Below are positions 1 through 64,000 of a stretch of DNA of 64,000 nucleotides, piece by piece. Source of the DNA: Patescibacteria group bacterium (GTDB lineage Bacteria > Patescibacteriota > Kazan-3B-28); contig JAQUNP010000002.1 of the NCBI GenBank assembly GCA_028717565.1, positions 26,054-90,053 on the forward strand, in the 5' to 3' direction. Under the pieces are notes generated by a model. The model saw only the letters and a program-made list of their open reading frames with translations. It did not search any database and had not been told where the DNA came from. How positions within the stretch are numbered: position 1 is the first letter of the stretch; each line of letters starts with the position of its first letter. The translations under genes were made by a program, and so were the position numbers.

Positions 1-312
1 GCCGCCTCGATGGGCTCGGTGTTACTGGCTGGTGGCACAAAAGGTAAAAGATATGCCTTGCCGAACTCTCGCGTGATGATTCATCAGGTGTTAGGTGGCG
101 CGCAAGGACAGGCCTCCGATATTGAAATCCATGCCAAAGAGATTCTTAGTTGGAAAAAGCAGCTCAATGAGATTTTGGCTAAGCACACTGGGCAAAAGAT
201 AGAAAAAATCGAGAAGGACGCTGACCGTGACTTCTTCTTGAAGGCAGAAGAAGCCAAGGCCTATGGTCTGATTGATGAAGTGATGGATGCCAAAAAATTG
301 GCAGTCAAGTAA
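1..312 (+). CDS. clpP: ATP-dependent Clp protease proteolytic subunit, C-terminal part (5' end lies outside the window)
   Basis: Translation ...[33 protein letters not shown]... is the typical ClpP C-terminal half. The frame is open to the window edge. Confidence 0.9.
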
Positions 313-329
313 GTTCCGATAAAGAAAGA

Positions 330-360
330 CCCTCCCGTATCCGCCATGGGCGGGGGAGGG
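330..360. terminator. Bidirectional hairpin between convergent clpP and the Zn-ribbon ORF
   Basis: CCCTCCC...CCGCC atg GGCGG GGGAGGG nested stem. There is no clear U-run. Confidence 0.45.
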
Positions 361-379
361 CTGAAGTGGTGCAATCAGT

Positions 380-610
380 TCAGTTACCCGAGGTTGGGAC
401 GGGTTCGGGCACGTTGGAGCCAGTGACCTGTTTGCCGCATTTGGGGCAAAAGGTGTTGAGCGGTCCCAACATGGCGCCGCAGGTACACCGGGGACGCCGG
501 TAGAGAACTAGCCCCGACTGATTACACCCTCTTCGTGTGCACACAGATTGATCTGTGGGATACTTTTGTCCACATTCGGGACACTGCGCGAAATCAGCTC
601 TTTCACCCAT
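380..610 (-). CDS. Small double zinc-ribbon protein, function unknown
   Basis: 76 aa with four Cys pairs (CPEC, CTRRGC, CTC, CPKC). GAGGTG lies upstream of the ATG. A putative TTGCCA-17-TAGGTT promoter is on the minus strand. A 60-nt sample is visibly GC-rich (36/60). Confidence 0.6.
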   Translation of the reverse strand: MGERADFAQCPECGQKYPTDQSVCTRRGCNQSGLVLYRRPRCTCGAMLGPLNTFCPKCGKQVTGSNVPEPVPTSGN

Positions 611-698
611 AATTCACCTCGCTGATGCGCCATGATTGGAATACGGCTACAACCTACCATGATTTAGTAAACTTGGCAATGGAAGCGGATAATTCGTA

Positions 699-1565
699 TT
701 GAGCTATAATGTACTAGTGAAGGTAGATTTCAAGGGGTTAGTTGGACAAACGAGAGTGAAAGATACTCTCAGCCAGGTCGTGGAAGGGGATAACCTGCCA
801 CAAACTTTGGTATTTGCGGGGGCGGATGGAGTGGGCAAAGTTACCTGCGCCAAGCTTTTGGCTAAACATTTACACCAAGGTGACGGTTTGGCCGATACTT
901 TTGTTTTCAGCGAGATATTAGCAGAAGTACGTGAGCAGGGAGAGAAAAGTCCTCTGATTACCGCAACTCGGCGGATGATAAGTTTTTTGACTCGTTCGCC
1001 AATTGCCTCGAAGTATAAGGTAGCGATTATTGATGACGCACAGCGTTTAAGTGATGAGGCGCAAAACGCTTTGTTAAAAACTTTGGAAGAGCCCAGAGAA
1101 GACACCCTGCTGATGATTACGGTAAACGACGAAACAAAACTTTTACCAACGATTTTATCTAGAGCGCGGGTAATAAAGTTTGGTCCTTTGAGTGACGAAG
1201 AAATTCGGTTGGTGGTAGATGCTAGTGATGATTTGTTGCGAATGGCACAGGGCAGTCTGGGCTGGGTGAAACAAATGCAGGGCGACGATGAGGCCTGGAC
1301 GGATTTTAGAGACATGGTGGATTTTTGGCAGAACATAAAAGCCAAAGATGTGGTGGAGAGATTTGAATGGGCCAGTAAGAAACAGGTGCGAGAAGATGCC
1401 GTGCAGTTTGTGCGAACTGGCATTTTGGTAATGCGTGAAAGTTTGATGCAAGATATGAAGGCGCAAGCTGCGCTAGATATTTTGCGACTGCAAGAATGTT
1501 TGAAACAAATTGAAGATAATGTGAATGTGCGCCTAGCTCTGGAGGCGATGCTGCTTGTTTTTTAG
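699..1565 (+). CDS. holB: DNA polymerase III delta' subunit
   Basis: Motifs GADGVGKVTCA (P-loop-like), EAQNALLKTLEEP and TILSRARVIKF. The start is ambiguous: TTG at 699, or GTG at 717, which lies 6 nt after TATAAT at 705-710. Confidence 0.8.
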   Translation: MSYNVLVKVDFKGLVGQTRVKDTLSQVVEGDNLPQTLVFAGADGVGKVTCAKLLAKHLHQGDGLADTFVFSEILAEVREQGEKSPLITATRRMISFLTRSPIASKYKVAIIDDAQRLSDEAQNALLKTLEEPREDTLLMITVNDETKLLPTILSRARVIKFGPLSDEEIRLVVDASDDLLRMAQGSLGWVKQMQGDDEAWTDFRDMVDFWQNIKAKDVVERFEWASKKQVREDAVQFVRTGILVMRESLMQDMKAQAALDILRLQECLKQIEDNVNVRLALEAMLLVF

Positions 1566-1609
1566 AGGCAGATTTGGTAGAGTTAGTGCGTATTTTAAGG
1601 TGTTTTTAG

Positions 1610-2188
1610 ATGGAAGTAGTCATTTTTATTGCTACCGTAATTGCGCTAGTCATAGTGCTCAAGAAGCTACCGGTGGATGTTGATACATCTGTTAAGAATG
1701 GTAATGGCAAAAATGGTAGTAAGGCGGAAGCGGAAAAATCTCTGCGTGAACAGGCGGATGATTTCTTTGAAGCAGGGGAACTAAAAAAAGCCGAAAAAGC
1801 ATATTTGAAGATATTGTCTGGGGAGCCGGATGATGCGGGTGTTTTAAATAAGTTGGGTTTGGTATATTTGCAGGATAAAAATTACAAGGATGCAAAATCT
1901 GCGCTAAAACAGGCCTTGAAACTGGAACCAGAGAATGATACTTTTCACAACAACTTAGGTCTGCTTTATTACGAGATGGAAAAATACGAGGACGCAATTG
2001 AGGCATATCTGAAATCTATCGAGATAAATGATAAAATTGCTTCAAGGTTGGTAAATCTGGGTTTGGCGTATTTTATGACAAAAAAATACAAGAAGGCGAT
2101 TGACGTTTACGAGAAGGCGATTATTTTGGATCCTCGGAACGAAAATTATGTAGAATTGCTGAAGAAGGCGGAAGCGAAGACAAAGTAG
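1610..2188 (+). CDS. Membrane-anchored TPR-repeat protein
   Basis: N-terminal hydrophobic helix followed by repeated TPR-like 34-aa units (AEKAYLKIL, AKSALKQALKLEP, AIEAYLKSIEI, AIDVYEKAIILDP). Confidence 0.75.
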   Translation: MEVVIFIATVIALVIVLKKLPVDVDTSVKNGNGKNGSKAEAEKSLREQADDFFEAGELKKAEKAYLKILSGEPDDAGVLNKLGLVYLQDKNYKDAKSALKQALKLEPENDTFHNNLGLLYYEMEKYEDAIEAYLKSIEINDKIASRLVNLGLAYFMTKKYKKAIDVYEKAIILDPRNENYVELLKKAEAKTK

Positions 2189-2263
2189 GCCGAGGTAGCT
2201 CAGGGGTAGAGCAACCCCATGGTAAGGGGTAGGTCGTGGGTTCAATTCCCATCCTCGGCTCCA
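2189..2263 (+). tRNA. tRNA-Thr (anticodon GGU)
   Basis: Hand-folded cloverleaf: acceptor GCCGAGG/CCTCGGC, anticodon loop AUGGUAA, T-loop TTCAATT, encoded CCA. Confidence 0.9.
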
Positions 2264-2401
2264 GAATTTGCTCCATTTTATAAAATCAAGCAAATTCTGC
2301 CCTTCGAAGTGAAATCTATATCGAGCAGAGAATTAGATATTCTATTGCGAGATGAGATTGAACGAAGAACGGGCACGCTGTGAAGTTTTACTTAACAACA
2401 T

Positions 2402-2487
2402 GCCAGGGTACCGAAGCGGTCAAACGGAGCGGTCTGTAAAACCGTTGGCTTACGCCTTCCTAGGTTCGAATCCTAGCCCTGGCACCA
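2402..2487 (+). tRNA. tRNA-Tyr (anticodon GUA), long variable arm
   Basis: Acceptor GCCAGGG/CCCTGGC, anticodon loop CUGUAAA, variable arm GGCttaCGCC, T-arm CTAGG TTCGAAT CCTAG, encoded CCA. Confidence 0.9.
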
Positions 2488-2491
2488 GCAG

Positions 2492-2566
2492 GCCGGAGTA
2501 GCTCAACGGTAGAGCAACTGTTTTGTAAACAGTAGGTTGGGGGTTCGATTCCTCTCTCCGGCTCCA
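2492..2566 (+). tRNA. tRNA-Thr (anticodon UGU)
   Basis: Acceptor GCCGGAG/CTCCGGC, anticodon stem ACTGT/ACAGT with loop UUUGUAA, T-loop TTCGATT, encoded CCA. Confidence 0.9.
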
Positions 2567-2650
2567 AAATATATTTTGGGCTTCAAATTTACTTTGAGGG
2601 CGGTTTTTGCTATACCTAGAGCATCAACTTGTTCGTTCGGGAGGTCTGAA

Positions 2651-2971
2651 ATGTCTGAAAAGCCGTCGGGAGTAGCAAATAATTTCTGGATGCTAGCCAT
2701 GATGATTCTGATCACTCTGTACGCGGTGTGTCTATGGCAGTGCTACTGGGATGTAATGGATCTCTACGAAAGGAATGCACGGCTTGAGGCCAATCTCGAC
2801 CAAGCACTTACTGTACAGGCGGCTATGCTGGAAAGGATCAAAACGCTGGAGGCCGCTGCCCCAAAGGCGTTGACTGCGTCTGAGCTGGGACAGGTTAGCT
2901 TTCGGATGGCTACGGATGAACCGACTCTGAAGGAAGAGATCGAGCGAGTGACTGGTTGGGTTTTGCCCTAA
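2651..2971 (+). CDS. Small membrane protein with coiled-coil tail, function unknown
   Basis: GGGAGG is 6 nt before the ATG at 2651. It has one hydrophobic helix (FWMLAMMILITLYAVCLW) and then a heptad-like region. The longer ORF-track start at 2537 would overlap tRNA-Thr and was not used. Confidence 0.55.
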   Translation: MSEKPSGVANNFWMLAMMILITLYAVCLWQCYWDVMDLYERNARLEANLDQALTVQAAMLERIKTLEAAAPKALTASELGQVSFRMATDEPTLKEEIERVTGWVLP

Positions 2972-2989
2972 GGCAGTGCAAGCATGTAC

Positions 2990-3018
2990 GCTCCTCCGCT
3001 CATGCCGAGCGGAGGAGC
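2990..3018 (+). terminator. Hairpin after the 2651 ORF
   Basis: GCTCCTCCGCT catgccg AGCGGAGGAGC, an 11-bp perfect stem with no U-run. Confidence 0.4.
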
Positions 3019-3023
3019 CCTCC

Positions 3024-3052
3024 TTGACACAAAAACAGGCCTCGTACATAAT
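3024..3052 (+). promoter_or_regulatory. Sigma70-like promoter upstream of the rplK leader
   Basis: TTGACA (3024-3029), 17-nt spacer, CATAAT (3047-3052). The first ATG of the leader lies 10 nt downstream. Confidence 0.6.
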
Positions 3053-3061
3053 ATCCCTTGT

Positions 3062-3208
3062 TATGCCCTGTAGAGAATTTTAGAATGATTATCTAGATTT
3101 TACTTTTTCAGGGACATAGCCATGTTAGTGAAAGGTTGTTATCAGTTTGGAATTGTCGTGAATTTACGATAATCAGGTAAAATTTTCTAAAATCTTCTAC
3201 AGGGTATG
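3062..3208 (+). promoter_or_regulatory. Structured leader element copy 1 (mini-ORF MPCREF plus long hairpin) ending in the rplK start codon
   Basis: The 5' arm TATGCCCTGTAGAGAATTTTAGAA pairs with the 3' arm TTCTAAAATCTTCTACAGGGTATG (about 24 bp, one A.C mismatch). The inner stem is TGATTATC/GATAATCA. The same termini occur at 21115-21254 and 24328-24468. Confidence 0.7.
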
Positions 3209-3634
3209 GCAAAGAAAGTTAGGACAGTTGTGAAGCTTCAGTGCGAAGCTGGTAAAGCTAACCCGGCTCCGCCGGTAGGTACGGCTTTGGGTCCCCATGG
3301 TATTCAAATCATGGATTTTTGTAACCAGTTTAATGATCGGACCAAAGAGCTAATGGGTAGTGTGATCCCAGCCGTCATTACTATTTACGAAGACAGATCT
3401 TTTGATTTTATTTTGAAGCAACCTCCAGCTGCTGAACTGATTAAGAAGGCAGCAGGGCTTTCCAAAGGTTCAGGTGTGCCGAATAAGGAGAAAGTGGGTA
3501 AGTTGACCAGGGCACAGATAAAAGAAATTGCTGAAAAAAAGATGCCCGATTTAAATGCTAATGATATTGAAGCCGCGATGAAAATTATTGAGGGTACGGC
3601 TAAGAATATGGGCGTGGAAATAAACGGGAAATAA
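3206..3634 (+). CDS. rplK: 50S ribosomal protein L11
   Basis: [29 protein letters not shown] is the canonical L11 N-terminus; 142 aa. Confidence 0.95.
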
Positions 3635-3685
3635 TTATATTCTTTGACGCCACAGTACCAGGGTGAAACCTTCGGTACACGGCAG

Positions 3686-3720
3686 GCGGGAGTTCCGGTA
3701 GACCGGAACGTTGGAACCGC
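3686..3720 (+). promoter_or_regulatory. Possible L1-binding mRNA mimic in the rplK-rplA spacer
   Basis: GCGG gag TTCCGG taga CCGGAA cgttggaa CCGC is a helix with an asymmetric loop containing GGGAG. It lies just upstream of the rplA SD. L1 autoregulatory sites are known upstream of rplK or rplA in other lineages. Confidence 0.3.
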
Positions 3721-3734
3721 TAAGGAGAAATGAT

Positions 3735-4475
3735 ATGGCAGGCAAGAAAAAAGCCGAAGGCGAGGCCAAAAAGCCAAAAGTGCAGAAGTTTGGTCACGGT
3801 AAGAAATATTTAGATGCATTAGGGAAAGTCGATCGCGACAAGTTTTATGCTGTTGATGAGGCCTTGAAGTTGGTTCAGGAGACCTCGCCAGTAAAGTTTG
3901 ACGCTACAGTTGAATTGCATATGCAAATGGGTGTCGACCCCAAAAAGGCCGATCAGAATATTCGCGGTACGGTAAATATGCCGGCTGGTATTGGTCGTGA
4001 ACAAAAAGTTTTAGTACTGGCTGAAGATGGCGACGCCAAGAAAGCATTAGCTGCTGGGGCGGATTTCGCTGGACTCGATGACATGATAGAAAAAATTTCT
4101 AAGGGCTGGATGGATTTTGATGTAGTAATTGCCACCCCGGCGGTGATGCCAAAGGTAGGTAAGCTGGGTCAAACTTTAGGTACTAAAGGCATGATGCCGA
4201 ATCCTAAGTCCGGTACAGTGACAGCTGATGTCGAGAAAACTGTTAAGGAATTTAAAAAAGGCAAAGTGGAGTTTCGGTTAGACAAAGATGCGATTGTCCA
4301 TATTGGTTTTGGCAAAGTATCATTTAAACCAGAGGATTTGAAAGCTAACTTTGTGGCTTTGCTGGAGGCCATTAAAGCGGCTAAGCCATCTAGTGCCAAA
4401 GGTACTTATATAAAAAGGCTGACACTGGCCAGCACCATGGGTCCAGGAGTGAAGGTGGATATCTCAAGTATCTAG
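3735..4475 (+). CDS. rplA: 50S ribosomal protein L1
   Basis: AAGGAG lies 6 nt before the ATG at 3735. Motifs: MAGKKK..GKKY..A...VD..K.Y...EA and GTVNMPAGIG. Confidence 0.93.
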   Translation: MAGKKKAEGEAKKPKVQKFGHGKKYLDALGKVDRDKFYAVDEALKLVQETSPVKFDATVELHMQMGVDPKKADQNIRGTVNMPAGIGREQKVLVLAEDGDAKKALAAGADFAGLDDMIEKISKGWMDFDVVIATPAVMPKVGKLGQTLGTKGMMPNPKSGTVTADVEKTVKEFKKGKVEFRLDKDAIVHIGFGKVSFKPEDLKANFVALLEAIKAAKPSSAKGTYIKRLTLASTMGPGVKVDISSI

Positions 4476-4506
4476 GAGCATGGTACAATGTCCCTTGGAG
4501 GTGAGT

Positions 4507-5055
4507 ATGATACGACCAACTTGGGACGACTATTTTTTTGGCATCATGCAGTCCGTAGCCAGTCGGGCGACTTGTGATAGGGGCAGAAGCGGAGCAGTGA
4601 TTGTAAAAAATAAGCAGATTTTAGTGACTGGCTATGTAGGTTCGCCGAAGGGTCTGCCGCACTGTGATGATGTTGGTCATGAGTTTAAAGATACTATTCA
4701 TGAAGACGGACATGTGTCTAAGCACTGTGTCCGTACGATTCATGCGGAGCAAAACGCTATCTGCCAAGCAGCCAAGTGCGGAATAGCAGTTGAGGGGGCG
4801 ACGTTGTATTGTCGAATGACACCATGTTATACCTGTGCCAAAATTATTATTAACGCGGGTATTGCTAGAGTCGCAGTATTGAAAGATTATCATGCCGGTG
4901 CCGACAGCCGACGAATTTTTAAAGAAGCGGGGATTCAATTCGATATCATGGACGATAGTTTTGAGCCCTATGATGATCAGGCCGGAACCTTTGGAAGGAT
5001 AGAAGAGCCGACTGCTGCCACCAAAGACACGGCGGAGGTTTTGCGTGAAAGTTAG
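4507..5055 (+). CDS. Deoxycytidylate (dCMP) deaminase
   Basis: GGAGGTG SD. Zinc motifs HAEQNAI and PCYTCAKIIINAGI (CMP/dCMP deaminase signature). Confidence 0.85.
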   Translation: MIRPTWDDYFFGIMQSVASRATCDRGRSGAVIVKNKQILVTGYVGSPKGLPHCDDVGHEFKDTIHEDGHVSKHCVRTIHAEQNAICQAAKCGIAVEGATLYCRMTPCYTCAKIIINAGIARVAVLKDYHAGADSRRIFKEAGIQFDIMDDSFEPYDDQAGTFGRIEEPTAATKDTAEVLRES

Positions 5056-5476
5056 GGTAAAACGTATAGACAAAGATTTGCCGCTGCCACTATATGAAAC
5101 GGCTGGTGCGGTGTGTTTTGATTTGAGTGCACGGGAAAGTGTAACTATATCTCCTGGTGATTTAGCTCGGATCAAGCTTAACGTAGTGGTGGCTACACCA
5201 CCTGGCTATATGTTGATGTTGATACCGAGGAGCTCATTGCCAACCAAAAAGCCGGGGTTGATTTACCCGCACGGCGTGGGAGTGATTGATCAAGATTATT
5301 GTGGGCCAGAAGATGAGTTGATGTTGCAGGTGAAAAATGTTGGTAGCCAACCAGTGGAGATTGAGCGAGGCGAACGGATTGCTCAAGCCGGTTTTGTGAA
5401 GATCGAACGTGGCGAATTGGAAGAGGTCGAAGAGATGGAGGCAGCGAGCCGCGGTGGGTTTGGCAGCACGGGGTAA
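5045..5476 (+). CDS. dut: dUTP diphosphatase
   Basis: GTG start overlaps the upstream gene. Motifs AGAVCFDL, GVGVIDQDYCGP and C-terminal SRGGFGSTG. Confidence 0.85.
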   Translation: MKVRVKRIDKDLPLPLYETAGAVCFDLSARESVTISPGDLARIKLNVVVATPPGYMLMLIPRSSLPTKKPGLIYPHGVGVIDQDYCGPEDELMLQVKNVGSQPVEIERGERIAQAGFVKIERGELEEVEEMEAASRGGFGSTG

Positions 5477-5519
5477 ATATGTATAGAATGAGACATCTAA
5501 AGACAAAAGGGGGCGTCCA

Positions 5520-6188
5520 ATGACGACGGTCTCTGATCTTTTTAAGCGAGTAGTAGTGCTGGAGGGCATCGACGGTGCCGGTAAGGGCGCAGTGCTGGAG
5601 CGGTTTTGCCAAGCGTTGGAGGCACGAGGTATCCCCGTTTTGCGTACAGCAGAACCCACCAGTGGTGAGTGGGGCGTACGCATTCGACGGGCTTTAAACA
5701 AAGAGGATCGCGAGGTGCAGCGACCGCGGGACCCTTTGGAGTTTCAGGCCTGGTATGACCGAGACCGGCAGGAGCACATGCGCGACGTGGAAGAGTGGCT
5801 GCGAAAAAACCCGATAGGTGTCGTGGTTTCGGATCGCGGTGTCCCGAGTACCATAGCGTATGCTCTGGCTGAGGGAGCCGATGAAGAAGCGCTTCGCACA
5901 ATGGTTAAGTGGACGCCTCGTCCAGGGACCATTGTCTTTCTGCGGGTGCTGCCAGAGGTGGCAAGGCGCCGTCGGCAGGAGCGTGATCGGCCGCTAGAGG
6001 GTTTCGAAGAAGACACTTTTCAGGGGAAACTGGAAGCGGCCTACGGGCGGGTACCCGAGTTCGGTTTTCCTATGGAGTGGGTGGATAACAATGGCGATGG
6101 TAATCAGGCCATTGAATCTACGGTGAGACATATCCTGCACCTAGTTATGCCTCGACTGCGCGATGCTGGGGTTAGGGGCATCGCTTAA
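5520..6188 (+). CDS. tmk: Thymidylate kinase-like P-loop kinase (GC-rich)
   Basis: VVLEGIDGAGKG P-loop, SDRG (DR motif) and an Arg-rich lid RRRRQERDRP. Hand-counted 60-nt samples give 36/60 and 43/60 GC, against 29/60 in dut. Confidence 0.75.
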   Translation: MTTVSDLFKRVVVLEGIDGAGKGAVLERFCQALEARGIPVLRTAEPTSGEWGVRIRRALNKEDREVQRPRDPLEFQAWYDRDRQEHMRDVEEWLRKNPIGVVVSDRGVPSTIAYALAEGADEEALRTMVKWTPRPGTIVFLRVLPEVARRRRQERDRPLEGFEEDTFQGKLEAAYGRVPEFGFPMEWVDNNGDGNQAIESTVRHILHLVMPRLRDAGVRGIA

Positions 6189-6252
6189 GCTACTATTTCT
6201 TTTAAGAGCAATATCCCCGCATCGCCAGGCGGGGGTATTTCATTTAAAAGTG

Positions 6253-6281
6253 TTGACTAACTGGATATTAGTTTCTAGAAT
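6253..6281 (+). promoter_or_regulatory. Promoter of rplJ-rplL, followed by a ~110-nt leader
   Basis: TTGACT-17-TAGAAT. The leader contains hairpins (GTAGG..CCTAC, CTGGaagCCAG, CCGAG..CTCGG) and may be an L10-type autoregulatory leader. Confidence 0.55.
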
Positions 6282-6393
6282 ACTGACATATCCTTTTTTA
6301 AGACAGTAGGTACACAAATTAAATCCTACCGAGAAGGGACTGGAAGCCAGTTGGCTGCCTTACGGTCTGTCTCGGTGGAAACCGAGGTTTTTT

Positions 6394-6918
6394 ATGCCTA
6401 AAACAAGACAACAAAAAGAGCAGGAATTGAGCCGTTTAACCGGTCTGTTGAAAGACGCTGATTTTGGCGTTTTAACAGATTTTACCGGCTTGTCGATGGT
6501 GGATTTAGATAATTTTCGAGCGAAGGCTAGGGAAAAGGGTGTGCAATATACAGTAGTGAAGACATCACTCTTGGATTTGGCAGCTAAAAAGGTGGGTTTT
6601 AGTGGAGTGAATACTGTTAAGCAGGGCAAAAGCTACGCTTTGGCACACGGTGGCAAGGATGAGGTGTCTATTTCCAAACTAGTTAATGATTTTGCAAAAC
6701 AAAGTGAAGGCAGAGTAAACATCTACGCTGGATTGATTAATGGGGAGGTTGTGCCAGCTGGTATGGTGGTGCAGTTAGCTTCGCTGCCGTCCTATGAGGA
6801 ATTGATGGCGAAGGTGGTCGGCTCTATGAATGCACCTATCTCGAATTTTGTTTACTCGATTAACTACACTATGCAATCGTTTTATAACGTTGTGAAAGCT
6901 ATACAAGAATCTAAATAA
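6394..6918 (+). CDS. rplJ: 50S ribosomal protein L10
   Basis: 174 aa. Its position upstream of rplL and the overall L10-like sequence (TGLSMVDLDNFRAKARE) support the call. Confidence 0.9.
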   Translation: MPKTRQQKEQELSRLTGLLKDADFGVLTDFTGLSMVDLDNFRAKAREKGVQYTVVKTSLLDLAAKKVGFSGVNTVKQGKSYALAHGGKDEVSISKLVNDFAKQSEGRVNIYAGLINGEVVPAGMVVQLASLPSYEELMAKVVGSMNAPISNFVYSINYTMQSFYNVVKAIQESK

Positions 6919-6932
6919 TATAAGAGGTTATT

Positions 6933-7502
6933 ATGGCAGACGAACAAACTAACCAATCCCAAGGGGAGAACGAAGAGCAGCAAGCCCCTGAAGCTCAAGA
7001 AGAGCAACAGGTTGAAGTGGCTGCAGAAGCTCCGGCTGAGGAAACCAAGGCCGAAGAGGCGCCAGCGCCTGTAGCAGAGAAGCCGGTAGAAGAGAAAAAA
7101 GAAGTAGACACCTCTAAGTTATCCGAGACCGCTAATAAGGTTTTGGACATGGTGTCTGAAATGACTGTTTTGGAACTGGCCGAGCTTGTCAAAGTAATGG
7201 AAGACAAGTTTGGTGTGAGCGCCGCTCCGGCCGCTGTGGCTGTAGCTGGCGGAGCTGCAGCGGGTGGTGGGGACGCGCAAGCTGAAGAAAAGGATAGCTA
7301 CAATATCAATTTGGCTGACGCTGGCGGCAACAAGATTGCTGTCATCAAGGCCGTTCGCGAGATTACAGATTTGGGTCTGAAGGAGGCCAAGGATTTGGTA
7401 GAAGCAGCTCCGAAGATTGTGAGGGAAGGTGTAAAGAAAGAAGAAGCCGAAGAAATGAAGAAGAAGCTCGAAGAGGCCGGTGCTAAAGTAGAATTGGTCT
7501 AA
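6933..7502 (+). CDS. rplL: 50S ribosomal protein L7/L12 with a ~65-aa acidic N-terminal extension
   Basis: The C-terminal 125 aa are canonical ([19 protein letters not shown] ... [23 protein letters not shown]). AGAGG SD precedes the ATG at 6933. The extension is E/Q/A/P-rich. Confidence 0.9.
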
Positions 7503-7547
7503 CCCCATTTTGTTCGCCCAAAACGGGGTACAAAAGGGCGCCCCTAT

Positions 7548-7664
7548 CACAAAATGTTAACCAAAAACCAAAATCGTCCTTTCTGGATTTAACCGCAAAC
7601 TCGCCCAAGGGCTCAGACATGCTCATCCAGATCGGACGATTTTGCTATTGGTGGACACATTTTG
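7548..7664. repeat. R1a: short, divergent member of the R1 long-hairpin family
   Basis: Nested stems CAAAATGT/ACATTTTG, CAAAATCGTCC/GGACGATTTTG and TCTGGAT/ATCCAGA. The core is GCAAACTC-[GCCCaaGGGC]-TCAGACATGC, as in R1b and R1c. Confidence 0.6.
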
Positions 7665-7718
7665 CTCAAAGGGGGAGGGGGGTGAATAGAGAAGGGATTA
7701 TTGGTATAACAAAGGTGC

Positions 7719-8816
7719 ATGAGTATTGGGTTTGAGATAAAAAATCGAGACGGGAAGGCGCGTAGCGGAGTAATCACAACGGGACATGGAAGTATGCGAA
7801 CTCCCTTGATAACGGTGAACTTTACGCCAGCGTTGTTACGCTCTGGGCTTAAACCCAGTGACGTGAAAGAGTTGGGCAGTGAATTAATATTGGTAAATAC
7901 TTTGCATGCATATTTGAGTGGGATGCGAGATGTGCATGAGGACTTGGGGTGGGAGGGGCCAGTGTTAGCTGATTCGGGCGGTTTTCAAATGATTTCGTTG
8001 GCAGATAAAATGGGCGCCACTGCCGAAGGTGTGGAGTTTGAAATTAACGGCGAGGCGCATTTTTTTGATCCTAAAAAAGTTTTGGAGATTCAAAGAAGTA
8101 TAGGGGTTGATATGATGATGCCGTTGGACTATGTGGTAAGTGTGCGTACGCATTCGCTTGCACTTTTTTTGACATCGGTAACCCAAACACGACTTTGGTT
8201 TGGGCAGGCAGCACTAACGGGTACGGAAAATTTGTACTACATTGTGCAAGGAGGCACTAGTAGCGTGGCTCGGTGGCTATCGGTTAAGGATGCGAACAGA
8301 TGGCTGCGTGCGGGAGTGGAAGCGGTGGCTTTGGGAGGTATTTCCTTGGGCGAGACCAAGCAAGAGATCTACGATACGGTTAAGTTTTGCTGTGATCGCT
8401 TAGTAGAAGACAGACCTCGGCATTTGCTAGGAGTGGGAGATCCGGAAGATTTGCTAGAGTGTGTAGAGCGAGGGATTGATACTTTTGATTGTGTATCGAC
8501 AACTCGTCTGGCTCGGCATGGGCGAGTGTGGACTTTTGGCGGAGTATTACGTTTGCGGCAGGAGCAATTTGGGCGTGATCAGAGTGTGCTGGAGCCGGGC
8601 TGTGATTGCCCGACGTGTCGAGCAGGCGAAAGCCGCGCTGCTTTGCGTGAAGGGTTGCGAGATGTAAATGAGGCAGTGGTTCGAGAAACCAAGTTGAAAT
8701 TAATGAAACACAATATTCGGTTTGTGAATCGGTTAATGGAAGGCATAAGGCAGGCGATAGAAGTGGGTGAGTTGGCCAAGTTTAAGGCCGAGTTTTTGGC
8801 GATATATAAAAGGTAG
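7719..8816 (+). CDS. tgt: tRNA-guanine transglycosylase (queuine/preQ1 tRNA-ribosyltransferase family)
   Basis: Motifs LADSGGFQ, VQGG, LGGISLGE, LLGVGDPEDL, FDCVSTTRLARHG and the zinc site CDCPTC. Confidence 0.88.
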   Translation: MSIGFEIKNRDGKARSGVITTGHGSMRTPLITVNFTPALLRSGLKPSDVKELGSELILVNTLHAYLSGMRDVHEDLGWEGPVLADSGGFQMISLADKMGATAEGVEFEINGEAHFFDPKKVLEIQRSIGVDMMMPLDYVVSVRTHSLALFLTSVTQTRLWFGQAALTGTENLYYIVQGGTSSVARWLSVKDANRWLRAGVEAVALGGISLGETKQEIYDTVKFCCDRLVEDRPRHLLGVGDPEDLLECVERGIDTFDCVSTTRLARHGRVWTFGGVLRLRQEQFGRDQSVLEPGCDCPTCRAGESRAALREGLRDVNEAVVRETKLKLMKHNIRFVNRLMEGIRQAIEVGELAKFKAEFLAIYKR

Positions 8817-8950
8817 GGGTCAGTTTAATTGACTTCAGAACCAAAAGCTGCTTTTCTAAGGGCAGTTTTTTAGTTCTTTGGCTTTTGGGAAGCAGGGCCA
8901 GGTTCGTTGTCGTATGAAGTGTAGTAAATACGAGTGGAGGAGGAACTACC

Positions 8951-9496
8951 ATGAGTTCGCGAGCAGGAATTGCGATGATTGCGGTTGCGGTTGTCGCCAT
9001 TGCGCTTTTGGTAAAATGCCCGATAGGTGTTGACGTCGAGAACGAGAAGGTGATTGATGTGTCGACACCGGCAGCGCAGCCCGTAGTGGCTCGGCCCGAC
9101 TATAGTCGGGAGGGCTACTACATCAACGGGCAGCTCGCCCAGGTTCTGGATTTGCCAGAACCTTTGGGGACGAAGACGGCTGCAGATATTGTGCCCTATC
9201 GCAATAACCGGCAACAGATTATTGAGGTAGGTCAGGAGTTCGAACTGGTCATCAACCCGCCGACTATACTGGGGCAAGATCTTCTTACTGGCGGTCGTTT
9301 GGTCAGTTTGAGCTGGGGAGATCCTAGGGACAACGAGCACGGTGGAGTGCTCAAGTTCCAGGATATGGGCGATGAGGTACGGGGGGGAGTAAAGGTGGCT
9401 GTCTTTCGGGTTATTGTGCCCGAGCCAGGTATCTATTTCATCTGGGATCAGACGGATCGTAACGACAATGCGTTTATAGCCGTTGAGATGCGCTGA
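8951..9496 (+). CDS. Secreted or membrane-anchored hypothetical protein (GC-rich)
   Basis: GGAGGAGG SD and an N-terminal hydrophobic segment IAMIAVAVVAIALLV. One 60-nt sample is 40/60 GC. The overlapping minus-strand ORF was rejected. Confidence 0.55.
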   Translation: MSSRAGIAMIAVAVVAIALLVKCPIGVDVENEKVIDVSTPAAQPVVARPDYSREGYYINGQLAQVLDLPEPLGTKTAADIVPYRNNRQQIIEVGQEFELVINPPTILGQDLLTGGRLVSLSWGDPRDNEHGGVLKFQDMGDEVRGGVKVAVFRVIVPEPGIYFIWDQTDRNDNAFIAVEMR

Positions 9497-9559
9497 TGGT
9501 CGGGTGTTCACCAAAGAAAGCAGGGGTATGGACCTAAGTGGTTCGTACCCCGCTTTGAC

Positions 9560-9587
9560 TTGACAAAAATAAGCTTTGTGTTATGAT
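9560..9587 (+). promoter_or_regulatory. Promoter of the HD-GYP giant gene
   Basis: TTGACA-16-TATGAT with an extended -10 (TGtTATGAT). It is preceded by the hairpin GCAGGGGTA..TACCCCGCT. Confidence 0.55.
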
Positions 9588-9665
9588 AAATGCGCTCTGG
9601 GGGCTGATTTCTTCTCTGTAGCAAAAACTACTAATCGGGGGGAGAAAGTATAGGATAATAGGAGT

Positions 9666-12600
9666 ATGGATCCTGACCGGATCACCGATCAAGAGACGCC
9701 TACGTCTCAAGTAACACCTGAAGAGGTGGGTGTTGGCGAACCCCGTGAAAACGGTGGCGCTGAGGTAGAAGTCAGGGGGGGTAATGGTGGCGGACCGGAA
9801 GTAAAAACCAATGGTGAGCCCGAAGCTCGAACTATTGTAGTGGAGAATGTCGGGCCGGAGATTGCTAAAATCAAACAGGAGCTAGGGGAAGAAGGAGAAC
9901 CTCCGTCTGTAATGGAGCGGAGAAATATGCTCAAACTGATTATCGGTGTGGAGCAGGTAGATGAGACAAAAATCGAGCAAGCTGGACTGACTGAAAAGTG
10001 GCAACTGATACAAGAAGTGCTGGATTTAGTGACCGACAAGTATGAAACAAGAGAAAAGTTGAGGTTGCATACAAAGGTTTTTGACGTGGCGGTATCGAGA
10101 TTGCGGGACATTGTTGACCAATTCAGTCCTTGGACTCTGGCACACTCCACGCGCTTAACGGGCGAGGCGTACAAACTGGCTAAAGACATCTGGGAGTTTT
10201 CGGCTATATTTATGAAAAATCTTCGAGATGCCGGTTTGATTCATGATGTTGGTAAGGCGGCTACTCCGTTTCAGATTCTAGAAAAGCCGAGCCGGATGAA
10301 TGATGCCGAGTTCGAGCGAATGAAAAAACATCCAGATGATGGGCGTAAAATGGCGGCGCCGGTTTGTCGGCGCAATAGTAAAATTTGTGCTGGTTTTGGT
10401 CACCATGAAAAAGTTGACGGGAGTGGCTATCCCGATGGGCTGAAGGGCACGGAGATACCATTTATTGCTAGGTTGTTAGCATATACAGATGTTTTGGATG
10501 CAGTCAGTAGTGAAAGGCCGTACAAGCTACCTTTCTTACCAGAGTTTTCTCAGCAAGCGGTAATGGAGCCAGGCGTTGGAGTACACTTCGATCCGTATAT
10601 TGCAGCTGGTTCGAGGGATAGATATGAACGGAGAGGTTTTACATTTAAGCAGTACTTTAGACCAGAACGAACTGAACGACAGATTGAGAATGAGCTGGTT
10701 AACGTCAGCCCATTTACTCAATTTAAAAATGAGCGGGCTCGACAAAAAGATGTCAGAAGTATCGCCAAGATATTTAGGCCCCATGTTTCTAATAATGGTT
10801 CTAAGCGTAGTGCGGAAGAGATTATTGCCCGGCTGGATATGGCAGAACTGGTGGCGCTGAAAGCAAAGCTTGATCAGGAACAAACTGTACTGGGAGACGA
10901 GGAAGGGCGATTACAGGATATCTCTGTGGATGCTCTGATGATTTTGGTGAAGGCGATTGATGCACGTTACAGTATGCAAACCTTTAAGGATGAGAACCAA
11001 ACTGGCGAGGCAAAGGAACAGGACGGACAGGACGGCGAGTCAGATGAGGAGAGGATAGTTGGTCAGGCACGTACGGAGAATGTGATCCGCTATGCTTGGA
11101 TGTTGTTGCAGCACATGAAAAATCGTGGATACGAAGGCGCTGAAGATATAGATGAAAGACAGGTGATCATGGCGGCGATGTTCTGTGATGTTGGTGTGTT
11201 GGGTGTTGACCCTAAGAAAATTAGTTACCCCGGTTTTTTGGGTGTAACTGATATGAAAGCGATTCAAGCGATGCCTGCAATCGGTAATGCGCTGCTTGAG
11301 CCATTTATTAAGGACCCCGAGATTGCGCCTTGGTTTAATGGCGCGGAAGCTGGTGCGACGCAGGCCAACCTCTGGGCCGATGGTCGGCACGGTTACGGTA
11401 TCACGACTAATGGTGCTAAGGAGCCATCTTTACTTGGGAAGATAGTGGCTGTTGCTTACAAATATACTGCACTTAGATCAGACAATCCACGACGCGATCC
11501 ATTTGATCACAAGGCGGCGCTAGAAACGATGCTGCGCGGCACAGCCAAGGGCGAATTTGATGCAGATGTGATGCAGTATTTTGTAGAGGTAGATGCTTTG
11601 GATATGCTGCGAGTGTATCAGCCCCGGCCAGAAGTGGTGGGAGATATCAAGGAGGAGTTTAAGGGAAATGAAGTAAAAGTCGTGCCTGGCTCACAGCTGG
11701 CTTTGGAGTTAGCTAGCAAGGCAGGGGAGATTTACCGGGCCACGTCATCTGATGAAAAATTAAAATTGTGTATGGAGGGGGCGAAATTGTGTCAAGAACA
11801 TAGTTTGTACACTCACATGGAGAGATTTTTGGAGATGGAAGAACGGGAATTCATCCAACGCCATGACTTGAACGGCATTGAATCCTGCTATCAATATGAT
11901 TTAGTTCAGTCAGAAGCTCAGCGGTGGAGCTTTGTGACAAACATGCTGGAATTAATAAGAGACCCCCGCATACCAGCTGAGACCGCCTACCGGAATATGC
12001 GCAAGGCAGTCGGCTCGGCAGAGGGATTGATGAAGGACTTTGCGGAAATGGGACAGGTATTAAGCGATGAAGTGGCCAATAAGTTTAGGGATGCTCTGAT
12101 AGAGGGTAACCAAATTGTTTATAATCTGCTGATGCAAAAGTATCGGGAAAGTATGCTGGCCAAGGACGCTGAACTGGCGCTCAATACGTTTGAGATGCTC
12201 ACGATTGTAGGTGCCGAACTGGGTCTAAGTGGTGAGGGGGATCAAAGACAGATAGAGATGCTGCAGGCAGAGGTTAACGATAAGATGGTGATTGATGATA
12301 TTGAAAATGATATTAAAGAAGCTCAACTGGCGATAGCTGAACAAAACCCTTGGGACGCGGAGCACTACATTGCAGTGGCGAATAAAAAACTAGAAGACAA
12401 AGTCACTTGTCCTCAATCGCAAGAGGTGCGGGATGCCTTAGTTGAAAACATTCAGGCAGTCAAGAAGGGGATGTGTGCATGTGGTTGTGAGACGGGCTTG
12501 GCTAGAATGAGGGAGAACAGAGACCAGGGCTTAGTGTTTAGTAACCTAGAGCTGCAGAAGAAGGTTTTAGAATGGGGTGGCTCGGCTGAAGAGACACAAG

Positions 12601-14096
12601 AGGTTATGGAGGAAACCTATGCACGTGGGATTGAGGAAATGGAGGCATTGTTGCAGTCTCCGGAGTTGGGAGTGGAGGATATTCCTAAAGTTTTGCGTTG
12701 GGTCAGAAATATAGATGATTGGAAAACCACCTTGGGTTTGAGCGGATTGTCTCATGACGAGAAGGCTCTGTGGTCGCGCAATGCTCTGCAAACCGTACGG
12801 GAAAATTTTGATAGAGAGATAAACAAGGCCGTGGCTACGGCAGACCAGGCAGAGTTAAAACGGATGGTTTTGATGGTGGGGGGATATATTGTTGAGGGCT
12901 GTGAATTTTGGGACAGAAATCCTAAGACCGAACGGCTAGAGATTGTTAACCCGGCATGGGATATGGATGCTGCGCAGTATTTGCGACCTGTGTTAGGGGA
13001 ATGGCTGCAAGATAATTTTGTGCAGGGGCTTATCGGTCGGTTAAAAAGTCGACTTTTTGAAGCAACCCGGGAAGAGCTATACGTTCATCTGGAGACAGGC
13101 AACTATGAGATAGTGCGTGACAAGCTAGAGGCCTTTTTGCGTTTCTCTATAGTTGACGGCCAGGAACCCACTGAACCTAAAAGAGCGACTGAGGTTTTGA
13201 TGCGGCTTAGTCAAAAACAAGCGAGGGAGTTAGAGAGCATAGGGCTAGAGAGTATGAAAAGAGCTCTGATTCAAAGCTCCGATAACATTCGGTTACTAGT
13301 GAGAGAGAGCTCTATTGTGACAGCTGGTCAGGAGATTGAGAATCGTCTCGAAAGCGAGTTGGCAAGTTGGGATAAAGCGTACAATGATTTAGTGGCCGAA
13401 AATAAGGGTGGTCTAACAGACGAGGAACAACGGATACAGAGGTGGCTGCGCGACGACTATGTTTATGGAGTGGTGGGCAGCCGAATGGCTTATGCGCTCG
13501 ACACTGGTGAGTACAGCATTTTGCTTAGTTCATTGGACAAGCTCAACGATTGGTTAGAGCGGGGTGTGATTACCAAGGAGAAAGAGCGGTTGTTGGATAT
13601 CCGAGAAATTTTGGAACCTTATGCCAATAATGTTTTTGAAGAAGTGGCTAGGCAAGGGGATCTAGAGACCTTCGAGAGGTTGTTGATAACAGTGGAGAGA
13701 GTGCTGGGCAGGAAGATAGTGCCCTCTAAAGACGAAATAGCGGCTTTGCGTGAAAGCTGTCTGGATGAATATGTTAATCGTTCTCTAACCCTGATCGATT
13801 TGTATGGCTTAAAATCTTTTTTGGTAGAGATGAGAGCACAGCAAGACCGTCTAGAGAATTATTATCAATTGACGGATGAGCAGGCGCAAAGGATTCAAGG
13901 CATGGCGGATAAAATTATTTTGACTAGCGTTACTGTTATGCATTCGATAGACAAGTTGGGGGCAGCGACTATAAGAGCGTACGAGGACAGTATGAATGTT
14001 TTGCGGGAGATGGTATCGGATTTGCAGAAAACGCGTAACGGTCTGGAGGACGCTACGCGTTTGTCGGGATTGCTAAAAAAGTATGAGGCGATTTAA
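9666..14096 (+). CDS. 1476-aa protein: disordered N-terminus, intact HD-GYP domain, degenerate second HD-GYP-like domain, ~850-aa helical C-terminal region
   Basis: AGGAG SD. Domain 1 (aa ~155-300) has H160, HD193-194, HHE246-248 and GYP254-256 (GHHEKVDGSGYPDGL). Domain 2 (aa ~465-645) has CD in place of HD and WADGRHGYG in place of HHExxDGxGYP. Confidence 0.8.
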   Translation: MDPDRITDQETPTSQVTPEEVGVGEPRENGGAEVEVRGGNGGGPEVKTNGEPEARTIVVENVGPEIAKIKQELGEEGEPPSVMERRNMLKLIIGVEQVDETKIEQAGLTEKWQLIQEVLDLVTDKYETREKLRLHTKVFDVAVSRLRDIVDQFSPWTLAHSTRLTGEAYKLAKDIWEFSAIFMKNLRDAGLIHDVGKAATPFQILEKPSRMNDAEFERMKKHPDDGRKMAAPVCRRNSKICAGFGHHEKVDGSGYPDGLKGTEIPFIARLLAYTDVLDAVSSERPYKLPFLPEFSQQAVMEPGVGVHFDPYIAAGSRDRYERRGFTFKQYFRPERTERQIENELVNVSPFTQFKNERARQKDVRSIAKIFRPHVSNNGSKRSAEEIIARLDMAELVALKAKLDQEQTVLGDEEGRLQDISVDALMILVKAIDARYSMQTFKDENQTGEAKEQDGQDGESDEERIVGQARTENVIRYAWMLLQHMKNRGYEGAEDIDERQVIMAAMFCDVGVLGVDPKKISYPGFLGVTDMKAIQAMPAIGNALLEPFIKDPEIAPWFNGAEAGATQANLWADGRHGYGITTNGAKEPSLLGKIVAVAYKYTALRSDNPRRDPFDHKAALETMLRGTAKGEFDADVMQYFVEVDALDMLRVYQPRPEVVGDIKEEFKGNEVKVVPGSQLALELASKAGEIYRATSSDEKLKLCMEGAKLCQEHSLYTHMERFLEMEEREFIQRHDLNGIESCYQYDLVQSEAQRWSFVTNMLELIRDPRIPAETAYRNMRKAVGSAEGLMKDFAEMGQVLSDEVANKFRDALIEGNQIVYNLLMQKYRESMLAKDAELALNTFEMLTIVGAELGLSGEGDQRQIEMLQAEVNDKMVIDDIENDIKEAQLAIAEQNPWDAEHYIAVANKKLEDKVTCPQSQEVRDALVENIQAVKKGMCACGCETGLARMRENRDQGLVFSNLELQKKVLEWGGSAEETQEVMEETYARGIEEMEALLQSPELGVEDIPKVLRWVRNIDDWKTTLGLSGLSHDEKALWSRNALQTVRENFDREINKAVATADQAELKRMVLMVGGYIVEGCEFWDRNPKTERLEIVNPAWDMDAAQYLRPVLGEWLQDNFVQGLIGRLKSRLFEATREELYVHLETGNYEIVRDKLEAFLRFSIVDGQEPTEPKRATEVLMRLSQKQARELESIGLESMKRALIQSSDNIRLLVRESSIVTAGQEIENRLESELASWDKAYNDLVAENKGGLTDEEQRIQRWLRDDYVYGVVGSRMAYALDTGEYSILLSSLDKLNDWLERGVITKEKERLLDIREILEPYANNVFEEVARQGDLETFERLLITVERVLGRKIVPSKDEIAALRESCLDEYVNRSLTLIDLYGLKSFLVEMRAQQDRLENYYQLTDEQAQRIQGMADKIILTSVTVMHSIDKLGAATIRAYEDSMNVLREMVSDLQKTRNGLEDATRLSGLLKKYEAI

Positions 14097-14293
14097 AGCA
14101 AGGTCTCTTCGTTACCACCTACTTCTATCCGAAGAGTTTGGCTGGGCTGCTCAAGATTGATCAAGGATGACTTACTGGCTGCTAGTGAGTAACCGATAAG
14201 TACGCCCAGCAAAAGAACGGCGGCTAGAATGATGACTAGTTCGATTTCGATAGTTTTGTAGAGACCTCGGTTGGATGACTTTGCTTTTTGCAT
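14093..14293 (-). CDS. Small pilin-like (Flp/class III signal-like) membrane protein
   Basis: 66 aa. A basic N-terminus KSSNRG is followed by LYKTIEIELVIILAAVLLLGVLIGY (Gly, then a hydrophobic helix with Glu). It starts 12 nt downstream of the 449-aa gene. The motif is not canonical. Confidence 0.4.
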   Translation of the reverse strand: MQKAKSSNRGLYKTIEIELVIILAAVLLLGVLIGYSLAASKSSLINLEQPSQTLRIEVGGNEETLL

Positions 14294-14305
14294 ATCTACT
14301 TGAGG

Positions 14306-15655
14306 TTATTCTAATCCAGTTTCCTCTGAGCCACCCAAACCGCTTCGTAGCGGGCTGGCACCAGCGCCAGCTTCATCTTTGGGTTTACCAGTCACGAAGA
14401 GGTCAACAATCAGCTGCCCAATTTTTTTGAAGGCGCTGTCCTTTTTGATTACGGTGCCATCTTCCAAAGTAGTGGTAGAGCCGACAAAGATCTCTTTCAC
14501 GTCTTTTACTACCTGGCTCATGCCGAGAGTAACTTTCGTCACGGCGCGTTGGAAGGTGCTAGCGGTAGTGGTATTAAGAATGGTTTGAACCTGCTCTTCG
14601 GAAACGTAAGAACTTTGGTTTTGGGTCTGGGCGGTATTTTTGATTTGAGTTTGAGCAAAGGCATCAAGGGCTTCGCTAACAGATTCTTGAGTGGAGGTTT
14701 TGTCTGCCTCGGCTGGAGGAATGTACTGATACCAGTCTGGTTCGGTCTCATCCTCTGGTGCACCAGGGTAGTCCTCGTCTTGTTTTTGAGGAGTGGTAGC
14801 AGTCGGGGCGGCAATTGTCTTAGGCGCTTCCTCGACGCTAATAGTAGCCACAGCGCTAGCGCCGTTGGCTTTGACCTGTACCTGAACGACACCCTTTTTG
14901 ACACCAGTAATTTCACCTGTGGTTTTGTTGATGGTGGCGTTATCACTACCCGAGACAATGCTCCAGGTTTTAGAAACATTCTGGATTTCCTTGCCAGTGC
15001 TGTCCAAGGCGATAACGGAGAAGGAGCGGGTTTGGCCGATGGCTACCTTGGCAGTAGTTGGAACCAAATAAAGAGTAGCGACTGATGGGGGGGTGTAGCT
15101 GGAGTCGCTGCCAGCATAATTGACAAGCTTACTAACAGTGTCGCCGCCATGAATGGCGATATTGATAGTAGAGGCATTACTCAAGGCAATAGGACCTAAG
15201 GGGGAGTTGACGGCGATACCGTTAACGGTAGCACCCGTAAAAGAACCGTGCAGGTAGAAAGTGCCTGACACGGGTTGGTCTAGAACAATACTCAGGGTGT
15301 AGGTTTGGCCAAGAGTTTGGCCTTTGGTCCCAGCGGAGGTTTGAGAGAGGTTGCTGGGGGACCAGCCAGAACGGACGGAATACAGTCCGCTAGCTTGGCC
15401 GGCAGCGAAGTTTAAGCCGCCGTATTCAACACCCTTGATGAAAAAGCCCTCTTCACCCCAGGCAGCACTCCAAGAGTTGGCAACTTGGACGTCGCCAGGT
15501 TCCAGGGCAGTGCTGGCATAAGAGAAGCCGACTACAAATCCTAACATTAAAAGCAACGCGAGCGACATTTCTAGCTCACGCTTTATGAAATCTACAACTT
15601 TGTGCCACAAGGACACCTTCCCCCGCTTTTTGGAAACTTTCTTTCTATTTTTCAT
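14306..15655 (-). CDS. Membrane-anchored surface protein with a Big_2-like Ig domain
   Basis: N-terminal KKRGK plus a TM helix. The Big_2-like segment is AKVAIGQTRSFSVIALDSTGKEIQNVSKTWSIVSGSDNATINKTTGEITGVKKGVVQVQV. The C-terminal half is low-complexity. Confidence 0.65.
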   Translation of the reverse strand: MKNRKKVSKKRGKVSLWHKVVDFIKRELEMSLALLLMLGFVVGFSYASTALEPGDVQVANSWSAAWGEEGFFIKGVEYGGLNFAAGQASGLYSVRSGWSPSNLSQTSAGTKGQTLGQTYTLSIVLDQPVSGTFYLHGSFTGATVNGIAVNSPLGPIALSNASTINIAIHGGDTVSKLVNYAGSDSSYTPPSVATLYLVPTTAKVAIGQTRSFSVIALDSTGKEIQNVSKTWSIVSGSDNATINKTTGEITGVKKGVVQVQVKANGASAVATISVEEAPKTIAAPTATTPQKQDEDYPGAPEDETEPDWYQYIPPAEADKTSTQESVSEALDAFAQTQIKNTAQTQNQSSYVSEEQVQTILNTTTASTFQRAVTKVTLGMSQVVKDVKEIFVGSTTTLEDGTVIKKDSAFKKIGQLIVDLFVTGKPKDEAGAGASPLRSGLGGSEETGLE

Positions 15656-15789
15656 GGCAGACCCTTTTGTTTTTATTTTCCCGCTCTATTTTGAGCTTGT
15701 TTATATTCTACCAAAAAAAATGACATAAGTCAAGCGGGAATGTGCTCAAGAGATTGATTTATAGATGGGAGTTGTGGATAATACAAATT

Positions 15790-16863
15790 ATGTTGTACGC
15801 AGTTATCGTTGCCGGTGGGCAGGGTACACGTTTGTGGCCTGCGAGTCGCAAGGTTTCTCCCAAACAAGTACGACCCTTTGATGGGGAGAAGACCATGCTG
15901 CAAAAGACCTACGACAGGGTTTGCCAAGTAGTTAGCCCTGAGCGGGTGCTTTTGGTGACTAACCATAAATATATAGAAGAGGTAAGAAAGCAAATCCCTC
16001 AGTTGATGGATGGGCAAATTATTATTGAGCCCAGTCCCAGAAACACGGCGCCAGCGGTAGGTTTGGCGGCGGCAGTTTTAGCCAAGCGCGATCCGGAGGC
16101 GGTGATGCTTAATGTCTGGGCGGATCACTATATAAAACATGAGGATGTCTACAAAGAAAAAGTTTTGCTAGCGGAGCAGCTCTTGGAGGCCAACCCACAA
16201 TATCTGATAGATATTGTAGCGAAGCCGGAGTATCCGGCGACAGGATATGGATATCTAGAGGCAGGTGCGCAGATTGCTGACGAGTTATGGTTGGCCAAGC
16301 GATTTGTCGAGAAGCCAGATACCGAAACAGCGCAGCAGTATCTGGAGGCAGGTAATTATTACTGGAACACAGCCATTTTTGTATGGAAGGTCAGAACCCT
16401 GCTTGATATGTACGCTCAGTTCAAGCCCGAGATGCACACAAAATTGATGCTTTTGCAGCAGGCCTGGGATACCGAGAACCAAGAGGAGGCGATGCTAAAG
16501 ATTTTTCCATACATGGAGTCCATTTCGGTTGACTACGCTATTTTTGAAAAAGCGACTAATATCGCTTTGATTCCTGCCAGTTTGGGCTGGAGAGATGTAG
16601 GTAGTTGGGACGCGATGTATGACGTCTTAAAAAATGGGGATGTCGATGAGGTGGTGACTCAAGGTAAAGTGATCAAGATTGATACAAAAAACGCTTTGAT
16701 TTTTAATGAAAATAAGGATAAGCTGGTGGCTGTAGTAGGCATGGAAGATGTGACTGTGGTGGACACTCCAGATGCCCTACTGGTGATTAGGAAGAGCAAG
16801 GATCAGGATGTAAAGGAGGTCATTAAAGTTTTGGAAGCAACGGGGGATGTGAAGCATTTATAG
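15790..16863 (+). CDS. manC: Mannose-1-phosphate guanylyltransferase (NTP-transferase family)
   Basis: MLYAVIVAGGQGTRLWPASR is the nucleotidyltransferase N-terminus. The ATG at 15790 lies 6-7 nt after a GATAAT/ATAATA -10, so the mRNA may be leaderless. Confidence 0.8.
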   Translation: MLYAVIVAGGQGTRLWPASRKVSPKQVRPFDGEKTMLQKTYDRVCQVVSPERVLLVTNHKYIEEVRKQIPQLMDGQIIIEPSPRNTAPAVGLAAAVLAKRDPEAVMLNVWADHYIKHEDVYKEKVLLAEQLLEANPQYLIDIVAKPEYPATGYGYLEAGAQIADELWLAKRFVEKPDTETAQQYLEAGNYYWNTAIFVWKVRTLLDMYAQFKPEMHTKLMLLQQAWDTENQEEAMLKIFPYMESISVDYAIFEKATNIALIPASLGWRDVGSWDAMYDVLKNGDVDEVVTQGKVIKIDTKNALIFNENKDKLVAVVGMEDVTVVDTPDALLVIRKSKDQDVKEVIKVLEATGDVKHL

Positions 16864-16866
16864 AAT

Positions 16867-18216
16867 ATGGGTAAGAGAGCTTGGTTAATTGGTGTGATTG
16901 TGGTGGTGCTTGTCGGAGCACTGATTGTGGATTTACCGGGTTTTGCCAAACTGTTGGGGATTTCGGCAGATTTTAGAGTACGCCAAGGATTGGATTTACA
17001 GGGTGGTACTCATTTAGTGTATGAAACTGACCTTTCGAAAGTAGAAGCTGGCGGTGAGGCCGATGCAGCAACCGGGGTAGTTGAGGTAATCCGCAGACGG
17101 ATTGACGCCCTGGGGGTGACCGAACCGACCATTCAAAAGACCCAGGACAACTCACGCGTGATAGTGGAGTTACCCGGTGTACAGAATGTCGATGAAGCCA
17201 TTGCTCTGATCGGTGAGACGGCACAGTTAGAGTTTCGCGAGGGGGTGGCGGGTAAGAGCTTGGATGACAATGGTGACATGACTTCCGCAAACTACGATGA
17301 TTGGGGGGATGTGGGTTTGACTGGTGCCAATTTTGTTAAGGCAGAAGTGCAGTTCGCCCAAGGGTCTACGGCTTTGGTCCAAGAGCCCCAGATTCAGATT
17401 ACCTTTGATGACGAAGGTCGCAAGATATTTGCCGAGGTAACAGGCCGGAATGTGGGTAAGCCCTTAGCCATTTTTTTGGATAAAGAATTGCTCTCAGCAC
17501 CAAATGTAAATGAAAAGATTGATAGTGATTCGGCAGTAATCAGCGGCAATTTTGATTTGCAGTCGGCCAAAAGTTTAGCGATTCAGCTAAACGCTGGTGC
17601 TTTGCCGGTGCCGATAAAATTGATTTCCCAGAGCAATATTGGAGCTACTTTGGGAACAGAATCAGTACAAAAAAGTATCACAGCTGGACTTCTGGGACTT
17701 TTGCTAGTGGTGTTGTTTATGATTATTTACTACCGTCTGCCAGGTGTCATCGCTTCGGTGGCATTGGTGATTTACGCACTGATTGCTATGGCGATATTTA
17801 TTGCTGTACCGGTTACGTTAACATTGGCTGGTATCGCCGGTTTTATTCTGTCTATTGGTATGGCGATTGATGCGAATATTTTGATTTTTGAGCGTATGAA
17901 AGAGGAATTGCGAGACGGGGCACCACTGCAGTCCGCGATTGATGCTGGTTTCAAACGGGCATGGAGCTCCATTCGAGATTCCAATATCTCGTCTTTGATT
18001 ACAGCTATTATTCTGTATTATTTTGGTTCAAGTCTGATTCGTGGGTTCGCCATCACGCTGGGCGTTGGTATTTTGGTGAGCTTGTTCTCGGCGCTGACGG
18101 TAACTCAAACCATTTTGAAACTTATTGCTTCGACTGGACTAAAGAATAATCTAGTGCTTTGGGGCCTAGGATCCAAGGGATTAAAAGGCCGGGAAAGGGT
18201 TGGTGGGGCGATATGA
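16867..18216 (+). CDS. secD: Protein translocase subunit SecD
   Basis: GLDLQGGTHLVYE, a periplasmic domain, and a C-terminal 6-TM block with IGMAIDANILIFERMKEE. Confidence 0.9.
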   Translation: MGKRAWLIGVIVVVLVGALIVDLPGFAKLLGISADFRVRQGLDLQGGTHLVYETDLSKVEAGGEADAATGVVEVIRRRIDALGVTEPTIQKTQDNSRVIVELPGVQNVDEAIALIGETAQLEFREGVAGKSLDDNGDMTSANYDDWGDVGLTGANFVKAEVQFAQGSTALVQEPQIQITFDDEGRKIFAEVTGRNVGKPLAIFLDKELLSAPNVNEKIDSDSAVISGNFDLQSAKSLAIQLNAGALPVPIKLISQSNIGATLGTESVQKSITAGLLGLLLVVLFMIIYYRLPGVIASVALVIYALIAMAIFIAVPVTLTLAGIAGFILSIGMAIDANILIFERMKEELRDGAPLQSAIDAGFKRAWSSIRDSNISSLITAIILYYFGSSLIRGFAITLGVGILVSLFSALTVTQTILKLIASTGLKNNLVLWGLGSKGLKGRERVGGAI

Positions 18217-19115
18217 ATATTCTAAAATGGCGTAAATTTTGGTTTGGAGTTTCGGGTGTGCTGTTGGCGGCTAGCGTGGCTTCAATGATTTGGTTTGGTT
18301 TTACATCAGGCATCGATTTCGTGGGAGGCACGGTTTTGGAAGTGCAAATGGATCTCGGCCAAGAGGTGATACTGCCTGACAATATGACTGCTACTAGCTA
18401 TTTAGAGTCAACTTATCAAGAAGCCACTGGTGAAGCCACGGCGGTGCAGAGCTCTGGTGAAAACAGATTTTTACTAAAAAGTAAGAGTATAACAAATGAG
18501 GCAAAATCGGCTTGGTTGGGGAAGGTCAAAACGATCTGGCCAGATGTAGTCGAGTTGCGGTTTGAGAGCGTAAGCCCAACGATCGGTCGTGAGGTAGTCA
18601 ACAAGGCCATATTTGCGGTGGTTTTGGCAGTGATTGCCATTTTGCTGTATGTAGCGTATTCATTCCGTCGGGTGCCTAGGCCAACTAGCTCATGGCAGTT
18701 TGGCGCGGCCGCAATCATGGCTTTGGGTCACGACATTTTGATTTTGCTAGGTGCCTATTCGTTGCTCGGCCATTTTTATGGCGCCGAGGTAGATAGTATG
18801 TTTGTGGTGGCGCTTTTGACTTTATTGGGATTTTCGGTGCATGACACGATTGTTACTTTTGACCGTCTGCGTGAGAACTTAATCAAAAAGGGCGGGGTGG
18901 AGTTTGAGCGGACTATGAACAATTCGGTGGTGGAGACCATTACTCGGTCTATCAACACTTCTTTTACGTTGGTGCTGGTGCTGCTGGCAATGGCGCTGAT
19001 GGGTGGACACACAATTTTCTTCTTTGTGCTAGCTTTGTTGGTGGGTGTAGTGGTGGGAACCTACTCTTCCATTTTTGTAGCATCCCCGTTGCTTTTGTTG
19101 TGGCATAAAAAATAA
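18213..19115 (+). CDS. secF: Protein translocase subunit SecF
   Basis: ATGA overlap with secD. Motifs GIDFVGGT and GFSVHDTIVTFDRLREN. Confidence 0.9.
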   Translation: MNILKWRKFWFGVSGVLLAASVASMIWFGFTSGIDFVGGTVLEVQMDLGQEVILPDNMTATSYLESTYQEATGEATAVQSSGENRFLLKSKSITNEAKSAWLGKVKTIWPDVVELRFESVSPTIGREVVNKAIFAVVLAVIAILLYVAYSFRRVPRPTSSWQFGAAAIMALGHDILILLGAYSLLGHFYGAEVDSMFVVALLTLLGFSVHDTIVTFDRLRENLIKKGGVEFERTMNNSVVETITRSINTSFTLVLVLLAMALMGGHTIFFFVLALLVGVVVGTYSSIFVASPLLLLWHKK

Positions 19116-19139
19116 GCGCCGAATTACGCTTAACCAATT

Positions 19140-19320
19140 GATACTTTGGTCTTGGCCAAAGTATCCAAAACCGCCGACCAGTCGTCGAAGCTATTCACCT
19201 AGAGAAATCTTTATTTCTCTCTTTGCTTGTGAACCGCTAACGCTAAGCACGCACGAATAGAATATTTGATTTCTCTGGTTCAGAACGCTTCTCCTCCGAT
19301 GGTCGAACGTAGAATGAGGC
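19140..19320. repeat. R1-like composite hairpin repeat (copy E), related to 58967-59147
   Basis: GATACTTTGG tctt GGCCAAAGTATC hairpin, then segments alignable by eye to copy D (ttcagaacgcttctcctccgatggtcga vs ttcaagacgctattttctccgacgctcga) with different but complementary internal stems. Confidence 0.45.
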
Positions 19321-19338
19321 CATTTTTATAGCTATTTG

Positions 19339-19372
19339 CAACGGCTCAAAATTTGAGCCGTTGATTTTTGGA
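19339..19372 (+). terminator. R2 (short form): intrinsic terminator after secF
   Basis: CAACGGCTC aaaattt GAGCCGTTG followed by ATTTTTGG. The same 9-bp stem occurs at 43963 and 59152. Confidence 0.7.
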
Positions 19373-19386
19373 GGATATACTAAGTT

Positions 19387-21078
19387 TTGATGATAATTGC
19401 CACAAAATCACAAACGCGCTGGATAGTGCCGGAAATTAACGAGCCGCCCCAGGAGCTTGGCGTTGAGGATTTTGTGTTAGCCCAACTTTTGTTGCAGAGG
19501 GGAATATTAACGCGAACGGAGGCCGAGAAGTTTTTGGACCCTAATCTAGCGGATTTGGCTGACCCGTTACTTTTGGATGGGATGGCGGAAGCGACTAAGC
19601 GTATCAAGCGCGCGGTGGCGGTCGGTGAGAAGATTACCATATATGGCGACTACGATGTGGACGGTGTAACCTCGGCTACATTGTTACGCCAGTGTCTAGC
19701 GGAGCTGGGGGCAGAGGCCGAAGTGTATTTGCCAGAGCGTACGACGGAGGGCTATGGCATCAATAAAGAAGCGGTTGAGCGGTTGGCGGCTCAAGGGACT
19801 AGCTTAATGATATCGGTGGATACGGGGACTACGGCAGTGGCAGAGATTGCTTTGGCCAAAGCACTGGGGATGGATGTAATCGTAGTTGATCATCATCATG
19901 TTCCCTCAACTTTGCCAGATGCGTTAGCGGTTATTAATCCGCATCGACCAGGTCAGGCCTATCCTTGTAGCGATTTGGCAGCAGTAGGGGTGACGTACCG
20001 TCTGGCATGTGCGCTGGTGGGTGACAAGGCCAACCAGTGGCTCGACTTGGTGGCACTAGGCACAGTGGCAGACGTGGTGCCGCTAGTGGGCGAGAACAGG
20101 ACACTTACAGTTTTTGGCTTGATGGCTTTAAACCAAACTGCCAACATTGGAATCCGAGCACTGGTGGATGTAGCCGGTTTGGCCGACAAGAAACTCGAGG
20201 TGTACCATATTGGTTTTCAGCTAGGGCCACGCCTTAATGCAGCCGGCAGGATTGATCACGCGTCGGTGGCGTATCAGCTTTTAAATACCGCTGATGTGGC
20301 TAAGGCACATGCATTAGCCAAAGAGCTGAATGCATTGAATGCTAGGCGTCAGGAGATGACGGATAATATTTTGAAAAGTGCATGTACGCTAGAACGGCAG
20401 TGGGCGAATGAAAAAATGATTATTGTCGAAAATGAGGGCTGGTCAGTAGGTGTAGTGGGGATTGTAGCAGGCCGGTTGGTGGAAAAATATTCTAAACCGG
20501 CGATAGTTTTTGAGCAACAAGACGATGTTTTGAAGGGCTCAGCCAGAAGTGTGGATGGCGTGCACATTGTGGAGCTGCTGGATGAGGTGGCAGAGTGGCT
20601 GGTCGGTTATGGTGGACATGCCAAGGCGGCTGGAATTACGGTGGCGAAGACGAATTACGATAAGTTCAAGCGGGCCTTGTTGCAAGTGGCTCATGATAAG
20701 ATTGATGAAAATTGTTTAAGTCCGTCTGTTAATGTGGCGTTGACATTGGATGTTGGTCTAGTGACTGATCGGTTGTTGGCGACGGTGGAGCAGATGGCGC
20801 CCTTTGGTTTTGGTAATCCAACACCGGTGTTTGGTGTAGAGGGTGTTACTCTAGAGAAAATTGACACCTTTGGTTTCGGCTCAACATTGATTAAAATGAT
20901 GTTCAAAGACACGCAAGGCAAGGCGACTGATGTGATAGGTTTTGATAAAGACGGTGAACTCTTGTTGCGATTGACTAGGGGCCAGAAATATAATGTGGCA
21001 TTTACAATGTCAATAAATGAGTTCAAGGGGAAACGGTTTCGTCAGCAGAAGTTGGTGGACTTGCAGACAGCAGTTTAG
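19387..21078 (+). CDS. recJ: Single-stranded-DNA-specific exonuclease RecJ
   Basis: DHH-family motifs IYGDYDVDGVTS, SVDTG, VVDHHH and GGHAKAAG. The start is TTG 19387 or ATG 19390. Confidence 0.88.
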   Translation: MMIIATKSQTRWIVPEINEPPQELGVEDFVLAQLLLQRGILTRTEAEKFLDPNLADLADPLLLDGMAEATKRIKRAVAVGEKITIYGDYDVDGVTSATLLRQCLAELGAEAEVYLPERTTEGYGINKEAVERLAAQGTSLMISVDTGTTAVAEIALAKALGMDVIVVDHHHVPSTLPDALAVINPHRPGQAYPCSDLAAVGVTYRLACALVGDKANQWLDLVALGTVADVVPLVGENRTLTVFGLMALNQTANIGIRALVDVAGLADKKLEVYHIGFQLGPRLNAAGRIDHASVAYQLLNTADVAKAHALAKELNALNARRQEMTDNILKSACTLERQWANEKMIIVENEGWSVGVVGIVAGRLVEKYSKPAIVFEQQDDVLKGSARSVDGVHIVELLDEVAEWLVGYGGHAKAAGITVAKTNYDKFKRALLQVAHDKIDENCLSPSVNVALTLDVGLVTDRLLATVEQMAPFGFGNPTPVFGVEGVTLEKIDTFGFGSTLIKMMFKDTQGKATDVIGFDKDGELLLRLTRGQKYNVAFTMSINEFKGKRFRQQKLVDLQTAV

Positions 21079-21114
21079 ATTTTTCTTGAGCCCTTATATA
21101 TAATGATGAGAGAG

Positions 21115-21254
21115 TATGCCCCGTAGAGAATTTTAGAATGATTGCTGAAGATGTACTCTTAGACGGGCATGGGGGTGTAGAGACGGAGGTTTTTATAGCT
21201 GTGCATGAGAATGACAATCAAATAAAATTTTTCTAAAATCTTCTACAGGGTATG
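21115..21254 (+). promoter_or_regulatory. Structured leader element copy 2 (mini-ORF MPRREF) ending in the hisS start codon
   Basis: Same termini as copy 1 (TATGCCCCGTAGAGAATTTTAGAA ... TTCTAAAATCTTCTACAGGGTATG). Inner stem TGATTG/CAATCA. TATAAT at 21099-21104. Confidence 0.7.
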
Positions 21255-22529
21255 AAGGGTAAATTTCAAAAACCCAGGGGGACACAGGATATTTTGCCAT
21301 TGGAGCAAAAGTACTGGTTTTGGATAGAAGACAATTTCCGGGCTGTAATGACTGCGGCCGGTTTTGGACGCATTATTTTTCCTACGTTTGAGGACACGGC
21401 CTTGTTCTCTAGAAGCGTGGGTGAGGAAACGGATATTGTGGCCAAGGAAATGTACACTTTTGCAGATCGTGGTAAAAATTCTTTGACCCTACGTCCGGAA
21501 GGCACTGCCGGTGTGGCGCGGGCGTATATCGAGAACGGTATGCATAAAGAGCCACAGCCGGTGAAGCTGTATTATTTCGGCCCGATGTTTAGATACGATC
21601 GTCCGCAGGCCGGTCGTTATCGGGAGTTTTATCAAGGTGGGGCAGAGCTGTTTGGTGAAGAGGATCCGATTGTGGATGCGCAGATGATTGCAGTAATGAT
21701 TAAATTTTACAAGAAGCTGGGTTTGAAAAATTTGGTGGTACAGATTAATAGCATTGGTGACGCCAAGGGTAGACCCAAGCTAGAGAAAGCGCTGGTGGAC
21801 TTTTTGTCGGCGCATAGACGTCAACTTTCAGCTGAATCCAAGCGACGTTTGGCAAAAAACCCATTGCGAGTTTTGGACTCGAAGGAAAAAGAAGATCAGG
21901 CCATTGCCGACGAAGCTGGCGGGGTATTGTTGGACAATCTTAGCAAGGAATCTAAAACGTACTTCACTAAGGTCTTGGAGTATCTGGACGATATGGGTGT
22001 GAAGTACGAACTTAACCCCCGTCTGGTGAGAGGTCTGGATTACTATACGCATACAGTTTTTGAAATCATTGATGCTAGTACCGGCTTGGCGCTGGGTGGT
22101 GGCGGACGCTACGATGGTTTGATGAAGATTTTGGGTGGACCTGATACACCGGCGGTGGGCTGGGCGTTGGGAGTAGAACGAACTATAGATTGTCTCAAAA
22201 AACAGAAGGTGGATGTGCCAGAGGGTCCGAGTGTGGATGTATTTGTTATCCAGTTGGGTGATGAGGCCAAAAAGAAAGCCATTCGGGTGATTGATGAATT
22301 GGATGAGGCGGGTTATAGCGTTGGCCATGCACTAGGACGGGACAGTATCAAGGCGCAGCTCAGGGTGGCTGACAGGAACCAAGCTCGATTGGCGGTGATT
22401 TTGGGTGAGCGGGAAGTACATGACAAATCTGCTATTATTCGCGATTTGTCAGATGGTTCGCAAGAATCAGTGGCAGATAAATCGCTGTCGGCGGCAGTAG
22501 GACGTAAGCTGAAGGAGAAGAAAAAATAA
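21252..22529 (+). CDS. hisS: Histidine--tRNA ligase
   Basis: Class II motifs: RGTQDILP, LRPEGTAGVARAY, FRYDRPQAGRYREF and GGGRYDGL. Confidence 0.92.
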   Translation: MKGKFQKPRGTQDILPLEQKYWFWIEDNFRAVMTAAGFGRIIFPTFEDTALFSRSVGEETDIVAKEMYTFADRGKNSLTLRPEGTAGVARAYIENGMHKEPQPVKLYYFGPMFRYDRPQAGRYREFYQGGAELFGEEDPIVDAQMIAVMIKFYKKLGLKNLVVQINSIGDAKGRPKLEKALVDFLSAHRRQLSAESKRRLAKNPLRVLDSKEKEDQAIADEAGGVLLDNLSKESKTYFTKVLEYLDDMGVKYELNPRLVRGLDYYTHTVFEIIDASTGLALGGGGRYDGLMKILGGPDTPAVGWALGVERTIDCLKKQKVDVPEGPSVDVFVIQLGDEAKKKAIRVIDELDEAGYSVGHALGRDSIKAQLRVADRNQARLAVILGEREVHDKSAIIRDLSDGSQESVADKSLSAAVGRKLKEKKK

Positions 22530-22583
22530 GCAAAATCCCTCGGTCTAACTTGGGACAGTGGCTATATTCAATTAATTGGTGAT

Positions 22584-22907
22584 GTGATGAACGATAGCAA
22601 GTGGGCGGACCTAATAACCAATGTCGAGTCCAAGTTTGAGGTGTTGGAGAACTCAAAGTATGACATAGAAGATATTCCCAATGCCTTTGCTGAGGTTGTA
22701 GTGTTCATGGGCCCACTAGGCAAGATGAAGTTAGAGCGAGTGACGAGGCCGCGAGTAGTGGGAGAAAAAACTTTTGGGGGTTCAAAATATGGTGCGGCGA
22801 GTGGCACGGAAAAGATTTACAGTGAAGACGAATTTGTGAATGTAATGAGGGTCTATCGCGAGGTGGGTGGTGAGTGGCAAGAGGTGGATGAAGGGATGTT
22901 TGGATAA
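22584..22907 (+). CDS. Hypothetical protein
   Basis: 107-aa ORF in the co-directional gap. I recognise no motif and the RBS is weak. Confidence 0.4.
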   Translation: MMNDSKWADLITNVESKFEVLENSKYDIEDIPNAFAEVVVFMGPLGKMKLERVTRPRVVGEKTFGGSKYGAASGTEKIYSEDEFVNVMRVYREVGGEWQEVDEGMFG

Positions 22908-22941
22908 AAACCCCGCGCCAGGAGAGCAGGGCGGGGTTTAA
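22906..22941. terminator. Bidirectional terminator hairpin
   Basis: AAACCCCGC ..14 nt.. GCGGGGTTT between convergent ORFs, with A-run and T-run flanks. Confidence 0.65.
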
Positions 22942-22960
22942 AAGAGGATATCTTGGGGGC

Positions 22961-23218
22961 TTAGGTCTGCTCGATGATGCGCATCAAGTCGCCGACAGTT
23001 GCTAGTGTGGTCTCGTTAACTTCGTTGGGGTCAAGCTTTAACCCCAGCTCCCACTCTGCCCGCCAGAGGATGTCAGCCAAGTCCATGATAGTGGCGTTAA
23101 GGTCGTCTACCAGATGGGTCTCTGGAGTAAGAGCTTGTCTCCCCTCGGGTCGCAACATCAAACAGCCACCGATGATATCTCTACACAGCTCTAAGGTGCT
23201 GGGACCGGAATCGTTCAT
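22961..23218 (-). CDS. Acyl-carrier-protein-like small protein lacking the phosphopantetheine Ser
   Basis: 85 aa. DDLNATIMDLADILWRAEWELGLKL aligns by eye to the ACP segment [24 protein letters not shown], with Thr in place of the DSL Ser. Own promoter TTGACG-17-GATAAT and GGGAGG SD on the minus strand. Confidence 0.45.
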   Translation of the reverse strand: MNDSGPSTLELCRDIIGGCLMLRPEGRQALTPETHLVDDLNATIMDLADILWRAEWELGLKLDPNEVNETTLATVGDLMRIIEQT

Positions 23219-23302
23219 AATCGATATTTCCTCCCGATTTGGTTATCAGTCCAAGTGGATTATCTGCCAGAGTTTTTCTAGCGTCAATGTTATGATGAGG
23301 AC

Positions 23303-23965
23303 ATGGATAACGATAAACCAATCAAGCTATCGCCGAGCAGTTTGAATTTGTATCTGGAATGTCCCAGATGTTTTTGGTTACATCACAATCGTGGCATCAA
23401 GCGCCCGAGTGGAATTTTTCCGTCTCTGCCAGGAGGCATGGATGGAGTTTTAAAAGTGTATTTCAATGAATACCGGGGGACGGGGACTCTACCTCCAGTG
23501 ATTGAGGGCAAGGTGAAGGGAGAGTTGATGAATCCGTTGCCCGCCTCACTTTTTTACAAGGATGAAAAAAACTGTGCGGTACTCTGGGGGAAGCTAGATG
23601 ATGCGCTGGATTTTGGTGATGGGAAATTTGCACCACTGGACCATAAGACACGCGGGTATCCTCCAAAGGATGAGATTCTGGCGCCGTATCAGCTGCAGAT
23701 GGATGTCTATGATATGTTGATGGCTGCAAATGATATGCCAACCAAACATGTGGCTTATTTGGTGTATTATTATCCAACTCCGGGGCAACTGCATGACCAT
23801 TTTCCTTTCGAGGTAGTGGTGAAGGAGGTGCCAACTGATCCGCAACGTGCCACAAAGATTTTTGAGAGGGCGGTGGGACTATTGCGAGAAGAGGAAATGC
23901 CGGCTCCGAGCAAAACTTGTGAGTATTGCGGCTGGGCACAAGCGCTAAATAATCTGGAGGATTGA
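23303..23965 (+). CDS. PD-(D/E)XK (RecB/Cas4-like) nuclease family protein with N- and C-terminal Cys pairs
   Basis: SPSSLNLYLECPRCFW, GKLDD, LDHKT (D..K), YQLQMDVY (QxxxY) and C-terminal CEYCGW. TGtTATGAT plus 6 nt precedes the ATG. Confidence 0.65.
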   Translation: MDNDKPIKLSPSSLNLYLECPRCFWLHHNRGIKRPSGIFPSLPGGMDGVLKVYFNEYRGTGTLPPVIEGKVKGELMNPLPASLFYKDEKNCAVLWGKLDDALDFGDGKFAPLDHKTRGYPPKDEILAPYQLQMDVYDMLMAANDMPTKHVAYLVYYYPTPGQLHDHFPFEVVVKEVPTDPQRATKIFERAVGLLREEEMPAPSKTCEYCGWAQALNNLED

Positions 23966-23966
23966 A

Positions 23967-24296
23967 GTGGAGGATAGTATTTTTTTCAAATTTGCGACTG
24001 GGGAATTAAGACCGGATACGGTCAGATATGAGGACGAGGAGCTGCTGGCGTTTGATGATATTCATCCAGACGCTCCTATCCATATCTTGGTCATCCCGAA
24101 AAAGCCGATTCAAAGTGTGGCCGACATGACACAGGAGGACGCTGCAATAGTGGGCAAGATGATATTGCTAACTAAGAAATTAGCGGAGGAGATGGGGGTA
24201 GCCGAATCTGGCTATAAGGTGACTTTTAACGTCAGGGAGGGGGGAGGGCAGATTATTCCCTATCTACACCTGCATTTGCTGGCAAATAAACCTTGA
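23967..24296 (+). CDS. HIT-family nucleotide hydrolase
   Basis: GTG start. The C-terminus carries the HLHLHLL histidine triad; 109 aa. Confidence 0.85.
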   Translation: MEDSIFFKFATGELRPDTVRYEDEELLAFDDIHPDAPIHILVIPKKPIQSVADMTQEDAAIVGKMILLTKKLAEEMGVAESGYKVTFNVREGGGQIIPYLHLHLLANKP

Positions 24297-24321
24297 TTAA
24301 TACATAAGAATCCGCTATAGT
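24293..24321 (+). promoter_or_regulatory. Promoter upstream of the rpsU leader
   Basis: TTGATT-17-TATAGT. The first ATG of the leader is 7 nt downstream (near-leaderless geometry). Confidence 0.6.
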
Positions 24322-24327
24322 TCTACC

Positions 24328-24468
24328 TATGCCCTGTAGAGAATTTTAGAATAATCAGCTGGAATGCCCCGCTTTTATTGCTAAATACTTTACGAACGGG
24401 CTGCAATGGGCCGGTGGGTTTGACGGCTGATCACAAATAACATTTTCTAAAATCTTCTAAAGGGTATG
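24328..24468 (+). promoter_or_regulatory. Structured leader element copy 3 (mini-ORF MPCREF) ending in the rpsU start codon
   Basis: TATGCCCTGTAGAGAATTTTAGAA ... TTCTAAAATCTTCTAAAGGGTATG. Inner stem ATCAGC/GCTGAT. Confidence 0.7.
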
Positions 24469-24669
24469 TCCAGTTTTGTCAAAAGAAAAGAACGGGAAAG
24501 TTTCGACGCTATGTTGCGCCGGTTTACTCGTATGGTGATTATGAGTAAGGTTTTAAGTGACGCCAAAGAAAAGCGGTATTTTGCTAAACCCCAGACCCGT
24601 ACAATGCGGCGTGCCTCTGCTTTGCGCCGAGAAAGAATCCGGGCGCAAAAACAGAAAGAACTATACTAG
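24466..24669 (+). CDS. rpsU: 30S ribosomal protein S21
   Basis: 67 aa, basic. ESFDAMLRRFTR...EKRYFAKPQTRTMRRASALRRER is typical of S21. Confidence 0.88.
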   Translation: MSSFVKRKERESFDAMLRRFTRMVIMSKVLSDAKEKRYFAKPQTRTMRRASALRRERIRAQKQKELY

Positions 24670-24687
24670 GGGCTTTAAGAGGGCGCC

Positions 24688-25125
24688 ATGCTAAAAGAAC
24701 AAGTCCAATTAGACCTGACCGCAGCCCAAAAGGCTCGTGAAGAGCAGAAGGTCTCGACTTTGCGTATGCTAGTAGCAGCTTTTAATAATATGGAGATTGC
24801 AAAACGAGGCAAAGCTGATGTTAGTGAAGATGATTATATGACAGTAGTGAAGCAAGAAGCCAAAAAGCGCAAGGAGGCGATTGAGGCCTACAAGGTGGCA
24901 GGTCGTGCCGAATCGCAGGCCTTGGAGGAAGCAGAACTAGAGATTTTGGCAGCGTACTTACCAGAACAAATGAGTGAGGATGAGCTAAAGAGCATTGTAG
25001 ATGCAGTGGTGGAAGAAAAGGGTATCGACAACATGGGGCTGATCATCGGTGAGGTAATGAAGCGAGCGCAGGGGCGGGCTGACGGAGGAGTTGTTTCAAA
25101 ATTAGTAAGAGAAAAGCTCGGGTAA
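24688..25125 (+). CDS. GatB/YqeY domain protein
   Basis: LTAAQKAREEQKVSTLRML..A....EI and its conserved position after rpsU. Confidence 0.8.
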   Translation: MLKEQVQLDLTAAQKAREEQKVSTLRMLVAAFNNMEIAKRGKADVSEDDYMTVVKQEAKKRKEAIEAYKVAGRAESQALEEAELEILAAYLPEQMSEDELKSIVDAVVEEKGIDNMGLIIGEVMKRAQGRADGGVVSKLVREKLG

Positions 25126-25583
25126 TGGCAACTTGTTGGGTTGGTTTTGATGGGTTTTCTTTATCTGGCGTGGACGAAGAGTTCGTCCGCTTTGTTTTTA
25201 ATGTGACTGTGACTATGGCCAAGATGGATGAAGCTGCGGAGGTTGGCATAGTGTTATGCGACGACGACTATATGCAAAAATTGAATAAACAATATCGGAA
25301 AAAGGATTACGTCCCCAATGTGCTGTCATTTGTTTACGGAGAGATGCAAGATGACGAGTTTTTGGGCGACGATAAAACTTATTTAGGGGACATCTTTGTG
25401 AGCAAAAGCCAAGTGGAGGCTGACGCAAAAAAACTGGGGGTGTCTGTCAAGGACGAATTTGCACGTCTGTTTGTTCACGGACTTTTGCATCTAAGGGGGC
25501 TGGGGCACGAAAATCCAAGAGAGGCAGACAAAATGGAAGCGCTGGAGGACAAAATCTTGGCACAAATTAGGGAGGCGGAGTAA
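25125..25583 (+). CDS. ybeY: Endoribonuclease YbeY
   Basis: Zinc motif HGLLHLRGLGHE; TAATG overlap with the upstream gene. Confidence 0.85.
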   Translation: MATCWVGFDGFSLSGVDEEFVRFVFNVTVTMAKMDEAAEVGIVLCDDDYMQKLNKQYRKKDYVPNVLSFVYGEMQDDEFLGDDKTYLGDIFVSKSQVEADAKKLGVSVKDEFARLFVHGLLHLRGLGHENPREADKMEALEDKILAQIREAE

Positions 25584-25724
25584 GCCTGCTACCATTCCAT
25601 CTCATCTGAAATCTGATGTCTACCTGCTTTTGTTTGGCGGGCTGCGGCCATAAAATGGCCTTGAAATCAATATTTGTAAAGCTAAAAACTTTCAGCTAGA
25701 ATAAGAGCAGTTTTTATTTAATAC

Positions 25725-26945
25725 ATGAAAGAAAAAGTTTCGGTTGGTATTGATATTGGCGACTCCCAGGTAGTGACTGTAATTGGTCACCGAGCTGAAG
25801 GAGAGGCCTATCCCAATATTGTGGGGGTAGGGATTCATAAAGGATCTGGTATGCGCCGGGGGGTTGTTACCGATGTGGAGGAAACTGTGGCGTCAATCTC
25901 GGCTGCAGTCGAGGAAGCCGAACGCATGGCGGGCTTGCCAGCAGAAGCCGTTTATGTCTCGGTCAATGGTGAGCACATAGCTGCTACGAACAACAAGGGC
26001 CTGATTGCTATTCCTCGGAGCAAGGAAGAGATCGGACATGATGATGTCTTAAGGGTAGTGGAAACTGCCCAGTCGGTAACGGTGCCGGCTAACCGAGAGA
26101 TTTTGCATGTTATACCACGGATGTTCATGGTAGATGGTCAGGAGGGGATAAAAGACCCGGTGGGCATGACTGGTTCCCGTTTGGAAGTAGATGCTCACGT
26201 GATTACTGGTTCGACGCCTTTTATCAAGAACTTGCGCCGTACTGTAGAACAGGCGGGGGTGGCTATTGCAGGTTTCGTGTTAGCGCCTTTGGCAGCTAGC
26301 AAATCAGTTTTGACAAAAAAGCAAAAAGAGCTTGGGGTTGTTTTGATAGATATAGGAGCGGGGACGACTGGCTTGGTGGTTTTTGAAGAGGGGGATATCT
26401 ACCACTCGGCGGTTTTACCCATTGGCTCAGACCACATCACCTCGGATATTGCAATTGGGCTGAGAACCTCGTTGGATGTGGCTGAAAGAGTTAAGGTGGA
26501 ATACGGGATGGCTAGTCCGATTACGCTTTCGGATAAAGACACCATAGATTTGTCCAAGCTAGATAGGGATGAAGAGCAAGAGGTCTCGCGGAGGTATCTG
26601 GCAGAGATTATCGAGGCCAGATTGCAGGAGCTATTTTTGATGATTAAGGCGGAATTGCGTAAGGTGGGTAGAGACGGCATGTTACCAGCCGGGGCAATCT
26701 TAGTAGGAGGTGGAGCCAAGCTACCTGGTATAGTGGAATCGGCCAAAGATAACTTGGGCCTACCCGCTCAGCTAGGATTTCCGGTAGAGTTAAAAGGGAT
26801 GATAGATAAGCTGGACGATCCGCGATATGCGACAGCAATTGGTATAATGTTATGGGGGATGGACGATGAGTCAGAGAAAACGGTATTCCCCACTTTTGAT
26901 GTCTCTTCAGTCATCACGCGGATAAAAGAGCTTTTTAGCAAATAA
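25725..26945 (+). CDS. ftsA: Cell division protein FtsA
   Basis: Actin-fold motifs VGIDIGDSQV, VLIDIGAGTT and GGGAKLPG. It lies upstream of ftsZ. Confidence 0.9.
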   Translation: MKEKVSVGIDIGDSQVVTVIGHRAEGEAYPNIVGVGIHKGSGMRRGVVTDVEETVASISAAVEEAERMAGLPAEAVYVSVNGEHIAATNNKGLIAIPRSKEEIGHDDVLRVVETAQSVTVPANREILHVIPRMFMVDGQEGIKDPVGMTGSRLEVDAHVITGSTPFIKNLRRTVEQAGVAIAGFVLAPLAASKSVLTKKQKELGVVLIDIGAGTTGLVVFEEGDIYHSAVLPIGSDHITSDIAIGLRTSLDVAERVKVEYGMASPITLSDKDTIDLSKLDRDEEQEVSRRYLAEIIEARLQELFLMIKAELRKVGRDGMLPAGAILVGGGAKLPGIVESAKDNLGLPAQLGFPVELKGMIDKLDDPRYATAIGIMLWGMDDESEKTVFPTFDVSSVITRIKELFSK

Positions 26946-27071
26946 ATTAGTCGGTTGCCTGAAAGACAAGAGGGCGTCTAAGCACAGAAGTGCGAAGCTT
27001 AGAGGTGCTCGTTTCTTTTTATGCATACAAATTTAGATAATATATTAATTTTTTAGGAGGTCGATTACTCT

Positions 27072-28169
27072 ATGAACAGACGGAAATCCCAAAGTTCGTC
27101 TTCGATCGAGAACTTCAACGAAGAAGATGTCTTTGCCAGGATTAAGGTTGTTGGTGTGGGCGGTTCCGGAACCCACGCGGTAAATCGAATGATCCAATCA
27201 CGGATCAAAGGGGTAGAATTTATCGCGATAAACACTGACGCACAGGATTTGCATTATTGCGATGCGCCTGTTAGGGTACACATTGGCCAGACCGTGACAC
27301 GCGGTCTTGGCGCCGGCTCGGACCCTGAGCTGGGAAAGAAAGCCGCAGAGGAAAACAAAGAAGAGATTTATAACGCACTGAAAGATGCGGACATGGTCTT
27401 TATCACCTGCGGTATGGGTGGTGGCACTGGTACAGGAGCGGCCCCGATTGTGGCGGAGATCGCCAGAGAATTGGGAGCACTGACTGTAGCGGTGGTAACT
27501 AAGCCATTCTCGTTTGAGGGTCTGCGTCGGAAAAAGGTTGGTGATGAGGGGTTGGCAGAACTGCAACCTAAGGTGGATACCTTAATCACCATTCCTAACG
27601 ACCGACTACTTCAAGTCATTGATAAGAAAACTTCGCTCTTTGATGCTTTCTCGGTAGTGGATGACGTGCTGCGTCAGGGCGTACAGGGTATTTCTGATTT
27701 GATTACGATGCATGGTATGATCAACGTCGACTTTGCGGATGTTAAGACCATCATGCAAAGTGCGGGTAGCGCTTTGATGGGTATCGGACGCGGGACTGGT
27801 GAAAACCGGACCGTGGAAGCTGCTCGGATGGCCGTTGACTCTCCGTTATTGGAGATGTCGATTGATGGTGCCAAAGGTATTTTGTTCAACATTACCGGTG
27901 GCCCAGACATGAGCATGTATGAGATCGATGAAGCGGCTCGGATTATTACCGAAGCAGCCGATCAGGATGCCAACATTATCTTCGGTGCAGTGATTGATGA
28001 AGCAATGCAGGGCGAAGTGAAAATTACGGTAATCGCTACCGGCTTTGATGAGGGTTATGCTACTCGTCGGAAGAGCGGGGCGGCAACCAAAAAACAACAA
28101 GAAGAGGAAGACGAGGGCGATACCAACGATGTGGATGTGCCCGCCTTCTTGCGCAGAAAAATTAAATAG
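27072..28169 (+). CDS. ftsZ: Cell division protein FtsZ
   Basis: AGGAGG SD. Motifs [23 protein letters not shown] and the C-terminal peptide DVPAFLRRK. Confidence 0.95.
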
Positions 28170-28194
28170 ATTGCATAAACTCAAACAATAGACG

Positions 28195-28220
28195 AGTGGC
28201 CGCTTGTGTAAGCGGCCACT
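28195..28220. terminator. Bidirectional terminator hairpin after ftsZ
   Basis: AGTGGCCGCTT gtgt AAGCGGCCACT, an 11-bp perfect stem. Confidence 0.6.
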
Positions 28221-28238
28221 TGGCTTTGTGGGTCTTGT

Positions 28239-28439
28239 TTAGATGTCGGCTTGAGCTAGCAGTTCATCGATGGGAATGTGGAGTTGTTCGCGAAGGCGTT
28301 GGGATGTAATGCGGTTGTGCTTTCCCGATGCCTCTACGCTTGCCAGATACGCGTCCGCTTCTTGCTCTGTGAGACCCAGTTCTTCCATCAGGCCCTGCCG
28401 GAGCTTCGCCTGTGAGGTACGACAATGTGACTCTGACAT
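28239..28439 (-). CDS. Small helical hypothetical protein
   Basis: 66 aa with AAGGGG SD and a TTGCTT-16-TACAAT promoter on the minus strand. I recognise no motif. Confidence 0.45.
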   Translation of the reverse strand: MSESHCRTSQAKLRQGLMEELGLTEQEADAYLASVEASGKHNRITSQRLREQLHIPIDELLAQADI

Positions 28440-28534
28440 AATGGTGCCCCTTACTTTTTGTTTTTTATGTGCTCATTGTATCGGAGGTGTGGACAAAAGC
28501 AAGACCTGGCAGGTGTGAGAGCGATTTTTACGAA

Positions 28535-28583
28535 ACACTAGATATAGAGTTAGCATAGTAGTTGCCTACACAACATAATGTGA
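28535..28583 (+). promoter_or_regulatory. Two NrdR-box-like palindromes upstream of nrdR-nrdJ
   Basis: ACACTAGATATAGAGT (28535-28550) and ACACAACATAATGTGA (28568-28583). Both are imperfect 16-bp palindromes, 33 bp centre to centre, flanking a putative -10 TAGCAT. Confidence 0.55.
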
Positions 28584-28588
28584 AGTGA

Positions 28589-29062
28589 ATGAAGTGTCCG
28601 AAATGTAATAAAGGGGATAGCTCGGTAGTGGATTCCAGGGAAGCGGATGAAGGTATCGCAGTTCGGCGTCGGCGTGAGTGCGACAAGTGTGGGTTTCGGT
28701 TCACGACCTATGAACGTCAGGAGCAGCCGCGGCTAATGGTTATAAAGAAAGATGGGACTAGGGATTTGTTTAACCGCGACAAGATTGCTCAGGGGGTTTA
28801 CAAGGCCTTCTACAAACGTCCGACTCCGATGGCTAAAATAGAAAAGATTATTGATGATGTAGAGCGTGAGCTGTATGAGAAAAATCTAGAAGAGGTGACA
28901 TCCAAAACGATTGGCGAGTTAGTCATCAAAAAAATTGAGAAGGTAGACCAAGTGGCCTACATTCGTTTCTCGGCAGTTTATAGAGAGTTTAGGGACTTAC
29001 AAACTTTTGAGGACGAGATAAAACGGTTGATTCAAAGAAGCAGAAAAACTGCTACAAAATAA
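28589..29062 (+). CDS. nrdR: Transcriptional repressor NrdR
   Basis: MKCPKCN...C.KCGFRFTTYE zinc ribbon plus an ATP-cone; 157 aa. Confidence 0.93.
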   Translation: MKCPKCNKGDSSVVDSREADEGIAVRRRRECDKCGFRFTTYERQEQPRLMVIKKDGTRDLFNRDKIAQGVYKAFYKRPTPMAKIEKIIDDVERELYEKNLEEVTSKTIGELVIKKIEKVDQVAYIRFSAVYREFRDLQTFEDEIKRLIQRSRKTATK

Positions 29063-29099
29063 TATTGGGTTAATGGGGGATAAAGGGAGAAAAACTGTT

Positions 29100-31952
29100 A
29101 TGAGCGAAACAGTTGAAAAGGCCGCAACGGCATTGGTGGCTCGTCGGTTCACGCGGGCTGGAGATGATGTATACAAGATGGTGGACTGGACCACGCGTCG
29201 AGTGGGCTTAACTGATGCGGACGGTAAGCAACTGTTAGATAAAGAGATTGAAGCTCCTGACTTTTGGTCGGATACGGCGGTGACAATTGCAGCGTATAAA
29301 TATTTGAGGAAGCGGGGTGTTAACACGCCACTTGGTTTCGAAAATACTGTTCGTCAAATGGTATATCGAGTAGCACACACTATTCGAGTAGCGGGAGAGA
29401 CCCTGGGGCATTTAAGTACCAAGGAAGAAGCTGACACTTTCGAGGACGAACTAGTTTATATTTTGCTGACGCAGCGCGGAGCGTTTAACTCTCCGGTGTG
29501 GTTTAATGTCGGTCTGTGGCATGAATATCAGATCAAGGGGCATTCGGAAAACTTTTTTTGGAATCCAGAGACCGACGAGATTGAAAGAGCTGTGAATGCC
29601 TATGAGCATCCACAGGGTTCGGCCTGTTTTATCCAGGCGGTAGAGGATGACCTGGGTGATATTTTTGATTTGGTGAAAAAAGAATCTCGATTGTTCAAAC
29701 TCGGCAGCGGTACAGGCACTAATTTTTCTACTCTGCGGTCGAAGTATGAGTTGCTATCTGGAGGCGGGACTTCCAGTGGGGTGATGAGTTTTTTGAAAGT
29801 GTTTGACTCCGGTGCAGCAGCGACGAAGTCCGGCGGCACCACGCGTCGAGCCGCCAAGATGGTGATTTTAAATGTGGATCATCCCGAAATCTTGGACTTT
29901 ATTCATTGGAAGGCTCGAGAAGAAGATAAGGCCAAAATTTTGATTGAACATGCCAACCTCCCCGCTGATTTTAATGGCGAGGCCTATCAGACAGTAGGGG
30001 GCCAGAACTCCAATAACTCAGTCCGGGTAACGGACGAGTTTATGCAGGCCTACTTGGATGATAAGGAATGGGAAACGAAGTTTGTAACGACTGGCGAGGT
30101 GCACGAACGTATTTTGGCCAGAAAGATTATGCACGAAATTGCTCAATCGGCTTGGCGCTGTGCGGACCCAGGGATGCAGTATGACACTACGGTTAACAAA
30201 TGGCATACATGCAAGATTAGTGGGCGGATCAATGCTAGTAATCCGTGTAGTGAGTTTATGTTTTTAGATGATTCGGCTTGCAACTTGGCTTCAATCAATT
30301 TGGTGAAGTTTTTGGATGAAGGGGGCCGATTTGATGTCGAGGCCTTCCGACACGCGGTGGATGTGTTTATTTTGGCACAGGAAATTCTGGTGGATTTTTC
30401 ATCTTACCCATCGCGACCCATTGCACAAAATTCACACAATTTTAGGCCGTTGGGTCTGGGCTACGCTAACATCGGCGCATATTTGATGCGCATCGGTTTG
30501 CCATATGACAGTGAGCCGGGCAGAGCCCTGACAGCGGCGGTGACAGCGATTATGACTGGTCGGGCTTATACGCAATCGGCTCGTGTAGCTAAACAGATGG
30601 GCGCTTTTGCCGAGTATGCTGTGAATCGTGACAGTATGTTGGAGGTAATTGATATGCACCGACAAGCAGTGCAGAAGCTGGATGCTCACAACCTAGAGAA
30701 CTACATGTTTGAAGCGGCCAAGCAGGACTGGGAGGAGGCCTACGCTCTAGGCGAGAAATATGGGTTTAGAAATGCGCAAACTACCCTGTTGGCGCCCACT
30801 GGAACGATTGGACCACTGATGGACGCTGACACCACAGGTATTGAGCCAGATTTTGCTTTGGTGAAATACAAGAAGTTGGCTGGGGGTGGCGGGTATTCAA
30901 TTGTCAACCAATCCGTGGCACCGGCTTTGGAGCGTATGGGCTACAGTAGTGAAGAGGTAAAAACGATTACAGATTATATTCTAGAGAAGGGTAAACTAGA
31001 GGGCGCTCCACACATTAAAGACGAGCATCTGCCAGTATTTGATTGTGCTAATCGGTGTGGCGATGGTAAACGGTTTATTAGGCCCATGGCACATCTAGAG
31101 ATGATGGCAGCTGTACAGCCGTTCTTGTCCGGTGCGATCTCCAAGACCGTTAACATGCCAGAGGAAGTGACAGTAGAGGATGTGGAACAAGTGTATATCG
31201 AGGCCTGGCGAAAAGGTCTGAAGGCCTTGGCGCTCTACCGTGATAACTGCAAGGCCTCACAGCCGCTGACGGCTAGAAAAGAGAAGGATGAAGAGAAAAA
31301 AACCGAGGCCAAAGGTACTAATAAAATCATATTGCCTAAAACCCGCCAAGGGATGACGCATCAGTTTATGATTGGTGGACACAAGGTATATTTGGTGGCC
31401 AATACCGATGCAGAGGGGCGCTTGGGTGAGATTTTCATCCGTTCTGCCAAAGAGGGCTCGATGGTTGGAGGTCTACTCAACATTATTGCACGGCTGTTGT
31501 CAAAAACTTTGCAGAATGGTGAGTCGGCCGAGGCTTTGATTGATTCATTGATGAATATGCGATTTGAGCCATGGGGCGCGACCGATGATAACGAGATTCC
31601 GTTTGCTAAGTCGATACCGGATTATATTGGTCGGTGGTTGGGCAGGAGATTTTTGCCACTGCAAAAGCAAGTGATGCTGGGGATTATCGGAGAGGATGTG
31701 GCAAAAAGCTTGAAAGAAACGGAAGACGAGGAGATAGCAGTAGAAGATATGGTGCCGGGGACTCTGATAACTGAAGCCGAAAAGCCAGAGCCAGTTGCGG
31801 ATCATGATCAGTTGAGTATGGGCTTGATGGGTAAGGCGGGGGACATTCATGAGAGTTCGGCGCCACCATGTCCCACCTGTGGTGCGTTAATGGTGCGAAA
31901 TGGTACCTGTTATGCCTGTCGCGAGTGCGGTACCACTACTGGTTGTAGTTAA
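29100..31952 (+). CDS. nrdJ: Class II (adenosylcobalamin-dependent) ribonucleotide reductase
   Basis: AAAGGGAG SD. Motifs NPCSEFMFLDDSACNLASINL, TLLAPTGTI and ISKTVNMP, with a C-terminal Cys cluster CPTCG..C.AC.ECG. Confidence 0.88.
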   Translation: MSETVEKAATALVARRFTRAGDDVYKMVDWTTRRVGLTDADGKQLLDKEIEAPDFWSDTAVTIAAYKYLRKRGVNTPLGFENTVRQMVYRVAHTIRVAGETLGHLSTKEEADTFEDELVYILLTQRGAFNSPVWFNVGLWHEYQIKGHSENFFWNPETDEIERAVNAYEHPQGSACFIQAVEDDLGDIFDLVKKESRLFKLGSGTGTNFSTLRSKYELLSGGGTSSGVMSFLKVFDSGAAATKSGGTTRRAAKMVILNVDHPEILDFIHWKAREEDKAKILIEHANLPADFNGEAYQTVGGQNSNNSVRVTDEFMQAYLDDKEWETKFVTTGEVHERILARKIMHEIAQSAWRCADPGMQYDTTVNKWHTCKISGRINASNPCSEFMFLDDSACNLASINLVKFLDEGGRFDVEAFRHAVDVFILAQEILVDFSSYPSRPIAQNSHNFRPLGLGYANIGAYLMRIGLPYDSEPGRALTAAVTAIMTGRAYTQSARVAKQMGAFAEYAVNRDSMLEVIDMHRQAVQKLDAHNLENYMFEAAKQDWEEAYALGEKYGFRNAQTTLLAPTGTIGPLMDADTTGIEPDFALVKYKKLAGGGGYSIVNQSVAPALERMGYSSEEVKTITDYILEKGKLEGAPHIKDEHLPVFDCANRCGDGKRFIRPMAHLEMMAAVQPFLSGAISKTVNMPEEVTVEDVEQVYIEAWRKGLKALALYRDNCKASQPLTARKEKDEEKKTEAKGTNKIILPKTRQGMTHQFMIGGHKVYLVANTDAEGRLGEIFIRSAKEGSMVGGLLNIIARLLSKTLQNGESAEALIDSLMNMRFEPWGATDDNEIPFAKSIPDYIGRWLGRRFLPLQKQVMLGIIGEDVAKSLKETEDEEIAVEDMVPGTLITEAEKPEPVADHDQLSMGLMGKAGDIHESSAPPCPTCGALMVRNGTCYACRECGTTTGCS

Positions 31953-31955
31953 ATT

Positions 31956-32684
31956 ATGGAAACGATAGAGTTTACCACTCCCGAAAAGTACGAAGCTCTG
32001 CCCGAACTCGTGGCAGAGCTTCGTACTGAAATGCAGGCCAAGATTGTTTACGCTCTATCTTTGGGTGTATTCACCGGTGAAGAGGCCGAACTGTGGCAAG
32101 ACAGTTTCGAGCAATGTACCGAGATTGAACACATGGAGAACCTGGTGGAGATTATAGATCGGTTTATTGACTCGGGCTGGGAGGTCGTGTCAGAAATCGA
32201 GGAGCTTTTGGCTACGGGCGAAATCAATGATCAGGACAGGCGTCAGTTTCTGGCCAAGATGGACATGCTAAGCTATCAGGAAAAGCTAGATTTGTTGCGG
32301 GAACTGGAGTGGGTTTTAAATGAAGTCAGTCGCAAAAAAGCAAGGCTGACGCTGATTTTATCTCAGAACAAAGTTGCCAGACCCAAGGCGGTTGTGCTGG
32401 AGCAGGAATTTGATAAAGCGGCTTTGGCCGAGAAGGACACGGTGCTGGAACGAGCTGCAGTGGTTGCCAAAAAGGGGCGCCCGGCGCCTGAAGGTAAAAC
32501 GAACGATCTGGTGCGACTGTTAGATTCTTATATTCAATCGGGGACTGTAGCGCTAGCGCGTCAAATGTTGGAGAAAAACTTTCCCGATAACCTAACTTAT
32601 CTTGACTATGTGCGGTTTGATGCTCGAATCAACCAACTGGAGGTGCAGCAAAAACAATGCGATGTTCGGGCAACATATCAGTAG
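31956..32684 (+). CDS. Hypothetical acidic helical protein
   Basis: 242-aa ORF starting 4 nt after nrdJ. I recognise no motif. Confidence 0.5.
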   Translation: METIEFTTPEKYEALPELVAELRTEMQAKIVYALSLGVFTGEEAELWQDSFEQCTEIEHMENLVEIIDRFIDSGWEVVSEIEELLATGEINDQDRRQFLAKMDMLSYQEKLDLLRELEWVLNEVSRKKARLTLILSQNKVARPKAVVLEQEFDKAALAEKDTVLERAAVVAKKGRPAPEGKTNDLVRLLDSYIQSGTVALARQMLEKNFPDNLTYLDYVRFDARINQLEVQQKQCDVRATYQ

Positions 32685-32699
32685 GTGGTTTGGAGGTAT

Positions 32700-32918
32700 A
32701 TGCGAGTTAATGTAGTGGCAGTCCCCAAAAGCTCACGTAATGCTATAGAAAAACTGGCTGAGGGAAGCTATAAAATTTGGGTTACGGCTTTGCCTATTCG
32801 GGGCAGAGCCAACGAGGCAGTCGGCGAGATTTTGGCCAAAGAGTTTGAGGTGCCAAAGTCAATGGTAAAACTGGTGTCGGGACATCGGACAAAAAAGAAG
32901 GTGTTTGAGATTAGTTAA
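32700..32918 (+). CDS. DUF167 (YggU-like) protein
   Basis: GGAGG SD. V.V.PKSSRNAI......K.WVTA.P..G.AN.A....LAKEF.V.KS.V.LVSG..S..K. Confidence 0.75.
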   Translation: MRVNVVAVPKSSRNAIEKLAEGSYKIWVTALPIRGRANEAVGEILAKEFEVPKSMVKLVSGHRTKKKVFEIS

Positions 32919-33005
32919 GGGGATTGACCCTTTTCTTTTTTAGGCCAAAAAAGCTATAATAGGTGAGTATTTTTATATATTTACCTAATTTTTGGATATA
33001 AAATT

Positions 33006-33602
33006 ATGAGTCAGTATCAAGAACAAAGAGTGGGAGTGTTAGTGGACGTGTCGAATATGTACTATTCGGCTAAGGTGATGTATCAAAAAAAGGTCAACTT
33101 CAAAGCCATTTTAGAAACGGTGGTGGGAGACAGAAGTTTGATCAGGGCGATCGCTTATGTGATTAGAGCCGATATTCCTGAGGAGGGCAGTTTTTTTGAG
33201 GCCTTGGAGCATATTGGCTTTGAGGTGAAGATGAAAGACCTGCAGATTTTTTATGGTGGCAATAAAAAGGGTGACTGGGACGTAGGGATTGCCATGGATG
33301 CTATAAAATTAGCGCCTAAGCTGGATGTGGTGGTGTTGGTTTCTGGTGATGGTGACTACGTGCCGCTAGTGCAATACCTGCAAAGCATTGGTCAGAAGGT
33401 AGAGTCCGTAGCTTTTGGCAGAAGTGCTTCTAGTAAGCTGATTGAGGCGACGGACAAGTTTATTGATCTGGATAAAGATACCAAGAAGTTTTTGATTTCT
33501 GATGGTCGTCGTACTACTACCACACGTCGTGCGTCAGCTAAGCCCAAGCCGAAAACTACAAGTCGGCCGATTCCGAGACAAGGTAAGGAGGATGCAAAGT
33601 AA
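33006..33602 (+). CDS. NYN/LabA-like domain protein with a basic tail
   Basis: VGVLVDVSNMYY...VVLVSGDGDYVPLV is typical of NYN (DUF88). The C-terminus is RRTTTTRRASAKPKPK. Confidence 0.7.
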   Translation: MSQYQEQRVGVLVDVSNMYYSAKVMYQKKVNFKAILETVVGDRSLIRAIAYVIRADIPEEGSFFEALEHIGFEVKMKDLQIFYGGNKKGDWDVGIAMDAIKLAPKLDVVVLVSGDGDYVPLVQYLQSIGQKVESVAFGRSASSKLIEATDKFIDLDKDTKKFLISDGRRTTTTRRASAKPKPKTTSRPIPRQGKEDAK

Positions 33603-36560
33603 ATGGCGTTTGAACCGGTTAATCCGCGAGTAAACTTCAGTAGCCAAGAGAAAGAGATTCTTGTCTTTTGGGAAAAAGAAAAGATTTTTGAGAAAAGCCT
33701 TGAGTTACGAAAGAAGGCGGAGCGGTTCGTGTTTTTTGAAGGCCCGCCGACAGCCAATGGTATGCCCGGCATCCACCATGTTTTGGCGCGGGCCTTTAAA
33801 GACGTTTGGCCTAGGTTTAAAACCATGCAGGGATACTTAGTAGAACGGAAAGCTGGTTGGGACACGCATGGATTGCCAGTTGAGATTGAAGTGGAGAAAA
33901 AGTTGGGTCTAAAAGACAAGGGTGACATCGAAAAATATGGGGTAGCCAAATTCAACGAACAAGCTAAGGAAAGCGTGTGGAAGTATTTGCATGAGTGGGA
34001 AGAGATGACCAAGCGGATGGCCTTTTGGGTAGATTTGGAAAATCCGTATATCACTTACGAACCCAAATACGTTGAGAGTTTATGGTGGATTATTAAACAG
34101 ATTTGGGACAAGGGTCTTTTGTATCAAGGGCACAAGGTGGTGCCGTATTGTCCGAGATGTGGCACATCACTGTCTTCGCATGAGGTAGCGCAGGGCTATC
34201 AGGAAGTAGAAGAGCGTTCGGTTTACATCAAGTTGAAAGTTAAAGGCGAGGACAATACTTATATTTTGGCTTGGACCACTACTCCTTGGACTCTGCCTGG
34301 GAATGTGGCGTTGGCGGTAGGTAAAGATATCAGGTACGGCAAATACCAGATCACTGATGGTCCGCATGCTGGCGAAACGTATATCTTGGCCGATGCTCTC
34401 GCGAGTAATATTTTTCAAGGAACTGATATTGTCCCACTGGGATATAAGTTGGAGGGTGGCGTCATTCCAAAATCGGCATATACTCATAGCCCTATTCTGG
34501 ATAGTGATTTAGTGGGTTTGGAATATGAGCCACTGTTTGAGGGCGCCATTCCAAAAGATACAGCCAATTACGAGAATGCTTTCAAAGTTTACCCAGCCGA
34601 TTTTGTAACTACGGATGACGGTACTGGTGTGGTGCATACAGCGGTGATGTATGGAGAGGATGATTATCAGTTGGGTGCACAAGTCAATTTGCCGCGGTAT
34701 CACACGGTTGATAAGCAGGGACGGTTTGTAGATAGCGTAAAGCCATTTGCCGGCAAGTATGTCAAAGACCCAGAGGTAGAAAAGGCAATTGTGTCGGATT
34801 TGGAAAAGCGAGGGTTGCTTTTGAAGGAAATGGATTATAGTCACGATTATCCATTTTGTTGGCGATGTGATAGCCCACTTTTGTATTACGCTATGGATTC
34901 GTGGTTTATCAATATGCAGCAGGTGAAAACACAGTTGATCGCGAACAATCAAGATATTAATTGGGTGCCGGCGCATTTAAAGGACGGCCGGTTTGGTGAG
35001 TGGCTAAACGAGATAAAGGACTGGGCATTCTCTCGTGAACGGTACTGGGGTACGCCATTACCAGTATGGAAAGAAGTGAATCCGCCGGCTGGCGGAGGAG
35101 ACATGATCTGCGTCGGCTCTTTTGAAGAATTAAGGGAACTGGCGAAAGACAAGACGAAAGTAACGGATAGTTTCGATCCTCACAAACCCTTTGTCGATGA
35201 AATCGTATTGGAAAAGGATGGCAAAGAATACAGGCGGGTACCAGAAGTGTGTGACGTCTGGTTCGATAGTGGTTGTATGCCGTTTGCCCAATGGCATTAT
35301 CCGTTTGAGAACCAAGAGAAAATCGATAAGGGCTTAAGTTTCCCGGCTGAATTCATATCTGAAGCGGTAGATCAAACTCGAGGTTGGTTCTACACTCTAT
35401 TGGCTGTCTCAACCCTTCTGGACAAGGGGGCGCCGTATAAAAATGTGGTTTCGCTGGGTCATGTTTTGGATAAGTATGGCAAAAAAATGAGCAAGTCCAA
35501 AGGCAACGTGGTAGACCCGAATAAAATTTTTGAAAGTCAGGGCAGTGATGCGTTGCGGTGGTATCTTTACACTATCAATCAGCCAGGTTTGCCAAAAAAC
35601 TTTGATGAGGGTGGTGTAACCCAAGTTGTACGTCGATTTATGCTCACGCTTTGGAATACTTATTCATTCTTTGTGACCTATGCCAATATTGATAAGTTTG
35701 ATCCAAATAAGGCAGGTGAGTTGGCGCCGAAGAGTATGTTGGACAAATGGATTTGGGCGCGTCGGCATCAATTGGTGGAGAAGGTGACTGAACATTTGGA
35801 AAAGTACGAGCCGATGCAGGCGGGCTTGGCGATTGAGGACTTTGTGGAAGATTTATCTAATTGGTATGTACGCAGAAGCCGACGGCGATTCTGGAAAGGA
35901 GAAAATGATGCCGACAAAGTTCAGGCCTATTTGACGCTTTATATGACGCTCAAAGATCTAACTAAGCTGATGGCCCCATTCATGCCCTTTTTGAGCGAGG
36001 CAATCTATCGGAATTTAAGGACTGCAGCTGACCCGATGTCTGTGCATGTAACTAACTGGCCGCAAGCGGAGATGGCTGACGAAACGATATTACAGCAAAT
36101 GAGTAGAACCCGGGAAATGGTGGAAGCCATTTTGAATCTTCGGGAACAGGCAGGTATCAAGGTGCGTCAGCCACTGGCTAAGTTCGCCGTGGTGGACAAG
36201 GAGTTACCTAGTGAACTGGTGGACATTATCAGAGAAGAGGCGAATATTAAAGAACTGCTATGGGAGCAGCCGGCAACAGAGCTCGATACCAAAATCACAG
36301 ATGATTTGGCTCTAGAAGGTCTGGCGCGAGAGTTGGTGCGTAGTATTCAGGTGCTGCGCAAGGAGAATGGTTTTGAGATAGAGGACAGAATAAAAATTAC
36401 CTGGAGCTCGGATGCGGATATGGTTAAAAAGGCCTTTGATGTATACTCGGATTACATCAAAGGAGAGACTTTGGCCGATGAGATTAAGGCAGGCGCGGCA
36501 GAGACGGCAGTAAAGGTCAACGAATTCAAAGTCAATATCAGTTTAACCAAATCATCATGA
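33603..36560 (+). CDS. ileS: Isoleucine--tRNA ligase
   Basis: PTANGMPGIHHVLAR (HIGH), KMSKSKGN (KMSKS) and an editing-domain WTTTPWTLP. Confidence 0.93.
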   Translation: MAFEPVNPRVNFSSQEKEILVFWEKEKIFEKSLELRKKAERFVFFEGPPTANGMPGIHHVLARAFKDVWPRFKTMQGYLVERKAGWDTHGLPVEIEVEKKLGLKDKGDIEKYGVAKFNEQAKESVWKYLHEWEEMTKRMAFWVDLENPYITYEPKYVESLWWIIKQIWDKGLLYQGHKVVPYCPRCGTSLSSHEVAQGYQEVEERSVYIKLKVKGEDNTYILAWTTTPWTLPGNVALAVGKDIRYGKYQITDGPHAGETYILADALASNIFQGTDIVPLGYKLEGGVIPKSAYTHSPILDSDLVGLEYEPLFEGAIPKDTANYENAFKVYPADFVTTDDGTGVVHTAVMYGEDDYQLGAQVNLPRYHTVDKQGRFVDSVKPFAGKYVKDPEVEKAIVSDLEKRGLLLKEMDYSHDYPFCWRCDSPLLYYAMDSWFINMQQVKTQLIANNQDINWVPAHLKDGRFGEWLNEIKDWAFSRERYWGTPLPVWKEVNPPAGGGDMICVGSFEELRELAKDKTKVTDSFDPHKPFVDEIVLEKDGKEYRRVPEVCDVWFDSGCMPFAQWHYPFENQEKIDKGLSFPAEFISEAVDQTRGWFYTLLAVSTLLDKGAPYKNVVSLGHVLDKYGKKMSKSKGNVVDPNKIFESQGSDALRWYLYTINQPGLPKNFDEGGVTQVVRRFMLTLWNTYSFFVTYANIDKFDPNKAGELAPKSMLDKWIWARRHQLVEKVTEHLEKYEPMQAGLAIEDFVEDLSNWYVRRSRRRFWKGENDADKVQAYLTLYMTLKDLTKLMAPFMPFLSEAIYRNLRTAADPMSVHVTNWPQAEMADETILQQMSRTREMVEAILNLREQAGIKVRQPLAKFAVVDKELPSELVDIIREEANIKELLWEQPATELDTKITDDLALEGLARELVRSIQVLRKENGFEIEDRIKITWSSDADMVKKAFDVYSDYIKGETLADEIKAGAAETAVKVNEFKVNISLTKSS

Positions 36561-37099
36561 AGAGATTGGCATCGAACATAGTCTTGGGTCTGTTTGTTTT
36601 GGTTCTGGTGACGCTGTATGGTATTTCTAAACAGCCATCGGTGTATTCTTTTTTGCCACTTATCAATGACGAACAGACGACTACCCAGAAGGATGCGGTA
36701 ACTAATTCGTCAACTGATGTAACACAGATGTTTGATAGAGAGGTTGCCCTGCCCAACGGTGATACTATCAATGTGGCAGTTGCTGACAATCCGGTGGAGC
36801 GGATTCAGGGCTTGTCCGGGTTGACGGGGCTGGAAGAAGACGAGGGGATGTTATTTATTTTTGATGAAACTGGCAAACATGGTATCTGGATGAAGAATAT
36901 GAATTTTGCTATCGATATTCTTTGGCTGGACGAAACTGGTCGGGTGGTACATGTAGTCAATCAGGCTCCGGTGAGTCAGGACGATTTGGATCTGTTGGTG
37001 TATCAGAATGATGAGCCAGCCAAGTATGTTTTAGAGGTGCCAGCTGGTGTGGCAGAAGCAAAAGACCTGGAAGTGGGAGCTCAAGTGCAGGTCTTGTAA
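36557..37099 (+). CDS. DUF192 family protein
   Basis: N-terminal TM helix. VADNPVERIQGLSG...GMLFIF....IWMKNM.F.IDILWLD. Confidence 0.7.
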   Translation: MKRLASNIVLGLFVLVLVTLYGISKQPSVYSFLPLINDEQTTTQKDAVTNSSTDVTQMFDREVALPNGDTINVAVADNPVERIQGLSGLTGLEEDEGMLFIFDETGKHGIWMKNMNFAIDILWLDETGRVVHVVNQAPVSQDDLDLLVYQNDEPAKYVLEVPAGVAEAKDLEVGAQVQVL

Positions 37100-37162
37100 G
37101 AGCAAAAAGGTGTTGACCTTTGGCTAGGGTAGGTGATATTTTGCGATAGTTATCTTTTTTAA

Positions 37163-37477
37163 ATGGCTAAATTAGCAGTTATACAAACCGGCGGCAAACA
37201 GTACCTAGTAGAAGAGGGTGTGGTTATTGATATTGAAAAACTGCAAGGCCAGGACGGTAAGATTGAGTTTGACGAGGTTTTGATGATAGATGATGGCAAG
37301 ACGGTAAAGTTGGGGGCTCCGGTGATTGAGAAGGCGAAGGTAACTGGCGAGATAATAGAGCAATTCAAAGACGATAAGGTGAGTGTAATAAAAATGCACC
37401 GCCGTAAACGTTACCGTCGTAATGTTGGTCACAGACAGAACCTAACCAAAGTAAAAATCACAAAAATCAGCGCCTAG
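37163..37477 (+). CDS. rplU: 50S ribosomal protein L21
   Basis: MAKLAVIQTGGKQYLVEEG... ; 104 aa. Confidence 0.92.
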   Translation: MAKLAVIQTGGKQYLVEEGVVIDIEKLQGQDGKIEFDEVLMIDDGKTVKLGAPVIEKAKVTGEIIEQFKDDKVSVIKMHRRKRYRRNVGHRQNLTKVKITKISA

Positions 37478-37490
37478 GGGCGCTGATTTT
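37467..37490 (+). terminator. Intrinsic terminator of rplU
   Basis: TCAGCGCC tagg GGCGCTGA followed by TTTT. The stop codon lies in the loop. Confidence 0.75.
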
Positions 37491-37499
37491 GGTTAGTGT

Positions 37500-38153
37500 T
37501 TAAAGGCTCCTGCCGTAGGACGGTGTGCTGATGGTATGGAAGTCGCTAAACGGATACACCACTACCCATACTTTGCCCACAATCAAATTCCTGGGTACGG
37601 GGCCCCAGCTACGCGAGTCGGAGCTGTTGTTGCGGTTGTCACCCATGACAAAGTATTCATTTTTGCCTAGCTTGCGACGCGTGTCGGTGGGAGTGGCGAC
37701 GCCTTGGAGGTAGGACTCATCTAGTAAAGTGCCACCGGGGTTCTCGTTGTTGTAGATATAGACCTTGCCGTCTTTTATCTCAACGGTTTCGCCGGGCAAG
37801 CCAATGACTCGCTTAATGAATGAGACGGCAATATTTTGTGGCCATTTGAAAACTACTACATTGCCGCGGTCAGGCGCGGAGAAGCGATAGCTGACCTGGT
37901 CCACGATAATGTATTGGTTGTTATGAAAATTGGGTTCCATGGAAGGGCCGGAAACGTAGAATGGCTGGATTAGGAAAAAGCGGATAAGGAAGGCCACGCC
38001 CAAGACGGTTGAGACAGTTTTAAAAACGTCGTAGATAAAAATAACTGTGCCCACAAAAATTGTGAGCCACGTACTACGTCTAGGGACTGATTTTTTAGGA
38101 GTGGCTTTGTGATCTTCGTCGCCATGGAGAAAGCCAAACATATCCTCGGGCAT
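37500..38153 (-). CDS. lepB: Signal peptidase I
   Basis: GPSMEPN (catalytic Ser), IKRVIGLPGE and GDNRNNSSDSR. Confidence 0.9.
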   Translation of the reverse strand: MPEDMFGFLHGDEDHKATPKKSVPRRSTWLTIFVGTVIFIYDVFKTVSTVLGVAFLIRFFLIQPFYVSGPSMEPNFHNNQYIIVDQVSYRFSAPDRGNVVVFKWPQNIAVSFIKRVIGLPGETVEIKDGKVYIYNNENPGGTLLDESYLQGVATPTDTRRKLGKNEYFVMGDNRNNSSDSRSWGPVPRNLIVGKVWVVVYPFSDFHTISTPSYGRSL

Positions 38154-38260
38154 TTAGATTCCCCCTTTTCAATGGTTTATTTCCCATTTATTATACATCG
38201 GAAAATGTTTATGTATAATCTAGGTGCGGACGATTAGCTTGGCTGGTTAAAAAATAGGAA

Positions 38261-38337
38261 GGGCTTGTAGCTCAGTTGGTTAGAGCGTTCCGTTCACATC
38301 GGAGAGGTCCCCAGTTCGAGTCTGGGCAAGCCCACCA
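38261..38337 (+). tRNA. tRNA-Val (anticodon CAC)
   Basis: Acceptor GGGCTTG/CAAGCCC, D-arm GCTC AGTTGGTTA GAGC, anticodon loop UUCACAU, T-arm CCCAG TTCGAGT CTGGG, encoded CCA. Confidence 0.9.
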
Positions 38338-38418
38338 CTACTAGTTCAAACCCAGCGTCATCTGCTCCGGGGCGTATTTGGTTATGTCGGGGCTAGGTCG
38401 AGTGACGGTTAGTGTCTG

Positions 38419-38447
38419 TTGACAGATAGAAGGCGAACAATTAGAAT
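38419..38447 (+). promoter_or_regulatory. Promoter of the rpsB-tsf-frr operon, followed by a ~125-nt leader
   Basis: TTGACA-17-TAGAAT. Confidence 0.6.
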
Positions 38448-38579
38448 ACCGAGGTATATTTATAACACAGGTTCGCAACAAATCACATCCTGTTCTGCTA
38501 TTTTTGATTTGAGGCTCTGATGGATTGTGAGCTTCAAAACTAAAAGGTGGAATAACTGCGAGCCAAGGAGATAAGGATT

Positions 38580-39329
38580 ATGACTAAGAAAGAGATTTCG
38601 ATTGAAGAGATGATGAAAGCAGGGATGCATTTTGGGCATCAAACGTTTCGGCGTGAACCCAAGATGGATCCGTATATTTTTGGTGTGCGCTCTGGCGTAC
38701 ATATTATCGATTTGACTAAAACCGCGCCTATGCTGCAGCGGGCTTTGGATTTTTTGACCGATGTGGTCAAGGGCGGTGGGCAGGTGGTTTTGGTAGGAAC
38801 CAAACGACAGGCCTCGTCGCTGGTGGAGAAATACGCGCAGACGTGCGGTATGCCTTATGTCAGTGAGCGGTGGCTGGGCGGGCTCCTGACCAATTTTGAT
38901 ACTATGTCTCGACGTCTAAAGTATTTGCGGGAACTAGATGACAAATACGCCAAAGATGATTTTAAGGGCATGACCAAAAAAGAGAGGGTGGTGCTGGATC
39001 GTCATTACAAGGTGCTAAACACCACTTTGGGCGGCGTGAAGTATATGGAAAACATCCCTAGCGCCATCTTTGTGATAGATGCAAACAAAGACCGGATTGC
39101 TATCAAGGAAGCGAACAAGCTGGGTGTGCCAGTGGTAGCTTTGGCGGATACGAATACAAACCCTGAGGGTATCGATTACCCAATTCCGGCCAACGACGAT
39201 GCTAAGAGTGCAATTGAATTCGTGTTGAAGCTAGTAGCTGAAAGTTGCGGTACCAAGCCAGCTCCCCAAGCTGATAAAATAAGTGGAGCAGACGAGGTGA
39301 AACAAGAAGAACCAGAAGTAGTAAAATAG
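38580..39329 (+). CDS. rpsB: 30S ribosomal protein S2
   Basis: AAGGAG SD. Motifs MMKAGMHFGHQT.R..PKM..YIFG and VIDLTKT. Confidence 0.95.
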   Translation: MTKKEISIEEMMKAGMHFGHQTFRREPKMDPYIFGVRSGVHIIDLTKTAPMLQRALDFLTDVVKGGGQVVLVGTKRQASSLVEKYAQTCGMPYVSERWLGGLLTNFDTMSRRLKYLRELDDKYAKDDFKGMTKKERVVLDRHYKVLNTTLGGVKYMENIPSAIFVIDANKDRIAIKEANKLGVPVVALADTNTNPEGIDYPIPANDDAKSAIEFVLKLVAESCGTKPAPQADKISGADEVKQEEPEVVK

Positions 39330-39339
39330 GAGAGAATTT

Positions 39340-39879
39340 ATGGAAATTAAAGCAGACCAAGTTAAAGAACTAAGAAACCTCACTAACGCTGGAATGATGG
39401 AGGCAAAATCTGCATTGCAAGAAGCGGGTGGCGATATGGAAAAGGCCAAGGCGATTTTGAAGGAGCGGGGAGCGAGTATTGCCGAGAAGAAAGCCGAGCG
39501 CGAAGCGGCTAATGGTGTGGTGGCTGCCTATATTCATATGGGCAACAAAATCGGTGTTTTAGTTGAAGTAAAAGTGGAAACCGACTTTGTGGCGAAGGAC
39601 GAAAAATTTAAAGAGTTTGCAAACAACATCGCCATGCATATTGCTGGTATGAGTCCGAAATATTTGCGCGAAGAAGATATTCCGGCAGGTGAATTGTCTA
39701 AGCAGGACGATAGGGCCGCTTATGCAAAAGAAGTGGCTTTGCTAAAACAACCATACGTTAAGGATCAGAGTAGAACGGTGGAGGATTATGTGAATGAGCA
39801 AATTGCTCATTTCAAAGAAAATATCCAGATCGGTAGCTTCGCTCGGTTTGATTTGGGGAGCGAAAAAATAGTATGTTAG
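39340..39879 (+). CDS. tsf: Elongation factor Ts (short form)
   Basis: VKELRNLTNAGMMEAKSAL is the UBA-like N-terminus; 179 aa. Confidence 0.88.
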   Translation: MEIKADQVKELRNLTNAGMMEAKSALQEAGGDMEKAKAILKERGASIAEKKAEREAANGVVAAYIHMGNKIGVLVEVKVETDFVAKDEKFKEFANNIAMHIAGMSPKYLREEDIPAGELSKQDDRAAYAKEVALLKQPYVKDQSRTVEDYVNEQIAHFKENIQIGSFARFDLGSEKIVC

Positions 39880-40406
39880 ATGACCTAAAATCAAAACTGG
39901 CTAAGGCCTTGGAGGTATTCCAAACCGAAATCAAGAAAGTCCGGACTGGCCGGGCTCATCCAGATTTGGTGGAGGGGGTGATGGTGGAATCTTACGGAGC
40001 TCAGGTTCCCCTCAAACAGGTGGCAAACGTCGGTGCTCCAGATGCACAAACCATTGCTATTCAACCTTGGGATAGAGCAAATTTAGCTCCCATCGAAAAA
40101 GGCATCATTGCTAGCGGACTGGGTCTAAACCCCTTAAATGACGGGCAGATGATTCGGATTACTATCCCGCCGCTTAGTGCAGAGCGTAGAACAGAGCTAG
40201 TTAAGGTAGCTAGTGCTCGAGCAGAAGAGGCCAAGGTGGCCATTAGAAATCTCCGACGCGACGCGATGGAAGATATAAAAAAACAAATTAACAGCGAAGA
40301 TGAGCAAAAACGTTTAGAGAAACAAGTCCAGGATATGGTGGATGATTTTGTGAGCCGAGTGGAGATCGCTTTAGGTGACAAGGAAAAAGAAATAACTACT
40401 ATCTAA
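39873..40406 (+). CDS. frr: Ribosome recycling factor
   Basis: F...IKKVRTGRAHPDLVEGV.VE.YG and IP.LS.ERR.ELVK. It overlaps the tsf end, with no pyrH between them. Confidence 0.92.
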   Translation: MLDDLKSKLAKALEVFQTEIKKVRTGRAHPDLVEGVMVESYGAQVPLKQVANVGAPDAQTIAIQPWDRANLAPIEKGIIASGLGLNPLNDGQMIRITIPPLSAERRTELVKVASARAEEAKVAIRNLRRDAMEDIKKQINSEDEQKRLEKQVQDMVDDFVSRVEIALGDKEKEITTI

Positions 40407-40416
40407 ACAAAAACAA

Positions 40417-41112
40417 GTGGCAGGGAATGACTTACCACAGCATATTGCTTTTGTGTTAGACGGCAATCGCAGATGGGCGAGAGCCCAAGGTTTGCCAACT
40501 TTGGAAGGCCATATGAGAGGAATGGAAAACATTGAGAATATTGCTCAATGGTGTATTGAAAAAGATATTAAGTATTTGACAATGTATGCCTTCTCGACCG
40601 AAAACTGGGACAGGAGTCCGGAGGAGCTGGACTACCTTTTCAATAAGGTATTTGTTACGGGGTTTAGAACCTATATGGAGCGGTTGGCTAAGGAAAACGT
40701 AAAAATAAATATCTTTGGCGAGATAGAGAGGTTCCCAGAGAAGATGCGGGCAGCTATCAAGCAAATGGTGGCGGACAGTCAGAACAATACTGGGCTGAAC
40801 ATGAATTTCTGTCTTGACTATGGTGGCCGAGCAGAAATTATCCGAGCGGTGAAAAATATTGTGCAGGAGGGGATTGTGCCAGAAAAGATTGATGAGGCGG
40901 TGATAGCGAACCATTTATACTCGGCCGGCATGCCAGATCCCGATTTGATGATTAGAACGGGTGGGGAGCATCGTCTAAGCGGATTTTTGTTGTGGCAAAT
41001 GTCTTACACCGAATTTTATTTTCCGCAGATTTGTTTACCTGGTTTTACAAAACAGGACTTTGAAGAGGCCTTAGAATGGTATGCTAGTAGGGATAGACGT
41101 CACGGGAAATAA
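40417..41112 (+). CDS. uppS: Undecaprenyl-diphosphate synthase (cis-prenyltransferase)
   Basis: HIAFVLDGNRRWA, YAFSTENW.R and IRTGGEHRLSGFLLWQ. Confidence 0.9.
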   Translation: MAGNDLPQHIAFVLDGNRRWARAQGLPTLEGHMRGMENIENIAQWCIEKDIKYLTMYAFSTENWDRSPEELDYLFNKVFVTGFRTYMERLAKENVKINIFGEIERFPEKMRAAIKQMVADSQNNTGLNMNFCLDYGGRAEIIRAVKNIVQEGIVPEKIDEAVIANHLYSAGMPDPDLMIRTGGEHRLSGFLLWQMSYTEFYFPQICLPGFTKQDFEEALEWYASRDRRHGK

Positions 41113-41115
41113 TTC

Positions 41116-42195
41116 ATGAATTTTTTAACGGTAATAGTTTTTATACTGATTTTTAGCATCTTGGTGCTAGGGCATGAGCTCGGGCACTTTTGGGCTGCGC
41201 GAAGAGCGGGTGTAAAAGTGGAAGAGTTCGGAATTGGTTTGCCACCACGAATTTGGGGTAAAAGACAGAAAGACATGATTTGGTCGATTAACTGGATCCC
41301 TTTCGGTGGTTTTGTTCGGGTCAAGGGTGAGGGGGGTGAAAACGCTGCCGATAGTGATTCTTTGGGGAGCAAGAGCTATGGTGCTCGAGCACTCTTTACT
41401 ACTGGTGGTGTATTGATGAATTTCTTGATTGCCTATCTCGGTCTGGTTATCGGTTTCTGGCTCGGAATGCCACCACTGGCGACAGATGTATCGAGCTATA
41501 TAGACGATCAGGCGCAAGTTGCTTCGCAGGTTTTGGTTGTACAGGTTGGTGAGAATTCACCTGCGTTGAGTGCGGGCGTTGCGGCTGGCGACATAATTTT
41601 GAGTGTAAATGGGCAACTGGTAAACACAGCCGAAGAGTTACAAGCGGCTATTAATGCAGCCGGCCAAGCGACATTAGTTATCAATCGTGCCGGAGAGGAG
41701 CTGGGTTTGAGTGTGGCGACAACTATGAGTGAGGGTCGGCACGTAATTGGCATCTTGGCGGACGAGTTAGTAGAAAAAGTTCACTATGTGTGGTGGAAGG
41801 TGCCCTATTTTGCGTTGGTTGAGCTCTGGCGTTTAATATCAGCGATTGCGGTAGCTATCGTCGGCATTTTGGCTAGCTTGGTCAAAAGCGCATCTTTACC
41901 GGATACCATTGCTGGGCCGGTAGGTATTGCCAAACTGACTGCACAGGCGGTGCGACTGGGATTTTTGTCGGTTTTACAGTTTCTTATCTTTTTGTCGGTT
42001 AACTTGGGGCTGATCAATATAGTGCCTTTCCCAGCTTTAGACGGTGGGCGATTAGCTTTCTTGGTGGCCGAGATGATTCGGGGCGGTAAAAAGGTAAAAC
42101 CGGTAGTGGAAAATGCGATACATTCGCTGGGCTTTTTGCTTTTGTTGGCATTTATTTTTGCAGTGACTTATAAGGATATAGTGAAGTTGTTTTAA
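41116..42195 (+). CDS. rseP: Site-2 (M50/RseP-type) zinc metalloprotease with a PDZ domain
   Basis: HELGHF, the PDZ segment SPALSAGVAAGDIILSVNG, and NLGLINIVPFPALDGG. Confidence 0.88.
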   Translation: MNFLTVIVFILIFSILVLGHELGHFWAARRAGVKVEEFGIGLPPRIWGKRQKDMIWSINWIPFGGFVRVKGEGGENAADSDSLGSKSYGARALFTTGGVLMNFLIAYLGLVIGFWLGMPPLATDVSSYIDDQAQVASQVLVVQVGENSPALSAGVAAGDIILSVNGQLVNTAEELQAAINAAGQATLVINRAGEELGLSVATTMSEGRHVIGILADELVEKVHYVWWKVPYFALVELWRLISAIAVAIVGILASLVKSASLPDTIAGPVGIAKLTAQAVRLGFLSVLQFLIFLSVNLGLINIVPFPALDGGRLAFLVAEMIRGGKKVKPVVENAIHSLGFLLLLAFIFAVTYKDIVKLF

Positions 42196-42311
42196 GTAAT
42201 GAGGGAAGAACGAGGTATGTTCTCCCCTCATCGGCGGTTGGCAGAAGCCAATCCTCGCATGTGCTCGGACTAGCCGCCTGCTTCTCTCTCCACCATTTTT
42301 AAAATATTTTT

Positions 42312-43097
42312 ATGAAGTTGTTGGATGGTAAAAAGATAGCGGCTGATTGGCAAAAAGCTCTAAATAAAAAAGTGGCTGGCAAATGTCTGGCGGCTGTGAT
42401 GGTGGGTGACAACCCAGCGTCGGTTTTGTATTTGAAGAAGAAAGCGGACATGGCGAAGAAACTTGGTGTGACATTCACTCTGCATTCACTACCAGCCAAC
42501 ACCACTACGGAGAAGGTGGTGGCGCTAGTTAGGAAGCTGAACACGAGTCAACGAGTCAATGGCATTATTGTGCAGTTGCCTCTACCGAGTAAGATGAATG
42601 AAGCAAAAATATTGGAGGCCATCGCGCCTAGTAAGGATGTGGATGGTTTAACCGATGCGAGTTTGACGGAGGATGGGGTTTTGCCAGCGACAGCCGCAGG
42701 CATCGTACGTTTGCTGGAAAGCTATTGGATTCCTTTAACCTGCCAGAGTGTGGCGCTGATAGGGTTTACCCGGTTGCTGAACGTGGCCTTGGCCGTCTAT
42801 CTGTCTAGTCGGGGCAATGAAGTGGTAGTGGTGCAAAAAGGCACTCAGGATATGGCAGAGCTCAAACGGGCCGACATAATTATTACGGCGGCTGGTCGTC
42901 CCGGTTTGGTGTTGGGCAAGCATGTCGGGCGGGGTGCGGTGGTGGTAGATGCTGGGATTACCCGCCGAGGCAAGACGGTAGTGGGGGACGTAGATTTTGA
43001 GAGTGTAAAAAAACAAGCTGCTTATATCACTCCAGTCCCGGGTGGAGTGGGGCCTATGACAGTGATGGCCCTGTTTGCAAATTTAGCGGAACTTTGA
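42312..43097 (+). CDS. folD: Bifunctional methylenetetrahydrofolate dehydrogenase/cyclohydrolase
   Basis: VGDNPAS..Y...K, GIIVQLPLP and TPVPGGVGPMT. Confidence 0.88.
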   Translation: MKLLDGKKIAADWQKALNKKVAGKCLAAVMVGDNPASVLYLKKKADMAKKLGVTFTLHSLPANTTTEKVVALVRKLNTSQRVNGIIVQLPLPSKMNEAKILEAIAPSKDVDGLTDASLTEDGVLPATAAGIVRLLESYWIPLTCQSVALIGFTRLLNVALAVYLSSRGNEVVVVQKGTQDMAELKRADIIITAAGRPGLVLGKHVGRGAVVVDAGITRRGKTVVGDVDFESVKKQAAYITPVPGGVGPMTVMALFANLAEL

Positions 43098-43231
43098 AAA
43101 ACCTAGCTCCTAAAGCCCACTTTTTAATTGTCTTGACACCAGCTTTTGAGATAAGTACAATCAAGCTTAATTGCCAAACCAGAGGATTTGGCGGTGAGAC
43201 ATATTAAAGATAGGGAGGTAGGTTTTAAGTT

Positions 43232-43702
43232 ATGACAGTTGAGACCGCAACAATGTATATTTCTAAAGAAGGTTTAGAAAAATTACAAAAGGAGCTATCC
43301 GAGCTTCAGGTTCAGCGTGTAGAGATTACTCAAAAGATTAAAGAGGCACGCGAATTTGGCGACCTATCAGAAAATGCTGAATATCAAGAGGCCAGAACCA
43401 AGCAGTCCTTTATTGAGGGCCGGATTGAAGAGATCGAAGCAATTTTGAAAAGCGCACAGGTAGTGGATGGCCGGAGTAAAGCTAAGGGTGTTATTGGCGT
43501 GGGTTCTGAAGTGGTAGTGAAGGCGAACGGTAGTGAGAAAACCTACAAATTGACCGGTTCTGATGAGGCCAGCCCGCTGGAAGGTAAAATTTCGCATGAG
43601 TCCCCGTTGGGTCAGGCATTGATGGGTCAAAAGGTAGGGGATAAGGTGACTTTGGAAACCCCAGATGGGAAGAAGGAGTACACGATTCTTAAAGTCGGTT
43701 AG
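43232..43702 (+). CDS. greA: Transcription elongation factor GreA
   Basis: TTGACA-17-TACAAT promoter at ~43135 and GGGAGG SD. AREFGDLSENAEY.EA. Confidence 0.92.
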   Translation: MTVETATMYISKEGLEKLQKELSELQVQRVEITQKIKEAREFGDLSENAEYQEARTKQSFIEGRIEEIEAILKSAQVVDGRSKAKGVIGVGSEVVVKANGSEKTYKLTGSDEASPLEGKISHESPLGQALMGQKVGDKVTLETPDGKKEYTILKVG

Positions 43703-43733
43703 TTCACAAACGCTAGCTGGCGTTTGATCCAGC

Positions 43734-43937
43734 CCACCTTTTTGCTTGTCCAAAAAGGTGGAGAAAAAGACACCCCGGTCGAGATTGGTCAGAGCCAAAG
43801 GAATTTGGTTCTGTTTGGCAAAGCAGCAAACTCTCCCTCTCCAGTTTGTGCCAAACTGGAGAGGGATCAGACATGCCTTGGCCAAAAACCAAACCAAATT
43901 CAAATTTGGCTTAGCTGACAATCTCTCCAACGGGGGA
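43734..43937. repeat. R1b: 11-bp-stem hairpin plus ~165-nt long imperfect hairpin
   Basis: CCACCTTTTTG cttgtc CAAAAAGGTGG, then a long hairpin with core GCAAACTC-[14-bp apical hairpin CCCTCTCCAGTTTG/CAAACTGGAGAGGG]-TCAGACATGC. Outside the apex it is nearly identical to 49879-50086. Confidence 0.75.
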
Positions 43938-43957
43938 GTATCATCTCTTCTTGTAGG

Positions 43958-44020
43958 ATTTTCAACGGCTCAAAATCCGCCGGCTGGCGGAGAGCCGTTG
44001 AGTTTTGGGCTTCCAGAGCC
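43958..44020 (+). repeat. R2 (long form): nested terminator-like hairpin plus conserved tail
   Basis: CAACGGCTC aaaa TCCGCC ggct GGCGGA GAGCCGTTG agTTTTGGGCTTCCAGAGC. About 60 of 63 nt are identical to 59145-59210 by eye. Confidence 0.7.
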
Positions 44021-44103
44021 ACTAATCTTGACGAAACCGGATAGGTGTGCTAAGTTGATGCTAGTAAATCTTACCGGCGTAGCCGGTGCACCTGGAGGGT
44101 AAG

Positions 44104-44367
44104 ATGCAGGTTCTGATCGATGTCCTCATCCTATATGGAATCCTTGTTCTCGTTGGTGTGGTGGTTACATGGCCGCGGCAGCGTAGGAACAAACACAACA
44201 AGGGGAAGGAGGAGCTGACAGTGGCAGACGTCGTACGCGCCTTTCCAGGCGCTTCGTGTGTCAGCTGCGGCCGCATCTTGGATCCGGACACTGGTTGTCC
44301 GATTCATGGATGGGCTACTACAGCCCCAGAAGCCGGGCTAGAGCCCGGCGACATTCTCGAATTGTAG
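44104..44367 (+). CDS. Small membrane protein with a C-terminal Cys/His cluster (GC-rich orphan)
   Basis: TTGACG-17-TAAGTT promoter (44027-44055) and GGAGGG SD. TM helix VLIDVLILYGILVLVGVVV, then CVSCG...CPIH. It is followed by the 10-bp GC hairpin GGGGGCCGGA/TCCGGCCCCC at 44395-44418. Confidence 0.55.
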   Translation: MQVLIDVLILYGILVLVGVVVTWPRQRRNKHNKGKEELTVADVVRAFPGASCVSCGRILDPDTGCPIHGWATTAPEAGLEPGDILEL

Positions 44368-44441
44368 AGTAAGCCTATCCCATCTGTCCCCGCGGGGGGC
44401 CGGATCCGTCCGGCCCCCTTATTCTTTGCTATAATGCGTTT

Positions 44442-45911
44442 ATGAAAGAATCTTTGAATCAGATTATCGGGTTTCGACTAGATAAGCTAAAAAAGCTGCG
44501 TGAAAAAGGTATCGATCCGTATCCAGCTAAATCATCTAGAAGTGCAGAGATGGCGGAGTTTTTGGATAAATTTGCGTCTTTCAAGAGAAGTAAAAAAACG
44601 GTGAGTTTGACGGGGCGTTTGATGAGCAAGCGTGAATTTGGGGGTTTGGCTTTCGGAGTTTTAAAAGATTTTTCAGGTGAAGTACAAGTAGTATTCAAAA
44701 AAGATTTGTTGAAAAATGCTTATGCCGATCTGGAACTGATTGACGTTGGTGATATTTTGCAGGTGTCGGGGCAAGCATTCGTGACTAAAAAGGGCGAGAA
44801 ATCGTGTTTGGTAAAAAAAATGACCTTGCTGGCCAAGTCCTTGCGCCCCCTACCGGAAAAGTGGCATGGGCTGACAGACCAGGAGACACGTTTCAGACAA
44901 AGGTATTTGGATATCTTGTTTAATGACGAGGTGAAGCGGCGTTTTATTTTGCGTCACCAGTTAGTGCAAGCCATCCGAAAGTTTTTGATTGGCCGAGGAT
45001 TTATCGAGGTGGATACACCAGCTCTCCAGCCCTTGCCGGGTGGAGCTTTGGCGACTCCGTTTAAAACTCACTACGAGGCACTAGATACAGACGTGTATTT
45101 ACGAATTGCACCAGAACTGTATTTGAAACGGCTCATGGTGGGTGGTTTTGAAAAGGTGTTTGAGTTTGCCAGAGTGTTTAGAAATGAGGGGGTTTCCACG
45201 CAACACCTGCAGGATTTCACTATGCTGGAGTTTTACCAAGCATATACTACGCACGAAGATTTGATGAGGATGACAGAGCTGATGCTGGGGCAGGTTATCA
45301 AGCAAGTGCTTGGAACTACTAAGGTAAAATTCGGAACCAAAGATATTAATTTTAAAACTCCCTGGCCGAAAAAGACCTTTAGAGAGTTGATTAAAAAAGA
45401 AACCGGCCTTGATATTGACCAGTATCCAACGGCGCAGGATCTGACGAAAGCGATTGGAGCCAAAAAGATTAAGCTGACCTTTAAGGGCAAAGCGGGACGA
45501 GGCAAACTGATTGACGAGTTATATAAGGAAACTGTGCGGCCAAAATTGGTAGATCCTGTATTTTTGGTTGACCATCCATTGGATCTCTCGCCACTGGCAA
45601 AGAAGAAAACGGACGATCCAACAAAAGTACAACGGTTTCAACTAGTCATAGCTGGAATGGAAGTGGTGAATGCTTTTAGTGAGCTCAACGATCCGATTGA
45701 TCAAAAAGAGCGCTTTATGGAGCAGGCCCGGCAGAAAAAAGCGGGGGATAAGGACGCTCACTCTATGGATGATGACTTTGTCAAAACCTTGGAATACGGT
45801 ATGCCGCCAACGGCTGGTTGGGGGATGGGCATTGAGCGGCTGTTGATGCTTTTGACTAATGCCGATTCGGCCAGAGAAGCTGTGCTGTTCCCATTTGTAA
45901 AAGATAAGTAG
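44442..45911 (+). CDS. lysS: Lysine--tRNA ligase (class II)
   Basis: FIEVDTP, FRNEG.S..H..DFTMLEFYQAY and GMPPTAGWGMGIERL. TGcTATAAT plus 6 nt precedes the ATG. Confidence 0.93.
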   Translation: MKESLNQIIGFRLDKLKKLREKGIDPYPAKSSRSAEMAEFLDKFASFKRSKKTVSLTGRLMSKREFGGLAFGVLKDFSGEVQVVFKKDLLKNAYADLELIDVGDILQVSGQAFVTKKGEKSCLVKKMTLLAKSLRPLPEKWHGLTDQETRFRQRYLDILFNDEVKRRFILRHQLVQAIRKFLIGRGFIEVDTPALQPLPGGALATPFKTHYEALDTDVYLRIAPELYLKRLMVGGFEKVFEFARVFRNEGVSTQHLQDFTMLEFYQAYTTHEDLMRMTELMLGQVIKQVLGTTKVKFGTKDINFKTPWPKKTFRELIKKETGLDIDQYPTAQDLTKAIGAKKIKLTFKGKAGRGKLIDELYKETVRPKLVDPVFLVDHPLDLSPLAKKKTDDPTKVQRFQLVIAGMEVVNAFSELNDPIDQKERFMEQARQKKAGDKDAHSMDDDFVKTLEYGMPPTAGWGMGIERLLMLLTNADSAREAVLFPFVKDK

Positions 45912-45923
45912 TAAGATAGGACA

Positions 45924-47117
45924 ATGATTGATTTAAGTGCGCTGAAAGACAATCTGGATGAATGGCAAAAAGCTCTCGATAAACGTGGGGAAAAATATGA
46001 TCTCAAGAAGGTTCTGGAGCAAGCGACCAAGTTTGGTCAATTGGTAAAGGAGCTGGATGATATCCGTGCTCAACAGAACAAGGCCTCCAAAGAGCACAAT
46101 ATAGTTGAAGGTAAACGTCTCAAGAAGCTAGAGATGGCCAAAGTCAAGGAAATGGAAGCGCCACGTGGCAACCATTTTGTTGGTGATGTGCCCAATATTC
46201 CCCTTTGGGATGTGCCGGAGGGGAGGGATGAGGCGAGTATGCGGATTCTAGAGACGGTCGGCAAAACACCAACTATAAAGGATATCAAGGACCATATTGA
46301 GCTGGGAGTGGGCTTAAACATTTTGGATATTGAACGGGCTACCAAAACCTCTGGCGCAAGGTTTTATTATTTAAAGAACCAGGCCGTTGAACTGGAGTTT
46401 GCTTTAGTTCGATGGGTGATGGACTTGCTTAAGACAAAGGGGTTTGAGTTGATGATACCTCCCCAGATGGTTAACAGGATGACGATGGATGCTGGCGGTT
46501 ATCTACGCAAGAATGAAGACGAAGTGTATCAAACTCAAGATGACCTTTTTTTGATTGGTACGTCGGAGCAAAGCATTTTGGGTTACCACTCAGCGGAAAT
46601 TATTGATGTGCCGAAACGGTATGCGGCTTTTTCAACCTGTTTTAGACGGGAAGCGGGTAGCTATGGCAAGGATGTAAAGGGAATCATCCGAACTCATCAG
46701 TTCGATAAGGTTGAGATGTTTTCGTTTGTGTTGCCCAAAGACTCCGAAGCCGAGCAGGACTTCATGAATAACATCCAAGAGGAGATATTGCAGGGGCTGG
46801 AGATACCTTACCGCAAAGTACTCTTGGCGGCTGGGGATTTGAGTACGCCTTCGGCCAAAACTATCGACATGGAGAGTTGGCTGCCCAGTCAGCAACGGTA
46901 TCGCGAGACACATTCGTGTAGCAATTGTACGGATTGGCAGGCAAGGCGGGCGAACATAAGGTATGAAAAAGGTAAATTTGTTCATACCCTTAACGGAACC
47001 GCAATAGCGATTGGACGTACGCTGGTGGCCTTGCTAGAAAACCATCAACAGGCAGACGGTTCGGTTAAGATACCAAAGGCACTGCATGCATATCTGAGTT
47101 TTAAGGAAATCAGGTAA
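45924..47117 (+). CDS. serS: Serine--tRNA ligase
   Basis: [31 protein letters not shown] and ENHQ..DGS..IP. Confidence 0.92.
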
Positions 47118-49822
47118 TGAAATTTCTGGAGCGGTTGCTGGGGGATCCGAACAAAAAGGCATTAAAGGCACTCGAGCCAATTTTGGCGCGAGTTAATTCG
47201 CACGCCGATGCTTTTAAGGCGCTGGATGATGAACAGCTCAAAAGCAAAACTGAAGAGTTCAAGGTACGTCTAGAAAAGGGTGACGGTTTGGATGATATTT
47301 TGCCAGAGGCATTTGCAGTAGTACGCGAAGCGGCGAGCCGGGTTCTTCATGAACGACCGTATGATGTGCAGGTGATGGGGGGAATTGTGCTGCATCAAGG
47401 CAAGATCGCTGAGATGAAAACTGGTGAAGGAAAAACTTTGGCGGCAACTATGCCGGTGTATCTCAATGCCTTGACTGGTAGGGGGGTGCATGTCATTACG
47501 GTGAACGATTATCTGGCTAGTCGTGACGCAGAGTGGATGGGAAAGATTTATGAGTTTTTGGGTCTCACTGTGGCTGCGGTTACCAATGCCTTGCCGCCAC
47601 ACCAAAGAAAAGACGCCTACGCATGTGACATCGTGTACGGTACCAACAATGAGTTTGGTTTTGATTATCTGCGCGACAATATGGCACCAAGAAAGGAAGA
47701 TCAGGTGCAACGGGAACTGAATTTTGTGATTGTGGACGAGGTGGACTCGATTTTGATTGATGAAGCCAGAACGCCACTAATTATTTCGGCGCCAGCGGAA
47801 GAATCGGCAGAGCACTATAAGCGCTTTGCTAGAGTCGTACCGCAGCTGACTGCGAACGTGGACTATACGGTTGATGAAAAAGATCGGGCGGCTAATTTGA
47901 CAGAAGAAGGTATCGATAAGCTCCAAAAACTTTTGGGGGTAACCGATATTTATGAATCGGGTAATGTAATGTTGGCGCATCATGTGGAACAGGCCTTGCG
48001 CGCCCAGGCGCTCTACAAAAAGGATGTCGATTATGTAATCAAAGATGGCGAGATTGTCATCGTAGATGAATTTACCGGACGCCTGATGGTGGGCAGACGA
48101 TATTCCGAAGGTCTGCATCAAGCGATTGAGGCCAAAGAGGGCGTGGAAATAAAACGGGAAAGCCGGACGTTGGCGACCATTACTTTTCAAAACTACTTTC
48201 GGCTTTACGACAAGCTGTCTGGTATGACTGGTACGGCTAAGACCGAAGAAGAGGAGTTCTTTAAGATTTATGGTCTGGAGGTAGTAGTGATCCCCACTAA
48301 TCAACCAATTGTGCGCGACGATATGAACGACCTCGTATTTGCCAATGAACGAGGCAAGTTCAAGGCGGTGGTTGAGGAGATCAAAAAGCGCAACGCGACT
48401 GGTCAGCCGGTGCTGGTGGGTACGATTGCAATTGAAAAATCTGAAGCTCTGTCAGATTTATTAAAAAAAGAAGGTGTCACTCACAATGTGTTGAATGCCA
48501 AACAACACGAGCGGGAGGCGGAGATAGTCAAAGATGCTGGTCTAAAAGGTGCTGTGACGATTGCCACCAACATGGCTGGTCGTGGTACTGACATTAAGCT
48601 TGGCGAAGGCGTAAGAGAGCTGGGCGGTTTGCATATTTTAGGTACTGAAAGGCATGAATCGCGCCGGATTGATAACCAGCTGCGTGGCCGTGCCGGTCGT
48701 CAGGGTGATGCTGGTAGTAGTCAATTCTTTGTGTCATCCCAAGACGATTTGATGCGGTTGTTTGGTAGCGAGAAGATGCAAAACATGATGCGGGCAATGA
48801 AAATCCCAGAAGATCAGCCGATTGAGCACAAATGGATAACTGGCAGTATTGAATCGGCTCAGAAGCGAGTGGAGGGTCACAATTTCGATATTCGCAAACG
48901 AGTGGTGGAATACGATGACGTGATGAATCGTCACCGCACGGCAATTTATAAACAACGGCAAGGGCTTTTGGAGCAAGCCGAAGTGAAAGAAACCCTGCAG
49001 GGCTACATCAAAAATGAACTTACCGCTCTGGTAGCTACTTATTTGGGCGAGGATAAATCTTTGTGGGACAAAGAGACGCTTACTAAAAGCGTTGAGGGAA
49101 TTTTCCCTTTGCGAGAGGATATCAAGACCTTAATTTCAACTTCTGAAAAGCGGGAAGAGGTGGAGGAAAAATTGTTAGCGGAAGCGCAACGATTGTATGA
49201 GGCCAAGGAAAAGGAGGCAGGCGAAGAGCAGTTCAGACAGGTAGAGCGCGCAGTGCTTTTGCGCGTTATCGATATGCTGTGGATGGAACATCTTGATGCC
49301 ATGGTTCGTTTGCGCGAGGCGATAGGGCTGCATGGCTATGCTCAAAAAGATCCTCTAGTGGAATACAAACAAGAGGCCTACCAGATGTTTCAGCGCCTGC
49401 AGGCGGCGATTGCTAGTGACGCAACGCGGTTGATTTATCGGGTGCAAGTAGTATCACCCCAAGAGCAGGAACGTCGCCGTCAGGAGCAACAGGCCAAACA
49501 AGAGATGGCGCTCAAGGGTGCCGATGAACCGGAGGTGGGCTTCAAAGACGAGGAGAAGGATTTAAAACAAAAGGAAAAGACAAATGTCGTTCCCAAGTCG
49601 GAGGCGGAGCCATCTGCCATTGGGGATCTAGACAAAAAACAGAAGCCTGTTCTAGATTCCGGTTTTCACGGGAATGACGGAGGGAATAGCTCTTCGAGCG
49701 GATCGACAGAAGAATATGAGGAGATGACAGCCGAGAATTTTTCCCACAAAGACAAGGTGGGGAGAAATGATCCCTGCCCATGTGGTAGTGGCAAGAAATA
49801 TAAGAAGTGTTGTGGGAAATAG
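47117..49822 (+). CDS. secA: Protein translocase ATPase SecA
   Basis: [47 protein letters not shown] and the C-terminal zinc motif [14 protein letters not shown]. Confidence 0.95.
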
Positions 49823-49878
49823 TGTCTGCCACCATTTGTGTCAGTAGATGGGAAGCGCCACATCGCGCTTCACCGATG

Positions 49879-50086
49879 CCACCTTTTTGCTTGTCCAAAA
49901 AGGTGGGGAAAAAGACACCCCGGTCGAGATTAGTCAGAGCCAAAGGATTTTGGTTCTGTTTGGCAAAGTAGCAAACTCTTCCGGTAGCTATTTTTAATAT
50001 ACAAGGAGACCGGAATCAGACATGCCTTTGCCAAAAACTAAACCAAATTCAGCTTTGGCTTAGCTGACAATCTCTCCAACGGGGGA
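49879..50086. repeat. R1c: near-identical copy of R1b with a different apical hairpin
   Basis: I count about 8 substitutions over ~170 aligned flank nt vs R1b. The apex is replaced by TTCCGGT ..23 nt.. ACCGGAA. The core GCAAACTC / TCAGACATGC is retained. Confidence 0.75.
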
Positions 50087-50429
50087 TTAATTCAGCTCCA
50101 ACGCTCGTAAAAATAAGGAGGAAACATTATAAATGTTATAAAGCCACGAAAGTGGTGTTTTGGCAAGTTTTACACCTATGTTTTTTTGAGGTTGGCAGAA
50201 GACAGGGGACAAATTTGCCACTTTGTCGCTCTGGGAGCGCAAAAGTACTTGACAAACTTGTGTATATGCGCTAAATTGTTCCCAGTTTATTGTTCTCTAC
50301 AATTTGTGCTAGTTAAAAGGGCACAAGAGAGTCAAAAAGCATTTTACAATTTATTCAAGAAAACAAAAGCATACCGTTTGGGGGGATGTTGGTTTTTCTT
50401 GTAAATTGGTCGATGGTTGAGCATTCGTG

Positions 50430-50548
50430 CGTGGCACTCTGGTGACGCAGAGGTTAATATCTGGATATTTTTGAATTAATTTTTAAGGGTATCAATTTAA
50501 GGATAGACACCTTCTCTTCACCGGAGTGCCACGTGGGAGCGCTCCCAC
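50430..50548 (+). other. ~104-nt hairpin plus a perfect 16-bp palindrome in the long leader of the PKD gene
   Basis: CGTGGCACTCTGGTGA (50430-45) pairs with TCACCGGAGTGCCACG (50518-33) around an AT-rich apex. GTGGGAGCGCTCCCAC lies at 50533-50548. A putative promoter TTGACA-17-TAAATT is at 50249-50277. Confidence 0.5.
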
Positions 50549-50675
50549 TGACCCAGCGGAGACGAAATATTTCAATCGTCAAAGTTGGTGCTGTCACCAG
50601 GTGTGATTGCAAACGCCTGGGTGGCGGAGGGCGAGAGCCCGATGCCACGCCTTGCTATGCACCAGGAGGTGCAAG

Positions 50676-52301
50676 ATGAAAGGTAATACGCTTAGGGCTC
50701 TCGCCCTGACATTTCTGTTGGTGCTGCTGCAGGTTTCCTGCAGCGGTGGCGGAGCCGTTGAGGTGACGCCGGAAGTTGACATCGAAGTCAACCCAACTCC
50801 CAGCATGACGGCTGGGGAACGGCTGAACGAGATGGGTATTTCCGGTGTTGACGCCCTCTACGAGGAGTACGCCGACGGTGTCTACCTGCGCGTCGAGTGG
50901 CTGGATCCCAATCCAGTAATCGCCGACGGCGGCAAGGTTGACTTTGGCGCCATCCAGGTCTTTGCGAAGCCCTGGATGATCAGTGAGGGGGAGTTCGTGG
51001 AGACTCCAATCACCTCCTACGAGGAAGTGGAGTTCTCGGCAACTTACGGAAACCCCACGGCTCTAGATACGCTGCTGTGGCAGTTGTTCTGGCACGAGAT
51101 CGCTGGACCAACTGACGTCACCGGCACCGTGAAGGTGCTGCCAGAAGAGTTTGTCAAGATTTGGGATCAGCTTAATGGTGATCCCTTGGCAACGTTCGTG
51201 GGTGACTACGCCGATGTGTCGGTTAGTATAACTGACGGGCTCGTCTCAATCGACGATGGCGGTATTGAGCTGTGGCTCGGTGCTATCGGAGCGGGTCTGT
51301 TGGTGGCGGCTACTGGGGGAACGGCCACTCCGGTGTGCTGTCCCGGATGGTGTCCACAGCTTTCAAAGCCGTGGACGGTATCACCGACAAACAGCCTGCC
51401 GACGGTGGCCTTGACGGCTGCGCCGATGAATGGGATGGCCCCCCTGATGGTACATTGTACTGCCGTTGCAACGGATGCAGATGGAACGATTATGGGATAC
51501 GAATGGGACGTTGACGACGGCGAAGGGTTTGCTCCTGGTGTCGCCAACTACAACATTACTTTTCCAGAATCGGGTACATACACTGTGACAGTACGTGTTA
51601 CTGATGACGACGGGGCGACTGCAACGGATGCGGTGGAGATCGTCGTCACGCAGAATGAGCCCCCAGTCAACGAAGCGCCGACGGCAGCTCTGACGGTGAG
51701 TCCGACCACTGGAGTCGAAAGTGTCGAGGTGACCCTCGATGCCTCCGGCAGTACGGACAGCGATGGTACGATCGATCAGTACGAGTGGGATTTCGATGGT
51801 GATGGTACATACGACAAGACCACTACCGCGAGTACTACCAGTCATACCTACGGGGTCGGCACTCATACGGCGAAGGTACGGGTAACCGACGACGATGGAG
51901 CTACCGGCACGGCGGCTGCAAGTGAGGCAGTTGTCGTGAGTGAGTCAACAGGTCCGACATGGGGCGACGATCCCTATGATCGCGATCTGCTGCTCATATC
52001 CGTCACTCCTAACGGAGTTGACGCTGGCGAGGTTATTTCGCTCTCGGCCAGTGGAGACGAGGCCCAGTGGGTACTGGTCGATATCTTCTACGATGGGACT
52101 CATCGCGAAAGCGGTATCGACGGCAAGTACTTCACCTTCTCCTTCTCCAGCACAACGCCTGGTCTGGTGACTGCCAGCGGCTACATTGACGCTGCCGGCA
52201 TGGCCGCGGGTACATACAACGTCGGCTTGGCCGTAACAATCCAGACGGCGCCAACCCCGGATGTGATCGGGATCGATATCCCGGTCACCATCGTCAACTA
52301 G
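50676..52301 (+). CDS. Putative lipoprotein with two PKD-like domains (GC-rich)
   Basis: GGAGG SD. Signal MKGNTLRALALTFLLVLLQVSC (Cys after the hydrophobic core). PKD-like repeats ...YEWDVDDGEGF...GTYTVTVRVTDDDGATAT and ...YEWDFDGDGTYD...GTHTAKVRVTDDDGATGT. 60-nt samples are 36/60 and 38/60 GC. Confidence 0.75.
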   Translation: MKGNTLRALALTFLLVLLQVSCSGGGAVEVTPEVDIEVNPTPSMTAGERLNEMGISGVDALYEEYADGVYLRVEWLDPNPVIADGGKVDFGAIQVFAKPWMISEGEFVETPITSYEEVEFSATYGNPTALDTLLWQLFWHEIAGPTDVTGTVKVLPEEFVKIWDQLNGDPLATFVGDYADVSVSITDGLVSIDDGGIELWLGAIGAGLLVAATGGTATPVCCPGWCPQLSKPWTVSPTNSLPTVALTAAPMNGMAPLMVHCTAVATDADGTIMGYEWDVDDGEGFAPGVANYNITFPESGTYTVTVRVTDDDGATATDAVEIVVTQNEPPVNEAPTAALTVSPTTGVESVEVTLDASGSTDSDGTIDQYEWDFDGDGTYDKTTTASTTSHTYGVGTHTAKVRVTDDDGATGTAAASEAVVVSESTGPTWGDDPYDRDLLLISVTPNGVDAGEVISLSASGDEAQWVLVDIFYDGTHRESGIDGKYFTFSFSSTTPGLVTASGYIDAAGMAAGTYNVGLAVTIQTAPTPDVIGIDIPVTIVN

Positions 52302-52309
52302 CAATTTTT

Positions 52310-52412
52310 GACAGGAGCCCCGAAGCTTAAAACACTTCGGGAGCTCCTGTCCCCAACCTTGGTCACCAATTATCGCTCCCCCCAGGTGATAATCTGATGA
52401 CCAAGGTTGGGG
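52310..52412 (+). terminator. Two consecutive long hairpins after the PKD gene
   Basis: GACAGGAGCCCCGAAG ..9.. CTTCGGGAGCTCCTGTC, then CCCCAACCTTGGTCA ..32.. TGACCAAGGTTGGGG (15 bp perfect). There is no U-run. Confidence 0.45.
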
Positions 52413-52445
52413 ACACACACATATATAACTCAAGGGGTAAAGATT

Positions 52446-54653
52446 ATGAAGAATTTGCTGAAGGCCATTGGCCGAAAGACCTACTTTAGTTTAAAAAGAT
52501 TCGCTCGTGCGATTCGGTCTTTGAATATATTAACTTTTAGCGCTGTCTTTTTGGCTAGCGTTTTGGTGCCGTCTGCTGTTGTGGCTGAGGGCGACTTTGT
52601 ACGGGCGACGGTTACACCGTCTAGCTCAACTATTGAGCTGGGCCAGAGCAAGACCTTTTCAGTTATCACCAAGCTCAATGGTGTGACTACTACTGCTGAT
52701 AGCATCAATTGGTTTGTGAACAGTGCCCCGCAAAGTGGCACCACTTCAATGACCTACACGCCGGCTACGACAGGTGATTATCAGATACGGGCGAATGTTA
52801 CCAAGAATGGTATTGCCACTAGCTCCCAAGCCACTTTAAAAGTGACTGCGGCCGCGGATGATGATACTGATGAGCCAGAAGACGATGATGGCGATACCAG
52901 CGACCCGATTTATGTTCGAGCGGTAGTTACCCCGACTAGCTCAACAATTACTCAAGGTGAAAGCAAGACCTTTAGCGTGGTTGTAAAGAAGAACGGTAAT
53001 GTGACTGATGCTGATAGCATCAACTGGTTTGTGGATGGCGGAGCTCAAGCTAGCTACCAAAACCTCGTTCACATGACCTTGTCCCCAAGTGCTGGAACTT
53101 ACAGTATTCGAGTAAACGTGGTGGAAGAGGGCACGCCGGCTGTTAGTTATGCGACTTTAAAGGTTCTGCCAGCTAGCGACGACCCAGATCCCGACCCTGA
53201 CCCGGATCCTGATCCGGTTGTGGATGACTACTTAAGAGCGGTGATTACTCCAACTAGCTCAACTATTACTCAAGGTGAAACCAAGACCTTCAATTTGATT
53301 AGCAAGTTAAATGGCCTCACTACTACTCCAGACACAATTAAGTGGTTTGTAGACAACGATGAGCAAACCAGCTTCAGCGGCAAGAGCTATCTGACTCTGT
53401 CTCCAGCTAATGTGGGCACATACTACATTAGAGCCCTGGTGACCAAGACCGGTGCGAATGTGGCTCAATCCTATGCCACGTTGATTGTGAAAGCTGGTAC
53501 TACTCCTCCTGAGCCGCCAACCGAGGATTTCGTGAGAGCGGTGATTACTCCAACCAGCTCAACGGTGACGGTGGGTACATCCAAAACCTTTAATCTAATT
53601 ACTAAATTAAATGGCTATACCCACACAGCCGATACGATTCGCTGGTATGTGGATGGTGCGTTGCAAGCTAGTGCCAATGACCATACCTACATTACCTTGA
53701 ATCGTCCGGTGGGCACCTACAGCATTAATGCCAAGGCCTGGATCAACAGTGCGATGGGTCAAGACACGGCGACCTTGATCGTAAAAGATGTGGTGATTAC
53801 TGAACCGGATGACATTGAAGTAGTGATTATTCCGGATTTGAGAAGTGTGGGAACTTATGAAGAGACCAGTTACCGCGCTGTAGTTTACGACGAAAGCGGT
53901 GCGGACGTGACTGACGAGACCACGCTTGACTGGAGCATTTTAGATGGCAACGCTCTGATTTTGAGCGAAAACCATGACGATTTGCGGGTTCAGTCACGTG
54001 GCAACACTGGTACATTCGAAGACATCTACGTCTATGCTAGCCGCAATGGCAAGCACGACAGTGATAAGGCCTACTTGCAGGTGACTAGCGGATACACTCC
54101 GCCAACGCCAACTTGCGAGTACTACCTAACCGCGACTATGCATGGTGTGATTGAGGACGGCAGCTCTCCAAGTGCTGGTGATATTATTAAGTACACCGTC
54201 AAGGTGAACAACTACCGTCCATGCACACTGCATAATGTTAATCTAAAGATTGCTGTGCCACCTGCCCACACAACCTTTGTTGATACCAACTCAGCTTATG
54301 GCACACCGTATCTGTCTGGTGGCTACATCTACTGGAATGCGGGTACCTTGGTCAGCGGTCAAGAAAAAACGATGACTTTCCGAGTGAAGATCAACAGTGG
54401 CGTTCCGAAGGAAGGTTGGTATATCACGGCTTATGGTAGTGCTGGTGCGAGCGAGATCTCTACCTTCAACATCCAATCCAATACCATCTATGTACCGGGT
54501 ACAACCACTCCGATTACTCCGGATCTACCAAAGACAGGTGTGGACTGGATCGTGTTGCTTTTGATCACTTTGTCTTCACTGGGCTTAGCTACATTGACCT
54601 ATGCTGGGATGTATTCCCGCAAGCTGCAACGCGAAAGAATAGGTTACTTATAA
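52446..54653 (+). CDS. LPXTG-anchored surface protein with four tandem ~95-aa Ig-like repeats and a DUF11/CARDB-like domain
   Basis: AAGGGG SD and a signal/TM segment. Repeats begin (D/I/Y/F)(F/Y/L)VRA.(V/I)TP(S/T)SSTI. Linkers are acidic or PD-repeat. C-terminus: LPKTG (54525-54539), a hydrophobic helix, then RKLQRER. Confidence 0.8.
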   Translation: MKNLLKAIGRKTYFSLKRFARAIRSLNILTFSAVFLASVLVPSAVVAEGDFVRATVTPSSSTIELGQSKTFSVITKLNGVTTTADSINWFVNSAPQSGTTSMTYTPATTGDYQIRANVTKNGIATSSQATLKVTAAADDDTDEPEDDDGDTSDPIYVRAVVTPTSSTITQGESKTFSVVVKKNGNVTDADSINWFVDGGAQASYQNLVHMTLSPSAGTYSIRVNVVEEGTPAVSYATLKVLPASDDPDPDPDPDPDPVVDDYLRAVITPTSSTITQGETKTFNLISKLNGLTTTPDTIKWFVDNDEQTSFSGKSYLTLSPANVGTYYIRALVTKTGANVAQSYATLIVKAGTTPPEPPTEDFVRAVITPTSSTVTVGTSKTFNLITKLNGYTHTADTIRWYVDGALQASANDHTYITLNRPVGTYSINAKAWINSAMGQDTATLIVKDVVITEPDDIEVVIIPDLRSVGTYEETSYRAVVYDESGADVTDETTLDWSILDGNALILSENHDDLRVQSRGNTGTFEDIYVYASRNGKHDSDKAYLQVTSGYTPPTPTCEYYLTATMHGVIEDGSSPSAGDIIKYTVKVNNYRPCTLHNVNLKIAVPPAHTTFVDTNSAYGTPYLSGGYIYWNAGTLVSGQEKTMTFRVKINSGVPKEGWYITAYGSAGASEISTFNIQSNTIYVPGTTTPITPDLPKTGVDWIVLLLITLSSLGLATLTYAGMYSRKLQRERIGYL

Positions 54654-54703
54654 ACTTTAGGAATAAGCTGTGTCCCGTTTTACGGGACGAGTTAAACGCT
54701 CAC

Positions 54704-54734
54704 AAAAACCCCGGGTCTATGACTCGGGGTTTTT
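54704..54734 (+). terminator. Intrinsic terminator after the LPXTG gene
   Basis: AAAACCCCGGGTC tat GACTCGGGGTTTTT. Confidence 0.75.
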
Positions 54735-54748
54735 GTTATAATCTACGT

Positions 54749-55847
54749 ATGTCTGAAAACGCGAAAGAGCTATACGAAGATATTCGCCTGCAGTTTGCAA
54801 AACTGCAGGACTATCTTTGACCCTGATGTAATCAAAAAGGAGAATGATACGCTGGCCAGTGAAATGGCCAGAGCCGATTTTTGGAAGGGGGATAGACAGG
54901 TGGCGGCTAAGAAAGCCGAGACCTTTGATTTAAATAGCAAAATCTTGGAAGCCGAAAAAGAAGTCGCTAATGCTCTAGCAGCGGTGGCGCCAGAATTTGA
55001 TGGCGAGTATCAGCTGAAGGAAAAGGCGCTGGTGACAGAGCTGGGGGCGATCAAAGACAAGTTGGTATGGCTAGAGAGCCAAACTTTGTTTAGCGGATCA
55101 TACGATGAAAACGATGCCTTTCTCTTTTTCCATGTGGGGGCGGGAGGAGTGGATGCCGCCGATTGGAACGAGATGCTTTTAAACATGTACCTGCAGTATG
55201 CCAAGCGTAAGGGCTGGGAGGCCGAAATTCTAAACTCGGTAGCTAATGAAGAGGCCGGTCTCAAAAATGCGACGGTGAAGATCTCCGGTCGGAGAGCCTA
55301 CGGCTACTTGAAGGCAGAAGCCGGTGTGCATCGATTGGTGCGACAGTCGCCATTTAATGCTCAAGGATTACGCCAGACATCATTTGCTTTGGTGGAAGTG
55401 CTACCCGATTTAGGCGATGTTGAGGTTGATCTAGATGAGAAGGATTTGAAGATAGAGACCTTCCGTTCATCTGGCCATGGTGGTCAGAGTGTCAACACGA
55501 CTGACTCAGCAGTTCGTATTACGCACATTCCGACTGGCATTTCCGTGGCGAACCAGAATGAGCGGTCACAGATGCAAAACAAAGAAATGGCAATGAAACT
55601 TTTGAAACATAAATTGTTTGTGCATGAGCAGCGTAAACGCGAAGAAAAAGAACGGGGCCTAAAAGCTGCTACGGCCTCGGGTGATTTTGGCCATCAGATC
55701 CGGTCTTATGTGTTGCACCCCTATCAGCAGGTTAAAGATCACCGGAGCGATTTCGAGGAACCACGGGTGGACAAGATTCTGAAGGATGGGGATTTAGATG
55801 AAATTATTGTGAGTGTACTTATCGCACTGCGGGAAGAAGGTGAGTAG
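54749..55847 (+). CDS. prfB: Peptide chain release factor 2, with programmed +1 frameshift: join(54749..54817,54819..55847)
   Basis: Frame 0 reads MSENAKELYEDIRLQFAKLQDYL and then hits TAT CTT TGA C (the classic RF2 shift site). The +1 frame continues DPDVIKKEN... with SPF (RQSPFN) and GGQ (SGHGGQSVN). TGtTATAAT plus 6 nt precedes the ATG. Confidence 0.9.
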
Positions 55848-55882
55848 CGTGGTTTTCCGAAGGACTGAGGAAATACCTTATA

Positions 55883-56164
55883 ATGGAACGGATGGTAGGT
55901 TTTAATTTCCAGTGGTTTGTTTACATTGTGGGATGCCAAGACAAAAGCTATTATTGCGGTTTGACCACGAATTTGCCTGATCGCTTGATTCAGCACAATC
56001 TAGGCAGCGGTAGCAAATATACATCAACTCGATTCCCAGTTCGACTTTTGTGGTCACGGGAATTTGGATCCGAGCGAGATGCGAGGGGGTTTGAACACAA
56101 AATAAAACGTTGGCGTCGACAGAAGAAGGAACAATTAATGCGGGGGCTGATTTATAATGAATAA
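55883..56164 (+). CDS. GIY-YIG nuclease domain protein (UPF0213-like)
   Basis: FVYIVGCQDKSYYCGLTTNLPDRLIQHN...RE..IK; 93 aa. Confidence 0.7.
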   Translation: MERMVGFNFQWFVYIVGCQDKSYYCGLTTNLPDRLIQHNLGSGSKYTSTRFPVRLLWSREFGSERDARGFEHKIKRWRRQKKEQLMRGLIYNE

Positions 56165-56203
56165 GGCATCCCCTCGGTGCCTCGGGGAGTCAAGTTCTTA
56201 GAG

Positions 56204-56878
56204 ATGATAGTATTTGATAAAGTTACAAAACATTACGGTACCCACAAGGCATTAGACAATGTCAGTTTTTCTATTGCGCCACAGGAGTTTGTGATTTTAG
56301 TAGGTCCGTCTGGTGCGGGAAAATCTACGTTGATTAAGCTTTTGCTGTGTGAAGAAAAGCCGACTTTTGGCAACATCACGATTGACGGCAAGGACATCCA
56401 TCTGTTGAAAGAAAAATATATTCCATATTATCGTCGACAGATTGGTGTCGTCTTTCAGGATTTTAAATTACTACGTGGCAAAACTGTTTTTGAGAATGTG
56501 GCTTTTGCACTGGAAGTGTCGGGAAAGCCAGATGACCAGATAAAAAAAGAAGTAACTAAAATCTTGGACTTAGTTGGTTTGAAAGAGAAGGCCGATAATT
56601 TCCCCGGAGAGCTGTCTGGTGGTGAAAAACAGAGAGTAGCGATTGCTAGAGCGTTGGTATTTAACCCGAAGTTTTTGATAGCTGATGAGCCGACAGGCAA
56701 TCTTGATCCACAAAATTCCTGGGAGATTGCGAAGCTGTTGTTAAAAATTAATGAGCTAGGCACCACAGTGCTTTTGGCGACACACAACCGCGACATTGTG
56801 GATGCCGTGCATAAGCGGGTGATATCGCTTGATAAGGGTAAATTAATGAGAGACCGCAAACGGTCAAAATACGCATAA
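56204..56878 (+). CDS. ftsE: Cell division ATP-binding protein FtsE
   Basis: GPSGAGKST (Walker A), LSGGEKQRVAIARAL (ABC signature) and LIADEPTGNLD (Walker B). It lies upstream of ftsX. Confidence 0.9.
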   Translation: MIVFDKVTKHYGTHKALDNVSFSIAPQEFVILVGPSGAGKSTLIKLLLCEEKPTFGNITIDGKDIHLLKEKYIPYYRRQIGVVFQDFKLLRGKTVFENVAFALEVSGKPDDQIKKEVTKILDLVGLKEKADNFPGELSGGEKQRVAIARALVFNPKFLIADEPTGNLDPQNSWEIAKLLLKINELGTTVLLATHNRDIVDAVHKRVISLDKGKLMRDRKRSKYA

Positions 56879-56881
56879 ATT

Positions 56882-57793
56882 ATGACTACTTTTTGGAGAA
56901 GAATTTTTCGTTCGGCATTCAGCGGTTTCAAAAGAAACGGTTGGCTGTCTTTGGTGGCGGTTTTTATTATGAGCCAGGCACTTTTAATCATTTCCATTTT
57001 TGCGTCAATAAATTTGGTGATAGGTGCGAGTATTAATGCTATCAATGAGCGCATTGATGTAGCTGTATTTTTCAAAGAGACGGTTAAGGAGGAGCAAGCC
57101 CTAGCTCTGAGAACCAAGGTGATGACGTGGGAGGGGGTGAACGAAGTAGTATATGTATCTCCTCAAGAGGCTCTAGATAAGTTTCTGAACGAGAATCGAA
57201 ACCGGTCAGCGATTCGCGATGTTATCCCAGCGGAGGAAAACTTCTTGCCAGCCAGCTTGGAGGTGAAGGTAGCGGATCCCTATGTGATTGAGCAGGTCAT
57301 AGACAGAATTCTGAAAAGTGAGGATGCGGCGCTGATTTCGGAAACTAGTTTGCAGGATAACCAACAGCTGATTGCGCGGTTGCGAGATGTGGGGAGTTTT
57401 ATTCAGCGCACGAGTTTGATTCTAGCGGGTGTCTTTGTGGTAATCGCTTTACTGATTATTTTTAATACGATTCGTATTACTATATTTACCCGCCGAGATG
57501 AAATTGAAATTATGAAGCTAGTTGGGGCGACAGATTGGTATATTCGTTGGCCGTTTATTGTGGAAGGTATGCTCTATGGCGTAATCGCTACGCTGCTGAC
57601 GCTGCTACTGCTGTATTTAGGATATTTGGCATTTGTGCGGCCGATGGTGGAAAGCTATGTGATCTCTACAGTCAATAGCCCGATTTTCTCGTGGGGATTT
57701 CTGATCTTCTTGGCTATCATGCAGCTGGTGATTGGTCTGGGGGTGGGAGGATTTAGTAGCTATTTGGCAACAAAGAAACACCTCAATGTTTAA
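56882..57793 (+). CDS. ftsX: Cell division permease FtsX
   Basis: Four TM helices with a large first extracytoplasmic loop. EIEIMKLVGAT..YIR.PF..EG. Confidence 0.88.
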   Translation: MTTFWRRIFRSAFSGFKRNGWLSLVAVFIMSQALLIISIFASINLVIGASINAINERIDVAVFFKETVKEEQALALRTKVMTWEGVNEVVYVSPQEALDKFLNENRNRSAIRDVIPAEENFLPASLEVKVADPYVIEQVIDRILKSEDAALISETSLQDNQQLIARLRDVGSFIQRTSLILAGVFVVIALLIIFNTIRITIFTRRDEIEIMKLVGATDWYIRWPFIVEGMLYGVIATLLTLLLLYLGYLAFVRPMVESYVISTVNSPIFSWGFLIFLAIMQLVIGLGVGGFSSYLATKKHLNV

Positions 57794-58940
57794 GCGAGTT
57801 CTAACCTGGTTTTTGGTTATAGCAATGCTAGTGCCTGCTCTGACGGTACGAGCTGATCTTTTGAGTGACAAAACCAGTGAATTAAATAATTTACGCAAAG
57901 AGATTGAAAAGCAACAGTCGGCTTTAGATAGTGCCAAGAAAAGGTCTTTGACTCTACAAAACCAGATCGACATTTTGGACCAACAGATCTCTGTGGCCGA
58001 GTTGCAGCTCCAGGCCCTAACTGCGCAGATTGATCAGACCAACCTGCAGATGGATAGTGTGAATGCGGATTTAGTAGATGCGGAAGTACAAATTTATGAA
58101 AAGAAGCGGGTCTTGCGAGAGGCCATCAAAGTATCGTATATGCGCCGACAAACTGGGTTATTGGAGATGCTGGTGGGCTCTTCTGATCTTTCAGAATTGA
58201 TGAGCCAGTTGGAATATATTACTGCGATTGAGGGCAGAATCTCCAATGGTTTGGCAGTACTAAAAGAACTGAATGAAACTTTGGCAGCGAAAAAAGGTGA
58301 GCTGGAAAAACTTGATCAGGAGCTCAAGGAGTTGGCTAATGCCAAGCAGTTGGAGCAAAACAGCTTAGCGGTGCAGGTCACGGCTAAGGACTCCATGCTA
58401 CAGGACTCAAAGCTCACAGAAGCTGAGTACCAAAAGCGGTTGCAGGAAGCGGTAGCAGAACAGCAGCGACTGCAGCAAGAAATTGCCGCATTGGCTAAAA
58501 ATACTCGGAAGGGAGAACTCAACCAAGGCAATTTTGCTTTGCAGTGGCCAGTGCCATCGCGACAAATTTCCGCTGGTTTTCATGATGCGGATTATGCAGC
58601 TAGGTTCGGTATGCAACACAATGCGATAGATATTCCCACTCCGCAAGGTACGCCAATTCGGGCACCTGCTGACGCATTTGTGTCAAAGATCCGGTTCGAT
58701 GGTTCTAATGCTTATTCGTATATTGTGCTCGATCACGGTAACGGTATGGTGACTGTTTACGGACACGTCAGTTCAGTCGCTGTGTCGGTGGGGCAATTTG
58801 TGCCAGTTGGATCGGTCATTGGCGGTAGTGGCGGCACGCCAGGGAGCACTGGTGCGGGTTGGTTGACGACTGGTCCTCATTTACACTTTGAGGTTTGGTT
58901 GGATGGGCAGGCGAGAAATCCTCTAGCGTATTTGTCGTAA
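57786..58940 (+). CDS. Coiled-coil M23 (LytM-domain) peptidase, EnvC-like partner of FtsEX
   Basis: Signal MFKRVLTWFLVIAMLVPALTVRA, a long coiled coil, and LytM motifs HNAIDI and GPHLHFEV. It overlaps the ftsX end. Confidence 0.85.
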   Translation: MFKRVLTWFLVIAMLVPALTVRADLLSDKTSELNNLRKEIEKQQSALDSAKKRSLTLQNQIDILDQQISVAELQLQALTAQIDQTNLQMDSVNADLVDAEVQIYEKKRVLREAIKVSYMRRQTGLLEMLVGSSDLSELMSQLEYITAIEGRISNGLAVLKELNETLAAKKGELEKLDQELKELANAKQLEQNSLAVQVTAKDSMLQDSKLTEAEYQKRLQEAVAEQQRLQQEIAALAKNTRKGELNQGNFALQWPVPSRQISAGFHDADYAARFGMQHNAIDIPTPQGTPIRAPADAFVSKIRFDGSNAYSYIVLDHGNGMVTVYGHVSSVAVSVGQFVPVGSVIGGSGGTPGSTGAGWLTTGPHLHFEVWLDGQARNPLAYLS

Positions 58941-58966
58941 GCGCTAGACGGCGCTTCAACCCGTCG

Positions 58967-59147
58967 TCACTTTTTTAGAAAAAGTGACATAAAAATCCTC
59001 CGCGGTCGAAAATAGCTGTTCATCTCAAATAACAGCTGCTTTATGCTTATCACCAAACTCGCTACGCTCAAACATGGGCACGCTTAAATGCAGCTGTTAT
59101 TTGGATTCAAGACGCTATTTTCTCCGACGCTCGACTAGGAAGGAGAT
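58967..59147. repeat. R1-like composite hairpin repeat (copy D), related to 19140-19320
   Basis: GTCACTTTTTT aga AAAAAGTGAC hairpin, then CAAATAACAGCTGC (59026-39) paired with GCAGCTGTTATTTG (59090-103). The core-like segment is CCAAACTC gctacgc TCAAACATGG. Confidence 0.5.
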
Positions 59148-59210
59148 TTGGCAACGGCTCAAAATCCGCCAGCTGGCGGAGAGCCGTTGAATTTTGGGCT
59201 TCCAGAGCTG
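59145..59210 (+). repeat. R2 (long form), second copy
   Basis: CAACGGCTC aaaa TCCGCC agct GGCGGA GAGCCGTTG aaTTTTGGGCTTCCAGAGC. Confidence 0.7.
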
Positions 59211-59277
59211 TTTTCGGGTTGACAAGACGGCTCGATTTGATAGAATATGTGTATCAGTATTGTACGTGGAGGGTGAT

Positions 59278-59541
59278 ATGGCTAGCACATTGGTGGTGCC
59301 CGGGGCGAAGTTTTACGTGGGCGAAGAACTGTGGTCTGTCATTGATGGTCCACATCAGACCTGGTGTGAACAGCTGGCGATGGAAGCGCGAATTGTCACG
59401 CTTAGCTGCAACCACAACCACGAAACCATCCGGCTGGCCTTTCTGGGGTCGGCTGGTTCATTCCGGGTCTATGAGGTCTATCTCGACGACCCAGAGATAG
59501 GGCCTGTCGAGAGCGTCAGGTTCTCACACCTGACCCTTTAA
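59278..59541 (+). CDS. Small orphan protein
   Basis: TTGACA-16-TAGAAT promoter (59219-59246) and GGAGGG SD; 87 aa. It is followed by the hairpin GGGCTCAAGT c ACTTGGGCCC plus a T-rich run. I recognise no motif. Confidence 0.5.
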   Translation: MASTLVVPGAKFYVGEELWSVIDGPHQTWCEQLAMEARIVTLSCNHNHETIRLAFLGSAGSFRVYEVYLDDPEIGPVESVRFSHLTL

Positions 59542-59642
59542 CCCATAACTCCGTCTGCCCCAAAAGCAAAAGGGGGCTCAAGTCACTTGGGCCCCTGCTT
59601 TATTTTTCTGCTACAATCAATGCAAGAGGTGGGAGAAAGTTT

Positions 59643-60833
59643 ATGAAACAGACGTTTTTTATTTTGGGTGGGTTGGCTGTCCTGGTGGGCGTGTATTTTT
59701 TGGGTGTGACAAAGGGGTTTTACGACAAAGTCAACTTTGGCACTTATGCCACTACGTTTAAGCAGGAACTGATGAATCAGCAAATTGGCGAAACAGACCT
59801 AGGGCTGCTGTGGACAGTAACAGATTTAATAGATGAAAAATATATTGGTGATATCAATTACCGAGACGTTTTGTACGGTGCGATTAAAGGTTCGGTATGG
59901 GCATTGAATGACCCTTATACTACATTTACCGACCCAACTGAAAATAAGGACTTTTTTGATGTGTTGGATGGTATCTACGAAGGTATCGGAGTGGAAATAG
60001 AAATTATCGATGGGAGATTGGTGGTGATAGCTCCAACCAAAGACGGCCCAGCAGAAGCCGCAGGGATAAAGCCCAAAGACGAAATATATGCAGTAGATGG
60101 CGTCAGTGTCACGGGCATGACGATACCAGAAGTGGTTTCGCGTATAAAAGGGCCGGTAGGCACGACGGTGACTTTAGCAGTCGGTCGGGACGGCCTCGAA
60201 GAGCCGCTGGTGGTGAGTGTAAAGCGAGAAGTGGTCAAACGTAAAAGTGTGTTTTTGGAGATGCGGGATGGTGTTGCTGTGTTGACTATTACTCGATTTG
60301 GTTCTGACACAGAGGGTCTTTTGAAAACCTCTATCAACGAAATTTTGGCGCAAGGAGCCAAAGGGGTGGTGCTGGATATGCGAGGTAACCCTGGAGGATT
60401 TTTGGATGTTGGAGTAAAAGTGGCCAATGAATTTTTGAAATCAGGAGTGATTGTGGAAGAAAGATTCAAGGACGGCCAAAGTGTACCTTTCTCGGCGGAT
60501 GGGGGAGGCCGACTAACCAATTTACCGGTGGTAGTGGTAGTAGACGGTGGCAGTGCTTCGGCGGCCGAGATTGTGGCGGGTGCTTTGCAGGATCACCAAC
60601 GGGCACGAGTGGTAGGCGAACAAACCTATGGCAAAGGTAGTGTACAAGAAGTGGAAACTTTCCCCGATGGTTCGGCTTTGCGGATTACGGTGGCAAAATG
60701 GTACACGCCCGATGGGCGTTCGATTAGTGATGATGGTATCAAGCCAGATAAGATGGTAGTATATGACCCTGACAGCGAGACAGACGATCAGCTGACAACA
60801 GCGCTTGAGGTGCTTTTGTCCATGCTGGGATAG
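59643..60833 (+). CDS. Carboxyl-terminal processing (S41) protease with a PDZ domain
   Basis: [18 protein letters not shown] (PDZ), [15 protein letters not shown] and [11 protein letters not shown]. Confidence 0.88.
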
Positions 60834-60874
60834 ATGATAAGATATTAACGTATAAAAATCGTAAAAAATCCCTT

Positions 60875-61333
60875 ATGAAAGTGATTTTCCTGAAAAGCGT
60901 AGCGGGGGTAGCTAATGTGGATGAGGTCAAAGAAGTAGCCGACGGATATGCTAGAAATTTTCTGATTCCACGTGGCGTGGTAGTGAAAGCTACACCAGAA
61001 TTGATAGCCGAGGTGGAAGCACGAAAAACCCAACGTGAAACCGAACTAGGTGCTAAACGTGAGCAATATTTAAAACAAGCTGAAGAGCTAAATGATCAAA
61101 CGATTGAGCTCACTGCTAAGGCCAACGAGAAAGGGGCTTTGTTTGCCGCGATCGATCCGCAAGAGATTGCCAAAGAGATTACTGCACAGCTGGGAGTGGA
61201 GATTTTATCTGATCAAATTGTACTCGAGAACCCCATCAAGGATTTAGGTGAGCATGAGGTGAAAGTGATTTTCTTGAAAGATATCACGGCGGTGGCCAAA
61301 GTGAGGGTTAGCGAGGAAGTAAAAAAGAAATAG
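60875..61333 (+). CDS. rplI: 50S ribosomal protein L9
   Basis: [10 protein letters not shown]....[19 protein letters not shown]. Confidence 0.9.
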
Positions 61334-62632
61334 ATGGGGGAGAGTGCCGACAAAATGAGGGAAATCGTAGCGCTGTGCAAACGGCGAGGGCTTATATTTC
61401 CGGGGTCTGAAATCTACGGTGGTATGGCCAACACCTGGGACTATGGTCCCTATGGAGTTTTGTTGAAAAACAATGTCAAAAGGGCTTGGTGGGAGGACAT
61501 GGTGATGAAACGAGCCGATGTGGTCGGGCTGGATAGCTCTATCTTGATGAACCCAAAAGTGTGGGAGGCCAGTGGACATTTGAAGGAATTTACAGATCCG
61601 ATGGTGGATTGTAAGGCATGTAAAAAACGTTTTAAGGGCGATGATATAACCGGAGACAAGTGTCCCGCATGTGGGGGAGAATTAACAGAGGCCAAGCAAT
61701 TTAATTTAATGTTCAAAACTAATGTGGGGCCGGTTGACGGAGAGAATATAGCTTATCTTCGCCCCGAAACAGCCCAAGGTATTTTTGTGAATTTCAAGAA
61801 TGTTTTAGATAGTACTCGAGTGAAGATGCCGTTTGGTATAGCGCAGATTGGGAAGGCCTTTAGAAATGAGATTACTCCGGGCAATTTTACTTTTAGGACG
61901 TTGGAGTTTGAACAATTTGAGATGGAGTATTTTGTATATCCAGATAAAGCCGACGAGGCCTTCAGTGAGTGGACACAGGCGCGGTTGGGATGGTACATCG
62001 GTTTGGGGATAAATCCTAGCAAAATTAAGCTGCAACCACATCCAGAAAGCGATTTGGCTCACTATGCCAAGGCGGTAACAGATGTGGAGTATGAATTCCC
62101 GTTTGGTTGGAGTGAGCTGGAAGGCGTGGCCAACCGAACAGATTATGATTTAAAACAGCACGAAAAGTTTAGCGGTGAGACGTTACGTTATACAGATGAT
62201 GAGGGTAATAAGGTAGAGCCGTATGTAATTGAGCCCAGTGGCGGAGTGGATCGAGCAACGTTAGCGTTTCTGGTGGATAGTTATGCGGTGGACAAGGCGG
62301 GTGACGAAGAACGGGTAGTTTTACGTCTACATCCGCGCTTGGCTCCGATTAAAGTAGCGATTTTGCCTTTGGTAAAAAAAGATCCGGTCGCACCTAAAGC
62401 CAAAGAAATCTATGAGAGTTTGAAGGGTAAATGGTTTGTTGAGTATGACGAATCTGGCACCATTGGTAAGCGGTATCGGAGGCAAGATGAGATTGGCACA
62501 CCGTTTTGTGTAACAGTCGATTTCGAGAATTTGGAAACAGACAGTGTAACGGTGCGTCTGCGGGATGATATGAAGCAAGAAGTAGTAGCTATTAGTGAAT
62601 TGGCTAATTGGCTAAGTAGCCGACTCGGCTAG
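61334..62632 (+). CDS. glyQS: Glycine--tRNA ligase (homodimeric class II type)
   Basis: RRGLIFPGSEIYGG....WDYGP.G..LK.N and LRPETAQG.F.NF. Confidence 0.9.
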   Translation: MGESADKMREIVALCKRRGLIFPGSEIYGGMANTWDYGPYGVLLKNNVKRAWWEDMVMKRADVVGLDSSILMNPKVWEASGHLKEFTDPMVDCKACKKRFKGDDITGDKCPACGGELTEAKQFNLMFKTNVGPVDGENIAYLRPETAQGIFVNFKNVLDSTRVKMPFGIAQIGKAFRNEITPGNFTFRTLEFEQFEMEYFVYPDKADEAFSEWTQARLGWYIGLGINPSKIKLQPHPESDLAHYAKAVTDVEYEFPFGWSELEGVANRTDYDLKQHEKFSGETLRYTDDEGNKVEPYVIEPSGGVDRATLAFLVDSYAVDKAGDEERVVLRLHPRLAPIKVAILPLVKKDPVAPKAKEIYESLKGKWFVEYDESGTIGKRYRRQDEIGTPFCVTVDFENLETDSVTVRLRDDMKQEVVAISELANWLSSRLG

Positions 62633-62718
62633 TTGGCAAAAAGGCGTTCTAGTTGCAGAGAAATCCCCATTTTGTTAGGATGGGAGTGCTAAGTGTGTTC
62701 TTCTTGCAGGAGGATTTA

Positions 62719-62892
62719 ATGGCTAGAGGCGATGGTGGCAAAGCTAAGCGTGAGCGCCTGAAGGCGCGCAAACAAGCGAAGCGGCTGACTGAGGAGGAGG
62801 AGCGCAAGACATGCCCCCGGAAGCGAATTCGCTATCAGAGGCGCGTTGCCGCCGCGGAGGCGATCGCAATTATGGCGGCACGTGGCGGTTAG
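62719..62892 (+). CDS. Small highly basic orphan protein (GC-rich)
   Basis: TTGCAG-17-TAGGAT promoter and AGGAGG SD; 57 aa, K/R-rich. A 60-nt sample is 39/60 GC. It is followed by the hairpin GGCGTCTCGG ctggt CCGAGACGCC. Confidence 0.5.
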   Translation: MARGDGGKAKRERLKARKQAKRLTEEEERKTCPRKRIRYQRRVAAAEAIAIMAARGG

Positions 62893-63035
62893 CGCTTATC
62901 CTATTTTCCTGCAATGATAAGGGCGTCTCGGCTGGTCCGAGACGCCTACTTCTTATTAGTTAAGAGGGGGCAGGCAGAAAGTTGGTCTTCCCCAATGTGG
63001 ATAACTTAGGTGGTGCCCAGATAGGAGGTGCGAAA

Positions 63036-63064
63036 AGTTCGCTTTGAAAGCGAACTATTTTTTT
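63036..63064 (+). terminator. Canonical intrinsic terminator with no annotated gene upstream
   Basis: AGTTCGCTT tga AAGCGAACT a TTTTTTT. Confidence 0.75.
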
Positions 63065-63077
63065 GTTATCTGATGAT

Positions 63078-63152
63078 TTGAACAGGTGTGTTTGAGTGGG
63101 GTATGATATAAGCGTTGTGGATAAATGTGGGGATAAGTGGAGAAAAAAGTGG
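63078..63152 (+). promoter_or_regulatory. mraZ promoter with phased GTGG direct repeats (MraZ-box-like)
   Basis: TTGAAC-18-TATGAT. GTGG occurs at 63096, 63117, 63127, 63137 and 63149 (spacings 21, 10, 10, 12), within GTGG(A/G)(T/G)A-type repeats. Confidence 0.55.
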
Positions 63153-63157
63153 ATAAC

Positions 63158-63580
63158 GTGTTTATTGGTGAATATACACATCTATTAGACGACAAGGGGC
63201 GGGTGGCAATACCGGCCAAGTTTCGTGCAATTTTAAAAAAGGGAGCGATAGTCACTAAAGGACTGGATGGGTGTTTGTTTCTTTACACTGCGCCAGAGTG
63301 GATGAAATTGGTGGCTAAGCTAAATGAGATGCCGATCAGTCAGGGTAACGCTCGGGCTTTTGCGCGTTTGATGGTGGCTGGAGCGATGGGTGTGAATGTG
63401 GACAGCCAAGGACGCATCAATTTACCCAACTATTTAATAAAATTCGCTGGCTTAAAAAAGAATGTAATTGTAGCTGGCTTGATGAACCGTTTGGAAATTT
63501 GGGATGAGACGACTTGGGCGAAATACAAAACCAAAACTGAACCCGAGTCAGAAAAGATCGCGGAAGAGCTGTTTATTTAA
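63158..63580 (+). CDS. mraZ: Transcriptional regulator MraZ
   Basis: From GTG 63158 the product starts MFIGEYTHLLDDKGRVAIPAKFR, the canonical MraZ N-terminus. A second DxxGR repeat is DSQGRINLP. The ORF-track start at 63137 is also possible. Confidence 0.88.
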   Translation: MFIGEYTHLLDDKGRVAIPAKFRAILKKGAIVTKGLDGCLFLYTAPEWMKLVAKLNEMPISQGNARAFARLMVAGAMGVNVDSQGRINLPNYLIKFAGLKKNVIVAGLMNRLEIWDETTWAKYKTKTEPESEKIAEELFI

Positions 63581-63781
63581 AAAATTATCTTTGGGCAAAG
63601 AGGGAGAGGAAGAGGCGATTATCTCTCACAATTCGGTGCTAATTTGTGAGTCACAATTCATCAAGTTATTATCCGCAACTTTCACCTCCTAAAAAAGTTG
63701 TTGAACCCACCCCTTGGGTTATAAGCATTCATATACGGTTTGCTTGTTCCTCCTCCTTCTTTTACCCGCTTGAAAAACTAT

Positions 63782-64000
63782 ATGAAATACTCACATACTC
63801 CCGTCTTGCTGACAGAGGCACTGGATTTACTGGATTTGCATGCTGGCGATGTGGTGGTGGACGCCACGCTGGGACTGGGGGGGCACGGACAAGAAATCTT
63901 AAAAAGAATTCAGCCGGCAGGCAAATTAATAGGCATTGACCAAGATGAGGAAGCACTCAAATACGCTCGTAAGATTTTACCCGACGACAACTCGGTGGTT
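63782..64000 (+). CDS. rsmH: 16S rRNA m4C1402 methyltransferase RsmH, N-terminal part (3' end lies outside the window)
   Basis: My own translation is MKYSHTPVLLTEALDLLDLHAGDVVVDATLGLGGHGQEIL... The frame is open to the window end. It is absent from the ORF track because it has no stop. Confidence 0.88.
   Translation, partial: MKYSHTPVLLTEALDLLDLHAGDVVVDATLGLGGHGQEILKRIQPAGKLIGIDQDEEALKYARKILPDDNSVV

Follow-up and report, generated by a model that had tools for sequence, protein, structure and literature searches.

The window analysed here, a 64,000-nucleotide stretch of the genome of a Kazan-lineage Patescibacteria bacterium, harbors exactly three copies of a small palindromic element of approximately 132-139 bp, located upstream of rplK, hisS and rpsU. 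On the evidence of sequence comparison, these three features are insertions of a mobile MITE of Kazan-lineage Patescibacteria and not an inherited leader. The element is of a known kind, a Correia-like MITE, and the unusual part is its target: surviving copies are found almost only on the transcription starts or start codons of leaderless genes, where the element's own duplication rebuilds an ATG or a start codon composed of G plus TG. We consider it probable that this MITE, placed on start sites, is transcribed as a 5' hairpin, cut by RNase III and kept by selection.

The element at rplK and its two counterparts in the window

All window features described below lie on the forward strand. The native sigma-70-type promoter of rplK, TTGACA-17-CATAAT, is located at positions 3024-3052; it matches the consensus at 11 of 12 positions, in agreement with the earlier note on this DNA, and 10 nt separate its -10 box from the first ATG. 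Two copies of TATG enclose the element, one at 3062-3065, whose ATG (3063-3065) marks the original promoter-proximal start position, and one at 3205-3208, whose ATG (3206-3208) is the rplK start. The left terminal inverted repeat, CCCTGTAGAGAATTTTAGAA (3066-3085), continues directly into the 5' strand of an inner stem, TGATTATC (3086-3093). A variable core (3094-3167), for which further folding is predicted and which is 69% identical to the L143 copy at the same site, is followed by the inner stem's 3' strand, GATAATCA (3168-3175). On the 3' side only, an A/T-rich asymmetric bulge, GGTAAAATT (3176-3184), which is found in every copy and is often -10-like, precedes the right terminal inverted repeat, TTCTAAAATCTTCTACAGGG (3185-3204), which includes TAAAAT 12 nt upstream of the rplK ATG. 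The right arm begins 99 nt after the end of the left arm. The rplK gene itself (ribosomal protein L11; 3206-3634) encodes 142 aa that match an NCBI L11 protein at 100% identity and contain the L11 Pfam domains (PF03946 and PF00298), with rplA as the next gene.

In the rplK copy, the frame opened by the duplicated ATG runs into the left arm and so gives a mini-ORF, ATG CCC TGT AGA GAA TTT TAG (MPCREF*; 3063-3083). This ORF had been noticed earlier and is present as described, but the peptide is not conserved: it reads MPRREF in copy 2 and MPSREF in the L050 copy, and the first-AUG ORF extends over 25-30 codons in the copies flanked by TGGA and over 2 codons in the inverted copy. The two ATGs, previously said to face each other, are indeed opposed across the helix, but only through the G.U pairs of the direct TATG repeat, that is, of the target-site duplication. 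Neither the first AUG nor the real start is preceded by a Shine-Dalgarno (SD) sequence, as had been stated; the accompanying remark that many genes here have GGAGG was overstated, since SD-like cores precede only 19 of the 65 gene starts in the window.

The second copy (21115-21254) consists of TATG, the element (21119-21250) and TATG, the hisS start being the ATG at 21252. An uncompensated C at position 21122 of its left arm recurs in L152, whose copy occupies the same site. At rpsU, which encodes S21, a native promoter, TTGATT-17-TATAGT (24293-24321), ends 7 nt upstream of the first ATG, and the third copy (24328-24468) again comprises TATG, the element (24332-24464) and TATG, with the gene starting at the ATG at 24466. 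The report of a conserved hairpin with the same ends before all three genes was borne out by six arm matches in the window, against none expected from shuffled sequences, and a covariance model search of the window returned no copy beyond the three. The interiors, earlier called unrelated, are so in the case of rpsU, which is at background level, but those of rplK and hisS are 62% identical compared with a background of 52% (maximum 58%). All three occupied sites are leaderless starts, compared with approximately 35 intergenic TATG/CATA sites available in the window. RNA folding of the three copies gave -43 to -48 kcal/mol, with z-scores from -4.1 to -6.7.

A mobile family and its empty sites

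Orthologous loci with and without the element were found for each of the three genes. The rplK site is occupied in the window and in L143, and it is empty in L144, L145, L146, L147, L148 and L149; the six related element-free loci share the arrangement TTGAC[AT]-17-(-10 box), then 6-10 nt, then ATG. In L144 the promoter is identical to that of the window (TTGACA-17-CATAAT), with 10 nt to the ATG, and the TATG/ATG that flanks the element on both sides in the window is present once at the empty sites of L144, L147 and L148 (...tTATG/ATG). Similarly, the rpsU orthologues of L150 and L157 have empty, leaderless starts, and empty hisS sites are present in L156 and L157, so the flanking repeat is a 4-bp target-site duplication. 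A matching empty site for the L127 copy was found in L156. The duplication always begins with T (TATG in most copies, TGGA in two and TTGA in one), and the TGGA and TTGA flanks vary jointly on both sides of the element. As read from these sequences, the duplication supplies the gene with a fresh ATG, and at the TGGA sites a GTG is formed from the last G of the element and the TG of the target. A MITE with TATG flanks had been among the readings proposed in the earlier note, and the empty sites point to this one. The element is small and non-coding, carries terminal inverted repeats, shows a duplication when occupied and empty sites are compared, and is dispersed at non-homologous loci, as is characteristic of MITEs.

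In total, 15 copies were found in at least 7 genomes or contigs, three of them within 21 kb of contig Ga0315281_10000527. They measure 102-148 bp from CCC to GGG and have no coding capacity beyond accidental ORFs read in from the duplicated ATG. Across genomes, the element precedes rplK, hisS, rpsU, rpsT, PGM/PMM, membrane proteins and a class II D/K/N-type tRNA synthetase gene (LysRS by sequence reading); one further locus is the promoter of a gene whose translation was read as greA. At the hisS start, elements with three unrelated interiors occur. The occupied genome L143 and the empty genome L144 are sisters with respect to the window, which is occupied, and the rplK copies of the window and L143 may be independent insertions rather than orthologues; if so, the argument for selection in place is weaker.

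The ends are much more uniform than the interiors. They are 20 nt long, complementary at 18 of 20 positions and inverted repeats apart from a fixed GA/AG swap, and they follow the pattern CCC[N2]TAGAGAATTTTAGAA ... TTCTAAAATCTTCTA[N2]GGG. Of the 14 intact copies, 13 share an unchanged left-arm core TAGAGAATTTTAGAA, and every intact copy keeps the A.C mismatch, which the earlier note had described as conserved, together with the adjacent G.U. In two pairs of copies at shared sites, differences were counted at 2 of 80 end positions versus 71 of 207 interior positions (p = 8e-10). The compensatory changes reported for the inner stem were confirmed, as 6 of its 7 pairs have changed on both sides and none of 500 shuffles reached the observed score; in an alignment of the whole structure, 95% of cells are paired and 9 pairs have changed on both sides, a score likewise reached in 0 of 500 shuffles. 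Between the rplK copies of the window and L143 there are four compensatory changes and six one-sided changes that keep the pair, and the inner stem of the L143 copy shows a compensatory A-T to G-C change. The sense strand folds more stably than the opposite strand in 9 copies, equally in 4 and less stably in 1; this preference results from base composition, as shuffled controls gave similar z-scores on both strands, so it does not decide the question of selection at the RNA level.

With regard to the target, approximately 11 of the 13 insertion events lie at the start codon of a leaderless gene, 12 of the 13 are 5-10 nt downstream of a -10-like box, and 12 of the 13 share one orientation; one event is inside a -35 box. 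The L127 insertion is on the transcription-start TATG of an rpsU mRNA with a 97-nt leader. As many genes here are leaderless, an insertion point near the transcription start usually coincides with the start codon. Copies at arbitrary places, which the earlier note had regarded as the mark of a plain MITE, are not what this tabulation against start codons revealed: nearly all lie 5-10 nt past a -10 box and most are on a start codon. The single inverted copy, L125a, has a decayed gene-distal arm and an intact gene-proximal arm.

Several other accounts of the conserved hairpins can be judged against these observations. A vertically inherited regulatory leader (riboswitch-like, as for ribosomal protein or tRNA synthetase genes) that is not mobile would agree with the covariation and with the constant sense-strand position before housekeeping genes; we regard it as practically untenable, being refuted by the clean empty sites in close relatives and the absence of the element from most orthologues, while unrelated genes carry the same element and its 4-bp direct repeats differ from site to site. 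Nor was a match to an inherited leader found in Rfam, in line with the earlier note, which had not recognised a described leader class: at the gathering score, the window yielded tRNAs only and no leader family, an E-value threshold likewise gave no family, and the element itself gave only plant miRNA-precursor hairpins far below threshold (30 bits against a 140-bit cut-off). It is extremely unlikely that the element is an inverton, in which a site-specific recombinase would flip the variable interior between the inverted repeats as a promoter switch. Conserved inverted ends around variable interiors directly upstream of genes would suit such a switch, as would the opposite orientation of L125a, but L125a inverts the whole element including its asymmetric ends and not the interior alone, and each locus is seen in one orientation only; moreover, no recombinase gene is present in the window ORFs scanned, no conserved promoter lies in the interiors, and the genes concerned are essential housekeeping genes. 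A palindrome derived from IS200/IS605, moving as a single-stranded hairpin and inserting 3' of a fixed tetranucleotide with no true duplication, would be consistent with the folding of the entire element as a hairpin, with the TATG at the left of most copies and with an insertion point where RNA polymerase melts DNA. However, the flanks match and vary jointly (TGGA/TGGA, TTGA/TTGA) in the manner of a duplication, the inverted repeats are terminal rather than subterminal hairpins, and no TnpA gene was seen, which makes this origin very unlikely.

Probable transcription of the element and expression of the genes

The promoters upstream of occupied sites are well preserved. The rplK hexamers are identical at 12 of 12 positions in the window, L143 and L144, and the 17-nt spacer is mostly different between the window and L143; at hisS, the -10 box is kept in all four occupied sites. 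A consensus scan of the three window copies found no conserved full internal promoter, the hisS copy alone having one (ATGACA-17-TAAAAT). A -10-like hexamer in the bulge, read by eye and not counted with a tool, is present in approximately 7 of 12 copies, and the bulge was rejected as the seat of a -10 box since it fits only these. Since the native hexamers are retained at occupied sites, transcripts from the native promoter probably carry the element as a hairpin leader at their 5' end.

With the native promoter in use, the 5' end of the mRNA would be located at the left TATG, the hairpin would comprise approximately 24 + 8 bp, and the real AUG would sit at the foot of this 5'-terminal hairpin. 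The mechanism we prefer, which was also among the readings of the earlier note, is a cut of the long stem by RNase III, as in Correia elements, which would leave a short, unstructured leader lacking an SD sequence, as for most genes in this genome; an uncut hairpin would shield the 5' end of the mRNA. CPR bacteria keep both RNase III and RNase J (PMC12641178). Essential genes (those for L11/L1, S21, S20, HisRS and the LysRS-like synthetase) tolerate a 140-nt hairpin that separates promoter from start, so there must be some route of processing or initiation. Selection would then keep the hairpin and its ends because the essential gene would now depend on both, and removal of the element would be possible by exact excision only. 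In this manner selfish DNA can become hard to lose, since only exact excision is viable.

The hairpin RNA need not matter for expression if the element restarts transcription itself. Each end carries TAAAAT, 12 nt before an ATG or 10 nt before a GTG, and from this outward -10 box transcription could begin a few nt ahead of the duplicated start codon, giving a leaderless or nearly leaderless mRNA. We regard this reading as doubtful. All intact copies have an unchanged TAAAAT in the gene-proximal arm, its 12-nt spacing to the ATG is near the native 6-12 nt, the hisS copy offers the full promoter mentioned above, Correia elements and other MITEs are known promoter donors (PMC2649163, PMC10969869), and the decay of the distal arm in L125a, with the proximal arm kept, is easier to reconcile with an arm promoter than with a hairpin that the gene requires. 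On the other hand, the -35 box is not conserved and the consensus scan detected no internal promoter in copies 1 and 3; the native upstream hexamers are perfectly kept at occupied sites despite a diverged spacer; and the conservation of the distal arm and of the inner-stem pairing is left unexplained, as is the orientation bias, since both ends carry the same TAAAAT. Translation-coupled opening of the stem, the main reading of the earlier note, appears unlikely. Here a 70S ribosome on the 5'-terminal AUG would translate the short ORF, unzip the stem and free the second AUG in a shunt-like manner, and the arrangement is suggestive: every copy has a promoter-proximal AUG with an ORF running into the left arm and the real start across the helix, both AUGs are without an SD sequence, and the ORF of L140 stops at the right-arm TAA, 18 nt before the GTG, a distance fit for termination-reinitiation (read by eye). 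Yet the ORF varies in length (2, 6 or 25-30 codons) and its peptide is a trivial outcome of the arm sequence; the first AUG is itself within the stem, which should impede leaderless initiation; and the L127 gene starts 97 nt past the element, so the AUG-to-AUG geometry is absent there. Also considered was a translational hop in which the ribosome would leave the UUU preceding the stop of the mini-ORF and land on a UUU near the right arm; it was rejected, as a check by hand placed the two out of frame.

A further reading, in which the element would be more than a parasite that is put up with, concerns both the choice of target and the fate of the gene, and we hold it to be speculative and somewhat unlikely. 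Transposition would be aimed at the melted DNA of RNA polymerase open complexes, 5-10 nt past the -10 box, which would explain at least three hits at the same hisS nucleotide position and the location of nearly all copies on transcription starts. Once inserted in front of formerly leaderless essential genes, the conserved 5' hairpin would act as an obligatory cis-acting expression device, either by way of the leaderless mini-ORF, whose translation would open the stem, or because the invariant 15-nt core of the arm would be recognised in a sequence-specific manner. If this were true, rplK-rplA, rpsU, rpsT, hisS and lysS would be under one shared post-transcriptional control.

Known elements and the extent of the family

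The Kazan element probably functions in the manner of Correia elements, though it falls outside their family. The target duplication of Correia elements is TA, compared with 4 bp for the Kazan element. There is no sequence similarity to the Kazan ends, CCCTGTAGAGAATTTTAGAA, and no IHF site like that of Correia elements is recognisable. In addition, Correia elements occupy hundreds of scattered intergenic sites, whereas the Kazan copies occupy the transcription start or the start codon of leaderless genes, where a new start codon results. The likeness lies in form and, presumably, in processing: Correia elements (CREE/NEMIS) of Neisseria are non-coding MITEs of approximately 100-155 bp with inverted ends of approximately 26 bp, mostly upstream of genes, which make promoters and are co-transcribed with genes, their paired ends being bound by RNase III and cut at the terminal repeats (PMC2649163, PMC10969869). 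For the Kazan element, only the stem of approximately 24 bp is predicted. ERIC/IRU, RUP, BOX and other intergenic hairpin repeats of bacteria are also small transcribed imperfect palindromes whose RNA structure affects mRNA processing or stability, according to PMC10969869 and PMC3049150, the former of which lists the Rickettsia palindromic elements (RPE) as well. The intergenic repeats differ in being mainly 3' or inter-cistronic, with neither a defined promoter position nor a start-codon duplication. RPE are small palindromic mobile elements that are tolerated in essential genes because their insertion preserves gene function. They are inserted in frame and translated, whereas the Kazan element stays outside the ORF, which is left intact through the duplicated start codon.

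Individual parts of the arrangement also have counterparts. The E. coli ompA 5' stem-loop is a hairpin that forms the very 5' terminus of its mRNA, and T7 R1.1-type RNase III sites have an asymmetric internal loop between a lower and an upper stem, like the Kazan hairpin; these are fixed parts of single genes, while the Kazan hairpin is brought to many promoters by a transposable element. In the CaMV 35S RNA ribosome shunt and the phage T4 gene 60 bypass, a short ORF terminates at the base of a stable hairpin, with the real start immediately past it. The likeness to these is purely geometric, as the CaMV shunt involves eukaryotic scanning and gene 60 an in-frame hop, and no take-off/landing codon pair of the gene 60 type is in frame in the Kazan element. 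In the literature searched, no description was found of an element that rebuilds start codons at leaderless genes. The family may offer a handle on translation initiation in the SD-poor, leaderless-rich Patescibacteria, and it indicates that selfish DNA can spread one structured 5' end over a regulon.

As to the parent of the Kazan element, the IS1380 family is a candidate, to be taken as a lead only. Its members have a 4-5-bp duplication and ends starting with CC, and some, such as ISEcp1, drive downstream genes. However, neither such a transposase nor a long element with these ends is present in the Kazan sequence searched (approximately 330 kb), which contained no transposase of any kind with these ends; none was found by Pfam among 20 window ORFs either. 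An IS110-family gene in L156 was set aside, as it showed no link to the element ends. A scan of viral contigs with the left arm gave one match only, in a phage coding sequence, and blastn of the element against plasmids gave no match.

Scanning genome contigs with a 16-nt degenerate arm pattern was swamped by chance matches, among which L050 alone was real; the matches in L064 (Berkelbacteria) and L003 (Peribacteria) were rejected as chance arm matches. The region downstream of the L127 copy was considered as an RNA gene and dismissed, since Rfam was empty there and the region is the rpsU 5'UTR. Covariance model R1 returned no extra copies in approximately 290 kb; as the model overlooked the hisS copy of L151, which is decayed, diverged relatives can go undetected by it. 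The L151 copy indicates that the element ends can erode. Gene callers are misled by the element as well: in the predicted HisS protein P0123, a decayed copy accounts for an extension of 30 aa.

Hairpin insertions before rplK, hisS and rpsU

The rplK promoter, TTGACA-17-CATAAT (3024-3052), matches the consensus at 11/12 positions and is followed after 10 nt by TATG and the left arm of a hairpin element, TATG-CCCTGTAGAGAATTTTAGAA (3062-3085). The right arm with its flank, TTCTAAAATCTTCTACAGGG-TATG (3185-3208), lies 99 nt beyond the left arm, and the ORF opened by the final ATG encodes 142 aa with 100% identity to an NCBI L11 protein. The same ends recur at 21119-21250 before hisS (copy 2) and at 24332-24464 before rpsU (copy 3; S21 by Pfam), confirming the positions and arms described in the earlier note. 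Arm matches in the window numbered six, against 0 in 100 shuffles, and a search of the window with a covariance model built from 12 copies, a check of the kind suggested in that note, turned up no additional one. As RNA, these copies fold at -43 to -48 kcal/mol (z = -4.1 to -6.7). Several details of the original description were revised: the two ATGs do pair opposite each other, but through G.U wobbles only, since TATG is repeated in direct orientation; the mini-ORF peptide MPCREF is not common to all three copies, copy 2 encoding MPRREF; and the interiors, described as unrelated, are related between rplK and hisS (62% identity vs a background of 52%, maximum 58%).

The rplK loci of related genomes (L143-L149) were fetched for comparison of occupied and empty sites. 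L143, whose RplK is 89-90% identical to that of the window, is occupied at the same place. L144 is empty and carries the same promoter as the window (TTGACA-17-CATAAT-atctcttgtt-ATG). The element is likewise missing from L145, L146, L147, L148 and L149 (Kazan bacterium RIFCSPHIGHO2_01_FULL_44_14), which read TTGAC[AT]-17-(-10 box), 6-10 nt, ATG. Thus, the ancestral rplK had little or no leader, the TATG repeat arose by target-site duplication, and comparison of these loci shows the element before rplK to be an insertion with a 4-bp duplication. Together with rpsU in L150 and L157, which is leaderless and has no element, and hisS in L156 and L157, which also has none, these empty sites support one of the readings first proposed, a MITE with TATG flanks. 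L143 and L144 are sister genomes relative to the window (rplK DNA 85% identical to each other and 77-78% to the window); since the window and L143 are occupied and L144 is empty, the element must have been either lost exactly from L144 or gained twice independently.

Position and orientation of the copies

Additional copies came from scanning metagenomes with the right arm, from fuzzy arm searches, from the covariance model and from loci reached via HisS homologues; S20, class II synthetase and PGM/PMM identities are from Pfam. TATG flanks were found at the starts of rpsT (S20) in L050 (= L124/L132/L138), of membrane-protein genes in L122, L125b and L125a, the last inverted relative to its gene, and of hisS in L150. 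The hisS copy of L152 is flanked by CATG and TATG, and that of L151 has decayed ends; the public HisS call in L151 (10001-11368; P0123, 455 aa) begins at a TTG inside this decayed copy, adding 30 spurious residues, whereas the gene actually starts at the ATG on the right-hand end of the element. TGGA flanks mark the copies at the starts of a class II D/K/N-type tRNA synthetase gene (L133b) and a PGM/PMM gene (L140), where the original ATGGA... was split and the start is now a GTG, made up of the final G of the element and a TG. L133a, with TTGA flanks, lies within the -35 box of a promoter (TTGACA-16-TATAAT) that precedes a greA-like gene; the L133 genes were read from their translations as LysRS and greA. 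In L127, TATG flanks lie at the transcription-start TATG of a leadered rpsU, which begins 97 nt further downstream. Its empty counterpart, L156, reads TTGCCT-17-TATTTT-ctacc-TATG-ccc..., ~100 nt, ATG. The L127 insertion spared the start codon and fell in the region where transcription of a leadered mRNA begins.

Copies at arbitrary positions away from start codons, which the earlier note would have taken as the mark of a plain MITE, were not the pattern observed. The element is biased in both position and orientation: about 11 of the 13 insertion events hit a start codon, 12/13 lie 5-10 nt past a -10-like box, and 12/13 share one orientation. The window contains ~35 intergenic TATG/CATA sites (rough gene map), and its occupied sites are all leaderless starts (3/3), from roughly 8-10 leaderless-looking TATG starts. 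Furthermore, the hisS start carries three unrelated interiors (window/L152; L150; L151), with a slightly shifted junction in L151; therefore, the same spot was hit repeatedly, which points to targeting of the transcription-start region. An alternative to targeting is that these positions reflect the survivorship of copies in a 90%-coding genome. The window genome itself looks SD-poor and rich in leaderless genes. Many genes had been said to carry GGAGG, but an SD-like core within 22 nt was found ahead of only 19/65 rough gene starts, and a -10-like box lies 3-9 nt before several starts (44442, LysRS, TATAAT+6; 15790; 28589; 42312; 7719).

The element acts like a Correia-type MITE but falls outside that family, as its ends differ and its duplication is 4 bp. 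Readings as an inverton, an inherited leader or an IS200/IS605-type element were rejected, each failing on a defining feature. No Rfam family matched the element, in keeping with the initial impression of an undescribed leader class, and in the papers searched no MITE is reported to sit on start codons or at leaderless starts. An autonomous partner was sought without success in ~330 kb of Kazan sequence, among 20 window ORFs (Pfam) and in a viral scan; IS1380, a family with a 4-5-bp duplication and CC ends, is a candidate lead to the parent. What could make the element more interesting is its RNA mechanism, together with a possible targeting of open promoter complexes.

Hairpin constraint and promoter use

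Alignment of the copies shows that the hairpin is conserved. All intact copies have CCC...GGG tips with two variable, covarying positions beside them, an inner stem extending the helix on the 5' side and an A/T-rich bulge of 9-13 nt on the 3' side only. The arm core (15-16 nt) is identical in nearly all of them and includes a fixed G.U and A.C pair, that is, a GA/AG swap between the two ends. In a model-based alignment, pairing held in 95% of cells and nine pairs were changed on both sides, including six of the seven in the inner stem, and 0/500 shuffles reached the observed covariation values, bearing out the compensatory changes noted earlier. The window and L143 rplK copies differ by 4 compensatory and 6 one-sided pair-keeping changes, and the window and L152 hisS copies share an odd C.A arm mismatch. 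Over these two pairs, the ends show 2/80 differences vs 71/207 in the interiors (p = 8e-10). If the shared-site pairs are orthologous, the ends would be under purifying selection in place, of which selection for transposability alone cannot be the source; the argument is weaker if related master copies gave rise to them separately. In inverted-repeat covariation, RNA and DNA constraint are indistinguishable. The sense strand folds better in nine copies, equally in four and worse in one, an excess that shuffled controls attribute to base composition and that is not decisive for RNA-level selection.

Across the window, L143 and L144 the two rplK hexamers agree at every position (12/12), whereas the window and L143 have diverged over most of the 17-nt spacer; all four occupied hisS loci retain the -10 box, and a consensus scan found no full internal promoter conserved among the three window copies. 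We infer that the native promoter is still in use at occupied sites; transcripts are therefore expected to start near the left TATG, with the element as a 5'-terminal hairpin and the real AUG presumably at its foot. The explanation ranked first is that RNase III would cut the ~24-bp stem, after which the mRNA would keep a short leader that is unstructured and SD-less, as in most genes of this genome. Correia elements offer a precedent for such cutting (PMC2649163; PMC10969869), and CPR bacteria keep RNase III and RNase J (PMC12641178). Ranked second is an outward -10 box in the arm (TAAAAT, 12 nt before the ATG), in favor of which the inverted copy L125a has a decayed distal arm. Opening of the stem by a ribosome starting on the 5'-terminal AUG is ranked third. 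The ORF varies in length (2, 6, or 25-30 codons) and the AUG-to-AUG geometry is missing from the L127 copy; for these reasons, the mini-ORF peptide itself is no feature.

Other repeats and hairpins

Other long-range inverted repeats of the window (7564-7649, 50430-50533, 50628-50707, 52347-52416 and 59025-59104) are intergenic, have unrelated sequences and fall outside the family. One lies upstream of tgt (7719), where L147 has a different hairpin (7183-7279), and one, with 21-nt arms that are 95% complementary, overlaps a TTG start at 52407. In L156 (like L149, Kazan bacterium RIFCSPHIGHO2_01_FULL_44_14), an IS110-family transposase gene (PF02371; 10872-11906) lies between a HIT gene and rpsU. 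Three hairpin repeats of ~65 nt with arms GGGCGAGACG...CGTCTCGCCC come after it (12120-12580); they form another repeat family, distinct from the present one, at the locus of the window's rpsU copy. The ~97-nt rpsU 5'UTR of L127 (468-567, - strand) and L156 (12630-12718) contains a conserved hairpin, GGATTCCCGC-4-GCGGGAATGAC, a candidate S21 leader structure with no Rfam match; it is absent in the window, L150 and L157, whose rpsU is leaderless.

A perfect 12-bp GC-rich hairpin, GCTCCTCCGCTC-ATGCC-GAGCGGAGGAGC, is located at 2990-3019 directly before the rplK -35 box; no T-run comes after it, and it probably closes the transcription unit upstream. The ORF at 2537-2971, which overlaps tRNA-Thr (2492-2566), gave no Pfam match. 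In L133 (~2960-3060, - strand), downstream of the L133a copy, the TTGACA-16-TATAAT promoter is followed after 6 nt by ATGCCC, the hairpin CCCGCTT-GTGAT-AAGCGGG, a T-run and then greA (read from translation); this hairpin and T-run may be a leader or attenuator of the greA-like gene. An NYN-domain (predicted ribonuclease) gene at 33006-33602 of the window is directly upstream of a 985-aa ORF.

Follow-up and report, generated by a model that had tools for sequence, protein, structure and literature searches.

R1a, a hairpin unit immediately downstream of rplL in a patescibacterial genome, belongs to a dispersed cross-phylum family

INTRODUCTION

Small palindromic repeats of bacteria (REPs, REPINs and MITEs) are normally lineage-specific. 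REPINs are hairpin-forming REP doublets linked to RAYT (Y1 HUH) transposases; REP and REPIN elements are thought to move as folded single strands, and they can stabilise the upstream mRNA. In MITEs it is the termini, where the transposase binds, that are conserved, and short target duplications are left behind. Individual REPs are described as 20–40 bp long, lineage-specific, and marked by a GTAG or CGTC tag at the foot (PMC3733652, PMC3116915). The hairpins of IS200/IS605 elements are likewise short (PMC6006769).

Here we describe R1a, a unit of about 170 nt that follows rplL in a 64 000-nt stretch of a Patescibacteria contig (the whole of which is called the window). A first-pass annotation had listed it with two other copies, R1b and R1c, as a short, divergent member with stem covariation, by implication an RNA element tied to rplL, in the position usually taken by rpoB. 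The interest of the locus is less in R1a than in the cross-phylum family to which it belongs.

RESULTS

R1a is a diverged member of the R1 family

Within 7569–7644 lie the core GCAAACTC-[GCCC aa GGGC]-TCAGACATGC and every stem named at first pass, just as described (Table 1). The extent originally given, 7548–7664, is too small. The R1a unit occupies 7503–7674 (+), exceeding those limits on both sides, and two more stems, a linker and a 5′ hairpin (H0) belong to it. H0 begins immediately 3′ of the rplL stop codon. The purine-rich linker behind it is a repeat of the H0 3′ arm and thus an alternative partner for the H0 5′ arm, a pairing which is the one chosen in the DNA fold of R1a; linkers that repeat the H0 3′ arm have the same layout in Hydrogenophaga (L025) and Ralstonia (L163). 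The unit is closed by a C-run/G-run stem, and a MAFFT alignment of three copies shows that H0, the linker and the closing stem are homologous in R1a, R1b and R1c. R1a is indeed a short member, having neither an upstream GC hairpin (Hx) nor a downstream hairpin/terminator module (R2) before tgt.

Table 1. Positions of R1a, its parts, the neighbouring genes, the other R1 copies in the window and the composite elements of other hosts
Feature	Position	Strand	Remarks
rplJ	6394–6918		flanking gene
rplL	6933–7502		stop codon 7500–7502
H0, 5′ hairpin of R1a	7503–7528	+	CCCCATTTTG / loop TTCGCC / CAAAACGGGG; one A.C mismatch
Purine-rich linker of R1a	7529–7540	+	TACAAAAGGGCG
Long imperfect hairpin of R1a	7541–7674	+	from folds, alignment A4 and pair counts
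Outer stems of R1a	7541–7545/7670–7674; 7550–7557/7657–7664; 7560–7564/7648–7652		
Basal conserved loop of R1a	7546–7549 / 7665–7669		ATCA / CTCAA
Stem CAAAATCGTCC/GGACGATTTTG of R1a	7569–7579/7634–7644		11 bp, perfect
Stem TCTGGAT/ATCCAGA of R1a	7582–7588/7625–7631		
Innermost stem below tip of R1a	7595–7597/7620–7622		
Apical core of R1a	7595–7622	+	GCAAACTC 7595–7602, tip P2, TCAGACATGC 7613–7622
Tip hairpin P2 of R1a	7603–7612		GCCC aa GGGC
tgt	7719–8816		next gene 3′ of R1a, instead of rpoB
HD-domain protein, 1476 aa	9666–14096		after tgt and a small ORF
R1b, full unit	43734–43937	+	3′ of greA (43232–43702); core 43826–43876
R1c, full unit	49879–50086	+	3′ of secA (47117–49822); core 49971–50025
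R1d, full unit	~58965–59135	+	3′ of M23 peptidase gene (57732–58940)
Composite, Hydrogenophaga	L025 17–566		
Composite, Ralstonia	L163 2500–2990		
Composite, Nitrospirota MAG	L079 4330–4720		

Folded as RNA, 7548–7664 has a predicted energy of −42.5 kcal/mol (z = −6.9), and none of 200 shuffles was as stable; the DNA fold of 7503–7676 gives −35 kcal/mol (z = −4.9). The doubt attached to the original proposal, a chance match of the core (8 + 10 nt), was checked by counting. For the two strands of the window together, the expected number of bipartite cores with a gap of 4–60 nt is about 1e-4, against three exact ones seen, and the gapped core pattern was matched in 0 of 100 shuffles. Both halves of the core recur in the window only at R1b (43826/43867) and R1c (49971/50016).

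A covariance model had been suggested. A leave-out model of the core was built on 52 sequences taken from other phyla, and contained nothing from the window or from CPR bacteria. R1a is its best match in the window (33.3 bits, E = 5.5e-7). The four best matches there are R1a, R1b (E = 0.0025), R1d (E = 0.006) and R1c, all on the + strand, and the next has E = 0.4. A search of the window for H0-type hairpins found only four loci, all of them R1 copies. R1a thus truly belongs to the R1 family, as was first claimed, although it has diverged: its stems differ in sequence from those of R1b and R1c and are yet complementary. The folds, the alignment and the model searches agree in this.

Twenty-five R1a-type copies share one architecture

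A metagenome scan with R1a-specific flanks yielded 23 further units, which were aligned with R1a, L047 (from a Saccharibacterium) and L138 (alignment A4). The 25 R1a-type copies have one architecture, in which a hairpin at the 5′ end is joined by a purine linker to a long hairpin, the latter with conserved loops at its base and near its apex. The H0 consensus is CCACCCATTTG cgccgc CAAACGGGTGG and that of the linker CGCCCAAAGGCGG; the parts in common are the basal loop ATTCA / CTCAAT, three covarying stems, CTGGAT/ATCCAG, the loop TTAACC/TC and the core. RNAalifold predicts 39 pairs from this alignment, 19 of them with compensatory change. The helices are 93.8% paired, none of 500 shuffles reached any of the measures, and the signal collapsed in controls with slid partners. 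R1a fits every one of these helices, yet is a short unit.

H0 takes part in this covariation, with five of its seven pairs (helix 1) changed on both sides among the 25 copies. The hairpin close to the rplL stop codon that had been noted before is thus present and common to the other copies, but it is not an independent structure: as H0 covaries over the 25 copies and has no U tail, it is part of the repeat rather than a separate terminator. On the + strand of R1a, TACAAAAGGG comes after H0 and GAGGGGGGTG after the long hairpin, neither being a U tract, and a terminator scan reported nothing within 7500–7700.

Mini-palindromes are nested within loops of H0, of an arm and of the R2 hairpin, and it looks as if small palindromes may insert at hairpin tips. 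Separately, the minus strand 3′ of the unit in L141 has four tandem repeats of about 40 nt, each with CTC(C/T)AATGGCNGG; they resemble the 3′ strand of the basal loop, CTCAATGGGG, and the repeated motif is found once more behind many other units.

Other R1 copies in the window

The three copies first listed, R1a, R1b and R1c, all stand, and a fourth that was not on the list, R1d, has a variant core. R1d lies at the end of the ftsX–M23 peptidase operon (ftsEX–M23 peptidase), and its architecture is complete. The core variant, CCAAACTC-GCTACGC-TCAAACATGG at 59053–59077, has the first closing pair flipped from G-C to C-G, with TCAAACATG in place of TCAGACATG, and H0 is GTCACTTTTTT aga AAAAAGTGAC. 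H0 homologues with covarying stems are found in R1b, R1c and R1d alike.

R1b and R1c are 96% and 94% identical on the two sides of an unrelated P2 tip (43834–43866 against 49979–50015), one tip being a 15-bp perfect stem and the other a 7-bp stem with a 23-nt AT-rich loop. The difference has the form of a localised replacement. A short target duplication was not seen at the boundaries of R1b and R1c.

Canonical + strand terminators lie 3′ of R1b, R1c and R1d, so that these units are probably transcribed together with the upstream gene. R1 might itself be a portable insulator cassette of two opposed terminators, kept to isolate operons in compact genomes. The upstream GC hairpin and the H0 T-run would stop transcription coming rightward, and the long hairpin, with the complement of the linker as U tract, that coming leftward. 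Several features are as such a cassette would have them. At 43716–43733 (R1b), 49861–49878 (R1c) and 58947–58968 (R1d), the scan for terminators picks out a hairpin with the T-run of H0 after it; a hairpin and YTTTTG abutting H0 precede every R1a-type unit other than R1a; read on the minus strand, the sequence after the long hairpin is UGUCUUUUUCU in R1b or CGCCCUUUUGUA in R1a; and the units stand at operon ends (rplJL, greA, secA and ftsEX–M23 peptidase). However, the number of terminators from the scan was no higher than the shuffled expectation, R1b, R1c and R1d already have their separate canonical terminators, and R1a has no YTTTTG tract or GC hairpin abutting its H0 and no U tract after its long hairpin (+). 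A cassette would also leave the invariant internal loops and the 100-nt arms unexplained, and we consider it improbable.

A promoter-like site (TTGAAA, 17 nt, GATACT) at 43965–43937 on the minus strand is aimed into the long hairpin of R1b; nothing like it adjoins R1a, R1c or R1d, and a promoter scan around the R1 copies found none that was consistent on either strand.

The canonical + strand terminator shortly 3′ of R1b and R1d is itself a repeat, R2 (43964–44010 and 59153–59199), of the form AACGGCTC aaaat CCGCC(G/A)GCTGGCGG aga GAGCCGTT, then GA(G/A)TTTTGGG. A simpler R2 (AACGGCTC..GAGCCGTT) follows R1a-type units in L145, L148 and L158. Nested in the R2 loop is a GC-rich mini-palindrome of 14 nt, either CCGCCRGCTGGCGG or a sequence close to it (43975–43988 and 59164–59177), and similar ones occur within R1a-type loops and arms of L140 and L159 (H0 loop, 3′ arm).

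Orthologous spacers with and without R1

The best relatives of the L7/L12 protein encoded by rplL are about 68–80% identical to it, and several of them are named candidate division Kazan or Patescibacteria. The protein has an N-terminal extension of about 60 residues (window 6933–7130), rich in Glu, Ala, Pro and Gln, before the dimerisation domain; its Pfam domains start at residue 68, and the extension is common to relatives of 170–200 aa. Upstream of rplK-rplA-rplJ-rplL is a cluster of tRNA-Thr(GGT), tRNA-Tyr(GTA) and tRNA-Thr(TGT) genes (2189–2566). The 1476-aa protein further downstream, which has an N-terminal HD domain, stands in place of rpoB, and at the corresponding position L135, L137 and L138 encode proteins of 1379–1432 aa with AAA_16/TPR domains.

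In L135 and L137 rplJ-rplL is kept with tgt as the next gene, and in L138 with asnB. There is no R1 in any of the three spacers after rplL; what they contain is a plain hairpin, a canonical terminator (AAAACCGCCC tatg GGGCGGTTTT) or no feature that we recognise. It is correct, then, that the gene after rplL in the window is tgt and not rpoB, but rplL-tgt is the ordinary gene order in the lineage. Because the rplL-tgt spacers of relatives are free of R1, the position of R1a looks like a chance insertion site, and not like a replacement of regulation linked to rpoB. The clpP-holB spacers give the reverse picture. Those of L135 and L138 carry an R1 unit, the one in L135 being the closest relative of R1a found, and the spacer 3′ of clpP in the window (313–700) has no R1.

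A third site is the glgX-glgB spacer of Ralstonia, where a composite of R1 units is present in Po82, GMI1000 and most other strains, but not in FJAT442.F1 or in some ten further records among those listed. The empty allele has one copy of a small hairpin, TTTCG-TCCCCTGCCGGGG-CCGAAA, of which the filled allele has copies on both sides (L163/L164). The duplicated flanking segment is thus a hairpin of about 22 nt, and the element sits at the tip of a pre-existing hairpin; the polymorphism could be due to deletion between the flanking hairpin copies rather than to insertion. In the CPR units a target-site duplication was not identified. With presence and absence at the orthologous rplL-tgt, clpP-holB and glgX-glgB sites, the R1 family has been gained and lost at the DNA level.

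These comparisons bear directly on the suggestion that R1a is an attenuator or terminator specific to rplJL, which would stand in for the rplL-rpoB attenuator of other bacteria. A strong hairpin immediately 3′ of rplL is what would be expected of it. However, relatives with the same gene order have a plain hairpin or a canonical terminator there instead of R1, R1 follows unrelated genes too, and no U tract follows the hairpin. This explanation is already contradicted by the comparative data, and we give it hardly any credence; more generally, the empty and filled spacers across the relatives and Ralstonia make any locus-specific rplJL function of R1a very unlikely.

R1 is found in several phyla

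An exact-pattern scan for the core, with one genome per species, found at least 119 loci. Among the 121 matches listed, 34 have a flank complement of at least 3 bp together with an inner stem of at least 3 bp, where about 0.3 are expected; by eye, some 60 of the 121 are structured. The hosts include Betaproteobacteria (Zoogloea, Azoarcus/Thauera/Aromatoleum, Comamonadaceae and the megaplasmids of Ralstonia solanacearum), Nitrospirota, Syntrophorhabdus, Firmicutes (Finegoldia, Clostridium and Lachnospiraceae), Ca. Hakubella and Patescibacteria. R1-type copies are repeated within single genomes, and on the R. solanacearum megaplasmids the element is found in 134 of 143 matching plasmid records. 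The arms extend 45–130 nt beyond the core, so that whole elements are hairpins of 150–290 nt. Among viral contigs there were 15 exact core matches, none with flanking stems.

When 47 diverse members were aligned, pairing in the core-adjacent stems (P1/P2) was 90.6%; 151 changes were double-sided, and most positions had all four Watson–Crick pair types. In the cross-phylum alignments A3 and A5, AACTC-[P2]-TCARACA is nearly invariant. The two closing base pairs of the core covary. A model search of the loci showed that the variant core TCAAACATGC is common, and in the variants GGAAACTC...ACATCC and CTAAACTC...ACATAG the closing pairs are flipped compensatorily; the invariant part can thus be reduced to roughly AACTC-[tip]-TCARACA. 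The tip loops are frequently of the UUCG/UGCG type in GC-rich hosts. The core has ATG on both strands, and was also considered as coding sequence; this was rejected, the tip length running from 7 to 37 nt without a multiple-of-three pattern.

In Hydrogenophaga, Ralstonia and a Nitrospirota MAG, inverted doublets about 200 nt apart make composite palindromes of 480–550 bp. The composite in Hydrogenophaga has 169-nt arms that are 88% complementary, and the one in Ralstonia is similar. Both units of a composite have an H0-type hairpin of their own (CCTACTTTCTTTG .. CAAAGAAAGTAGG) and a linker in which the sequence of the 3′ arm recurs.

Searches for a partner gene or a known name for the family were negative. 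An all-against-all comparison of the proteins flanking 71 copies gave no shared family other than spurious ORFs overlapping the repeat and common ABC-type proteins, and no transposase or other recurrent neighbour gene was found beside the copies; the ORFs between the two copies in L092 are baseplate-J-like, not transposases. With Rfam 15 at the gathering threshold, the window gave tRNAs only and 18 motif-bearing loci gave nothing relevant. Over the window, the motif loci and the Ralstonia locus, the matches were confined to tRNAs, one unrelated T-box and, in E-value mode, generic miRNA-like hairpins, and the models of IS605-associated RNAs had no match. We found no published account that matches, whether under the core sequence, Azoarcus/Thauera repeats, CPR MITEs or structured RNAs, Ralstonia MITEs or TM7x small RNAs. 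By eye, we know of no fit to the hammerhead, hairpin ribozyme, K-turn, loop E, SRP domain IV, parS, CIRCE, dif or attC consensus.

Pairing and orientation as signs of DNA or RNA

An RNA helix that has been under selection for long is expected to show an excess of wobble pairs on one strand. Among some 450 cells of the cross-phylum P1/P2 stems there were no G.T and eight A.C combinations; the counts were 50 against 68 in the long arms, and about 25 against 16 in the R1a-type alignment. There is thus no G-U excess on either strand in the R1 alignments, and compensatory changes are abundant. The covariation proves a conserved hairpin, almost purely Watson–Crick paired; it is no proof of a functional RNA.

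Nearly every copy directly follows a gene and points in its direction. The gene before the unit has the unit's orientation in 20 of 21 R1a-type copies, and in tandem gene pairs 11 copies are co-oriented and none anti-oriented; a low-GC sample of other phyla gave 12 co-oriented against 4. The bias is not decisive, since gene direction and replication direction are confounded in CPR genomes.

R1 might be a functional structured RNA, such as a 3′-UTR element, a ribozyme, a scaffold of an RNP or an independent small RNA. Its conserved internal loops would then be the binding site of a conserved factor, or else a core for catalysis or ligand binding, and its copies would stem from repeated recruitment or from hitch-hiking on a mobile unit. 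We count as signs of RNA the loops, which are nearly invariant across phyla as every stem covaries, the compensatory flips of the core closing pairs, the frequent UUCG or UGCG tips, and the strict orientation to the upstream gene. The probable co-transcription of R1b, R1c and R1d with the gene before them, with canonical + terminators following, would also fit, and the complementary strand of both conserved loops would offer tandem G.A pairs beside a helix. Set against these are the missing G-U excess over A.C, the occurrence of both orientations within one composite in Betaproteobacteria, the presence of four copies in 64 kb that are differently placed in relatives, and the lack of an Rfam match or of a consistent promoter on either strand. 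The inverted composites, the nested palindromes and the tip swapped between the near-identical R1b and R1c we count as signs of DNA. A functional RNA is therefore possible but, in our estimate, doubtful. The picture first implied, of an RNA element tied to rplL, is supported in part: the family and its covariation are real, and better founded than the sequence alone could show at first pass. It needs correction in that R1 occurs elsewhere, is absent from the corresponding spacers of relatives and shows no G-U excess.

DISCUSSION

R1 is a conserved hairpin with two loops, present in multiple copies and in several phyla, variable in location, placed 3′ of genes and biased in orientation. The reading that we prefer, and to which we give about an even chance, is that R1a is a copy of a dispersed, orientation-biased palindromic DNA repeat, REPIN- or MITE-like and non-autonomous, that is moved or copied as a folded single strand. 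The Watson–Crick pairing, the multiple copies, the inverted doublets, the variable location, the glgX-glgB indel, the tip replacement, the nested mini-palindromes, the co-orientation in tandem gene pairs and the absence of an Rfam family all favour it. It is weakened by the lack of an adjoining transposase or recurrent protein and of a target-site duplication in CPR, and by the conservation of the centre rather than the termini, unlike in classical MITEs. The near-invariance of the 12–18 nt loops across phyla, the UUCG/UGCG tips and the strict co-orientation weaken it too, being traits of a functional RNA.

An R1 unit, about 170–250 nt long, is made up of H0, whose arms hold a T-run and an A-run, of the purine linker and of the long imperfect hairpin. 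In the latter there are two conserved internal loops, both asymmetric, the first close to the base and the second directly beneath the hypervariable tip. On the DNA-repeat reading, the unit would most likely fold single-stranded, its invariant loops acting as recognition determinants for a putative trans-acting enzyme or host factor, and would spread as DNA, non-autonomously, in the manner of a REPIN or MITE. It may prefer, or may survive only in, terminator-proximal spacers, and R1a would have arrived in the rplL-tgt spacer of the host lineage. If it is transcribed with rplJL, the R1a hairpin, with its predicted energy of about −42 kcal/mol, might be a barrier to 3′-exonucleases or a partial stop. 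As such it would uncouple the high expression of rplJL from tgt, limit read-through and protect the rplJL mRNA.

The loops of 12–18 nt have been kept from the ultra-small CPR bacteria to Ralstonia with all stems rewritten, and this points to a conserved, as yet unnamed partner, be it a protein or a catalytic or structural role. A bolder idea, which we put forward tentatively and to which we give a lesser though appreciable chance, is that R1 represents an undescribed, ancient class of structured element of Patescibacteria, Firmicutes, Betaproteobacteria, Nitrospirota and Desulfobacterota, either a single-stranded DNA hairpin recognised by its two invariant internal loops or an RNA of the ribozyme or RNP type that such a unit carries. 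If the former were true, mobilisation or replication-linked machinery would place a hairpin at the 3′ ends of genes; in either version the hypervariable tip would be a swappable module.

R1 is frequent, with four copies in 64 kb of a reduced genome, and is easily found by a covariance model. Its presence in culturable, tractable hosts (Ralstonia solanacearum, Finegoldia and Clostridium) makes the choice between mobile DNA and RNA directly testable. For annotation, the family is a caution that hairpins after ribosomal-protein genes should not be taken for operon-specific regulators.

Several known systems resemble R1 in part. The attenuator and RNase III site between rplL and rpoB of Escherichia coli is, like R1a, a structure that adjoins the 3′ end of rplL and might reduce expression of the gene behind it; but R1 is absent in relatives with the same gene order, the next gene is tgt, and R1 also follows greA, secA and a peptidase gene. 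The ends of IS200/IS605 elements and of their ORF-less derivatives (PATEs) share with R1 structured subterminal hairpins, a strong orientation bias and, at the left end, a terminator-like hairpin, and they transpose as single strands, as R1 may do, whereas R1 copies have no adjoining tnpA/tnpB and no defined cleavage tetra- or pentanucleotide. The attC sites of integrons are likewise hairpins of a single-stranded type, recognised by structure, with unpaired conserved features, a variable tip and a place 3′ of a co-oriented ORF. However, the R″/R′ boxes (RYYYAAC ... GTTRRRY) are absent at the foot of R1a and of the 25-copy consensus, the neighbours of R1 are housekeeping genes (rplL, tgt, greA, secA) and not cassettes, and a Pfam scan of the window ORFs found no integrase gene.

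The likeness to hairpin-forming MITEs (ERIC/IRU, Correia, RUP, bcr1 and Nezha) lies in the length of 100–300 bp, the near-full-length inverted repeat, the dispersed intergenic positions and the presence or absence between strains. R1 differs in that it conserves the centre, its arms and termini differing between hosts, and in that no short target duplication was found, the flanking duplicate in Ralstonia being itself a hairpin. REP, BIME and REPIN elements are, like R1, intergenic, multi-copy, palindromic, Watson–Crick paired and mostly situated just 3′ of genes, and they too are found singly or as inverted pairs, a pair folding into one long hairpin. Compared with REPs, R1 is 170–250 nt long and untagged (7503–7676 contains no GTAG/CTAC, and its sole CGTC lies inside a stem, at 7575–7578), its conserved parts are internal loops, and its core is common to several phyla; no RAYT gene was seen near any R1 copy among the 71 loci compared for neighbours. 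The nearest known kinds are nevertheless the REP/BIME/REPIN elements and the hairpin-forming MITEs, and the family looks like an undescribed relative of these small palindromic repeats rather than a regulator dedicated to ribosomal-protein genes.

Follow-up and report, generated by a model that had tools for sequence, protein, structure and literature searches.

The window, the whole 64,000-nucleotide stretch of DNA that was analysed, contains between recJ and hisS a promoter box followed by a palindromic element. The element is built of two terminal inverted repeats, an inner stem that lies flush with the left repeat, an apical interior and an A/T-rich linker on the right side (Table 1). The element proper spans positions 21119-21250, or 21115-21254 with both flanking duplications. 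One ATG (ATG#1) sits in front of the element at hisS and a second (ATG#2) behind it; the latter is the true start of hisS, and the N-terminus read from position 21252, M-x-x-K-F-Q-K-P-R-G, aligns with those of element-free relatives. An earlier note on this DNA had placed the TATAAT box 20 nt after the recJ stop and 11 nt before the first ATG, with the hisS ATG as the last triplet of the element, and all of these positions are exact. Its reading of CGT as codon 3 of the mini-ORF (MPRREF) also stands, as does the C.A mismatch introduced into the outer helix by a C for T at 21122. Gene callers are misled at sites of the element, where they produce spurious N-terminal extensions and mini-genes; P0003, a 455-aa HisS and a 32-aa ORF inside the element in L001 are artefacts of this sort.

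Table 1. Features of the hisS copy and of the two other copies of the element in the window.
Feature	Position	Strand	Remarks
recJ	19387-21078	+	upstream gene; stop TAG 21076-21078; Pfam DHH, DHHA1, RecJ_OB
Native hisS -10 box TATAAT	21099-21104	+	20 nt after recJ TAG, 11 nt before ATG#1
Left target-site duplication TATG	21115-21118		includes ATG#1 (21116-21118)
Mini-ORF MPRREF* (ATG CCC CGT AGA GAA TTT TAG)	21116-21136	+	within left terminal repeat
Left terminal inverted repeat CCCCGTAGAGAATTTTAGAA	21119-21138		
Inner stem, 5' strand TGATTG	21139-21144	+	flush with left repeat; P=0.012 against shuffles; covaries among copies
Apical interior, fast-evolving	21145-21214	+	homologous to copy 1, L059 and L067 (subfamily A; z 5.4-7.9)
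Inner stem, 3' strand CAATCA	21215-21220	+	
A/T-rich unpaired linker AATAAAATTT	21221-21230	+	right side only
Right terminal inverted repeat TTCTAAAATCTTCTACAGGG	21231-21250		carries -10-like TAAAAT (21234-21239), 12 nt before hisS ATG
Right target-site duplication TATG	21251-21254		includes hisS start ATG (21252-21254)
hisS, histidyl-tRNA synthetase	21252-22529	+	Pfam tRNA-synt_His, HGTP_anticodon; homologues found
Native rplK promoter TTGACA-17-CATAAT	3024-3052		upstream of copy 1
Copy 1, rplK start	3062-3208	+	duplication TATG 3062-3065 and 3205-3208
Native rpsU promoter TTGATT-17-TATAGT	24293-24321		upstream of copy 3
Copy 3, rpsU start	24328-24468	+	duplication TATG 24328-24331 and 24465-24468

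The hisS copy (copy 2) is one of three in the window, the others lying at the starts of rplK (copy 1) and rpsU (copy 3); all three downstream genes were identified by Pfam. The window has three occurrences each of a 5' block, ATGCCCYGTAGAGAATTTTAGAAT, and a 3' block, TTTCTAAAATCTTCTACAGGGTATG; these 24-25-nt termini have an expectation of zero exact matches (none in 100 shuffles), confirming that copy 2 has the same ends as copies 1 and 3. Together the two blocks form an imperfect inverted repeat, with TATG directly outside on both sides. The peptide of the mini-ORF is MPCREF in copies 1 and 3 and MPRREF in copy 2.

Ten copies beyond the window were collected by a metagenome scan, a fuzzy search of fetched loci and look-ups of orthologous loci, giving 13 copies in seven assemblies (three in the window, two each in L035 and L046, and one each in L019, L059, L067, L036, L041 and L054). 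The hosts are Kazan-like Patescibacteria. All 13 copies have in common imperfect 20-bp terminal inverted repeats, CCCYGTAGAGAATTTTAGAA / TTCTAAAATCTTCTACRGGG; they invariably start with CCC, and 11 end with GGG, the exceptions being L036 (CACG) and L067 (AAGG). A perfect 4-bp direct duplication flanks 12 of the 13, and its sequence varies with the site: TATG in the three window copies, L019, L067, L035a and L036, TGGA in L041, L054 and L046b, CATA in L035b and TTGA in L046a. The remaining copy, at hisS in L059, has an imperfect CATG/TATG pair. The elements measure 102-149 bp without the duplications and contain no transposase gene, and the sole ORF of the TATG-type copies has six codons. Inverted repeats, a site-dependent duplication, a length of 102-149 bp and the lack of a gene together identify the element as a MITE derived from a cut-and-paste DNA transposon.

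This wider set also clarifies the mini-ORF. The earlier note held that its frame, six-codon length and TAG stop are kept, which is true of the TATG copies, because there the mini-ORF sits inside the conserved terminal repeat; in the TGGA copies, where the duplication is offset by 2 nt, frame and peptide are wholly different (MDPVENFR...). The peptide is indeed not conserved across copies (MPCREF, MPRREF, MPYREF, MDPVENFR...), and the upstream ORF ranges from 6 to about 30 codons. Collection-wide searches used an exact arm pattern that covered the repeat alone and left out the flanking bases. In 185,579 species genomes it gave 17 matches, all single arms and mostly in coding sequence, and in viral contigs four, again all single arms; both numbers are close to chance expectation. 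As only such chance-level single-arm matches were returned, the family in its exact form is missing from representative genomes.

Comparison of orthologous loci revealed both filled and empty sites. The order recJ-hisS is kept in L019, L021, L022, L060 and L061. The hisS site is filled in L019 and L059 (HisS identity 83-89%) and holds a diverged hairpin of the same build in L021 (85%), compared to an empty site in L022, L060 and L061 (72-73%). TATG is present in all three empty sites, which consist of TATAAT or TACAAT, 10-12 nt, and then TATG with the same HisS N-terminus. Likewise, the rplK site is filled in the window and L067 and empty in L068 and L069; L068 has CATAATATCTCTTGT-TATG-GCAAAA where the window has CATAATATCCCTTGT-TATG[element]TATG-GCAAAG. 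Taken with its promoter, the L068 sequence, TTGACA-17-CATAAT-ATCTCTTGT-TATG-GCAAAA, equals that of the window minus the element and one TATG. The rpsU site is empty in L019 and L060. The gene context is the same at orthologous sites without the element.

Given the empty orthologous sites, the unrelated target genes and the different subfamilies found at hisS (see below), comparison of these sequences indicates that the element at hisS is inserted, not ancestral. The earlier note had named beforehand, as evidence against a leader, orthologous hisS regions that lack the element in an unchanged gene context, and regions of exactly this kind were found. It had further proposed that a shared leader links hisS with two ribosomal-protein operons, a proposal contradicted by the mobile-element ends, the empty sites and the unrelated targets. 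A false lead is thus removed, in that the three leaders define no regulon of an aminoacyl-tRNA synthetase and ribosomal-protein operons. We conclude that the supposed hisS leader is most probably a copy of a non-autonomous MITE that has landed repeatedly on promoter-proximal start codons, rebuilding them by means of its 4-bp duplication. Its occurrence at rplK, hisS and rpsU would then reflect a common insertion preference or tolerance for promoter-adjacent TATG start codons, rather than common regulation.

The interiors provide information on the history of these insertions. Those of copies 1 and 2 are homologous (global alignment z=6.1 against shuffles, about 60% identity); copy 2 is GC-richer than copy 1 (0.43 vs 0.33), as had been observed, but the description of the two interiors as unrelated is wrong. 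Copies 1 and 2 form with the hisS copy of L059 and the rplK copy of L067 a cluster termed subfamily A (z 5.4-7.9, identities 61-69%), the 69% being the value for copy 1 against the rplK copy of L067. A further cluster comprises the hisS copy of L019 together with L035a and L041 (z 5-6.7). Across sister genomes the hisS site therefore holds two subfamilies in addition to the third, diverged type in L021, so targeting or replacement has happened here on more than one occasion. A parallel case is PMM: two hosts with only 62% identity between their PMM proteins carry, at the same nucleotide of the gene start, elements with unrelated interiors. Fourfold synonymous sites are saturated between these genomes (27-42% identity), and despite this the window and L019 hisS copies are identical at 47 of 48 arm-plus-duplication positions. 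Duplications that are perfect, among them those whose left copy serves no evident purpose, are compatible with recent insertions.

The sense RNA of copy 2 folds at -43 kcal/mol (z=-4.1), and the three window copies range from -43 to -48 kcal/mol in sense (z -4.1 to -6.7), compared to a weaker -29 to -36 kcal/mol for their antisense strands. In an alignment of 12 copies, 24 pairs of the outer helix were scored (20 arm pairs and the four duplication positions); 88.9% of the cells are paired, and three arm positions show compensatory changes. One non-pair, A.C, is invariant and the adjacent G.U is found in 11 of the 12 copies, which makes the left and right ends always distinguishable. Nine of the 12 copies possess a flush-left inner stem of 6-11 bp (P<=0.014 for each when compared with shuffles), represented by six or more distinct sequences, in agreement with the covariation that had been claimed for TGATTG/CAATCA. 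The same nine copies have an unpaired A/T-rich linker of 9-17 nt on the right. The arrangement of flush stem on the left and linker on the right holds for all 12 copies examined, none of which has a flipped interior.

Selection on pairing could act at the RNA or at the DNA level. The inner stems of L035a and L041 contain a mismatch that is A.C in the sense RNA and would be G.U in the antisense RNA, so these two copies leave selection specific to the sense RNA unsupported. At Rfam gathering thresholds the window yielded tRNAs only and no match at the element, consistent with the earlier observation that hisS has no T-box-like leader; a permissive scan of 21000-21350 gave chance matches only (E>4). 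Neither a terminator-like site nor a U-tract terminator was found at the three window copies.

Eight of the nine distinct insertion sites overlap the start codon of the downstream gene, and all downstream ORFs are real genes. Besides rplK, hisS and rpsU, the targets comprise trxB (L036), PMM (L041, L054), lysS (L046b) and two membrane-protein genes (L035). The ninth site, L046a, lies within the TTGACA -35 box of the greA promoter. A -10-like hexamer is situated 5-12 nt upstream in seven of the eight start-codon sites, the exception being the operon-internal L035b. At TATG-type sites the ATG is rebuilt by the duplication; at TGGA-type sites (TA/TGGA) the new start is a GTG, composed of the last G of the element and the following TG. 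The orientation relative to the downstream gene is the same in 12 of 13 copies, corresponding to seven of the eight distinct start-codon sites. Start codons of the TATG type number about 20 in the window and other intergenic TATG/CATA 28, so that three hits out of three give P about 0.07, a value for the window alone that assumes a TATG target and lethal coding insertions. The case for a start-codon preference is made by the pooled eight of nine sites and by the repeated use of hisS, rplK and PMM. If TATG is preferred and coding insertions are lost, survivorship instead of targeting may account for part of the pattern.

Arm conservation, covariation, orientation and start-codon bias together exceed the order expected of a decaying passenger MITE. 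This excess suggests either that insertions have been recent and recurrent, with a strong choice of target, or that the hairpin is under selection at the level of the host. Rather speculatively, the family might be specialised for the start of both transcription and translation at leaderless-type genes, with a transposase guided there or a hairpin that is invisible to expression. In the former case the transposase would be led to the promoter-proximal start site, for example to the open complex; in the latter, the duplication would rebuild the start codon, and RNase III or ribosomes loaded at the 5'-AUG would remove or open the hairpin, restoring an mRNA that can be translated. An expression-invisible hairpin would make this bacterial MITE comparable to a harmless 5' intron at essential genes. 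Should there be a mechanism behind the targeting or tolerance, it has implications for the initiation of leaderless or short-leader mRNAs in reduced genomes and for the survival of transposons in a genome of about 91% coding density.

At hisS, the element has probably been inserted into the TATG that held the start codon, a few nucleotides downstream of the -10 box. The duplication leaves ATG#1 before the element, where it opens a meaningless six-codon ORF in the left repeat, and the insertion was presumably tolerated, with the start codon rebuilt and expression not stopped. A promoter block, TATATAATGA(T/A), is common to the hisS loci of the window, L019, L021 and L059 against a background of saturated fourfold sites, and its retention in four element-bearing genomes suggests that transcription still begins there and proceeds through the hairpin. 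Along this route the stem might be opened by translation from the 5' mini-ORF or cut by a double-strand-specific RNA nuclease. The upstream ORF spans the entire left arm in every copy. The RNase III signature ERLEFLGD had no match in the sequence scanned, a result that is uninformative for a window representing 64 kb of a genome.

By a second route, which may be combined with the first, hisS would be transcribed from the outward-facing TAAAAT in the right repeat. A promoter scan identified ATGACA-17-TAAAAT at 21211-21239 (10/12 matches), and copy 2 is the only one of the three window copies with a -35-like hexamer in front of this TAAAAT. TAAAAT is located 12 nt from the ATG, and in TGGA-type copies 10 nt from the GTG, and the same sequence serves as a native -10 at 42300-42311. 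Among the promoters of the window, the clearest ones of leaderless type have a spacing of 6-7 nt, compared to 12 nt here, which weakens the candidacy of the right-arm TAAAAT as a perfect leaderless promoter. In a read-through transcript the 24-bp stem would bury the hisS ATG, according to RNA folding, which makes the tolerance at essential genes harder to account for.

Two other ways of passing the element were considered and rejected. Translational bypass resembling that of T4 gene 60 conflicts with an in-frame TAA 18 nt before ATG#2, with the lack of an in-frame landing codon matching the take-off UUU, and with the N-termini of L11, HisS and S21, which align with their relatives from ATG#2. 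A group I or other self-splicing intron conflicts with the length of only 102-149 bp, the interior without a conserved core, and boundaries that break the U...G rules.

Host-level selection could take the form of an exapted RNA module, in which the transcribed hairpin of a former MITE now serves control or maturation at the 5' end of promoter-proximal, leaderless-type housekeeping genes; we regard this as unlikely. A 70S ribosome on a 5'-terminal AUG#1 would translate the left arm, melt the 24-bp stem and expose AUG#2 and the linker, or else RNase III would cut the stem and free a short-leader mRNA; expression of rplK, hisS and rpsU would then be coupled to translation capacity or to RNase III. 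Such a role would account for arms that are near-identical across genomes with saturated synonymous sites, for the essentially invariant tandem G.U/A.C, for the covarying inner stem and for an unpaired A/T-rich linker that is always on the start-codon side. The orientation bias (12/13 copies, 7/8 distinct start-codon sites), the native promoter kept upstream in four genomes and the better folding of the sense strand (-43 to -48 vs -29 to -36 kcal/mol) point the same way, and Correia elements, promoter-carrying MITE hairpins bound or cut by RNase III (PMC2649163), offer a precedent. However, close relatives have orthologous genes that work with no element, the upstream ORF is fixed neither in frame nor in length (6 to about 30 codons), and L035a and L041, with A.C in the sense RNA, give no sign of sense-RNA selection. 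In addition, the perfect TGGA and TTGA duplications fit young insertions as well as they fit selection.

Much less probable is a non-mobile cis-regulatory leader or attenuator with a leader peptide common to hisS, rplK and rpsU. The presence of three copies before translation-related genes in one window, each with a strong hairpin that ends at the start codon and a mini-ORF of fixed frame and stop, would suit such a leader, but it does not explain flanking 4-bp duplications of variable sequence or precise empty sites at hisS, rplK and rpsU in relatives. Copies are also found at PMM, lysS, trxB and membrane-protein genes and inside a -35 box, and the peptide is not conserved, a U-tract terminator is lacking and no Rfam family matches. 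Similarly, we hold it very improbable that the hairpin moved as single-stranded DNA (REPIN/RAYT-like or attC-like) or forms an invertible promoter segment. These systems would be consistent with the imperfect palindrome with its variable centre and fixed unpaired bases, the GTAG motif in the arm, the inner stem that keeps its pairing and not its sequence, and the position upstream of genes. They come without variable target-site duplications, however, which flank 12 of the 13 copies here, and no R'/R'' core (GTTRRRY) of the attC kind is visible at the ends. The invertible promoter was rejected on account of the duplications, the fixed polarity of the interior (flush stem on the left and linker on the right in 12 copies, none flipped) and the essential genes, for which phase variation is implausible.

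Our preferred reading, a non-autonomous MITE, raises the matter of its transposase. The 4-bp duplication and the CCC...GGG ends suggest that a DDE transposase of the IS1380/piggyBac type would act in trans; the prokaryotic IS1380 and the eukaryotic piggyBac have 4-bp duplications and 5'-CC..GG-3' termini in common (PMC10045372). Exact-pattern scans of genomes, metagenomes and viral sequences returned pairs of MITE size or single chance matches, with no repeat pair more than 160 bp apart that could mark an autonomous partner, and no transposase gene is located within the 64-kb window. The one large minus-strand ORF, of 449 aa (14309-15655), was discarded as a candidate, having no Pfam match and being syntenic in relatives. 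The IS1380/piggyBac assignment is accordingly drawn from end features only, as no transposase partner was found.

The 4-bp duplication, short terminal inverted repeats and CCC...GGG ends resemble those of IS1380-type MITEs. IS1380-family elements, e.g. ISEcp1, give outward promoters to downstream genes. The ends of piggyBac have spacers of 3 and 31 bp between terminal and internal repeats (PMC10140906), and an unequally spaced internal repeat is likewise seen here (0-2 nt vs 9-17 nt). By contrast, piggyBac targets TTAA, compared to TATG, TGGA, TTGA and CATA for the present family, which differs from both IS1380 and piggyBac in an internal repeat whose sequence varies between copies and in inserting almost always at start codons. 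Because its sequence differs between copies, the internal repeat is not a fixed protein-binding site.

Correia elements (NEMIS) of Neisseria resemble the present family in MITE size and in a hairpin next to genes. They have a TA duplication and a conserved core, and are scattered between genes rather than placed on start codons. The present elements differ in their 4-bp non-TA duplication and in the phylum of the host. Correia elements are MITEs of about 100-160 bp with inverted repeats of roughly 26 bp that lie beside genes and are co-transcribed with them; they can create promoters at either end, bind IHF and be bound or cleaved by RNase III, and in this way alter adjacent expression (PMC2649163). 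At the element described here, the 24-bp stem and the right-arm TAAAAT are consensus-level hints of promoter activity and processing, and Correia elements may, by analogy, be the best functional model for a possible action of the hisS copy.

The small palindromic mobile elements of Rickettsia (RPEs) are tolerated in or at housekeeping genes of a reduced genome (PMC10969869), which parallels the tolerance at essential housekeeping genes seen here; unlike those elements, which preserve the reading frame of the coding sequence that they enter and end up in the protein product, the present ones precede the first codon, and translation reading into the gene is blocked by an in-frame TAA in the right arm. 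With ribosomal-protein leaders, T-box leaders and attenuators the family has in common the 5' position at rplK, rpsU and an aminoacyl-tRNA synthetase gene and a structured RNA with a short upstream ORF. It differs from them in having no Rfam match, terminator, conserved peptide or conservation at orthologous loci, and in its mobile-element hallmarks. It is distinguished from REP/REPIN sequences (RAYT) by the variable 4-bp duplications. The literature searched, including a 2024 review of prokaryotic MITEs (PMC10969869), gave no report of start-codon-specific or Patescibacteria MITEs, and this appears to be an undescribed MITE family of candidate-phyla-radiation bacteria, a group in which mobile DNA is little studied. 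Altogether, the element is ordinary as a MITE; it is unusual in occupying and regenerating the start codons of essential, promoter-proximal genes, and in how strongly both its arms are conserved.

Two features of relatives resemble the element, the miniature inverted-repeat transposon found in three copies in the window. The hairpin at the hisS start of L021, the relative with 85% HisS identity to the window, has a predicted folding energy of -34.6 kcal/mol. Its build is that of the element but its arms differ, and it probably represents either a third subfamily or a copy in decay. The degenerate relative in L019 lies away from any start codon, and no clear duplication flanks it. In addition, short ATG-CCC...GGG hairpins were located in L022 and L046; the element family may have left them behind, either as remnants after internal deletion or as footprints of excision. 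A stretch of 14 nt (TTCTACCTATGCCC) is common to L022 and window positions 24318-24334.

Features of the window and of the compared sequences (L handles)
Feature	Location	Build	Setting
Hairpin	L021:9961-10094	like element; arms ATCCCGTTCGAAATTTGC... / ...AAGAATTTCTTACGGGATG	hisS start
Degenerate element relative	L019:10272-10445	CCCCGGTCGAGATTCTTAGAA-CCAGCG ... CGCTGG-TTAGCTGATAATCTCTCCAACGGGG	intergenic, after ftsZ
Short ATG-CCC...GGG hairpin	L022:16619-16643	TATGCCCAATAGGGCAT	just 3' of -10 box, upstream of rpsU
Short ATG-CCC...GGG hairpin	L046, minus strand, ~30 nt downstream of L046a (element copy in -35 box of greA promoter)	ATGCCCGCTTGTGATAAGCGGGTG	just 3' of -10 box, in frame ahead of greA
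Second palindromic repeat	L022:16680-16705	GGATTCCCGC-N4-GCGGGAATCC	upstream of rpsU
Second palindromic repeat	L066:10071-10097	GGATTCCCGC-N4-GCGGGAATCC	upstream of PMM
Second palindromic repeat	L061:14568 and 18633	GGATTCCCGC-N4-GCGGGAATCC	
Strong inverted repeat	window 52348-52415	21 nt, 95% complementarity, 26-nt loop	before gene at 52446
Strong inverted repeat	window 7564-7649	25 nt, 84% complementarity	before gene at 7719
tRNA-Thr/Tyr/Thr cluster	window 2189-2566		followed by 106-aa ORF
106-aa ORF	window 2651-2971	SD motif present	directly upstream of rplK promoter

A second small palindromic repeat, distinct from the element, recurs in the 5' regions of genes in the Kazan relatives. Two strong inverted repeats of the window also precede genes, and their sequences are unrelated to the element.

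The PMM proteins P0122 and P0128 carry a spurious N-terminal extension (...VIPAEAGIQ...), because gene callers read through the second palindromic repeat, and the HisS call P0003 of L021 (455 aa) includes a 30-aa false extension across the hisS-start hairpin. L001, a Logan assembly of the strain to which the window belongs, has a 32-aa "gene" called within the hisS element (L001:1799-1897) and lacks any call for rpsU behind copy 3; these two miscalls illustrate annotation errors due to element insertions.

The window has a coding density of ~91%, with 61 of its 67 genes on the + strand. About half of the ~67 genes are preceded by a Shine-Dalgarno (SD)-like motif, and ~20 have instead a TANNNT box 4-12 nt from the start. 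The most distinct of these boxes stand 6-7 nt away, for example at 44442, 42312 and 29073. This pattern suggests that leaderless or very short-leader mRNAs are frequent in this Patescibacterium.

Upstream of rplK, the tRNA cluster is followed by an ORF for which no Pfam match was found; in many bacteria, this position is occupied by tufA-secE-nusG.

Follow-up and report, generated by a model that had tools for sequence, protein, structure and literature searches.

The locus upstream of rpsU

Examination of the 64,000-nt stretch of DNA analyzed here, referred to below as the window, revealed three hairpin elements of approximately 135 nt whose 20-nt arms are near-identical and whose interiors are unrelated. 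Each is placed between a sigma-70-like promoter and a start codon, the ATG of rplK, hisS, or rpsU. The third copy lies in front of rpsU, yqeY, and ybeY, and is arranged as follows.

24293..24298, + strand: -35 hexamer TTGATT of the native rpsU promoter, invariant in the element-free loci L003 and L027
24316..24321, + strand: -10 hexamer TATAGT, 17 nt past the -35 hexamer and 7 nt before the ATG at 24329; aligns with TATTAT or TATATT of relatives
24328..24331, + strand: left target-site duplication TATG, holding the orphaned original start codon (24329-24331); the same 4-mer flanks both element ends, and relatives have a single TATG
24329..24349, + strand: mini-ORF MPCREF* (ATG CCC TGT AGA GAA TTT TAG), running from the orphaned ATG into the 5' inverted repeat, with its stop within the repeat
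24332..24351, + strand: 5' terminal inverted repeat CCCTGTAGAGAATTTTAGAA, from the arm alignment
24352..24444, + strand: variable interior of 93 nt, containing the inner stem 24354-24361 / 24424-24431 and unrelated to the interiors of copies 1 and 2
24445..24464, + strand: 3' terminal inverted repeat TTCTAAAATCTTCTAAAGGG, with A at 24460 in place of the consensus C
24448..24453, + strand: -10-like TAAAAT within the 3' repeat, 12 nt before the rpsU ATG
24465..24468, + strand: right target-site duplication TATG, with the rpsU start codon at 24466-24468
24466..24669, + strand: rpsU (S21), by Pfam on orthologs
24688..25125, + strand: yqeY, next after rpsU, by Pfam on orthologs
25125..25583, + strand: ybeY, next after yqeY, by Pfam on orthologs

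Within 24293-24468 the original prediction had read a promoter, TTGATT-17-TATAGT, followed by only 7 nt before the mini-ORF ATG at 24329, and this was confirmed in the sequence, the 7 nt being tctacct. It had also placed that ATG at or near the transcript 5' end; the promoter geometry puts it at or within a few nucleotides of the predicted end, and element-free relatives show the same promoter before the rpsU ATG. The C-to-A change it had noticed in the 3' arm (TCTAAAGGG) lies at 24460 and faces G24336. The inner stem, ATCAGCTG/CGGCTGAT, does differ from that of copy 1 (GATTATC/GATAATC) at two compensated positions, as it had stated, and at one further uncompensated position. The compensated changes are a consequence of the palindromic element and are no sign of a conserved aptamer. 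The second ATG of copy 3 is at the foot of the 3' repeat and in frame with rpsU.

The 24-nt 5' arm was found at three sites in the window (3063, 21116, and 24329) with zero or one mismatch, where shuffled sequence leads one to expect none, and the 3' arm family lies at 3178-3208, 21224-21254, and 24438-24468. The two remaining copies are thus delimited.

3062..3208, + strand: copy 1, TATG, element 3066-3204, TATG; promoter TTGACA (3024-3029) / CATAAT (3047-3052) upstream; rplK ATG at 3206
21115..21254, + strand: copy 2, TATG, element 21119-21250, TATG; -10 TATATAAT upstream; hisS ATG at 21252

Each of the three has the form TATG, CCC...GGG, TATG, with the 4-mers outside the inverted repeats. 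The genes that follow were given by the original prediction as L11-L1, HisRS, and S21-YqeY-YbeY, with which Pfam agrees. Each copy folds into a long hairpin with a ΔG of -43 to -48 kcal/mol (z -4.1 to -6.6), in which AUGCCC pairs with GGGUAU, so that both start codons fall inside a predicted stem of approximately 23 bp. A generic scan of the window for further hairpins adjoining start codons returned the known copies only.

Copies at other genes, target-site duplications, and empty sites

Metagenome contigs were scanned with the 5' arm, which yielded additional complete elements having other flanks, and a variant family with ends (T)CCCGTTAGAAAT was found in more distant relatives. The copies in relatives are listed here.

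Phosphomannomutase start, L010 and L013: TGGA-flanked copies (5'-arm scan)
lysS start, L011: TGGA-flanked copy (5'-arm scan)
greA promoter, L011: TTGA-flanked copy, TTGA being bases 1-4 of the -35 hexamer TTGACA
Start of a leftward membrane-protein gene, L008: CATA-flanked copy (the reverse complement of TATG), distal arm decayed
TrxB-like (Pyr_redox_2) gene, L009: TATG-flanked copy (5'-arm scan)
Ig-domain (Big_13) surface-protein gene, L008: TATG-flanked copy (5'-arm scan)
hisS start, L005: variant-family copy with duplication TGAA
ftsA start, L023 and L028: variant-family copies, two in tandem or nested in L028
secD, L005: variant-family lone 3' end adjoining the ATG
TTGA of another -35 box, L023: variant-family copy

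Copy 1 has an orthologous copy at rplK of L015, and the site is empty in L018 and L019. Copy 2 has an orthologous copy at hisS of L025; a hisS copy in L003 has an unrelated interior, and that in L005 has variant arms. HisRS of L005 has been called 30 amino acids too long, a gene-calling artefact that the element accounts for.

The consensus ends of the element are 20-nt terminal inverted repeats, CCCYGTAGAGAATTTTAGAA ... TTCTAAAATCTTCTACRGGG. Elements measure 102-149 nt and have no coding capacity, the longest reading frame entering one being approximately 30 codons. In the arm alignment 94.7% of 247 cells were paired, compared to at most 57.5% with the partner slid, and three pairs were changed on both sides. 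Matching 4-mers flank all 13 type-A copies, which represent nine independent loci (in L025, three of the four bases match). The duplicated sequence over these nine loci is TATG in five, TGGA in two, and CATA and TTGA in one each, and in the variant family it is TGAA or TCAA. Copies can be close together, with three in the window, two in 8.8 kb of L011, and two in 3.5 kb of L008. The interiors of paralogous copies have no mutual homology and no significant extra structure (z -0.2 to -2.7), and their GC content ranges from 0.22 to 0.58 across loci while the arms are constant.

The element is absent at rpsU and rplK of relatives whose HisRS, L11, and FtsA proteins are 83-91% identical. At rpsU, the empty site reads TTGATT-17-TATTAT-N9-ATG in L003 and L026 (HisRS 89% identical) and TTGATT-17-TATATT-N10-ATG in L027 (FtsA 83% identical); aligned against these, the element is a clean 137-nt insertion adjoining a single TATG. 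At rplK, L018 (L11 89% identical) reads TTGACA-17-CATAAT-N10-ATG, and L019 is likewise empty. At the empty sites of both genes the same promoter abuts a single TATG. Upstream of rpsU in L023 we observed 'tctaccTATGCCC..GGGCAT', a hint that the site was already occupied earlier, so that its history may be less simple than a recent insertion.

[quoted passage not shown] Homologs of HisRS, L11, and FtsA assign the window to Patescibacteria, candidate division Kazan; an exact look-up of its S21 protein gave no entry. The rpsU "leader" is most probably one copy of a non-autonomous MITE of a Patescibacteria / candidate-division Kazan lineage, one that duplicates the start codon of genes predicted to be leaderless or nearly so. 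Neither an autonomous element nor a transposase having the same ends turned up in the window or L011 by Pfam, nor in the other retrieved loci. The arm scans of genome, metagenome, and viral contigs demanded an exact 20-mer; among 185,579 species genomes the scan gave two chance matches without a partner arm, among viral contigs it gave none, and among metagenome contigs it revealed no longer cognate insertion sequence with the same ends. The IS1380 family, whose ends are CC and whose duplications measure 4-5 bp, serves as a lead only in the search for such an insertion sequence. Interiors this unlike, even within one genome, are atypical of a recently amplified MITE family. Rfam returned no family at gathering thresholds and, at permissive thresholds, only generic long-hairpin microRNA-precursor matches far below threshold. 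We also considered an integron attC-like site, which was rejected because RYYYAAC/GTTRRRY cores are lacking and the flanking repeats are not constant in sequence.

The family is new, falling outside every named family in its duplication length, its end sequence, and its want of a conserved core. Closest in form are the Correia elements of Neisseria, which are likewise non-coding, approximately 100-155 bp long, typically located immediately upstream of genes, co-transcribed with them, and folded into long mRNA hairpins, with terminal inverted repeats of approximately 26 bp in the Correia case. Correia elements duplicate TA, whereas the Kazan element has a 4-nt duplication, an unrelated repeat sequence, and no conserved core. 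They also carry a conserved core with an IHF site and have not been reported to split start codons, whereas the present element has unrelated interiors and a patescibacterial host. Correia elements (CREE/NEMIS) are bound or cut by RNase III and may have promoters at their ends (PMC2649163; PMC10969869). Rickettsia palindromic elements are inserted in frame within ORFs (PMC10969869). With these and with ERIC, RUP, BOX, and MITEAba12, the Kazan element shares small size, inverted repeats, target-site duplications, dispersal, presence/absence polymorphism, and effects on the expression of neighbors; what has not been described for any of them is duplication of the start codon at leaderless genes, selection on the repeats in place, or interiors that all differ. 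REPINs, the REP doublets mobilized by RAYT, consist of two inverted conserved sequences of approximately 20-25 nt about a less conserved spacer, form one long hairpin, and are long-persisting. The conserved ends and free spacer are shared, but the RAYT/IS200-type mobility of REPINs leaves no target-site duplication, and the Kazan element is always found with one of 4 nt. A non-exhaustive scan of the proteins of the window and L011 turned up no RAYT gene. The terms "start codon" and "leaderless" are both absent from the 2024 review of prokaryotic MITEs (PMC10969869), and a full-text literature search gave nothing relevant on start-codon-targeting MITEs, nor on leaderless translation or MITEs in Patescibacteria/CPR. 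By these two sources, no MITE has been reported for the candidate phyla radiation and none on start codons.

Start codons at the insertion sites and conservation after insertion

An intact copy nearly always overlaps a start codon and has one on either side. The exceptions are two copies at the upstream -35 edge and the ftsA copy of L023, whose left ATG has decayed. As the start codon lies within the 4-mer that was duplicated, the left ATG is the original start of the gene. The mini-ORF ATG of copy 3 is, on comparison with relatives, rpsU's own original, near-leaderless start codon, because those lacking the element have the same promoter directly before the rpsU ATG. The gene thus appears natively leaderless or nearly so, with its start 7-10 nt past the -10 box. 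In 11 of 12 copies the left ATG follows the end of a canonical -10 by 6-11 nt, and the ATG of the empty sites has this spacing too. The original prediction had pointed to TGnTATAAT-N6-ATG at other genes of the window, and such spacing does occur natively, as TGcTATAAT-N6-ATG at 44442 and also as TAAAAT-N6-ATG at 42312. Genes led by a Shine-Dalgarno (SD) sequence are present as well, ftsZ at 27072 being one example. The ftsA-type insertion sites are not obviously leaderless.

Insertions of the TGGA/TGAA type cut after the A of ATG. The left ORF then runs in another frame for 10-30 codons, and the last base of the 3' repeat is the G or A of a new GTG or ATG start. Translation from this new start gives a complete 455-aa phosphomannomutase in L010, and the frame is open to the end of the locus in L013 and at lysS of L011. 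A conserved mini-ORF peptide was considered and rejected, since both frame and sequence differ between TATG-type and TGGA-type copies.

The frequency of gene-start insertion was compared to that expected by chance. The window contains 58 TATG/CATA sites at which insertion would not disrupt an ORF, and 15 of these are gene starts, whereas all six TATG-type loci are at gene starts, which by our own calculation has a chance probability of approximately 0.26^6, or about 3e-4; the five TGRA-type loci point the same way. With respect to the gene, eight of nine type-A loci are oriented alike. This bias fits no RNA-level model, as either orientation gives nearly the same stem and the same mini-ORF.

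Orthologous copies allowed us to follow the element after insertion. Between the rplK copies of the window and L015, 39 of 40 arm positions are identical and 63 of 96 in the interior; between the hisS copies of the window and L025, the corresponding values are 39 of 40 and 51 of 92. The arms are thus approximately 97% conserved, and the interiors 55-66% identical. L015 and L025 were found via proteins and not via the arms, so that the comparison of arms is free of retrieval bias. At the interior's rate of change, one arm change or fewer has a probability of about 1e-6 at rplK and 2e-9 at hisS by our own binomial calculation. At rplK, where window and L015 share the same ancestral insertion, the promoter hexamers are identical at 12 of 12 positions, whereas the 17-nt spacer between them has mostly changed. 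At arm position 4 both orthologous hisS copies have a C that is absent from paralogs in the same genome, and such locus-specific inherited variants disfavor gene conversion as the source of arm conservation. The conservation of the arms points instead to selection in place, so far as these alignments can indicate it. Such conservation of repeats in place is unexpected for a purely selfish relic. The left ATG is kept in every intact copy at a gene start, save the decayed one at ftsA of L023, with too few independent comparisons to call selection. Since promoter hexamers and repeats are kept while the interior drifts, the order of promoter, orphan ATG, stem, and gene ATG appears to be maintained by selection.

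Expression across the inserted element

The pattern raises the question of how rplK, hisS, and rpsU are expressed from a start that lacks an SD, at the foot of a 23-bp stem and approximately 135 nt from the 5' end. Copy 3 inserted into the TATG holding the rpsU start, and the duplication left a 5'-proximal ATG opening a six-codon ORF. In the mechanism that we propose, transcription would still proceed from the native promoter and through the element, and a ribosome would load on the 5'-terminal AUG in leaderless mode and translate into the 5' repeat. Translation of the mini-ORF would unzip the stem and so free the AU-rich 3' repeat and the real start for initiation or re-initiation, and insertions would survive only where a start codon is kept on either side. 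This unzipping model would explain why only insertions keeping an upstream ATG are seen. The step in which ribosomes on the mini-ORF open the stem and permit downstream expression is inferred, and commands a substantial share of our belief that stays short of half. Constraint folding with the first 36 nt held open raised the mean probability of being unpaired in the rpsU start region from 0.23 to 0.46; copies 1 and 2 hardly changed. Counting against unzipping, approximately 115 nt separate the mini-ORF stop from the gene ATG, and no SD is present in the 3' repeat.

Known systems that join an upstream ORF to a stem, such as translational coupling by melting of structure and the ribosome shunt of cauliflower mosaic virus, have a short 5' ORF, a stable stem, and the real start beyond it. 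The Kazan arrangement resembles these, by mechanistic analogy only, in its 5'-proximal short ORF, its stable stem, and a real start at the far foot of the stem. It differs in that the mini-ORF ends inside the stem and not ahead of it, and that loading would be leaderless and not cap- or SD-dependent. Two other devices were tried and set aside. Translational bypass of the T4 gene 60 type, from UUU-UAG to a UUU of the 3' arm, was rejected because there is no open landing frame and a TAA in the gene frame lies 18 nt upstream. MazF-type cleavage at ACA before the AUG was rejected because the ACA is not conserved (variants CTACGGGG, CTATAGGG, CTAAAGGG, and CTTCAGGG).

The same mobile element might instead be relieved of its stem by RNase III or another double-strand nuclease that cuts the approximately 23-bp duplex and takes off the 5' part to give an mRNA with a short leader, an explanation we regard as rather unlikely without being far-fetched. 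Repeat conservation would then follow because a half-broken stem, left unprocessed, would block the start codon. The stem, with the free energy of -43 to -48 kcal/mol given above, is perfect save for one G.U pair and one A-C mismatch (13 bp + 1x1 + 9 bp), retention of the native promoters implies transcription of the element, the arms have stayed conserved in place, and for the Correia elements of Neisseria RNase III is documented to act on the inverted repeats (PMC2649163, PMC10969869). Yet cleavage does not account for retention of the left ATG in every copy, nor for the concentration of insertions on the start codon and not throughout the stretch from -10 to ATG, and a cut within the stem leaves an SD-less leader of about 10 nt, not a leaderless mRNA. 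Several copies tolerate mismatches, and a motif search for RNase III in the 266 kb of retrieved sequence, a small part of any genome, gave no signature. The stem might also be bypassed altogether if the TAAAAT at 24448-24453 in the 3' repeat acted as an outward promoter that re-creates a near-leaderless transcript (TAAAAT-N12-ATG or N10-GTG), in which case only start-codon insertions would keep the distance from -10 to ATG short enough. In every copy TAAAAT does stand 10-12 nt before the start, the window has TAAAAT-N6-ATG natively at 42312, the native spacing at these loci is 6-11 nt, a promoter scan of copy 2 gives ATGACA-17-TAAAAT, and outward promoters are common in MITEs (PMC10969869). 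We nonetheless think this unlikely: the upstream native hexamers are still under selection, which would be unnecessary if the element's promoter sufficed; the variable interior occupies the -35 positions, which in copies 1 and 3 are poor; a leader of approximately 5 nt is predicted, and N12 exceeds the native range; and conservation of the whole 20-nt arm and of the left ATG is left unexplained.

Recognition of the repeats as DNA is a further alternative, in which a sequence-specific binding protein, perhaps a repressor derived from a transposase, would use them as a domesticated operator just past the transcription start, with the element spreading the site. In its favor, the conservation of sequence exceeds what pairing needs, as the hisS copies have inherited an uncompensated C-A mismatch at position 4 with the other positions fixed. 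Each arm also carries TAGA-N6-TAGA direct repeats one helical turn apart, and relative to promoters the elements occupy +1 to +140 or lie at the -35 edge. The analysis identified no candidate protein, however, and the same observations are equally compatible with recognition at the RNA level, and we judge an operator improbable. Least probable of all is the small regulon suggested by the original prediction, in which a dedicated cis-regulatory leader of mini-ORF and stem would have evolved to co-regulate genes of the translation apparatus. All three window copies and that at lysS of L011 do precede translation genes, the arms and left ATG are conserved in place, and the start codon is sequestered in the predicted stem. 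But the target-site duplications vary, and orthologous sites are empty in relatives with 83-91% identity. Copies also precede phosphomannomutase, TrxB-like, surface-protein, and membrane-protein genes and lie upstream of a -35 box, with variant copies at ftsA and secD. The interior is unconserved and shows no significant structure, and the element matches no Rfam family. Occurrence before functionally unrelated genes is what the original prediction had itself set against a shared regulon, and the present result concerns the presence of such copies and not their relative frequency.

The mobile-element explanation therefore replaces the tempting annotation of a "regulon leader", and it also explains gene-calling artefacts in these genomes. 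Beyond it, we tentatively envisage a mobile leader cassette, in which the transposon is directed to the start codon or transcription start of leaderless genes, or persists nowhere else, and duplicates the start codon, ribosomes on the orphaned AUG open the stem that otherwise hides the real start, and the repeats are kept by the host or by a repeat-binding factor through purifying selection; taken whole, this reading is doubtful but worth stating. If insertion is truly targeted to transcription start sites, this would be unusual for bacterial transposons. If the leader-cassette reading is true, essential genes, among them rplK, hisS, rpsU, lysS, and ftsA, would depend on leaderless initiation at a mini-ORF.

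Element copies at hisS and rpsU

Three copies of the hisS element were compared: one in the window (21119-21250), one in L025 (837-973) and one in L003 (1686-1825), the last from the closest relative. Those of the window and L025 form an orthologous pair. Because the L003 copy has identical arms but an interior unrelated to either member of this pair, the sequences suggest that the element in L003 was replaced, or was independently re-inserted into the same TATG.

Upstream of rpsU in L023, a locus from a relative at 73% identity, positions 16615-16640 read 'ttctaccTATGCCCaatAGGGCAT', comprising 13-14 nt of the left junction of window copy 3 followed by a 6-bp hairpin. An element may once have occupied this rpsU site, as in window copy 3, and left the segment behind after a deletion, even though the site is clean and empty in relatives closer than L023. 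The L023 intergenic regions each span several hundred nt and are crowded with other small repeats. Also in L023:

L023 14872-15906: IS110-family transposase gene (PF02371), between the HIT gene and rpsU
L023 16018-16530: 138-nt direct repeats, 375 nt apart, adjoining the transposase gene

Orientation and Rfam resemblance of the main family

The GAGAA arm faces the promoter in eight of nine independent loci of type-A, the main element family (window copies; L008, L009, L010, L011, L013), and this bias stands although either orientation would yield nearly the same stem and an identical 6-codon mini-ORF. When element copy 1 (window 3058-3214) was searched at permissive Rfam thresholds, the sole resemblances were to the plant microRNA-precursor families MIR2606 and MIR4371. 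Kinship with these was rejected, the matches being to generic long hairpins and not meaningful.

Other repeats in the window

A separate intergenic family, unrelated to the MITE, has copies of ~230-320 nt, each with several GC-rich hairpins. Its window copies share 88-96% identity, and the family has no Rfam match.

Window 43705-44020, 49853-50089 and 59152-59208: copies
Window near 19340-19380: hairpin of similar kind
L003 10200-10560, L023 9717-9900 and L028 12500-12900: related copies in relatives
Window 52603-53590: four tandem repeats of ~315 nt within a 748-aa ORF (52407-54653), a separate observation

The 748-aa ORF probably encodes a surface protein with repeated domains.

Variant elements and start-site annotation

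At the ftsA start in L028 (9720-10000), two elements of the variant family, each bounded by TGAA, lie in tandem or nested, and the start codon has become GTG, its G provided by the final G of the element repeat. In L005, HisRS (10001-11368; P0003) was called at 455 aa versus about 425 aa, the gene-caller start having been pushed upstream into an element, and the SecD call (5849-7186) is likewise prolonged upstream into an element. The element is a cause of systematic start-site mis-annotation in these genomes.
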